In this document: positions 1 through 64,000 of the stretch, in pieces | Numbering within the stretch: position 1 is the stretch's first letter | Layout of the letters: each line of letters begins with the position of its first letter | NCBI RefSeq assembly: GCF_036365525.1 | Contig: NC_090407.1 | Coordinates: forward strand, 21,914,084 to 21,978,083 | From: Heterodontus francisci | Taxonomy: Eukaryota | Direction of reading: 5' to 3' | Length of the DNA stretch: 64,000 nt | Position numbers and translations under genes: made by a program | Notes under the pieces: model-generated | What the model was told of the DNA's origin: nothing | Databases searched by the model: none | What the model saw: only the letters and a program-made list of their open reading frames with translations

Positions 1-39
1 GCATATCCCCCCCCACTTTACCATTACCATCAAACCAGG

Positions 40-566
40 TGAAGGGGGACATTTAAACATTATAAGTTCCAAGCTGCTAAGAATCAGAAGATTAACTATA
101 GGACTGATAACTGCTGACATTAACAGCAATTAATCAAAATACTAGACAACTGTTGACCCCAAAGGAGACAGATGGGAAGAATGGGAACAAAAAGTAGACA
201 TGATTGCTTTGAGGGTCAGGCTCGCAAAAATAGATGAGGAAAACATGTTTTTGAGAAAGGCACCAAGTGGAACAACAGCCACTGCTATACCAGCAAAATA
301 TGGACAAACTGTCAAAAAGCTATATTAGTAATATGGGCGGAGCCCAAGTGTACATGCTTTAGCTGTGATTGGAGAAGTTTAAAGAAATGCATCACAATCA
401 ATGTAACATGAAGGATAAATATCACATGAATCTTTGTATCTGTGAAGAAGTCTCCTGGTTTGACCAGTAGAGATTGTCTCCCCACCAGTGTAAAAATAAA
501 GACTGCTTAGTGAATGAACCACAGACCTGAGGTGTCGAGTGATCATTTCAGTCATTCCACCTAACA
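40..566 (+). mobile_element. Solo LTR (ERV1- or Gypsy-like), 527 bp
   Basis: TG..CA termini (TGAAGG..CCTAACA); 4-bp TSD CAGG (36-39, 567-570) cleanly splits a LINE; AATAAA near 495. Confidence 0.75.
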
Positions 567-1860
567 CAGGGGACCAACGAATGAAGTTCAATGTTCAATG
601 AAGAGTGCGGGGGGAGGGGGGGGGGGGATGCCAGGAGCAGCACCAGACATACCTAAAAATGAGGTATCAGCCTGGTGAAGCTACAACACAGGACTACTTA
701 CATGCCAAACAGCTGAAGCAGCATGCAATAGGCAGGGCTAAACGATCCCATAACCAATGGATCAGATCTAAGCTCTGCAGACCTGCCACATCCAGTCGTG
801 AATGGTGGTGGACAATTAAACAACTGACAGGAGGAGCAGGCTCCACAAATATCCCCATCCTCAATGATGTCATAAAGTTATACTGTCCCAGAACATCACT
901 GCAGGAGTTCCTCAGGGTAGTGTCCTAGGCCCAACCATCTTCAGTTGCTTCATCAATGACCTTCCCTCCATCATAAGGTCAGAAGTGGAGATGTTCGCTG
1001 ATGATTGCACCATTCACAACTCCTCAGATACTGAAGCAGCCCATGTCCAGATGAAGCAAGATCTGGGCAACATCCAGACTTGGGCTGATAAGTGGCAAGT
1101 AACAGTCGCGCCACACAAGTGCCAGACTACAACCATCTCAAATAAGAGAAAATCTAACCCTCTCCCCTTGATGTTCAATGGCATTACCATCACTGAATCC
1201 CCCACGATCAACATCCTGGGGGTTACCATTGACCAAAAACTGATCTGGAATAGTCATATAAATACTGTGCAGGTATATAAATACAAGAGCAGGTCAGAGG
1301 CTGGGAATTCTGTGGCGAGTAACTCACCTCCTGACTCCCCAAACCCTGTCCACCAACTACAAGGCACAAATTAGGAGTGTGATGGAATACTCTCCTCATG
1401 GGTACAGCTCCAAAAACACTCAAGAAGTTCAACACCACCCAGGACAAAACAGCCTGCTTGACTGGCACCCCAACCACATTCACTCCCTTCAGCATCGATG
1501 CACAGTGGCAGCAGTGTGTACCATCTACAAGAAGCAACGCCGCAACTTACCATATCTCCTTCAATAGCACCTTCAAAACCTGTGACCTCTACCACCCAAA
1601 CGCATGGAAATACCACCACCTGCAAGTTCCCCTCCAAGTCACACACCATCCTGACTTGGAACTATATCGCCGTCCTTCTCTATCGCCAGGTCAAAACCCT
1701 GGAACTCCCTTCCTAATAGTACAGTTGGGGTACCTACACCCCAAGGACTGCAGCGGTTCAAGAAGGCAGCTCATCATCACCTTCTCGAGGGCAATCAGGG
1801 ATGGGTAATAAACGCTGGCCTATCCAGTGACACCCACATCCCATGAACGAATACAAAAAA
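567..1860 (+). mobile_element. Decayed APE-RT LINE of the jockey/CR1 group (family A), 3' part with internal deletion; also covers 1-39
   Basis: GVPQGSVLGP, MFADD and MEYSP motifs broken by frameshifts; 3' tail AATAAA..CACATCCCATGAACGAAT-A(n). Confidence 0.9.
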
Positions 1861-1998
1861 CACACGGTATGGAACAAGATCCCAGTAATTACACAGCATG
1901 GGAAAGAATCCCATTAATTACATAGCACGGGTCAGGATTCCAGTCATTATATTGAGCCTGGGTTGAGCTAAGGTTCCCCCCAGGACACTCTTTCATAC

Positions 1999-2123
1999 CT
2001 GTCCATCAGCACCAGATCGTCTCGCAGTAAAGCACACTTCATCTTGGGCCACATGACAGAGACGAGACTACCCGCGGTGAGTTGCTCATCCTGGTGAAGG
2101 GCGTGAGCCAAATGATTCACAGT
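1999..2123 (-). CDS. mfn2: mfn2 coding exon 4 (125 nt)
   Basis: [41 protein letters not shown]; tag| and |gtatga. Confidence 0.95.
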
Positions 2124-4435
2124 CTATAGGAGACACAAGAAACTCTAATGACAGTTGTTTAAATGAATTAATTCATACCATGGTAAAGGCCTCAGCCTGG
2201 GTTTCAGAGCCCAGCCCACATCCTCCCACTGTTCTGACCTCAATGGGACACTCAGCGCTTCCGCAGGGGCTACTGACAGTCAGCTGACCTGTTCCATGGT
2301 GTGTCTGAGCACTGCTTCAGCTAGTCAGAGACACACAAGACTGGCCCACGGAGCCCCCTGGCTTCACTAGACCACAGCTAAGGTCAAACACCCAGTAAGT
2401 TGGTGGAAGGGGAAGGGATTAGCAACTGTACCTGTTGCCTTCTGTGGCACCGCTCCCATCAGCCACCTTACCCGACAGAACGGGGCAGGGAATTAACCAC
2501 TGGGACGGCAACAGAGAAAGAGGACCTCAAGCAATTCTTTCATAGTCACATTCAAACAAATCTATAACAGTGTGTGACTGGAAACCCTGACTGCCTCCAG
2601 CATTCCCCCTGCCCATCATTTGATAAATCCCCGCTCCCAACGTTTCCCATTTCCCATTGTGACTAATGCACTCCAACCCCCAGATATTCACTCCAAACCC
2701 TAAGCCTGCTTTACACAACCAAGCTCAGTCCTCAGATCTTCTGCACTGATTTTCCTGTCTCAGAATGTCAATACCGTCTAACCTTGATGTTTCGTTTCTC
2801 CTCAGACTCGTCCGTGAGCAGATAGGCCTCGTTCCCGTCTGAGCCCTCCACACGTAGGAAACAGTTGGTGGTGTGGCCAATTCCCGAAGGCAGGACTTTG
2901 TCCCATAGCATAGCGTTGATCACACTGCTTTTTCCATTGCTTGTCCTGCAAACAAAATTAATTCAACCCATCACGAATTGGCAGAGTGGCTAATGTGCCC
3001 TGCAATGCCAGGGAGAGTGAGAACCATACCCACAGACTAACGGTAGTGGGAGCAGGTAATGCACCATAGAACCAGCATCAGCGAAAGCAGGTTCAAGGGC
3101 ATTGCAAACAAATCAACCCAGCATCGTGCAAATTCGAATCTCACCGGGAAGGTGCAAAACTCATGACCATAGCCTGCTGTCAAACATCATTCACTGAGAC
3201 ACCAACAGCAATCTGCAGGAGAAACCAAGGGCTTCACAAGGCCAGGACCGCCGGAGACCGGGGGGCAGCACAGGGCCGGGACCGCCGGAGACCGGGGGGC
3301 AGCACAGGGTCGGGGCCGCCGGAGACCGGGGACAGCACAGGGCCGGGACCGCCGGAGACCGGGGACAGCACCTGGGATGGAATTCGCACAGTCGCGTGCA
3401 GGATGTGACTTACCTGCCAAAAAAAGCCACCTTCATGTGACGCCGTGCCAGCACTTCACTGATTCCTCCAACCTTTGAGAGATAACCTGTCACCTCCAGC
3501 ACCTGCTCCTCTGTGGTGATTGGGTGCAGCTCTCCATTCTGGTATGTCTCTGTGGAATAGGGAAAGGAACAGAGATCAAGTTATGGCATCCTATTTATGG
3601 AATCCTGGAACGCAGCCCAGGTCCAACACGGTGCTCATGTTTGGAAATGAACAGGTGGATGTGCGTAAATGTACACAGCTCCGTAATTGGGGTCCCAGAG
3701 AGCTGCACAATGCCCAGTCACGGTGACATGGAAGTTTGATTCAGGATGTTCCATGTCATTTCAAGTAACAAAGCATTATTATTGGATGATTAATTTGATC
3801 AAAGGCAATCTACGCAAATGCAAGGTCCACCTTCCCCCTGTGCAAACCAGAGACCCTCGAGGCATCAGTTTGATTTCCTGTTCATGAGGAATAGGAACTG
3901 CACAAGAAACCATTTCACAAGGTGGAGACTAGGGCGGGTCAGGAAGAAGGTAAATTACAGCCGTGTTGGTGAAAAAAGTTGCAAGGCTGTGGGTGTCGAT
4001 TTGTATCTCTGATTCAGCAATCTGTCCAGTTTCTAAATGGTAAGTTTGATTACTGCATGATACTCATTACCCACTACCTTTCCATTTTCTGACTGAGTTG
4101 ATTATCCAAAATGCAGGGAGGAGCAGGAGTGTTACCATTCTGAGGTGATGGGGGTATGCAGCGGGTGAAGAAAAGCCCAAAGTGTAATCGCCATATCCCA
4201 GGACTGGTCAGCTATTCATGCGCACACTTCCTGCTTCGTCCAGCAAAGATCACTACCCACCTTTGAGGAATGCAGCGCTCTCCTTGATATAGGCTGTGAG
4301 CTGCTCAAAGATTCCATTGATTTTCTTCTTAGCCGTGACAAAGTGTTTGAGCGGAGAAGCGTTTACCTCAGCCATCAGACGCTTGTCTTTCTTACCAACT
4401 ACAACTGGGTGTGAGCGGAAGAACATCAGGGACAT
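1999..4435 (-). CDS. mfn2: Mitofusin-2, N-terminal part (4 coding exons; gene continues beyond the left edge)
   Basis: Exons 4261-4435, 3414-3549, 2783-2945 and 1999-2123 splice GT-AG in frame to [87 protein letters not shown], with GTPase G1/G2 motifs. Exon sizes 175/136/163/125 match MFN2; adjacent to plod1 as in other vertebrates. Confidence 0.97.
2783..2945 (-). CDS. mfn2: mfn2 coding exon 3 (163 nt)
   Basis: [29 protein letters not shown]..; canonical splice sites. Confidence 0.95.
3241..3372. repeat. GC-rich minisatellite, about 34 bp x 4
   Basis: GGCCGGGACCGCCGGAGACCGGGGG(G/A)CAGCACAG units. Confidence 0.9.
3414..3549 (-). CDS. mfn2: mfn2 coding exon 2 (136 nt)
   Basis: [29 protein letters not shown]; cag| and |gtaagt. 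Confidence 0.95.
4261..4435 (-). CDS. mfn2: mfn2 first coding exon (175 nt)
   Basis: tttcag|TGCC ATG at 4435; donor AAAG|gtgggt. Confidence 0.95.
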
Positions 4436-4669
4436 GGCACTGAAATAACGAGAGACACGTGAGATAGAAACACCAAGCTCCCCTGTCACATAGCACCCGG
4501 CTCCCCTGTCACAAACCTGTGGCCACTGAACCTCGCAAACTGGATCATCTCAAACAATGAGGAATATTGGCAATTCCAGGTAGAATTCATACTGGAACAT
4601 AAAGACATGACTGGCTATACTTAGCAGGGGAAGGGTGTTGGGGAGGACAGGCAACATCCAAAGAGGGAT

Positions 4670-5175
4670 CAGTATCCCAGCGAGGCCGGTGGGGGGGGGG
4701 GGCACTGTCCAGCGAAGCCAGGGGATTTTGGGGGGGGGGGCACTGTCCAGCGAAGCCGGGGGATTGGGGGGGGTGGGGGGCACTGTCCAGTGAAGCCGGG
4801 AGATTTGGGGGGGGGGGGGGGGGCACTGTCCAGCGAGGCCGGGGGATTGCGGAGGGGGGCACTGTCCAGCGAAGCCGGGGGATTGGGGGGGCACTGTCCA
4901 GAGAGGCCGGGGGATTGGGGGGGGGGGGCACTGTCCAGCGAGGCCAGGGGATTGGGGGGGGGGCACTGTCCAGCGAGGCAAGGGGATTGGGGGGGGCACT
5001 GTCCAGCGAGGCCGGGGGATTGGGGGGTGGGCACTGTCCAGCGAGGCCAGGGGATTGGGGGGGGGGGGGGGGGCACTGTCCAGCGAGGCCGGGGGATTGG
5101 GGGGTGGGCACTGTCCAGCGAGGCCGGAGAATTGGGGGGGTGGGGGGCACTCTCCAGCGAAGCAGGGGGGCCGGG
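4670..5175. repeat. G-rich minisatellite, about 13-14 units of 32-42 bp
   Basis: Core GCACTGTCCAGCGA(A/G)GCCGGGGGATT followed by a variable G run. Confidence 0.95.
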
Positions 5176-5199
5176 GCAGTGCCCGGGGAGGGGAAAGGC

Positions 5200-5620
5200 G
5201 ATTGGTAAACGGAGTCGGGTGGGGGAGAACGACTCCCGAGTCCACGGTCTGGCGCTGGACCTTGCAGCGCTTTAAACTGAGCCCGGGACCTCCGGTTTAA
5301 CTTCCACCGCGACTTGGCACCGGAGAGTCCGGGCTCAGACCCCGCTCCGGGCGGCGGAAGACAGTGACCTTGCGCCGAGGCTCGGACCTCCAGTCCGGTC
5401 ATGCACTTTACCCGATGTCGCCAGGGCCGGGCCTACACTTCAGCCGCTCTAAGCGGGATCGGGCCTACCCTTCAGCTGTTCTAGCGGGGGCAGGTCTTGC
5501 CTGATCCACTGCCGCGCTGCAGCCACCGCTGCTTCGCCAAACTACAAGGGCCGACGCGCGTCATCAACCCGCGCCAGATGCACGCTGCGTCATCAACCCG
5601 CGACTCGCATAGGTCTGTCA
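5200..5620 (-). promoter_or_regulatory. CpG island: probable mfn2 promoter and non-coding first exon
   Basis: CpG-dense stretch about 1 kb upstream of the ATG exon; candidate donor CGG|gtaaag at 5412/5411; duplicated GCGTCATCAACCCGCG (5558-5573, 5587-5602). Confidence 0.65.
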
Positions 5621-5899
5621 CAGGCGAATTGGAGATGGAGAGGGTAGAATGGGGAGAATAAGGGAGTTATAGTAAAAGAGGATTTTTTTATATTTTATGT
5701 TCTTTTCCCCTGGTAGGTTCTCACCTCCACTCCCTTAAGTCCAAGCGATGCAAACTTGAAAGGATATGGTGGACAACTGATTTAGTCATCCCCCGCCAGA
5801 TCTGGTTGGACCACATAAATCACTATTGGGTCCCATTCTTGGATGCTAAAACTGCTCCCTATTCCAGGATCATTCTGGAACACAAAGATAACCCCCATC

Positions 5900-7733
5900 T
5901 TCTTTCCTGCAAGTCATCTTTTAAAACCCCCTCTCCCCTATCTCCTCACCTCCAACTATAAATGCGAGGAGGTCATGGGCTTGTCACTAAGATCAAGACT
6001 ATCGGATCAGCTGCCTCTGCCGCATTCCTCTCTTCCACAAGCTCACCTGGTCCAAACTTTCAATAATGCTTCCCCTTGCCCTCGTCCTGAAATCGTATCT
6101 TTCTCTAGTCTTGCCCATGAGATCCACCTCCTTCCTGCTCCCTTGATCCTTTTCCCACTAAACTGCTGACTACTCAGCTTCCCCTCCTGGTTCTTACATT
6201 AGCTGATGTAGTAAACAGTTCTTTCTCTTCAGGTGTTCTCCCTTTTTAAATCTGCCATCATAGGAACATAGGAGCAGGAGTAGGCCATTCAGCCCATCGA
6301 GCTCGCTCCACTATTCAAGACAATCATGGCTGATCATCTCTCCTTTCCTCAAAAGAAAACCCTTGACCCCACTGTCCTTGCAAACTATCTTTCCTGGAAC
6401 TCTGTGTTTGAATCCCTCCAATCAGGTTTCTGCCCCTGTCACAGTACCGAAACAGCTCTTATCAAAGTCACAAATGATATCCTATGTGACTGTGATGTAG
6501 GTAAACTTCTCCTCCTCGTTCTTCTCGACCCATCTGCAGTCTTTGACACAGTTGATCAGACTATCCTCCTCCAATGCCTCTTAACTATTGTGCAGCTGGG
6601 TGGGACTGCTCTCACCTGGTTCCATCCTTATCTACCTAATCATAACCAGACAATCACTTGCAATGGCTTCTCTTCCTGCTCCCGCATGGTGTCTCCTATG
6701 GATCTATCCTTGGCCCCCTCCTATTTTTCATCGACATGCTTCCCCTTGGCAACATCATCCGAAAGCAAAGTATTAGTTTTCACATGTACGCTAATAACAC
6801 CCAGCTCTACCTCACCATCACCTCTCTTGACTCCTCCACTGTTGCTAAATTATCCGACTGCTTATCCGACAGCTAGCACTGGATGAACAGAAATTTCCTC
6901 CAATTAAATATTGGGATGACTGAAGCCATTGTTTTCGGTCCCTGCTCCAAACTCCAATCCCTAGCTACCAACTCCATCCCTCTCACTGGCAACATTCTAA
7001 GTTTAAGCCAGAGTATTCACAACTTTGGTGTCACATTTGAGCCCGAGAAGAACTTCCGACCTCATATTCATGTGATCACGAAGACCGCCTATTTCCACCT
7101 CCATGACATCGCCAGACTTCGCCCCGATCTTAGCTCAGCTGCTGCTGAAATCCTCATTCATGCCTTAATTACCTCTAACCCTGACTATTCCTGTGCACTC
7201 CTGGCTGGTCTCCCACTCTCCATAAACTTGAGGTCATCCAAAACACTGCTGCCCGTGTGTTAACTCGCACAAAGTCCCATTCCCCTAGCACCCCAGCGCT
7301 CGCTGATCTACATTGGCTCCCTGTGATGCAACATCTTGATTTTAAAATTTTCATCCTTGTTTTTCCTCCATGGCTTCACCCCTTCTTATTTTTGTAATCT
7401 CCTCCAGCCCCACAACCCTCCGAGATATCTGTGCTCCTCTAATTCTGGCCTCTTGTCCATCCCCAATTTTAATCGCACCACCAATGGTGGCCACATCTTC
7501 AGTTGCCTAGGCCCCAAGCTCTGGCATGCCCTCCCTACACGTCTCCAACTCTCTACCTCGCTTTCCTCCTTTAAGACTCTCCTTAAAACCTACCTCTTTG
7601 ACCCAGCTTTTGGACATCCGACCTAATAGCTCCTTATGTGACTTGGTGCCATACTTTGTTTTATAATTCTCCTGTGAAGCACCTTGGAATGTTTTTTATG
7701 TTAAAGACACTACATAAATATAAGTTGTTGTTG
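5900..7733 (+). mobile_element. Decayed L2-clade LINE, 5'-truncated
   Basis: QSGF..HSTETALIKVTNDIL, LLD..AVFDTVD, MYANNTQLY, FLQLNIG.TE; (GTT)n tail; short CR1 tail inserted at about 6260-6337. Confidence 0.9.
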
Positions 7734-10140
7734 GATGTGAGTGTCGCTGGCAAGGCCAGCATATATTGTTTGCCTCTAATTGCCCTTGAGAAAGTGGGGG
7801 TGAGCTGCCTTCTTGAACCGCTGCAGTCCACGTGGTGTAGGCAAACCCACAGCGCTGTTAGAGAGGCAGTTCCAGGATTTGGGCACAGCGACAGTGAAGG
7901 AACGGCAATATATTTCCCAGGATGGTGTGCGACTTGGAGGAGAACATGCAGGTGATGGTGCTGCCATGCGTCTGCTGCCCTTGTTCTTCTAGGTTAGGGG
8001 CGGGCTACCATTTTTCCCTGAAATGCTTTTATTTTAAATTGCCTAAAATTAAAAACTATTGGGAGTCACAGGATGAAAATTCTGCGTTTCAAAAACCAAC
8101 TCTCTGGTCAAGTTCATAATTTGCATATATAACAAATAGAATACATGTGCTAAATTTATGTATCAATAGAAAAATAAACAAAATTAAAAACAGACCTACC
8201 TCTGAATTATTGCATATTCTTATCATAATTTTGTCAGTAAAGTGATCTTTAAAACAAATTTTAACTTAGAATTAAGACAATATTTTTGTATATTGATTCT
8301 CATGATAACAAAAACCTTTAGCAGCACATTCAGCCATATTAGAAACAAAAGTCATAACCATAAAACCTGTTCCTTGAACAAAAGGCATTATCTATAACCA
8401 CGGTGTAAATATACCACTCGAACATGTTTATTTAGAGCACGATAATGTATTTCATTAAAATAATCATTTGAAACCGTAAAGTGCAGCAGAATGATTAGCC
8501 TTTTATCTACACAATAAAAACATGGCTCTTACTTTTCTTGACTTTTTTAAAGGCTTTTTTCATGTTAATATGATCCAACTGGAAAAGGTTGGGAGCTGCA
8601 AATATGTTAAACAGCTGCATGCAGCTCTGGAGCATCAGGTTGCAGACCTGTCGTCTAGTTGGTAGAGGTCCTGAGTTCAGAAGGTGCTGTTGAAGGACCC
8701 TTGGTGAGTTGCTGCAGTGCATCTTTTAGATGGTACACACTGCAGACACGTTGTGCCTATGGTGGGGTGCCAATCAAGTGGACGGCTTTGTCCTGGATGG
8801 AGTCGAGCTTTTTGAGTATTGTTAGAGCTGTACCCATCCAGGCAAGTGGAGAGTATTCCATTGTACTCCTTTCTTGTGCTTTGTCAATGGTGGAAAGGCT
8901 TTGGAGAGTCAGGAGGTGAATCACATGCTGCAGAATACCCAGCCTCTGACCTGCTCTTGTAGCCACAGTATTTATGTGGCTGGTCCAGCTAAGTTTCTGG
9001 CAATGGTGACCCCAGGATATTTGATGGTGGGGGATATGATGATCGTAATTCCATTGAATGTCGAGGTTGGGGTTAGATTCTCTTGTTATAGATGGCCATT
9101 GTGTGGCACTAATGTTACTTGCCACTTATCAGCCCAAGTCGGAATTTTGTCCAAACCTTACTGCACACGGCATGTAGTGCTTCATTATCTGGAGTTGCGA
9201 ATGGAACTGAACACTGTGCAGTCATCAGCGAATATCCTCACTTCTGATCTTATGATAGAAGGAAAGTAATTGATGAAGCAGCTGAAGATATTTGGGCCTA
9301 AGACACTACCCTGAGGAACTCCTGCAGTGATGTCCTGGAGCTGAGATGATTGACCCCCAACAACCACAACCATCTTCTTTTGTGCTAGGTATGGCTCCAG
9401 CCAGCGGAGAGTTTTGCCTCTAATTCCCATTAACTTAAATTTTACAAGACCTCATTGATGCCACACTTGGCCAAATGCTGCCTTGATGTCAAGGGCAGCT
9501 ACTCTCATCTTACCTCTGGACTTCAGCACTTTTATCCATGTTTTCTCCAAGGTCTGGAGTCAAGTGGTCCTGGTGGAACCCAAACTGAGCATCAGAGCAG
9601 ATTATTGGTAAGTAAGTGTCGCTTGATAGCACTGTCGACAACCCCTTCCATCACATTGATGATTGAGAGGAGGCTGATGGGGCAGTAATTGGCTGAATTG
9701 GATTTGTCCAGCTTTTTGTGGACAGAATATACCTGGGGAATTTTCCACTTTGTTGGGATGGCAGCTGTACTGGAACAGCTTGGCTAGAGGTGCAGCTAGT
9801 TCTGGAGCACAAGTTCTGCAGCACTACAATGGGATGTTGTCAGCGCCCATAGCCTTTGCCGCATCCAGTGCGCTCAGACATTTCTTGATTATCAGGTGGA
9901 GTGAATCAAATTGGCTGAAGATTGGCTTTTATGATGGTCAGGAAGAGGCCGAGATGGATCATCCACTCCACCCTTCTGGTTGAAGGTGGTTGCAAATGCT
10001 TCAGGCTTGTCTTTTGCACTCTTATGCTGGGTTCCGCCATCAATAAGGATGGGGAGCCTCCGCCACCTGTTAGTAGTGTAATTGTCCACCACCATTCAGG
10101 ACTGGATATGGCAGGATAGCAGAGCTTTGATCTGATTCGT
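7734..10140 (-). mobile_element. Family A LINE, decayed, interrupted at 7995-8652
   Basis: GVPQGSVLGP, IFADD and MEYSPLAWM fragments; same 3' tail as other copies. Confidence 0.9.
7995..8652. mobile_element. Probable hAT/Charlie-like DNA transposon remnant
   Basis: AT-rich insert splitting the LINE at a duplicated TCTAG site; begins TAGGGG and ends GCAGCTCTGGAGCATCAGGTTGCAGACCTG. Confidence 0.5.
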
Positions 10141-11620
10141 TGGCTTAGTGGCAGGAGGCAGAGATGATGGTTGAGGGTTGTTTTTGCGATTGGAAGCCTG
10201 TGACCAGTGGTGTACGTCAGGGATCGGTGCTGGGACCCCTGCTGTTTGCAGTGTACATTAATGATTTAGATATAGGTTGATATAGGAGGTATGATCAGTA
10301 AGCACGCAGATGACACGAAAATTGGTGGTGTTGCAAATAGTGAGGAGGAAAGCCTTAGATTACAGGATGATATAGATGGGCTAGTAAGATGGCCAGAGCA
10401 GTGGCAAATGGAATTTAATCCTGAGAAGTGTGAGGTGATGCATTTTGGGAGGACTAACAAGTCAAGGGAATATATAATGGATGTTAGGACCCTAGGAAGT
10501 ACAGAGGATCAGAGGGACCTTGGTGTATAGGCCTGCTCAGGTTGGAAAAAAGAACCTGACCTGAACCCAACCGAACCCGAGCCCGACCTGGCCCGAGTCC
10601 CTCCAATTTTGCACCGACCCCGACTCGACCCGAGCCGAGCCCGACCATCCATTTACTTACCTTCCAGACACCGACCCTGCAGGAAGTTGCAACGTTATAG
10701 TGATGTCACTCGTTCACGGCGCAGACCCAGTTTTGTCTCGGACTCTCAGCTCAGCTAAGTTTTTTTAATTTCAATATTTACAGCAGAGCACTTACCATGT
10801 GTGTCCGGCCCGACCCGACCCCACCCGACCCGGGCCCGAAAACCAAACCCGCAAGAGGGGCCCGAAAACCAAACCCGACACATGGCGTCAGGCCCCGTCA
10901 GGTTCTGGTCAGGTTGCAGGCCTTTACCTTGGTGTACTTGTCAATAGATCACTGAAGACAGCAGCACAGGTAGATAAGGTGGTTAGAAAGGCATATGGGA
11001 TACTTGCCTTTATTAGATGAGGCACAGAATATAAGAGCAGGGAGGTTGTAATGGAGCTGTATAAAACGCTAGTTAGGCCACAGCTGGAGTACTGTGTAAG
11101 GTTCTGATCACCACACTATAGGAAGGATGTGATTGCACTGGAGGGGGTGCAGAGGAGATTCACCAGGATGTTGCCTGGGCTGGAGCATTTCAGCTATGAA
11201 GAGAGACTGGATAGGCTAGGGTTGTTTTCCTTAGAGCAGAGAAGACTGAGGGGGGGATTGGATTGAGGTATACAAAATTATGAGGGGCATTGATAGGGTA
11301 GATAGGAAGAAATTTTTTCCATTTGCGGAGGTGTCAATAACCAGGGGGCATAGATTTAAGGTAAGGGGCAGGAGGTTTAGAGGGGATTTGAGGAAAAAAT
11401 TTTCACCCAGAGGATGGTTGGAATCTGGAACTCACTGCCTGAAGAGGCAGGAACCCTCACAAGATTTAAGAAGTATTTAGATGAGCACTTGAAACACCAT
11501 AGCATACCAAGCTACAGGCCAAGTGCTAGAAAATGGGATTAGAATAGATAGGCTTGATGGCCGGCACGGACACGGTGGGCCGAAGGGCCTGTTTATGTGC
11601 TGTATAACTCTATGACTCTA
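10141..11620 (+). mobile_element. CR1 LINE 3' part (HER1-like)
   Basis: ISKHADDTKIGG, WQMEFNPEKCEVMHFG, TRGHRFK; tail ATAACTCTATGACTCTA. Confidence 0.92.
10526..10926. mobile_element. hAT-type MITE, 401 bp
   Basis: TIR TA(T/A)AGGCCTGC; exact 8-bp TSD CCTTGGTG; subterminal (A)CCCGA repeats. Confidence 0.85.
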
Positions 11621-12470
11621 AGAACATAAGAAATAGGAGCAGGAGTGGGCCATTTGGCTCCCCGAGTCTGCTCCGCCATTTAATAAGATCACGGCTGATC
11701 CGCAACCTCAACTCCACTTTCCCACCCAATCTCCATATCCCTCAATTCACCTACAGTCCAAAAGTCTATCGATCTCAGCCCTTTGGGGTAGAGAATTCCA
11801 AAGATGCACGATCCTGAGTGAAGAAATTTCTCCTCATCTCAGTACAAAATGCCGTCCCCTTATCCAGAGGCTTTGTCCCTGGGCTCTCCAGCCAGGGCAA
11901 ACAATCTCTCAGCATTTACCCTTGTCAAGCCCTCTCAGAATCTTAGATGTTTCAATAAGATCACCTCTCATTCTTCTAAACTCCAGCGAGTGTAGGCCCA
12001 TTCTACGCAATCTCCCCTCTCATCCCAGGAATCAATATAGTGAACCTTTGTTGGTACCCCCCTCTAAGGCAAATATATTCTTCCTTAGGTATGGAGACCA
12101 AATCTTCCCACAATAATCCAGGTGTGGTCTCACCAAAGCCCTGTTCAAGTGCAGCAAGACTCTAACCCCCTTGCAATAAAAGCCAACATATCATTTGCCT
12201 TCCGAATTGCTTTCTGTACCTACATGTTAACTTTCTGTGTTTCTCGTAAAAGAACACCAACTCCCTCTGAACAGCAACATTTAATAGTTTCTCACCATTT
12301 AAAAATAATTCCGTTTACGAATGAAGGATATATCTGCTATAGAGCGAGTACAATGAAGGTTCACCAGACTGATCCCTGGGATGGTGGGATTGTCCTATGA
12401 GGAGAGATTGAGGAGACTGGGCGTATATTCTCTAGAGTTTAAAAGGATGAGAGGTGATCCCATTGAAGCA
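11621..12470 (-). mobile_element. CR1 3' end, tail-to-tail with the previous copy; distal part (about 12310-12470) inverted
   Basis: AGAACATAAGAAATAGGAGC tail; LSYEERLRRLG..RMRGD on the plus strand in the distal piece. Confidence 0.8.
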
Positions 12471-12474
12471 ACTC

Positions 12475-13190
12475 AAGGGTCTTTCGACAGCATCTTCCAA
12501 ACCCATGACCTCTACCACCTAGAAGGACAAAGGCAGAAGATGCATGGGAACACCATCACCTGCAAGATCCCCTCCAAGCCACACACCATCCTGATTTGGA
12601 ACTATATCACCATTCCTATATCGAAGGAATGGCGATATAGTTCCAAGTCAGGATGGTGTGTGGCTTGGAGGGTAGCTTGCAGGTGATGGTGTTCCCATGC
12701 ATCTTCTGCCTTTGTCCTTCTAGGTGGTAGAGGTCATGGGTTTTGGAAGGTGCTGTCTATGGAGCCTTGGTGCGTTGCTGCAGTGCATGCCACTGTGTGT
12801 CAGGGGTGGAGGGTTGTGGATGGGTTGCCAATCAAGCAGGCTGCTTTGTCCCGAATGGTGTCGAGCTTCAAATGTTGTTGGAGCTGCACACATCCAGGCA
12901 AGTGCAAAGTATTCCATCGCATGCCTGACTTGTTCCTTATAGGTGGCAGAGAGGCTTTGGGAGTTCAGGAGGTGAGTTATTCACCACAGAATGCCCAGCC
13001 TCTGATCTGCTCTCATAGTCACAGCATATGTGTGACTAGTCCAGTTGAGTTTCTGTTGATGGTGCAGGATTTGATGATAGTACAGCATTTGATGATAGTG
13101 ATGCCATTGAATGTCAAGGGGACTAGGTTAGACTCTTTCTTGTTGGAGATGGTCATTGCCTGGGCTTTGTGTGACTCAAATGCTTGCATG
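12475..13190. mobile_element. Family A LINE fragments forming a fold-back
   Basis: Plus piece about 12475-12617 followed by minus piece 12625-13190. Confidence 0.85.
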
Positions 13191-14350
13191 CTGGTGAACG
13201 GAGACTAGTGAGAAGGGAGCAAGGCAGTGAGCAGAGATTGGGGAGAAGAGTCGAGCAGCGTGGTCCCTTTATGCTTGGTGATTGACGGGTCCGAGGTGAT
13301 TGGAGTCTAGCTTTCCCTTCGAGAATGTGAAGCTCCCTTAGCTATGTCCCAGTTTACTGGTGACCAAAGATGTCAATTATCATAACTGCCCAGTTAGAGT
13401 GGTTTAAATTAGCTCAAACATGAAAGTTGAAACAGAAAGACAGAGGGAAACCATTGCTGGGATCTTCCTACCAACAGCTGGTGTTGAATATGGAATAAAC
13501 AGAAATTACACTGAAATAAATCAAGTTGTCCACTTTCAAAAATGCCTTTCCAAGTTACAGCCAGTGATCACTGTAATTCCAGTACAGTAATTCCTCGAGT
13601 GGCTCAGTGTGATGCAGCAGCTCCTCTCTCTCATTCATTGTATGGCAGGTTACTCCTCAGTCCCGATCACTGCGATTGAGAGTGACCAATAATTCAACTT
13701 GCACATAACACTGTACCAGCAAAAAACACAGAAACTGTTTAATCCTAAAAAAAATTATTTTCACACTACATGAATAAAAGGATTAGAGACTCCACATGCT
13801 CTCGACTCTTCCTTTCCATCTGTTTTCCCTCTGTATATCTTCCTGTCAAGAACCTTCTATCTCTGACCAGACTTTATGGGATCTCTATAAACACAAACAC
13901 AGAGACTGTCCAATGTGCAAATGTCAGCAAACAGTTTGTGCTATCTGCTGCGGCCACATGACCCCACAGAGCTGGAAGCGAGATGCATGGCTTATCAAAA
14001 TATGTTGCTTATGTTTGTCAACCCTACTCTGGATCTGGGCTAGGACACTATGCTTTGTGAATGCTAACTAGAACACAGTAGGAAATGAAAAATAACCTAA
14101 ATAAACACAAAGTGCTGAAAACTGGCCACAGGAGTTGGGAAGGGAGGGTCTTTAATACTAATGTCCCTCAGAGACTTGGCCTTGTTCTTACAAATCCTGA
14201 GTAACCCTAGTCTGTCACATTCCCTCAGTGAATCCGCTTTACTCCCCTAAACATATCGGTTCTCTGGAGGGGCCACAATTCCCCTGGCTCTTCCCAACAC
14301 CTATTTACTGCAGTTCCAGTAGTGCTAATACTGTTCAGTCAGGCTGTGCG

Positions 14351-14356
14351 TTTATT
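14351..14356 (-). terminator. Candidate plod1 polyadenylation signal
   Basis: AATAAA on the minus strand about 1.35 kb past the stop; no transcript evidence. Confidence 0.35.
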
Positions 14357-15708
14357 TCATGAATACTGGAGCTGAAAGCACAACAGAGAGCCACTGTTTG
14401 CATTTCTGTAGGACATGGGGAGTCCAACTATTTTTGACACATAACACCCGTTCTCAGAAAAGGTATTGGCTTTTATGATGGAAGATGTTGGGAATAAAAC
14501 TCCAAAAGGGGCAGTGACAGTTTGAGTCTCTGATTACAATAAAAACGCCACAAAGGCTTGAGATCCACTGACAAAAACAAACTGAAATGTGGGGCAGGTT
14601 ATGTGAAATGCTCAATGTATTCTCAAACTGTGTTAATGCTGAGCGACTGTTTGCAGGTTTGTTCTACAACCAGTCAAAACCAATAACTTCTAGTGAGGGA
14701 TAGCAAGCAGGGGTATGAAAGCTCAGAAACAGCAGGAACCACTCAGCCAACTCCTGCCATTTCTCCACATCCTTTCTAACCTTCATTTCCCAAGTAACTC
14801 TCTCTTTTAAAGCTTTTGCATTCGGGGTTCTGAGGGGCAGTGTTTCTGCATTCTCACATCCTTTGAAGAGGTCTTTCCTAAATTCCCTGATTACCAGCTT
14901 CATTCAAATTCTAAAATATCTACAACCAGTTCACTGCAGGGTGAGTATGATTCACAGCCAGGTCCCCTGTCCGTCCCTTCCTACAAAGCTCAAGGATTGA
15001 ACCTTATTGTTTGCTTTCCCACCTTTTCCTCACTTCCTCTCTGAAGGACACTGACATTTCAAGGGTTTCTGCTCCACAGGTGAGAGTGTGTCAGCAGGTA
15101 ATTATACCATCACAGCTGAACTCAACCTGTCCCAAGCCACAGTCCATGCATGCATACATCCAGTAAGATTACCCCCTACACAGAGCATAAAGACAATTGC
15201 ATTAGCTCCTCGGTCACCCTGGCTGCGATGGGCTGGCAGCATGGACTGGGGATCAAAACCCGGGACTTGAACAGAGCTGGAGCTTGATTTACACCTAAAA
15301 CTACTGCATCCAGCCAACTCGAACTGAAATGGAATTGGGTAGCCAGGTACCTCCAGCATCCACAGGTTACATAGGGTCTGATTGTTATGGGATGGGGTAG
15401 CCTTGTATCTCTAGAATCTGTGGGTTATGTATGGTCTGGTTATTTAAGAGATGGGGCAATGTTTTATCTCTAGAGCCTACAAGTTACATATGTTCTGGTT
15501 GGGATTTGGTTATTCTCGCACTAACTTCACAACTGACAACTACATAACGATCCCTTTGTACTAAGCACTTGGAGAATTCTATGAACCATTATATACAGAG
15601 CAAAAACATGGGCCATCCCTGCTGCAATATTCTGAGGAAGGTCAGATTGTGGTGTAGCAAACAGTCTAACAGCGTTCGCTGCATGCACTCAGATGCTAAG
15701 CATTTTAA

Positions 15709-42827
<27,119 letters not shown>

Positions 42828-42929
42828 CGCAGCCTCCGCCTTTGTGTCTGCATTCACTCACTCACTTTCTTCCCGCTCGACTTTCCTTGTCAGAGCTTAA
42901 ACTGGGCCCAGAGATGCGGCATCATCATC

Positions 42930-43020
42930 TTCGATAGGACAGCACGTCACTTTAAACAGGCCGGCCCCTCTTCCTGGGCTAATTCCGCAATAGCCCCCGA
43001 CTCACGTACACACAGAAACT
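42930..43020 (-). promoter_or_regulatory. Probable plod1 proximal promoter
   Basis: GTGACGTGCT (42941-42950), TTTAAA and TACGTG (about 43003-43008) lie 100-180 nt upstream of the ATG; local CpG enrichment. Confidence 0.5.
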
Positions 43021-43186
43021 GCAGACAGACTGAACCAACACTATGCATACATATAGAAAAAGCTATCTAATTAATCAGAATCCCCTGCTCAGCCAGTATT
43101 ACTGCTCCCCAACACTGTCCAGTGACCCCTGGATTCGAGAGGGGAAAATCAGCCAGGTTTCCTGCTCCTGATCACTGTGACCCTTG

Positions 43187-43975
43187 GTTTTTTTTAATTT
43201 CCAAAATATACTTTATTCATAAAAATCTGTAAAAATTACATTCCCAAACAGTTTAAAACAGCATCAAGTCAAAAAATACAAACAGTGCAAAGGTGATCAG
43301 TTTCCTTCAATACAATCATGAGTTGCCTCACAACTCTTCCATTTCATTGTCATGCCATTAACATTTTTACATTTACAGCACACAATATTTTCCCGATACA
43401 GTTCGAGGGGTTTCCCATGGATCCAGCTCCTCAGTTCAGCTTGGTGGGGGACCTGACACAGTGGTCTTTCCCCATTGAGCCTTTGCTGCGGCTTCCCCAA
43501 GCTTTAGTGCGTCCCTCAGCACATAGTCCTGGACCTTGGAATGTGCCAGTCTGCAACATTCGGTGGTGGACAACTCTTTGCACTGGAAGACCAGCAAGTT
43601 TCGGGCAGACCAAAGGGCGTCTTTCACCGAATTGATAGTCCTCCAGCAGCAGTTGATGTTTGTCTCGGTGTGCGTCCCTGGGAACAGCCTGTAGAGCACA
43701 GACTCCTGTGTTACAGAGCTGCTTGGGATGAACCTCGACATAAACCACTGCATCTCTTTCCACACCTGCTTTGCAAAGACACATTCCAGGAGGAGGTGGG
43801 CAACCGTCTCTTCCCCACCACAGCCACCGCGGGGGCATTGTGCGAAGGGGGCGAGACTTCGGGCGTGCATGTAGGATCTGATGGGGAGGGCCCTTCTCAC
43901 CACCAGCCAAGCTACATCTTGGTGCTTGTTTGAAAATTCTGGTGATGAGGTATTCCGCCAAATGACTTTGACGGT
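43187..43975 (-). mobile_element. Tx1-clade LINE, 5'-truncated 3' fragment
   Basis: CPRGGCGGEETVAHLLLEC zinc finger, stop, AATAAA, poly(A). Confidence 0.9.
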
Positions 43976-45265
43976 CTGCGATTGCAGGGGAAGGTGCCAT
44001 GGGAAGGGGACGAGGTGTTGGGGGTAATGGAGGAATGGACCAGGGTGTCATGGAGGGAACGATCCCTTCGGAATGCTGACAGGGGAAGGGAGGGGAAGAT
44101 GCGTTTGGTAGTGGCATCATGCTGGAGGTGGCGGAAATGGTGGAGGATGATCCTTTGGATATGGAGGCTAATGGGGTGGAAAGTGAGGACAAGGGGAACC
44201 CTGTCACGGTTCTGGGAGGGAGGGGAATGGGTGAGGGTAGAGGTGCGGGAAATGGGCTGGATGCGGTTGAGGGCCCTGTCCACCACAGTGGGGGGGAATC
44301 CTCGGTTGAGGGAACAGGAAGACATATCAGAAGCGCTGTCATGGAAGGTAGCATCATCAGAGCAGATGCGTCGGAGATGGAGAAACTGGGAGTATGGAAT
44401 GGGGTCCTTACAGGATGCAGGGTGTGAAGAAGTGTAGTCGACGTAGCTGTGGGAATCGGTGGGCTTATAATGGATATTAGTAGACAGCCTATCCCCAGAG
44501 ATGGAGAGAGAGAAGTTGAGGAAGGGAAGTGTCAGACATGGACCATGTAAAGGTGAGAGAAGGGTGGAAATTAGAAGCAAAGTTGATAAAGTTTTCCAGT
44601 TCGGGGCGGGAGCAGGAAACGGCACCGATAACAGTCATCAATGTACCGGAAAAAGAGTTGGGGGAGGGCGCCTGAGTAGGACTGGAACAAGGAATGTTTG
44701 ACAAATTCCACAAAAAGACAGGCATAAACTAGGACCCATGTGGGTACCCATTGCAACACCTTTTATTTGAAGGAAGTGAGTGGTGTTGAAGAAGAAGTTG
44801 TTCAATGTGAGAACAAGTTCAGCCAAGCGGAGGAGGGTGGTGGTGGATGGGGACTGGTTGGGCCTCTGTTCAAGGAAGAAGCGGAGAGCCCTCAAACCAT
44901 CCTGGTGGGGGATGGAGGCGTAGAGAGATTGGCCGTCCATAGTGAAGAGGAGGCGGTTGGGGCCAGGAAACTGGAAATTGTCAAAATGACGTAGGGCGTC
45001 AGAAGAGTCACGGATGTAGGTGGGAAGAGACTGGACCAAGGGAGAAAAGATAGAGTCAAGATAGGAAGAAATAAGTTCAGTGGGGCAGGAGCAGGCTGAC
45101 ACAATGGGTCGGCCGGGACAGTCCTGTTTGTGGATTTTGGGAAGGAGGTAGAAGGGGCTGTCCGGGGTTGTGGGACTATGAAGTTGGAAGTTGTAGAGGG
45201 AACATCTCCAGAGGAGATGAGGTCAGTGACAGTCCTGTGGACAGCAGCTTGATGTTTGGTCGTGG
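43976..45265 (-). mobile_element. Penelope-like element RT fragment
   Basis: LAELVLTLNNFFFN..QIKGVAMGT, FFRYIDD, YKPTDSHSY.DYTSSHP..IPYSQFL..RRICS. Confidence 0.9.
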
Positions 45266-45289
45266 GCCTTCAATAGAGAAAACTGGCAG

Positions 45290-45540
45290 AAGAGCCGGTG
45301 TTAGTGTGGCTCTGACTATATTCTGCTGCTGGCCAAGGGCCGAGCTTCACTGCACCGTAACCCGGGGCCGTTCTGGATTCTCCCCTGGTTTTAATCGTAA
45401 GCCTCCCTCCGGGGGCGTGGCCAGCGTCGGGCGGGGCTAGTGCCGAGAGTGGCCTGTGCGCTCGGCTCTTTCTGGCTTCCATTCCGCCAAGGCCGATCCG
45501 AGCTGTCGCAAAGCGGAGACTTGGCGACGCTTCCAGGTAA
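45290..45540 (+). promoter_or_regulatory. CpG island with GC boxes: probable kiaa2013 promoter and non-coding first exon
   Basis: GGGGCGTGG and GGGCGGGGC (45411-45438), CpG-rich, donor CAG|gtaaat at 45536. Confidence 0.6.
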
Positions 45541-46258
45541 ATCTCACTGATGGCAGCAAATCCGGCAGACGGTAGTGTTTTATGAGGGTGACATGAGTAA
45601 AGAGAATAAAAATAAAATTAGATATCGACAGAAATAGGACTGGGTCATATAACTACTGAGAACCAGAGTTGAGAAATAGAATTCGGGTATTGGAAATACT
45701 GAGAGATGGAGAAAAGATCAAGAGAGAAATGGTGGAGAAACAGATAGAAACAAGTGAAACGTTGATGGCAACAGAGATAGAGATAAACTGAGAGGGAGCT
45801 AGAGAAAGGCAGAGAGAGGCAGAGAGAGGGAAAATACGGAGAGGAGAGCAGGGGCAGAGAGAGATTGAGAGGAGAACAGGGGGAGAGATAAGGACTTTAG
45901 ATCACAGTGAGTGTGGGTGACAGCGATCTTGTTGTCTTTTAACTACTAGTCCAGAGAAAGGATTACTTTGATTTAACTAGTTTAAAAGAGGAGAATAAAG
46001 CGGCATTAACACTGAAGGTAAAATTACAGGGTTGCCCTTGTAAGGGCATATTGAGGAGAAGGGGTACAATTAAAATCTTAGATAGGACACAAAAGATAGC
46101 TGTGTTGATGCATTTTTCTCCTGTGCTGTTGCCCTCTTTGGAGAGCTGACAGAAAGGGAAGTCTTACACGGAAGCGGAGAGACACTGCAGAACCAGTTGA
46201 CAGTTTTGATTAGAAGCTGGAAGAGAAAGGACGAAGGGAAGGAGCCAGTAGTCAGAGG

Positions 46259-47228
46259 ATGTGGCTGCAACAACGTTTGAAAGGGTTACCGATGCTGCTG
46301 TCCAGCAGTTGGGCCAGGAGAATATTGGCAGGCCTGGGCATCCTGCTGATCTTTTACTGGTACCTGGCATCAGAAGGTGGGTTCAGGTTGTTTCCTGGCC
46401 CTGAGGATCCCAGAACAGTGACAGACAGTTGCCTTCAGATAGAAACCCAACGATGGAAGTCAACCGTAGACAACAGCAATGGCCTGATGAGTCAGATTGG
46501 TGGAGAAAGCCCAGGACAGTTATCTGGCCCAGCTGTGGTTGGCAATGGTTATCTGGTTGTGGATACTATCTCCAATCAGCTTTGGGTGGCATCATCTCCT
46601 GCCTCGGGCCTCGCTGCCATCCACCTGACGGACTATATGCCACTGGTAGCTCTGAAATCGCTCAGTGTTCGTTCAGTATCCAGAGCTGCACTCGTCCACT
46701 TCCAGGAGGGTCTGGTTCGGTTGTTCCAGTGTATTCAGATGGGATTATCCCACAAGTCCCGAGAGTGTGTCACCCTTCGTGAGGATGTGATTGTGCATCG
46801 GAGCAGGCCCCACCTCATACTGCAGAGGATTCACATCTCCAACCCCAGTGACAGGGCCACAGTTTTTGAAGTCAACAGCAAGTCATCCATCATTGGAAAC
46901 AAATTCTCCTCCAGCCTGGAGAAGCACAATGACCAAGAGTTTCTCCTCTTATCGGGGAGAGTGCTGACAGAGAAAAAGGAGACCATTCTAATGGTGGTGG
47001 CCACAGAGAAAATGGCCCCCAGGCTGCAGTTGGCGGCAAAGTCTGAATTCACTGAACACGTGGTGTCAGTGGTTTATACCCTCGAGTTAGTGGATTTAAC
47101 AAAGTTGGAAGAATCGTTCAGTAAGCTGAGGGATGCGGCAAAAGCAGAAATGTTTGAACTGCTGAGGATGGGAGCAGAAGAACTGTACCGTGAACATCAG
47201 AAGGTGTGGGGCGATTTAATAATCTCAG
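46259..47228 (+). CDS. kiaa2013: kiaa2013 first coding exon (970 nt)
   Basis: Long ORF from ATG 46259; donor TCAG|gtaagc. Confidence 0.94.
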
Positions 47229-50200
47229 GTAAGCTTTTATGGACAAGATTGGGCTTCACTGTGACACTTCCAGTCGTTCAATAACCTGATGACACGTGCT
47301 GCTGAGTCTTGTGCAGAACAGCCATTGTGGCCCTAGAAAAGACACAAAGTGCTCGTGAGAAAACAGCCAGAAGCCCTTGTGTTAACCTGCATTGTGACCT
47401 GAGACACCAGTTCTCCTCTTCCTGTAATCTAATTTATATTTATTTTCTGCTGAAATGGGGTTCATTTAAGTATTAGAACAGAAAGGCAACCTGAAAAGTT
47501 GTCTTTTTTTCCCCTTTCTACAGATGCTGAGTGTTCCCAGCATTTTTTGTTTTTATTTCAGATTTCTAACATCTGCAGTGTTTTGCTTTTGTTTCATCTA
47601 GCTATTGATCAGTTCATTCCAGCCTGTTTGATCCTGTGTTTCTGTTAAATGCAAGTTAGTGTTAGGTTTTCCTCAGTTCTGCTGAATATTGAATCTGCCC
47701 TTCAGCAACAGGTTGGAGTGAACTAATGACACTGATCCAGACAGCCAAACTCTTGATGATGTGACCGGTTTTGTCATGGGGGAGGAAATGATGCAGAATT
47801 TAGTGCTGTGACATTTCGTGGTGAACTGACACATGGGGACAGTAAAATCAACCAAGGACATGGCTGGTGCCGAGCCTCAGTACTAGTCAGGGAACTTGCT
47901 TCTGAAACTCTTGTTACTTGTAGCCTAGATAAATGAGAACCAGTGGATGTGGTGTATTTGGATTTTAGAAGGCTTTGATAAGGTCCCACACAGGAGGTTA
48001 GTAAACAAAATTAGAGCACATTGGATTGGGGGCAATATACTGCAATGGACTGAGAATTGGTTAACAGAAAGCAGAGTTGGAATAAATGGGTCATTCTCCG
48101 GATGGCAGGCTGTTACTAGTGGGGTACCACAAGGATCAGTGCTTGGGCCACAGCTGTTTACAATTTATATAAATGACTTGGATATGGGGATCAATTGTAA
48201 TATTTCCAAATTTGCATATGACACAAAACTAGATGGGAATGTAAGTTGTGAAGAGGATGCAAGGAGGCTTCAAGGGGACTTGGACAGGCTAAGTGTATGG
48301 GCAAGAACATGGTAGATGAAATATGATGTGAATAAGTGTGAAGTGATCCACTTTGGTAGAAAAAAACAGAAGGGCAGAGTATTTCTTAAATTCTGAGAGG
48401 TTGGGAAGTGTTGATGTCCAAAGAGACCTGGTGTCCTTGTTCATGAGTCACTAAAAGCTAGTATGCAGATGCAGCAAGCAATTAAGAATGCAAATGGTGT
48501 GTTGGCCTTCATTACAAGGGCATTTGAGTGCAGGAGTAAAGATGTATTGCTTCAATTGTATAAAGCATTGGTGAGACCGGACCTGGAGTATTGTGTACGG
48601 TTTTGCTCCTGATCTAAGGAAGGATATTGCTGCCATAGAGGGAGTACAATGGAGGTTCGCCAGACTAATTCCTTGGATGGTGGGATTGTCTTGAGAGATT
48701 GCAGAAACCGGGCCTGTATCCTCTAGAGTTTCAAAGAATGAGATGTGATCTCATTGAAACTTGCCAAATTCTTGCAGAGCGTGACAGGGTAGATGTGGAT
48801 AGGATGTTTCCTCTGGCTGGTGAGTCTAGACCAGGGGACACAGAATAAGGGGCAGGCCATTTAAGATGAGGAGGAATTTCTTTACTCAGAGGGTTGTGAA
48901 TCTGTGGAATTCTGTACCCTAGAGGACTGTGGAAGCTCAATCGTTGAGCATGTTCAAGACCAAAATCGAGAGATATCTGGATACCAACGATGTCAAGGGT
49001 AATGGGGATAGTGGGGAAAAATGGCATAGAGGTAGATGATGAGCCGTAATCTATTTGAATGGCAGAGCAGGTTCAACGGGTCGAATGGCCTACTGCTCCT
49101 ATTTCCTATGATCCTATTCTTATGACTCTGAAAACAGGAGTTATCCCCACCACCCCAAGACAGTTTCAGCACCCCCCACACCTGACAGTTACCCTTTCCC
49201 TGAGGTGCTGTTGTGTGGTTTATAACTGTTCTCCTTCTTTGACCCATGGCTATTTGGTGAGAGGCTGAGTCTTTCCCCACTGAGTAAATGGCACTTGTTA
49301 GTGCATTCACTAGGTGGGGGAATTGGAGATTTGCCACCTGCTCTGTGCTGACCCAGGCTCCTGGCTGCCATGCAGGGTGTTGGGACAATTCTGCTCTTCT
49401 AAGCATGCGTGTCAGTTTCACTGTGATGCATCTGCAGTTAAATAACCCCCTACACTCGAGCACCGAGAGGGAGAGTGGGTGTGGGGAGGTGTAGTAGGGG
49501 AGAAGGGGAACTGACATGATACCCAAAGAGCTGCTCGATGTCATGCAGTGGTAGAACTCGTGTCATGGCATCTTGCCCCCTTCTCGTCCCCTTTCTCTTG
49601 CTCCCACCTTCCTCCTGCTTGTCCCTTCACTTGCTTCAGCCCTCCTCTTGCTACCACCTCCCTCTTGCTTGCCCCTCGCTCCTGACCAACTCATCCCTCC
49701 TTTCACCCCCCCCCCCCACCCTCCTGTCACAATCTCGCTCCTCCTCCTCTCACTTGCACTCCCCTCACCTGCTCTCTTCTTGCTTGCTCCTCACTCTCAC
49801 TCCCCATCTCCCCTACTTTTTCTACCCCACCCCAGTCTGGGTCATCCTGACCGGAGGCACTAGCCTCTCCTGTGGATGTCCGTGTGTAAGTTGGCTCATG
49901 TGGTATGGGGCTGGTGGGATGAGTGAAGTTTGCCTGAGGTGTCCGCTGTGAGCTGCCTCTTTCTGTTCCAGGTGTGGAGATGAAGAAAATCACAGATTCG
50001 CACACCCCTTCCAGCGTGACTGTGAACAGAACACTTTTCTATGTTCTTTCCACATCACCAGCTCCTCTCCTTGACCTGCGGAGTGGGGCTGAAGACCGTG
50101 AGAAGCTGGAGGCCAACCTGAATTATGCGGATCATTGTTTTAGTGGTCATGCCACGATGCATGCAGAGAACCTGTGGCCCGAGCAGATTTCCGATGTTGC

Positions 50201-50831
50201 TCGCTTGCTGCAGCTGTCCAACCTGTGGAGACTCACGCTGCAGAAACGAGGCTGCAAAAGCCTGGTGGCAGCTGGATCACATGGCATGCTGCAAGGGATG
50301 GTGATGAGTTTTGGGGGCCTCCAGTTTACAGAAAACCATCTACAGTTCCAGGCAGATCCCTCTGTCCTGCACAACAGCTATTTGCTGCGAGGGATTCATT
50401 ACAACAAGGATCTCATCAACCTGGCAGTGTTGCTGGACGAAGAGGCCAAGCCTTTTCTCCATGTCTCCGTTAAACCTCAGGACAAACCGGTCAAACTCTA
50501 TGGCTGTGAGGCAGGCTGCATGAATGACCCGGTGGAGCTGACCTCCGAACTTAAAGGTCACATGTTTCCCGTCATGGTAACACGGCCCATCACCCCCTTG
50601 CTCTACATCTCAACTGACCTGACTCACCTGCAGGCACTGAGGCACACGCTGCACCTGAAGGCAATCCTTGCTCATGAGGATCACATGGCTGAACAGTACC
50701 CTGGTCTCCCCTTCCTCTTCTGGTTCAGTGTGGCATCGCTCATCACCTTGTTCCACCTCTTCCTCTTCAAACTCATCTACAACGAATACTGCGGCCCGGG
50801 TGCCAAGCCCATATTCAGGAGTAAGGTATAA
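46259..50831 (+). CDS. kiaa2013: KIAA2013 homologue (DUF2152 membrane protein), 2 coding exons, 609 aa to the first stop
   Basis: Starts MWLQQRLKGLP.LLSSSWARR and ends GLPFLFWFSVASLITLFHLFLFKLIYNEYCGPGAKPIFRSK; exons 46259-47228 and 49972-50831 join in phase 1; head-to-head with plod1. Confidence 0.95.
47925..49128 (+). mobile_element. CR1 LINE 3' part in the kiaa2013 intron
   Basis: FDKVPH..VTSGVPQGSVLGP..ISKFAYDTKL; CCTATG-type tail. Confidence 0.92.
49972..50831 (+). CDS. kiaa2013: kiaa2013 second coding exon
   Basis: Acceptor ttccag|GT GTG GAG ATG; open to RSKV-stop; possible donor at 50825. Confidence 0.93.
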
Positions 50832-53800
50832 ATCTTCCGCGGGACTCCTGTCTCTGCTTGCTAGCTGGGAGCAATGCTTTGTTCTGACTCTGACAATCTT
50901 TCTCATGAGATGCGAACACTTGTGAGACTGTGGTGCTAAGAGGGATTTGTTTTTCTTTTTTGGTGAGACTTATTAACCCTTTTGCCAGCACAAATACCCT
51001 GATTCAAACTTGGAACAGTACATTTCCTGAATAACGTAAATCAATTTCTTAGTTTGCACTACAAAGTTTAGATTGAGCAAAATCAAAGCTTATGTTTGTG
51101 TGCGTCTCTGGCTCAATAATAACTCACTGAAAAATGAACCAACACAAGTTATTTGATACACTAGCTTTATCCCAGCTCGTTATTCTGAGTGTTTGTGATG
51201 TCCACACACAGTGTAGGCGAAGGGGATACTCTTTGCTCCGTGGACATTACATGCTGGGGGATTTGATGTAATGTAAGGGGGATGTAGAATGAGAGATAGC
51301 ATTTCTGACTTATTTGAAGCAATACCCAAATTGAAGAGCTGCCTTGTGACACCAGTCTCAGTGGGTCTGGGGCTTGGGATGTGAGTGTGAGTCTCTGGGT
51401 CTGGGGATGAGGGTGCAGAGCACGGTCTGAAGGTGTGCAGTGGGAGTCTGTGACTGACTTCACAGTTGCTCACTGCTTCAGCCTGATCTGATGGGATCCT
51501 GCTTTTCTGCTGAGCTGAGACTCAGTCAAATTTCACCAAACCTAACTGTTCTAAATCCCAAATCATCCCAGTCTCTGAAATGATTTCCTGAAGCTGGAAA
51601 TTCTATACGGAATGCAGTGATGACCAGGTTAGGGTTTGATATAAACTGGTAAAGTAAACTTGTGGTTAATCAATGTCAACGAAATCCCCGAGACATGATC
51701 TGGTCTGTTCTCTCTAATGTAAGCAAGCGGAGTTTTGGAGCAGGTGGGGGATCTTACTCCATTATGTTTTGCAGGTGGGAGTAGGATGGACAGCCCCTAT
51801 GACCAATCACAATTTTTAAATAGAGCACCGCCGGGCCATAAATTGGAGGTTTTTGACTGTGTTACCAGGGAGAGTGGACCTTGTGTGTATCCTTAGTGCC
51901 TGATCAAATAATCAGACATCAGAAAATCCAAAACATTGCACTTTTGTCTTTCACTGAAAAAAAAGCTGTGCTGTGAAATGGGTCAACAATTGGACCATTG
52001 ACACAGAGTTGCAGGACTGGGTGTCAGAGAGTTCATCAAGTGAGGTGCCAAAACATTCAGCCCAGCAGGCTCCCACATTCAGTCTCCAGCCCCTGGGATT
52101 CCTGCTCCTGCTTGCTGATGTCTGTGGATAACAGGAGCTAACAGGCTCTGGCTTAGCATGCAATGCCCCCACAGTTGAATAGCCAGCCTCTACCGCTGTC
52201 TCTTATGATGTCTGAGCCTGACATCATTTGCAACAAATAGATAGGCACTTGGATGAGGTACCAGAGGGCAGCTGATGCTCACGGGATGGTATGGGACTGT
52301 ACCCTGTTAATGCCCCCCCCCCCCACCTCACCAGCTTCACTCAAATCGGGAAGTCACTGCCCCTTCAGACTCCCTTTGGGCAGGGTTTGCTGGGGGCTCT
52401 TGGGCTGGCGGTGAATTTTTTTTTAACCCGCTGTAGTCGGCTGTGAGTGAGATTTACTGATTTATTTATGGACTGTGCCTATGTTTGCATGTTCCCTGTG
52501 TCATATTCACTTCACAGAGGCTTCTGCAGTGTCCTACAAATACAATTTGAGGCAAGGAGCTGTAAATAATCAGGCTGACAAACATAGTTTGTCTCTTAAC
52601 TCTCCATTAATGCACTAGTAAACCTTGCTCTGAAATTGCTGTTATTCCAGGATATAGAGGGAGCCATTCTTTGCCCTTGCGGCTTTATAATCAGCCTCTG
52701 TTCATTTATTTCATGGTTAACCAAGGAGTAAAAGAGAGTGTGTTTGCCCAAGAGCAGCCAACGGTTTCTGCACAGCAGGTACATGGGGAAGTGCCATTGT
52801 GCTACTGGAAGGACACCCTGAGCTCTGTGAAATACAGATACTTAATACTCACCCTTCAGACCAGACTCATTTAAACAAAACGTTTCATGTTGCTGACCCT
52901 GTTCATTCAGCAGCAGCTGGTGAATAGATGAAAACAAACTAACCATCAAACCAGCCGTGATTCATTTACAGGAGGGATGTTATTTTTCACTTTTATTGTC
53001 TTCCACTTTGGTGCCTAAGGGTTATTTACTATTACAGATGGTGCAGATCTTCAATCTGCCCAGCAGTATGTGGGCCTTGGTCCTGACATTGTCCACTCCT
53101 AGAGGCTGTAGTCTCAAGCCCATTCTCTCCAGTTCCTCAGCCTGCTCTTTAGGCAGCTGCCAAGAACAAATGAAACATATCCCCATATTGAGGGACAATC
53201 AGATGAACAGTTTCTCGTTCACTTTCTCCAGCTGTGCTCACTTGTGCCAGTTTACAAAGCAGCATCCACGGGGCCTGGGACCAGTTTGGCTGAAAGAACT
53301 CCTGGCTGTATAATGGTGTGTGTTGGAAAATAACTTCAAATTAGAGTACAAACCAGACCGAAAATAATTATTAGTACCATTCATTTTCACTCCCCTTGTA
53401 CACTGGGAAGTTCCCTGATTATTAATGCCTTTCATTGTAAATGCCCCGAATGTTAGTACCATACTTTGTTATTACCTTGAATCTTGGTACTATTCATTGT
53501 TACTGCCCTGAGTGTTTGTACTATCCATTATTCCAACCCTAATAATATCAACCTTTGTTACCGCCCTGTGTTATTACTGCCCTGATCACTTTTACTAGGG
53601 CTCCAGTCAGGATAGTAGAAATTCCCTTGCCTTGTCTGATCTGATTTCCTGTTGGACTCTGGCTTCTGGCTTGGTTGAGTTGCTTTTTGCAGGATGATAG
53701 TTTCACAAGTTTCCAAGTCCGTTGGTTACAGTTTTCTCTCTTGTCAATTAAACAGGATATCATAAGAATTTGATGAAATGATACTTGTCCCTTTTCATCA

Positions 53801-54679
53801 TCATCTCGTGTGGCTGTTAACATCTATAGGTTTAGAGGATTAGAAGGTGACGTGGCCATCAGCATCGGGTGAGAGTGTCTACAAACCAATCTTTCTTTTT
53901 CAATAAATAAAGGGCACTGCATTAATTTATTTGCTAAAAGAATGTGAAATTGAATTAGACACTGGATGTTAGACAACCTGCAGTGAAGCTCTCGCTTGTA
54001 GCCTTGTGTGGCTTTAACTGATCATAGCTGAGATTGAACTGGGATTCCAGACAGAAATCCACCTGAAAATCCATGGCTTCATCGTTATCTCCAGTAAAAG
54101 TCGCCTCACATTTTCCAGCATGATATGGGATGAGCAATTCCTTGTGCTGGATGAAAGAATCCTTTTCTGAATCAGTTGTGTGACTTTTTCATTGCTAGAT
54201 TCAAAATTGTTATTTGGGGAGAGAACTGTGGGAAATAGTTTGATTAGAAGTGAATGTTGTGGGGTGAAATTGCTGGGTGATTTTTTAACAGCGCTGTTAA
54301 CCGTTTGAAATAAACACCATTGTGACAAATGACATCTGCTTCAATTCTGGATTGATTGAGAACTGGTTACATATTTGTGGCTTTTTTACAATTATTTCAT
54401 GAACAGCATTACCAACACTGGTAGCTTTTAAATATGTTATCTTCTATTTTTCAGTGTTAATTACATATTTCAGTGAGCTGTGCCATTTTCTGTTGTCACA
54501 TCAAACCTGAGGCTGTTGCTCAGTGTCTGTGAGAATTTCTTGAACACAATGGCCAGAGCTACCTGCACTATTTCTATAACCTCAAACGTTAATTTAATTC
54601 ACTGTCCTATTTCATTTTAATCCCTGCTGTGAAACGATTTATTGTGGCATCGCTGCCATTTATGGACATTGAAAGAACC

Positions 54680-55000
54680 GCTCCCGGTTCTTCAGTAGCT
54701 GAGCCATTAACCGGAGGTGCTAAGTTCAATCCCCAGTCCACGCTGAGTCAGCTTACTTTTGTCAGGGCACCGGCTCAAGGGTGGCTAGAGTTGGGTTCTG
54801 TATCCCGGCATTAGGGAGGGGAGAATGAGCCAAGGTTCCTGCTCTTGATCAGTACTTAGTACCTCCTATCAGACAGCGTATGTATTTGGATGTTGGTCAT
54901 GGATGTGATGCATCCTGCAGTTGAATAAACCTGTCAACACTCAGCCTAAACTCTCAATAAATAATGGCACTTGGGTGAGGTAACAGGATGTCCAACTCCC
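54680..55000 (+). repeat. Old SINE-like repeat; related pieces near 43135-43185 and 52080-52300
   Basis: Shared GGGAGGGGA..AGCCA(A/G)GGTTCCTGCTC(C/T)TGAT and GGCACTTGG.TGAGGTA motifs. Confidence 0.45.
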
Positions 55001-55159
55001 ATCGACCCATACCCGAGTGATAGTTAATACCTGTGGATCTGCAGCCCAGTGAGAGTCAGAAATGATGGAATAGTGTAGAGGGAGAATTACTTTACCCTGT
55101 ACTATACCTGACCTGGGAGAGTTTGACAGGTATACTACAGATTCACTGGATGATGCCTG

Positions 55160-55530
55160 GTGTGTATGTATAGTATACACAAATCTAAAGCCTCAACATC
55201 CTTCCTATAATGTGGACCCAAAACTTCTCTCTCCAGTTGTGGTCTTACTGAGGTTTTATACAGATTCACTGTTACATACCGATTTCTATATTCAGTACCA
55301 CTTGCCATTAAAACCCAGTATTCCATTAGCTTTTTATGACCTTATCCACTTGAGGTGCTGTTTTTAATGCTGTGAGCCTGAACCCTCAAATCCCTCTGCT
55401 CTTCTACATCATCCAGCCTTCCCCTAAAGTATAATTATTGCTTACATTTTGGTAAAAAATACATCACCTCACATTTACTGCTGTTGAGTTCCTCCTGCCA
55501 CATCTTTGCCCATTCCAACATCTTATCTGC
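55160..55530 (-). mobile_element. Old CR1 fragment
   Basis: NLYKTSVRPQLE..PHYRKDVEAL. Confidence 0.7.
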
Positions 55531-56245
55531 TACAGAAACTTTTGAAACCCGATGGGATGTGTAAGACACGATTAAAACAGCCACCATAAAACCTTAAATA
55601 CACTAACACTGAGATCCAACTTTACAAGTGGGTGGAGCAAGTTTGAAATTTGGTATCGAATCATGGGTTTCAGAATAATTAAGTAAGAAGAATGAAGATT
55701 ATCTAAAGTTGGATTACATGATTATCTTTTACTCTTAACTATCTCTTTGTAATGAAAGCTAAAAGAAGTCTATTGATAATTAAAAGTTACAGAAATAAGA
55801 GGAAAGTATGTAATGTTACTAAATTCCTGGCGGAGTGAGACATTTTATAGTCAGAAAATGGAATTTAAGAATTATTCACACAAACATGTTCCCAGGTAAC
55901 TAGTTCAGGGTGTCATGGTATTGAGAGCAGACGGTACAGCATGAGGAGGACGTGTTAGAATCTGAGCGCACAGGCTGTGGGCTTGTTGAATCCGCCAGGA
56001 GGCCTTTGTGCAACTTGAAATGACAGCAAGAGGCTGCAGGCCAGTTCTATGCTGGCTCCAATGGCTGTTAGTAATGATGCTACCCCAGCATTTCTTCCTG
56101 GGCACTCACCACTGAAACTCTTATGCCGGGATAAATGTTAATGAAAATCCAACCGACACTCCCCTGTTTACATTTGAGCAGAGGGAATTTAGCCTCTCCT
56201 GTTTCTCTAGAATTCAGAAACAAAACCCATGGCAACGTCGGCAGG

Positions 56246-59200
56246 TTTTTTTTTCCCCAAAAGTATACTTTATTCAGAAAAATCTGTTAAAATAAAATAC
56301 ATTACAAAACAATTCAAAACAGCACCAAGTTGATATTCCAGAAAGTGCAAAGGAAATCAGTTTTCTTCAATACAGGAGTGAGTTGCCTCCCAACCCTTGC
56401 ATTCCATTTTACATAGAATGTACATTTTACAGCAAACCCATATTTGGTGTATACAGCCCGAGGGGTTTTCCATGGGTCCAGTCCCTTGGTTCACTGGCGG
56501 GAGGACCTTACACAGTGGTCTTTCTCCATTGAGCCTTTGCGGCGGCAGCCCCAAGCTTTATTGGGTCCCTCAGCATGTAGTCCTGGACCTTGGTCTGCAA
56601 CACTCAGTCATGGACAACTCTTTGCACTGTAAGACCAGCAAGTTTCAGGCAGACCACAGAGCATCCTTCATCGAATTGATGGTTCTCCAGCACCAGTTGA
56701 TGTTTATCTCGGTGCGCGTCCCTGGGAACAGCCCATAGAGCACAGACTCCTGTGTTATAGAGCTGCTTCGGATGAACCTCGACATAAACCACTGCATCTC
56801 TTTCCACACCTGCTTTGCAAAGACACATTCCAGAAGGAGGTGGGCAACAGTCTCTTCCCCACCACAGCGACCTCAAGGGCAGCCTGTGGAGGTGGTGAGA
56901 TTCCAGGCGTGCAGGAAGGATCTGACGGAGAGGGTCCTTCTCACCACCAGCCAAGCTACATCTTGGTGCTTGTTTGAAAGTTCTGGTGATGAGGCATTCT
57001 GCCAAATGACTTTGGCGGTCTGCTCGGGGAACCATATGACAGGATCCACCATCTCCTTTTCCCGTAGGGCCTTGAGGACATTCTGTGCAGACCACTGCCT
57101 GATGGATTGGTGGTCAAAGGCATTTTTCTGTACAAACTTTTCCATGAAGGATAGGTGGTACGGCACAGACCAACTGGATGGAGCATTCCATGGCAATGTG
57201 GCCAGTCCCATCCTTCACAGCACCGGGGACAGATAGATCCTCAGCACGTAGTGACATTTGGTGTTTGCATTCTGGGGTTCTATGCACAGCTTGATGCAGC
57301 CGCACATGAAGGTGATCATTAGGATGAGGGCAATGTTGGGTACGTTTGTTCCGCCTTTATCCAGAGGTTTGAGTATCGTGTCCCTCCGGAACCGGTCCAT
57401 TTTGCATCTCCAAATAAAGCGGAAAATGGCTCAGGTGACCGCCATGGCACAGGGGTGGAATTTGGGACAGACCTGCGCCACATACAGCAACAACGTGAGC
57501 GCCTCACACCCAATGACCTGTTTCTTACCCGCAATGGAGAGAGATCACTGCTCCCACATGCTGAGTTTATGGTGTACCATGGCTAAGCGCTCCTTCCAGG
57601 TTTTTGCGCACGCCCTGGCCCTTCCAAACCATATCCCCAGCACCTTTGGGTAGTCTGACCTGACGGTGAAGGGGACAAGGGATCGGTCAGCCCAGTTCCC
57701 AAAGAACATGGCCTTGTTCTTGCCGTGTTGTACTTTGACTCCCAAGGCTAGTTCGAACTGGTCACAGATGCACAGTCTGTGGATGGACAGCAGATCCAAG
57801 CAGAAGACGGCAACGTCGTCCACGTACAGGGAGGCTTTGACTTGACTGCCTCTGCTGCCAGGAATTGCCACTCCTCTTATGTCCGCATCCTTCCTAATGG
57901 ACTCAGCAAAGGGTTCGATACAGTGAACAAACAAGACTGGAGAGAGGACAGCCCTGTCTGACTCCAGATGTGATCGGGAAACTTTCTGATTCCCACTCAT
58001 TGAGACTGTACTAACGATGTTTGTGTAGAGCAGTTTGATCCAATTGCGGATTCCCTCCCCAAACCCCATTTTGGAGACCACGTCCATCATGTATGTGTGC
58101 GATATCCTGTCAAAAGCCTTCTCCTGGTCCAAGCTGATGAGGCAGGTGTCCACCCCCCCTGTGCCGTACATAGGCCATCGTATCCCTGAGTAGCGCAAGA
58201 CTATCAGAGATCTTCCTGCTGGATACAGTACAGGTCTGGTCAGGGTGAATCAGCAACTCCAGAGCAGACTTGACCTGACTGGTGATGACTTTGGACAGAA
58301 TCTTGTAGTCTACATTAAGCAGTGAGATGGGCTGCCAATTTCTGATTTCCGCCTCCTCTCCCTTCCGCTTGTAGATGAAGGTGATGATGCCTTTCCTCAT
58401 GGATTCTGACATGCTGCCGGCCAGAAGCATATTCTCGTACACTTCCAGCAAGTCTGCACCGATCCAGTTCCACAGAGTCGAATACAACTCAACCGGTAAG
58501 CCATTGCTTCTGAGAGTTTTACTCGTCTCAAAGGACCTGACAGCCTTTGTCAGCTAGTCCAGAGTTAGCGGTTTGTTCAGATCCTCCCGTATGCTGTCAT
58601 CTAAGACCTCCGTGATAGATGACAGGAAGGACTGGGAGGCCGTGCTGTCCATGGGCTTCACATTGTACAGTCCAGCATAAAAGGATTTGCTAATCCTTAG
58701 TATGTCAGACTGCGAAGGCGTTACCAAGCCATCCTCTTTCTTCAGGCTGCTGATCGCAGAGCTCTCTGTGTGTACTTTTTGGAAGAAGAAACGCGAGCAC
58801 ATCTCACCCTGCTCATCGGAGAGGACTCTGGACTGGAAGATAATCTTGGTGGCCTGCAATGGCAAAGAGCGAGGCCTGCTGGCTCTTCACCTCTTGGAGA
58901 TCCTCCTTGACCTCGACACCCATCGACTGCAGCCGGAGCAGATTTTGCATTCTTTTCTGGAGTCGTGACATTTCCCTCTGTCTCTCTCTCACCCTCTGAA
59001 CACCTTTGAAGATAAAGGACCTCTTGATGTTCGCCTTGATCGCATCCCACCAGTGCACCAGAGACTCAAAGAGGGGTTTCATGGTTCTCCAACCTTTGTA
59101 ATTCCTTTTGAGTTCCTCAGTGTTCTCTGGGGTTAGCAGTGTAACATTTAGCTTCCATGTCCCCCTGCCAACCCACTGGTTGTCCTATAAGTGACAGTCA

Positions 59201-61464
59201 GCCAGTAAGAGGCAGTGGTCAGAGAAAAACACTGGCTCGACGTCGGTGGATCTGACTGTGAAAGCTTGGGACACAAACAGGAAGTCAATCCTGAAACAGG
59301 CAGACTCATCCGGTCTTGACCAGGTGTATCTACGCTGTGCTCCGTCTGCAGGTTTGCTGAAGACGTCGTGCAACTTGGCATCTTTTACTGTTTCCATTAG
59401 GAATCTGGACGTAGCGTCCAGTTTGCTGTCATCACTGCCGATCGTCCAGCTGTGTTAATGATGCAGTTGAAGTCACCGCCGAGAATGAATGGCCTGGATG
59501 TCGCCAGCAGCAGTGGGACCTGCTGGAAGATGGTCAGCCGCTTGCTGTATTGAACCGGGGCGTACACGTTGATTAACCAGAGCAGAGCATTGATGTACAT
59601 TACATCTGCATACGAGGAGGCGACTGCCCACCACCTCCTGAACTGCAGAGATAGTGACGTTGCCTCCCCGCAGCAGAATACCCAAGCCGGAGGAAGGAGA
59701 ATAATTTCTCCCTGACCAGACCAGCCCATTGGACCACCATTGCCTGTAGGTGCTGATGTGCAGAATTCCACACTCCTGCAGAAACAGCAGGTCGGCTTTG
59801 ACCTTGGCGAGGTAGTCCAAGGTTGTAACACATTGCGTAGTGGATTTAACGGTATGCACGTTAATCGAAGTAATCTTTATACCCATTTTACAGTTGGGTG
59901 TTGCTTACCACACCAGGTGTCCTTGCTAGTCCCAGTTCTTGAGTATGTTCCTGCATACCCATAATGTACACAAGCTGTTTCACATTTGTTAGACTCAGAA
60001 ACCCCTCCTGGTTACTCATGGGGGGTTTGTTCCACTGGGGTGACATCGGGGGGGGTCTTGTAGGCAGCAAGGCTTGGGCTATCCTCTGCTGGTGGTGTCT
60101 TTCCCCTCTGTCCCTCCTCGAAGCCATCACTGCTCCCGGCTTCCCGGAGCTGGAGTGCGCCAGACGCTTCGCTGCTCTCAGACTCCCGGAGCTGGGGTGT
60201 GCTGGGCATCTCGCTGGGTTCAGCGCTTTGAGGTTGGGGCGCGCTGGGCCCGTCACAGCTTCCAGTGCCCGAGAGCTGGGGGGCTTTCTCTTCCAATTCC
60301 TTTGAGTTCTGCCGCTTCTTTTGGAGGTGCCGTCTTTCCGGCCCTTCCTCATCCAATGAGGAGAAGCTGCCGTAGTCTGTCTCCTCTTGCCACTCGTTTG
60401 GGTGGTGACCTGTTCCTTTTTTGGAGGCTTCTTTGTGGTTTTCCTTTTCACCACTTGCCACTGACCAGTTTATCTATCTGCTGCCTCCGCCTCCATTGAT
60501 ATTGTCTGTAGAGGAGGAGTTTCCGGGCACGGGGTAGGTGTTGGATTGCTGGTTGCAGCTGCCTACCCTTTCTTCTCCTTCTCAAATTGACTTTCCTTGC
60601 TGCGGGGAGGATTTCTTGTCTCCTTCCCAGCACCAGATGCGTTCACCGTTCCTTCTCCCGGCCTTTCCTTGGACCTTACCGCCTGTGCATAACTGAGGTA
60701 GGTTTTGTCGAGGTGGTCTGTCCCTCTGCACAGATTGCAGCACTTACTCTGTTTACAGTTCTTGGTCTCATGGCCTTCCTTCTTGTAGTTCTTGCAGACG
60801 ACTCTGCTGCAGTTGGCCGCCACAAGACCAGATTTGCCACAGGTACGACAAACTCTGGGCTGCCCCGCATAGACCAGGAAGCCTCGACTTGCCCTGATAG
60901 TGAAGCTGGAGGGAGGACGGATGATGGCTCCATTGGCATCAACCTTCAAGGTAACCTTGACCTGCCGTTTGCTGGTCCAAATCCCAAATGGGTCCTTGAC
61001 ATCAGCGTTGCTGCCGGCCACCTTGACGTATCTGGCAAGGAAGATGAGTACATCTGTGACAGGAACATGGAGATTGTCATCACCCGGTCGTGTTGCAACA
61101 GCAGCGTGAAGAGTGGCTCCACTGTGAGGATCGACAGTGGCACCTAGTTTCCACTCTCCTTGAACACCTTCAGGAACTTGATCCCGCCACATTCATGAAC
61201 GTCATGTTGAAATATCCACTGCTGGGGAAATCCTGCAGGCAGAAGATGTTTGCAGCTTGGAATCTGCAGCAATCCATAAGGATTTTCTTAATGAAGAAGG
61301 TGCGGTCAACTGGTGCACCTCCTTCATTACCCTTCACCTTCACCCGAAAGGTGTTAAGCACTCCCTGGCCTGAAGCTCTAGAATTGGTTACAGCCATTTT
61401 GCTCAAAATTTACCTGGAACATGATCAAAGGCCACTGATCATGGTCTCTCCCTTGCCAGGTAAC
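56246..61464 (-). mobile_element. Full-length, decayed Tx1-clade LINE with U1 snRNA-derived head
   Basis: ORF1 ATG 61397 to stop 59888 (ZCCHC3-like N-terminus, three zinc knuckles); ORF2 ATG 59886 to about 56508 (APE SINV/LQE/GDFN/SDH, RT LDQEKAFD/YVDD, CCHC); AATAAA plus poly(A); flanking duplication A(n)CCTGCCGA. Confidence 0.95.
61432..61463 (-). pseudogene. U1 snRNA 5' fragment forming the LINE head
   Basis: TTACCTGGCAAGGGAGAGACCATGATCA-GTGG; 26/28 to U1 nt 5-32 as recalled. Confidence 0.8.
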
Positions 61465-61472
61465 TCGGCAGG

Positions 61473-62203
61473 TTTTTTTTTTCTCAAAAATATACTTCAT
61501 TCATAAAAATCTGTTAAAAAAAATATATACATTACAACACAGTTCAAAACAGCACCAAGTTGACATTCCAAAAAGTGCAAAGGAAATCAGTTTTCTTCAA
61601 TACAGGAGTGGGTTTCCTCACAACCCTTCCATTCCATTTTACATGCCATGTACATTTTACAGCAAACCCATATTTGGTGTATACAGCCCAAAGGGTTTCC
61701 CATGTGTCCAGCCCCTCAGTTCACTATGGTGGGAGGACCTTACACAGTGGTCTTTCCCCATTAAGCCTTTGCTGCGGCTGCCCCAAGATTTAGTGTGTCC
61801 CTCAGCACATAGTCCTGGACCTTGGAATGTGCCAGTCCGCAACATTCGGTCGTGGACAACTCTTTGCGCTGGAAGACCAGCAAGTTTTGGGCAGACCAAA
61901 GAGCATCTTTCACCGAATTGATGGTCCTCCAGCAGCAGTTGATGTTTATTTCGGTGTGCGTCCCTTGGAACAGCCTGTAGAGCACAGACTCCTGTGTTCA
62001 AAAGCTGCTCGGGATGAACCTCGACAAAAACCACTACATCTCTTTCCACTCCTGCCTTGCAAAGACATATTCCAGAAGGAGGTGGGCAACTGTCTCTTCC
62101 CCACCACAGCCACCTTGAGGGCAGCGTGCAAAGGGGGCGAGACTCTGGGCATGCAGGAAGGATTTGACAGGGAGGGCCCTTCTCACTACCAACCAAGCTA
62201 CCT
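61473..62203 (-). mobile_element. Tx1 3' fragment directly upstream of the full-length copy
   Basis: CPQGGCGGEETVAHLLLE, AATAAA-like signal, poly(A) abutting CCTGCCGA. Confidence 0.9.
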
Positions 62204-62750
62204 CTTTTTTTTCCCCCAAAAATATATTATTCATAAAATTTGTAAAAATACATTAAATAACACTTCAAATTTGGCATCACTTAAAGTGCAATTCAGATCA
62301 GTTTCTTTCAATACAGAACATGAGGTGCCTCACTACACTTGCCATTACAGGTTATATTTACAGTGTACATTTACATTTCATGTCAAACACTCTCTGGTGT
62401 ATACAGCTCAAGGGGTTTTACACGGGTTCCAGCCCTCGGTATACTATGGCAGGAGGGTCTTACACAGTTGCCTTTCCCCATTGAGCCTTTGTAGCGGCAT
62501 AGTTCTGAACCATGTAATGCATCAGTCTGTAATATTTGGTCATCGACAGCTCTTTGCACCGGAAGACCAGCAAGTTTCGGGCAGACCAAAGAGCGTCTTT
62601 CAATGAGTTGATGGTCCTTCAGCATCGAGGTCACGTTTCCGCACCAACGTATTTATGAGGAAGTTTGGAGGAGCTAGGGTTTGTAGCGTAATGTTTATCT
62701 CGATATTTGTCCCTGGGAACAGCCTGTAGAGTGGAGTCCTGCATTATGGA
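62204..62750 (-). mobile_element. Diverged Tx1 3' fragment (other subfamily)
   Basis: KDALWSARNLLVF-like coding remnant, related 3' UTR, poly(A). Confidence 0.8.
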
Positions 62751-62907
62751 GCTGTCCCAGTGACACAGTGATGGTGACGCTAACACGGTGACAGTGATCA
62801 ACAGTCATGGTGACCGTGATAGTTGTACTTCATGGTGACAGTGGGCTCCTCCCTCCTGGATACATGTTTTGTACAATTCCTGGTTCCCAGTTTACATTCA
62901 GCACAAA

Positions 62908-63553
62908 CCTGCCCTCGAGGTCGCTGTGGTGGGGAAGAGACGGTTGCCCACCTCCTCCTGGAATGTGTCTTTGCAAAGTAGGTGTGGAATGAGATGCAGT
63001 GGTTTTTGTCCAGGTTCATCCCAAGCAGCTCTGTAACACAGGAGTCTGTGCTCTACGGGCTGTTCCCAGGGATGCACACCGAGATAAACATCAACTGCTG
63101 CTGGAGGATCATCAATTCAGTGAAAGACGCCTTTTGGTCTGCCCAAAACTTGCTGGTCTTCCAGAGCAAAGAGTTGTCCACGACTGAATGTTGCGGACTG
63201 GCACATTCCAAGGTCCAGGACTATGTGCTGAGGGAATCACTAAAGCTTGGGGCAGCCGCAGCAAAGGCTCAATGGGGAAAGACCACAGTGTAAGGTCCCC
63301 CCACCAAGGTGAACTGAGGGGCTGGATCCATGGGAAACCCCTCAACTGTATCCAGAAAATAATTGTTTTGCTGTAAAATGTACATAGCATGTAAAATGAA
63401 ATGAAAGGGTCGTGAGGCAAACTCACTCCTGTATTGAAGGAAACTGATCTCTTTTGCACTCTTTGTATTGTTTGACTTTGTGCTTTTTGGAACTTTTGTA
63501 ATGTATTTTTTACAGTTTTTATGAATAAAGTATATTTTGGAAATTAAAAAAAA
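62908..63553 (+). mobile_element. Tx1 3' fragment, plus strand
   Basis: WFLSRFIPSSSVTQESVLYG..AAAAKAQWGKTTV-stop, AATAAA, poly(A). Confidence 0.9.
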
Positions 63554-63565
63554 CAAACCTGCCAG

Positions 63566-63598
63566 CTTACCTGGCAGGGGAGAGACCATGATCAGTGG
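63566..63598 (+). pseudogene. U1 snRNA 5' fragment forming the LINE head
   Basis: CTTACCTGGCAGGGGAGAGACCATGATCA-GTGG; 28/29 to U1 nt 4-32 as recalled. Confidence 0.85.
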
Positions 63599-64000
63599 GC
63601 TTTGCTCCTGTTCCAGATAGGTTTTGAGTAAAATGGCTGTAACCAATTCTAGAGCTTCAGACAGGGAGTGCGTAACACTGTTTGGGTGGTGGTGAAGGGT
63701 AATGAAGGAGGTGCACTTGTTGACCGTACCTTCGGCATTAAGAAAATCCTTATTGATTGCTGTGAATTCCAAGCTGCAGACATCATCTGCCTGCAGGACT
63801 TCCCCAGCAGTGGATATTTTGATGTGACATTCAAGAACCTGGCAGGATGCATCAAGTTCCTGAAGGTGTTCAAGGTGAAGGAAACCAGGCGCTGCTGTCG
63901 ATTCTCACAGTGGAGCCGCTTTTCACGCTGCTGTCGCAACGCGACCGGGTGGTGACAATTCACCCCTGTAACCTCCATGTTCCTGTCGTGGACGTGCTCA
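63566..64000 (+). mobile_element. 5' end of a second U1-headed Tx1 element (runs off the right edge)
   Basis: U1-like head, ATG 63633, ORF1 NTVWVVVKGNEGG..DIICLQDFPSSGYFDVTF. Confidence 0.9.

Follow-up and report, generated by a model that had tools for sequence, protein, structure and literature searches.

A CCTGCC word shared by clustered Tx1-type LINE copies in a shark genome looks like an insertion scar

Copies and coding content of the LINE cluster

Self-comparison of the window (the whole 64,000-nucleotide stretch of DNA analysed here) revealed five copies of one LINE lineage between 56246 and 64000, and a sixth copy at 43188-43979. In the cluster, a minus-strand and a plus-strand array stand back to back on either side of a host spacer. 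The copies are designated E0 to E6.

43188..43979, minus strand: E0, a solitary truncated copy, its tail followed by CCAAGG
56246..61464, minus strand: E1, a full-length but decayed Tx1-type LINE with many stops and frameshifts, comprising a U1-derived head, ORF1, ORF2 with endonuclease, reverse transcriptase (RT) and zinc-binding remnants, and poly(A)
61473..62206, minus strand: E2, a 5'-truncated copy of 734 bp that starts near element position 4500, 86.6% to E1, with a 5' end that lacks a target-site duplication (TSD)
62207..62754, minus strand: E3/4, a diverged relative (73-76% to the other copies) with a 59-66 bp insert
62755..62902, no strand assigned: host spacer between the minus and plus arrays, with degenerate short repeats
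62914..63552, plus strand: E5, a 5'-truncated copy, nearest to E0 (91.5%)
63566..64000, plus strand: E6, a copy represented by its 5' part and cut by the window end

Poly(A) tails were present on all five copies with a 3' end in the window, TSDs were identified at two copies (E1 and E5), and 5' truncation was also present. A search of the junctions for a TSD of E0 or of the block formed by E2 and E3/4 found none. The poly(A) of E3/4 runs straight into the body of E2. Analysis of informative sites grouped E5 with E0 and not with E2 (23 sites, compared with 3 and 3 for the other groupings), and the elements are thus separate insertions, not duplicates. The same grouping ruled out E5/E6 as an inverted duplicate of E2/E1.

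The coding remnants of E1 were examined by domain and protein matching. A piece of ORF1 matched RBD_ZCCHC3_2nd (E 8e-20), with CCHC-like motifs visible in the translation. Fragments of ORF2 matched Exo_endo_phos, RVT_1 (twice) and zf-RVT, in that order; one of these four matches was above the Pfam cut-off, and two of seven pieces were unmatched, one of them off-frame. The RT piece had 163 homologs; among the 120 listed, the only named vertebrate match was a ray protein (72%), and no named reference sequences were listed. An off-frame reading of E0 matched two shark-named proteins, which indicates DNA kinship only. The ray and shark matches point to a cartilaginous fish as the host. No loci were found when the head and tail patterns were scanned in viral contigs, when the ORF2-end pattern was scanned in metagenome and prokaryote genomes, or when the in-frame ORF2 end was scanned in viral and prokaryote collections. 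By its architecture, the element is a putative member of the Tx1 clade.

Other features were also observed in the window. The 5' end of E0, which has no TSD, adjoins a purine-skewed stretch with long open frames (43980-45222) that looks like another retroelement, and its 3' flank is a short repeat with a second occurrence at 54804-54851. The insert of ~60 bp inside the diverged E3/4 (62625-62690) is found only once in the window. A 296-bp self-inverted stretch at 12474-12769 (91% identity) is apparently formed by two opposed ends of another repeat family. Window self-comparison also identified tandem arrays at 4677-5205 (units of ~76-153 bp) and 21030-21243 (59 bp).

The CCTGCC word and the sequence behind poly(A) tails

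At three sites a poly(A) tail is followed by CCTGCC: CCTGCCGA at 56245-56238 and 61472-61465 on the minus strand, and CCTGCCAG at 63558-63565 on the plus strand. A preliminary description of the locus had reported these sites with the right coordinates, and had correctly noted that the copies ending at 43187 and 62204 lack the full motif, the former being followed by CCAAGG and the latter by the body of another copy. The plus-strand tail reads A8-C-AAA-CCTGCC, and the duplicated word there is longer than the motif first described. A fourth CCTGCC (62908-62913), overlooked in the preliminary description, was identified at the 5' end of the truncated E5. In the 128,000 bases of both strands, AAACCTGCC occurs four times (56248, 61475, 63555 and 62905), each time at a junction of the family. 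The duplicated sequences are as follows.

56238..56245, minus strand: 3' TSD copy of E1, CCTGCCGA, with adjoining A's that are inseparable from the tail
61465..61472, minus strand: 5' TSD copy of E1, which doubles as the 3' junction of E2
62903..62913, plus strand: 5' TSD copy of E5, ACAAACCTGCC, the last 5 letters of which also match the element body (microhomology)
63553..63563, plus strand: 3' TSD copy of E5, which doubles as the 5' flank of E6
63564..63565, plus strand: AG, with which the inverted match between flank and head grows to 8 bp; presumably a 2-nt copy of head sequence made by twin priming, or else the mutated end of a TSD

An exact 11-bp duplication (62903-62913 and 63553-63563) brackets E5, and the duplication around E1 comprises 8 bp plus the ambiguous A's. 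The first two sites had been read as a TSD around the full-length E1; this reading was upheld and extends to a second element, E5. The word lies in the TSDs of both E1 and the headless E5, and is thus host DNA that was duplicated at each of these elements. Two unrelated window sites had the same 6-mer in 0.04% of 400,000 trials (0.18% when a shift of 0-4 bases was allowed), and chance recurrence of the word was ruled out by this rate (<0.2%) together with its position at junctions in four of four cases. The four AAACCTGCC copies are not independent, and stand for at most two host sites, each re-hit in tandem. Taken together, the shared word looks like an ordinary insertion scar, not a family address or an RNA cap, and the locus illustrates that repeated use of a single site can leave TSD copies resembling a target consensus.

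In the flank, CCATGGCAAC at 56227-56236 adjoins the insertion point of E1 inside a loose palindrome. It resembles half of an RFX/X-box site.

Reads and contigs were aligned to 63300-63800 at a likeness of 80, using three contig sets, from organisms A, B and C, together with a capture library of A; no RNA data set was listed as containing the sequence. This evidence comes from relatives or other individuals, with 0.53 of sampled words present in the best run, and the capture library is biased. The family was abundant in all four sets. Depth in X15 dropped from ~1000 at the tail to 38 across 63555-63571, and the head had 105; no more than 5.6% of the tail depth crosses the word, a bound that is valid only if the aligner places reads with differing A-run lengths and that falls to near zero if the head explains that bin. 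None of the six loose-end consensuses behind tails among those listed (429 further loose ends) starts with CCTGCC. Loose-end agreement was 0.33 (442 reads), 0.37 (30 contigs) and 0.41 (10 contigs), compared with 0.317 in a random-flank simulation; agreement is a weak test (0.344 in simulation even at a 50% word share), and the missing C-run is the better one. In simulated consensuses a word class was visible in 24-51 of 100 cases at a share of 10-15%, in 74 at 20% and in 95 at 30%. Kojima 2015 (PMC4494074) counts a family as target-specific when one kind of sequence occupies >20% of flanks; for CCTGCC across the whole family the share was below this, at ~6% or less by depth. Five listed joints connect tails to short 3' pieces of other copies, with the word absent, like the joint of E3/4 and E2.

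The sequence-specific target put forward in the preliminary description was not supported at the level of the family, given the mixed sequence behind the tails and the lack of the word in all six listed consensuses. CCTGCC is unlikely to be the target of the whole family, and a preference for it by a minority, below ~15% of insertions, is possible. Two further arrangements were seen in this material. Behind the tail, other copies (63498-63553) carry either their last 45 nt once more or a different 3' piece, and 8 reads connect a tail with 63716 of the opposite strand, a position within another copy's ORF1.

The U1-derived head and the 5' joins

Both copies that retain a 5' end with a head, E1 and E6, start with a fragment corresponding to U1 nt 4-32, identified by eye against a U1 reference. 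Rfam detected no U1 in the heads, the piece being too short. The elements of this region and of the inverted join at E3/4 are as follows.

61436..61464, minus strand: U1-derived head of E1, 26 of 29 letters
63566..63594, plus strand: U1-derived head of E6, 28 of 29 letters
61410..61417, minus strand: CCAGGTAA strand, an exact 8-nt complement of the E1 U1 arm, splice-donor-like
63613..63621, plus strand: masking strand of E6
61397, minus strand, and 63633, plus strand: putative ORF1 ATG of E1 and E6, respectively
62755..62765, no strand assigned: inverted copy, 11 nt long (10 of 11 matching), of E3/4 62708-62718, its end coinciding with the E3/4 5' junction

Folding of the first 60 nt of both heads, free of flanks, predicted that the U1 arm pairs with a strand ~45 nt downstream (z -2.46 and -2.39; 3 of 200 shuffles each). 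An exact 8-nt complement like that in E1 is expected in 0.5% of random 45-mers. In E6 one pair of this stem is broken at 63617, where the letter that pairs is found in 95 of 110 X15 reads and, in the contigs of A, B and C, in almost the entire depth; as a counter-case, the majority letter at 63605 breaks a pair of the E6 fold. The masking of the U1 arm suggested in the preliminary description is retained as a prediction, but with an internal strand as the partner and not a 5' leader.

The masking strand lies 13-20 nt upstream of the putative ORF1 start and resembles a splice donor. Five of its eight letters are also found in U1 near nt 47-51, so that it may have been captured with the rest of U1 and diverged since. 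The match between the arm and the donor-like strand may reflect selected masking, diverged U1 sequence, or a trace of U1 that was bound to a donor when captured. The self-pairing head is the more useful lead from this locus, as it offers a testable answer to why a promoterless U1 fragment persists. Why these elements keep a U1 fragment that lacks a promoter is left open in the text of Kojima 2015 (PMC4494074).

Analysis of the 5' junctions identified an inverted match ending at the junction in two of six cases, E3/4 and E6 (matched or exceeded by 16 and 42 of 3000 random sequences, respectively). The E3/4 value refers to random 16-mers scoring as well, and this join drops out when the search is limited to 40 nt. 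The other four junctions had no match; at E1, 1692 of 3000 random sequences scored as well. Inverted 5' joins as a general feature were rejected on this count. The 62755-62765 stretch is possibly a twin-priming or fold-back join and also an inversion breakpoint. The 5' join of E6, with its 8-bp hairpin, likewise resembles a twin-priming or fold-back join as judged from its letters: the last two letters of the hairpin are the expected extension of a CCTGCC primer along the head (chance match, 1 in 16). Twin priming is understood here as summarised in PMC13174262.

Origin of the shared word and comparison with known systems

The reading that we favour, with moderate confidence, is that CCTGCC is host DNA copied as a TSD at each local Tx1-type insertion, and that the family as a whole does not target it. 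The TSDs at E1 and E5, the tandem order and the distinct copies are shown by the sequence, and a first hit, re-cutting and an inversion are inferred. A first copy would have inserted at the host word by target-primed reverse transcription. Later copies would have re-cut the duplicated word, E5 at its 5' copy and E1 at the A-tail junction of an earlier copy, with an offset of ~2 nt; landing in the A-tail of an earlier copy is a habit of L1-group elements. An insertion-linked inversion with one breakpoint at 62754/62755 would then have flipped the upstream half, giving two opposed arrays with a common word. At E6, the freed top strand would have paired with the head and gained 2 nt as in twin priming, the match to the U1 head being a chance 6-mer and at most an aid to joining. 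Precedents for two of these steps are described, namely tandem SINEU-3 copies that sandwich a TSD (PMC4494074) and L1 insertions with genomic inversions (bioRxiv 2024.12.14.628481).

Given one inversion of the segment between 62755 and some position outside the window, all copies would fall into one array at one site, and one host site with local inversion would account for all four copies of the word. A 5' TSD is lacking in the minus array, which borders a 148-bp spacer; at the far side of this spacer, on the other strand, lies the TSD of E5. The missing 5' TSD and the inverted 11-mer at the 5' junction of this array were both counted for the inversion; its second breakpoint would fall outside the window, a point against it. 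Derivation of both junctions from one ancestral locus, which the preliminary description had set against its own proposal, is the most economical reading of the site, but the elements themselves are separate insertions. Against a single site, the words differ after CCTGCC (GA vs AG), which needs two changes or a twin-priming addition. Repeated hits are also unexpected in a family that has no preference, so that some local preference is needed, which a single site leaves unexplained. For E5's left flank folded together with E1's right flank, the comparison with random left flanks gave 49, 46, 299, 71 and 49 of 600 trials, and an unanchored alignment of the flanks was not significant (539 of 2000 shuffles). 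A former joining of the two flanks is no more than suggested by these values; support for their contiguity is weak, and two copies of a preferred repeat therefore remain a strong rival.

According to that rival, which we regard as possible but the less probable account, the word belongs to a dispersed host repeat present in two copies (for example, the arms of a palindromic DNA transposon) that is preferred by a minority or subfamily of the LINE, and the flank of the minus array was deleted. Repeated tandem insertions do point to a preferred site, and SINEs mobilised by Tx1-Mar show partial preference (13%, 23% and 90%; PMC4494074). The difference between GA and AG would be ordinary divergence, and a 10-15% class was visible in only 24-51 of 100 simulated consensuses. 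Together the flanks are loosely palindromic about the word, a pattern equalled by 12 to 22 of 600 shuffled flanks in three settings and by 8 and 153 in the other two, but it was not significant against random window flanks. The flanks also lack a second copy in the window, E0 is located elsewhere, and an extra deletion is required. A palindromic transposon as the target, attractive by eye, was tried and failed the unanchored test (539 and 431 of 2000 shuffles); the anchored test was suggestive only.

The two remaining explanations start from the complementarity between the word and the U1 head. The preliminary description had offered CCTGCCAG as a 5' leader that folds back on the U1 arm, which we now consider very improbable. 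Its 8-bp hairpin is real at E6, where it is perfect (z -2.87; 4 of 200 shuffles) and, with the word included, is the predicted fold of the 5' end, but the E1 version has one change in the head arm and folds weakly (z -1.43; 18 of 200 shuffles). The word is also present 3' of E1 and 5' of the headless E5, and in other copies, which start at 63566, it is absent: 4 of the 24 listed pieces (5177 further), from three organisms, reach this first base of the head, and none extends into CCTGCCAG. Unaligned upstream letters numbered 207 and 335 in two plus-strand records, and 74 or 9, depending on coordinate direction, in one minus-strand record. The leader was rejected on these grounds. Insertion guided by the head, in which GGCAGG pairs with CCTGCC on the top strand of the target to create hot spots and capture full-length 5' ends, is improbable as well. 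In its favour, the two U1-headed copies of the window both have the word at their 5' junction, insertion at the site was repeated, and the exact 8-nt inverted match of E6 ends at the junction. However, the four listed pieces that reach 63566 stop before the word, folding predicts an intramolecular partner for the arm, the E1 junction scores no match, and both headed copies may have one common site. The equally strong inverted join of the headless E3/4 shows that the effect is not specific to U1. A 6-nt complement of the head occurred within a random 13-bp site in 2.4% of trials, and a single head-complementary word found after the fact is therefore unremarkable. Of the RNA-DNA pairing first proposed, a role in the 5' joining step of the plus copy E6 is possible, and family-wide targeting did not stand. 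There is also a slight chance that the U1 arm is a switchable guide, masked by the donor-like strand in the free RNA and freed in reverse transcription to pair with a CCTGCC top-strand overhang in a minority of insertions, which would make hot spots of such sites and favour capture of full-length 5' ends. If true, an AP-endonuclease LINE would be choosing targets in an RNA-assisted manner, through a spliceosomal RNA fragment, a new route of site choice for this element class.

With CCTGCC read as a re-used host site, the locus appears to hold a U1-headed Tx1-type LINE that works like the Tx1-Mar cases of Kojima, and its membership in Tx1-Mar is putative. No report of a U1-headed Tx1 element in sharks was found in the openly accessible literature searched. 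The locus extends U1-headed Tx1-type LINEs to cartilaginous fish. Kojima 2015 describes the U1-headed Tx1-Mar families Tx1-2_Crp, Tx1-2B_Crp and Tx1-4_AMi in crocodilians, with partial target preference (PMC4494074). The shark element shares with crocodilian Tx1-Mar and SINEU the two ORFs, the U1-derived 5' head and the poly(A) tail; its TSDs and arrangement recall SINEU-1 (TSDs of ~10 bp) and SINEU-3 (tandem copies around a TSD). Unlike crocodilian Tx1-Mar, it resides in a shark, and neither a family-wide target nor one of Mariner type was seen. Tx1-Mar inserts preferentially into Mariner-N4-type transposons; the flanks here are single-copy in the window. A strand of the head that pairs with the U1 arm is predicted here, and no mention of one was found in the available text of the same paper.

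Association with snRNA also links the element to Keno and Utopia (PMC4640811). Keno belongs to the Tx1 clade, in which the RT of Tx1-Mar clusters with it, and is specific to U2 genes; Utopia-1_NVit is occasionally found in tandem, and crocodilian Utopia has weakened specificity. Unlike in these elements, the snRNA piece is carried by the element itself and the flanks are not halves of an snRNA gene: Rfam matched no snRNA gene in the window, and no listed tail flank reads as U1 or U2. The joins resemble those of L1, for which inverted micro-matches at 5' junctions, 5' microhomology and local inversion are described in PMC13174262 and bioRxiv 2024.12.14.628481. In contrast to the one-off snRNA/L1 chimeras, the U1 piece here is a fixed family head in three organisms, and the inverted pieces measure only 2-11 nt.

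Follow-up and report, generated by a model that had tools for sequence, protein, structure and literature searches.

U1- and U2-derived 5′ ends of a Keno-type Tx1 LINE in Heterodontus francisci: probable origin from snRNA genes used as insertion sites

Introduction

A 64,000-nucleotide stretch of the Heterodontus francisci genome (NC_090407.1, positions 21,914,084 to 21,978,083), referred to here as the window, contains two copies of a Tx1-type LINE that begin with the front of U1 snRNA. How does a LINE acquire such a 5′ end, and from which promoter could it be transcribed? Kojima and Fujiwara reportedly described the Tx1 element Keno in U2 snRNA genes in 2004. The initial annotation of this locus regarded a U1 head as a novelty. 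This holds less well than it supposed, as Tx1 LINEs with U1 heads have been published: among the crocodilian Tx1-Mar elements, Tx1-2_Crp, Tx1-2B_Crp and Tx1-4_AMi carry U1 heads and Tx1-11_Crp carries a U2 head (Kojima, 2015; PMC4494074). The same paper left the transcription of snRNA-headed retroposons open, since snRNA promoters are external. Keno itself is cited as a Tx1-clade LINE with an AP endonuclease inserted in U2 snRNA genes (PMC4494074, PMC4640811, PMC6136364).

Results

The two copies in the window

The heads proposed at 63566-63598 (plus strand) and 61463-61432 (minus strand) were confirmed in the sequence, 66-67 nt upstream of the ORF1 start codons at 63633 and 61397, respectively, and both are derived from host U1 (Table 1). 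Both copies lack the first 3-4 nt of U1. No U1 was returned by Rfam for 54000-64000, a piece of 30 nt being too short for detection. Neither copy is the autonomous LINE that had been envisaged: according to tblastn with intact relatives, each ORF of the minus copy is disrupted by stops and frame changes, and the plus copy ends inside ORF1 about 300 bases past the window end. A local inverted duplication is excluded, as the copies share 364 of 417 aligned bases (87%), their flanks are unlike and the head recurs throughout the genome.

Table 1. Features of the Tx1 copies in and around positions 56,238 to 64,000 of the window
Feature	Position	Strand	Evidence
8-nt target-site duplication (TSD), 3′ copy; target neither U1 nor U2	56238..56245	-	
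Minus copy, 3′ UTR, poly(A) signal and A tail	56246..56510	-	Sequence; shared tail motif
Minus copy, broken ORF2 (AP endonuclease, reverse transcriptase, zf-RVT)	56511..59889	-	tblastn with intact relative P0001; Pfam
Minus copy, broken ORF1 (ZCCHC3-like RNA-binding domains, CCHC knuckles)	59900..61397	-	tblastn with intact relative P0002; Pfam on P0002
Minus copy, remaining 5′ UTR: GTGG and a probable older, decayed U1-derived layer for which pairing with the U1 5′ arm is predicted	61398..61435	-	Comparison with older copies L122, L113 and L109; folds
Minus copy, U1 head (host U1 nt 5-32)	61436..61463	-	27/28 identity with host U1 genes
TSD, 5′ copy; encloses the minus head	61465..61472	-	
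5′-truncated copy, tandem stack on the target of the minus copy	61473..62206	-	87% against 3′ end of full copy
More distant relative, 3′ end only	62205..62624	-	About 70% identity
5′-truncated copy immediately upstream of the plus head	62909..63554	+	
Plus copy, U1 head (host U1 nt 4-32)	63566..63594	+	29/29 identity with host U1
Plus copy, remaining 5′ UTR	63595..63632	+	
Plus copy, beginning of ORF1; copy ends inside ORF1 past the window	63633..64000	+	

The initial annotation interpreted the head as a modified U1 mimic. This is not supported, since the sequence is that of a host allele: the supposed element-specific change U22G is the G carried by 11 of 12 host U1 genes. A shared 5-nt loop deletion could not be demonstrated either. 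An undeleted U1 1-41 intermediate was not found among five matches, none of them element-related, and U1 1-32 joined onto an older, decayed U1 layer would explain the data at least as well. The proposed GGAG/CUCC extension of the stem depends on a letter found only in a minority of copies.

U1 heads across the genome

U1 nt ~1-32 was present on 26 of 30 near-full-length copies that had been collected independently of the head, and the exact U1 1-19 pattern gave 155 genome matches compared with none for the reversed control. One junction is common to 43 of 65 heads. The head is common to the family and lies inside TSDs. It is not simply passed on unchanged, as its nt-22 allele changes along the tree from that of one host U1 paralogue to that of another and back. 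No U1 promoter was detected upstream of dispersed exact heads (0/30). One old copy is headed by U1 1-56 (47/56 identical), the length predicted from insertion at nt 40 plus a TSD. Headed copies with longer UTRs likewise continue into ORF1. A conserved 5′ splice site ahead of ORF1 was considered as a general feature and rejected: many window-type copies have it, but the older long-UTR copies and the youngest copies lack it.

These data bear on the possibility that every headed copy is a separate chimera of U1 snRNA and LINE RNA, formed by template switching or RNA ligation as for U6/L1. Such chimeras do arise in this genome, where six of eight dispersed U1 pseudogenes are U1-SINE chimeras; copies L119 and L125 carry longer U1 pieces with other junctions, and Kojima (2015; PMC4494074) accounts for the SINEU-2 extensions in this way. 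However, the head is carried by most unselected near-full-length copies (26 of 30), its junction is almost constant, and an identical junction is found in U2 genes behind promoters (see below). As a general cause independent chimeras are thus largely refuted and we consider them highly improbable, though single copies such as L119 may be explained by them.

Insertions at the U2 site

Approximately 14,533 exact tails were found, of which 354 form exact U2 junctions (control 0) and 192 form U1 junctions; about 96% are off target. U2 at the Keno site is the main target of the lineage, and the youngest subfamily carries a U2 head on top of its U1 head; both features had escaped the initial annotation. 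The insertion point lies at U2 nt 38/39, and the 3′ flank matches the published target of Keno (PMC6136364). In two U2 arrays, all seven full-length promoter-backed copies join at U2 nt 52, and six truncated copies join at 47, 48, 50, 52, 57 and 57. U2 promoters lie upstream of intact young copies, whose twins dispersed in the genome start at U2 +1 and carry exactly U2 1-52.

The 40 best dispersed matches, which were picked by identity to the U2 junction, all carry it (40/40). Thirty of these begin at U2 +1, and 25 of the 40 have TSDs of at least 7 nt. In 20 of the 30 starting at +1, a G precedes this position where the gene has C (p 2e-7), which fits a copied cap; for U1 heads the corresponding count, 10/30, was not significant (p 0.10). 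Insertions at this U2 position also occur within U2 heads that lack a promoter (L277 and L287), which may point to sequence recognition rather than to promoter tethering alone. L282 combines a U2 target with a U1 head bearing three changes; in the tree it forms the sister of the U2-headed clade (85/80).

Insertions at the U1 site

U1 is interrupted at nt ~40 in two of 36 promoter-bearing U1 genes (best 40 of 160 candidates scored), with duplications of 15-16 nt. One of these genes holds two tandem intact copies; the other insertion has a 16-nt TSD. By hand calculation, chance would account for approximately 2e-4 such events. Among unselected 3′ flanks, 3 of 30 resembled U1 41-52 (9-10 of 12 letters) compared with 2 of 660 null windows. 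The 192 tail-U1 junctions mostly belong to one amplified segment. No window-type element (U1 1-32 followed by GTGG) was found in the 36 genes, so that the locus from which this subfamily arose was not detected among them. The CCTGCC flank shared within the window, tried as a family target, was rejected as a local TSD since it is absent from 30 other 3′ flanks, and inspection of 30 3′ flanks by eye gave no common non-snRNA target.

U1 sequence downstream of the element was found in L181, a dispersed copy in which a single 17-nt TSD encloses the U1 head, the element, the U1 3′ half, the 3′ box and poly(A). A similar but truncated unit, L176, is flanked by a TSD of 11 nt. TSDs are thus present in two of nine units with a U1 3′ half, and no convincing TSD was seen in the other seven. 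The transduced 3′ half comes from a U1 variant, L393, that reads A at nt 22; the heads of the two full-length carriers (L177 and L181) likewise read A22.

Assignment of the lineage

The lineage has the Tx1-type domain set, as judged by Pfam on intact relatives: CCHC knuckles in ORF1, AP endonuclease, reverse transcriptase and a C-terminal zinc motif in ORF2, a poly(A) tail and TSDs. The endonuclease is AP-type (Exo_endo_phos, 4e-15) and not restriction-like. Xenopus Tx1L (P0094, 29%) was the sole curated named relative among the matches listed, and the RT tree comprised neither a named L1 outgroup nor other references; no sequence named Keno appeared among 120 homologues listed or 10 clusters looked up. 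The U2 site of Keno, ~37-38 nt from the 5′ end, and its published 3′ flank are shared by the lineage, mainly by young copies, the window copies being off target. Strict U2 specificity as in Keno was not observed. U1- or U2-derived 5′ ends as in Tx1-Mar are present. With a length of 5.2-5.3 kb and two ORFs, the element is not a SINEU, which is short and non-coding. Judged from these sequence features, the lineage acts like Keno with relaxed, dual targeting.

Discussion

Origin of the heads

Most probably, snRNA heads represent the front of the host snRNA gene of the source copy, transcribed from its promoter. This reading is based on the dispersed twins starting at U2 +1, the copy with a U1 3′ half and the intermediate with U1 under U2. 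The window contains dead copies of a Keno-type Tx1 LINE that inserts in U2 (nt 38/39) and U1 (nt ~40), the U1 head likely being the front of the U1 gene of the source copy and likely transcribed from its promoter. The guess in the initial annotation that an ancestor resided in a U1 gene and was read from its promoter is the best supported part of that annotation, given that the lineage enters U1 genes and that a dispersed copy carries the U1 3′ half.

In the proposed cycle, Pol II would start at snRNA +1, transcribe the front of the snRNA together with the element (5.3 kb) and end at the poly(A) site of the latter. On re-entry into an snRNA gene, the head cDNA would anneal to the target, which would create a uniform 5′ junction and replace the head with host-gene sequence; a comparable step has been proposed for R2 in 28S. 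Off-target insertions, about 96% of tails, are probably promoterless dead ends. Older, window-type copies would come from U1-gene sources and the youngest from U2-gene sources, with heads stacked. As the window-type head stops at nt 32, before the nt-40 site, an additional step would be needed: either the joining by homology also deleted part of the target, or a deletion followed later. Human U1 and U2 transcription units, as far as described in PMC3874203, reach only ~1 kb, so that a 5.3-kb read-through would need to escape normal termination. Assembled contigs of guessed RNA status span the head in organisms A and B, with start and strand unreadable.

Alternatively, one or a few capture events, through insertion in an snRNA gene or template switching to free snRNA, might have produced heads that were then inherited as a plain 5′ UTR, with an internal promoter in the UTR or ORF1 starting at +1 and dispersed copies also acting as sources. 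The single junction of 43/65 heads and the missing U1-gene source of the window subfamily (36 genes; best 40 of 160 candidates) agree with this. In addition, 40 variants common to at least four dispersed young copies occurred in none of 12 sampled gene-resident copies, which allows for sources outside snRNA genes. Several results speak against it, however. The entire 5′ UTR of ~70 nt is built from fragments of snRNA, and internal promoters are not known from such sequences (PMC4494074). Following U2 capture the start shifted exactly to the new snRNA +1, the nt-22 allele alternates between two host paralogues, and 3′ transduction from a U1 gene is demonstrated. Furthermore, private changes average 7 in gene-resident copies and 22 in dispersed ones. 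The tree, which omits 4 of 40 dispersed copies (two without a tail in range, two by length), is compatible with either view: 12 gene-resident copies are interspersed among the youngest of 36 dispersed copies, and older dispersed-only groups are also present. On balance, we regard purely inherited heads as unlikely.

Folding of the captured arm

Predicted folds of a typical copy place the U1 splice-site arm in a cis duplex (P about 0.98) within the 5′ UTR of the element, rather than leaving it free. The predicted duplex reaches -22.7 kcal/mol compared with -11.7 kcal/mol for host U1, a strength matched by none of 864 body windows. Folding z-scores had a median of -1.4, with 6 of 30 copies under -2 and the two window copies at -1.6 and -1.4. 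Even where the U1 part is intact, P(paired) of the head is about 0.5. For the U2-head hairpin, p was 0.03-0.04. Mutational perfecting of inverted repeats could yield such hairpins without selection. Masking of the captured arm by a hairpin is therefore only suggestive as a model. That the head is a working U1 mimic, aiding the element through splice-site pairing of its 5′ arm or through recruitment of U1-related factors, is highly improbable. Many copies do retain the arm, and every layer seen has an altered U1-70K loop; but the cis duplex described above would occupy the arm, and the youngest, active subfamily has five changes in arm nt 3-13 with a U2 head in its place.

Relation to known systems

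A wider reading, which we put forward as tentative, is that a promoterless vertebrate LINE re-enters spliceosomal RNA genes, with two U1 paralogues in alternation and then U2 as promoter host, and folds each captured arm (U1 splice-site, U2 branch-point) into a hiding 5′ hairpin. If true, it would answer the question of how SINEU and LINEs with snRNA heads are transcribed. This question becomes testable here through the intact copies located behind U2 and U1 promoters, the +1 twins, the U1 3′ transduction and the U1-to-U2 intermediate. The finding adds U1 as a LINE target and implies that a 5.3-kb polyadenylated mRNA would be possible from an snRNA promoter. No LINE targeting U1 and no stacked record of U1-to-U2 host switching was found in the literature searched, which excluded Repbase, Dfam and subscription papers; earlier cataloguing is possible.

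Like Keno, as far as it is described in the papers cited above, the lineage has an APE-RT ORF2, inserts in U2 with an identical 3′ flank and forms tandem stacks in U2 arrays; it adds the U1 nt ~40 target, the many off-target tails, stacked U1/U2 heads and evidence of U1-gene sources. With crocodilian Tx1-Mar and SINEU, a group that reportedly clusters with Keno, it shares U1/U2-derived 5′ ends and the repeated addition of heads (PMC4494074). Those elements, however, target a Mariner element, with a preference of Tx1-Mar for Mariner-N4_AMi, or LTR elements, and their heads are put down to template switching with transcription left open (PMC4494074), whereas here snRNA genes themselves are targeted and intact promoter-bearing copies exist. 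R2 in 28S rRNA genes differs by its restriction-like endonuclease, Pol I co-transcript and self-cleaving ribozyme (PMC3774820); in the present lineage, a Pol II snRNA start would give the 5′ end directly. For U1 as a target, a 2015 paper names only Dada-U1. Dada is a DNA transposon, and Utopia uses the same U2 site with a restriction-like endonuclease (PMC4640811, PMC8869645).

U1-derived heads in the window and across the family

Both heads lie where the initial annotation had placed them, with the ORF1 ATG 66-67 nt downstream. The Rfam model located 42 host U1 matches, of which 34 were near-identical on contigs C41 and C32. The plus head is identical to host U1 nt 4-32 (29/29) and the minus head matches nt 5-32 at 27 of 28 positions. 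The U22G change read as a modification of the element is the host allele, since 11 of the 12 U1 genes read carry G at nt 22. The two copies are distinct: over a 417-base alignment their 5' ends share 87% identity, and their flanks are unlike. In the minus copy both ORF1 and ORF2 contain stops and frame changes, and the plus copy ends abruptly inside ORF1, beyond the window.

A head-independent search by the ORF1 start alone yielded 30 loci from 40 scored of 2030 candidates, one being the window copy. The match to U1 1-32 exceeded all null scores in 26 of these, beginning at nt 1-4 in 16 and at nt 5-10 in 10, which confirms that the head is common to the family. The remaining four comprised one weakly headed locus, two truncated loci and L069, where a U2 piece precedes a U1 remnant; the latter (L069/L137) is an independent U2 capture, apart from the main U2-headed copies. 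U1 1-19 occurs exactly 155 times in the genome. Among the first 30 matches, 29 continued into this LINE lineage (17 checked by BLAST, the others by eye) and the remaining one proved to be U1 1-72 joined to a SINE; no U1 promoter lay upstream of any of them. In several full-length copies, including L203, L204 and L208, the head lies within the target-site duplication (TSD) and starts at U1 +1. The U1 head is thus real and family-wide.

Heads of this kind are already known: the passages of Kojima 2015 (PMC4494074) on crocodilian Tx1 families describe U1 or U2 heads and attribute them to template switching, leaving transcription open. The variant described here is a LINE resembling Keno that targets both U1 and U2, does so with relaxed specificity, and has stacked heads. 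A U1-targeting LINE was absent from the literature searched, Repbase and Dfam lying outside that search, and the relevant parts of PMC8869645, PMC5786205 and PMC5381603 contain nothing on such elements.

Insertion into U2 and U1 genes

U2 at the Keno site is the main target of the lineage, and the insertion load on the U2 arrays is high. Exact junctions between the element tail (3' end with poly(A)) and U2 numbered 354 versus 0 in the control, mostly in arrays on C41, and the U2 flank equals the Keno target in the pertinent passages of PMC6136364 and PMC4640811. All seven full-length copies directly behind a promoter (66 kb, two arrays) are joined at U2 nt 52, most with intact ORFs, and six truncated array copies join at nt 47-57. 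About 96% of tails lie at neither the U1 nor the U2 target. Among the best 40 dispersed U2-headed matches, all 100% identical over the head, 30 start at U2 +1 and 25 have a TSD of at least 7 nt. In 20 of the 30 copies starting at +1 the preceding base is G, against C in the gene (p 2e-7); this extra G fits cap copying, for which L1 offers a parallel. The same test on U1 heads (10/30) was not significant.

The lineage also targets U1. Exact tail-U1 junctions numbered 192 versus 0 in the control, most belonging to one amplified segment, and 3 of 30 unselected 3' flanks contain U1 41-52-like sequence. The 36 promoter-bearing canonical U1 genes include two that are interrupted at nt 40, the other 34 being intact; chance would give about 2e-4 such events in this set (hand calculation from 14,533 tails). 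In the first the insert is a truncated copy flanked by a 16-nt TSD. The second runs from the promoter through U1 1-54 into a tandem pair of copies (99.2% alike, ORF1 and ORF2 intact), followed by U1 40-164 and the 3' box.

Coordinates and loci of the features (first five rows, window positions; G000, genome assembly; C, contig; L, locus)
Feature	Location	Strand	Remark
Plus copy, head	63566-63598	+	
Minus copy, head	61463-61432	-	
Minus copy, full length	56246-61463	-	inside 8-nt duplication
Further family copy	43184-43979	-	5'-truncated
Short inverted piece	62691-62754		between minus and plus stacks
L069/L137	G000:C18:32230500 onward		U2 ~3-51, short U1 remnant, window-type UTR
Mapped U2 arrays	G000:C41:6326000-6362000 and 8078000-8108000		insertion in every U2 gene mapped, many intact
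Uninterrupted U2 repeats	L290-L295		near the two mapped array stretches
Amplified segment	G000 C35, C28, C50 and numerous small contigs; L151-L169, L215-L239, L401		old promoter-bearing U1 gene, stack of several insertions, U1-headed copy immediately downstream; copy number well >100
A22 paralogue remnants	pseudogenes L393, L397; transduced halves L140-L143, L145, L148-L150		
U1 pseudogenes	L391, L392, L394, L395, L396, L397		the six joined to a SINE; Rfam U1 matches outside gene clusters

Transduction of the U1 3' half

Nine units carry, after the element and its poly(A), the 3' half of U1 and then a further A run. In L181 a single TSD of 17 nt spans the whole stretch from the U1 head through that further A run, and in L176 an 11-nt TSD flanks a truncated unit; the other seven lack a convincing TSD. 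The source RNA of at least some U1-headed copies thus contained the 3' half of a U1 gene. In eight of the nine units this half comes from a U1 variant whose nt 22 is A (as in L393), and both full-length carriers have an A22 head. Among 65 heads, 35 are G22, 26 A22-type and 4 other. The A22 paralogue also differs in loop I and stem II, and no promoter-bearing gene of it was found among 40 scored matches.

History of the heads

In trees built from 24 and 22 natural copies, with a midpoint root serving only for display and age taken from end-branch lengths, the copies form a ladder. The longest branches are the long-UTR copies, one with a U1 1-56 head (47/56 identical); next come window-type copies (U1 1-32 plus GTGG), with U1 1-32 above an older U1-like layer, and the U2-headed clade (U2 1-52 on top) is nested and youngest (support 100/100). 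In its sister, L282 (85/80), the U2 target leads into U1 2-32, a stretch with 3 changes in L282 and 8 in the young copies. The nt-22 allele switches back and forth along the ladder, and L195, a long-UTR copy placed among younger ones, may be a chimera. The stacked heads likely record promoter borrowing.

Proposed transcription mechanism

The target sites with their duplications, the intact copies next to promoters, the starts at +1, the transduction and the intermediate L282 together make it rather probable that the heads arose by transcription from a borrowed snRNA promoter through the element. The snRNA promoter would drive transcription through an inserted element, and on reinsertion the head cDNA would anneal to the snRNA target, giving uniform 5' junctions and a head renewed from the host gene; such annealing is likewise postulated for R2 in the corresponding passage of PMC3774820. 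Several points speak against this mechanism. No RNA start was seen in the assembled contigs consulted; the window-type head stops at nt 32, not ~52; no window-type copy is left in the 36 promoter-bearing U1 genes (best 40 of 160 candidates scored); human snRNA transcription units are given as ~1 kb in the relevant part of PMC3874203; and some variants are common to dispersed copies only.

The proposal of a free U1-mimic arm is disfavoured by predicted pairing in cis. In the typical window-type 5' UTR, U1 nt 3-12 are predicted to pair with a downstream complement (-22.7 kcal/mol; 0 of 864 body windows equally strong). The fold z was -3.3 for L002; across 30 heads the median was only -1.4, and the window copies were not significant. 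For young copies the predicted partner of the U2 branch-point arm is the altered U1 layer (p 0.03-0.04). The hairpin may be a product of selection, of which folds are no proof.

Relatives and U1-SINE chimeras

The ORF1 protein P0002 (L172:3588-5114) matches both Pfam RNA-binding domains named after the vertebrate protein ZCCHC3. The closest named ORF2 relatives (P0004 and P0017 clusters) are from Pleurodeles and Coilia; their locus numbers run consecutively, as though these copies were arrayed in the manner of those in the U2 arrays. A single short protein match, 79% to Heterodontus, suggests that the host is a cartilaginous fish. In six of eight dispersed U1 pseudogenes, U1 is cut near nt 160 and fused directly to a SINE 5' end, and in L110 the same fusion follows a cut at nt 72. 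By eye the SINE partner looks tRNA-type, and the chimeras resemble those of U6 and L1.
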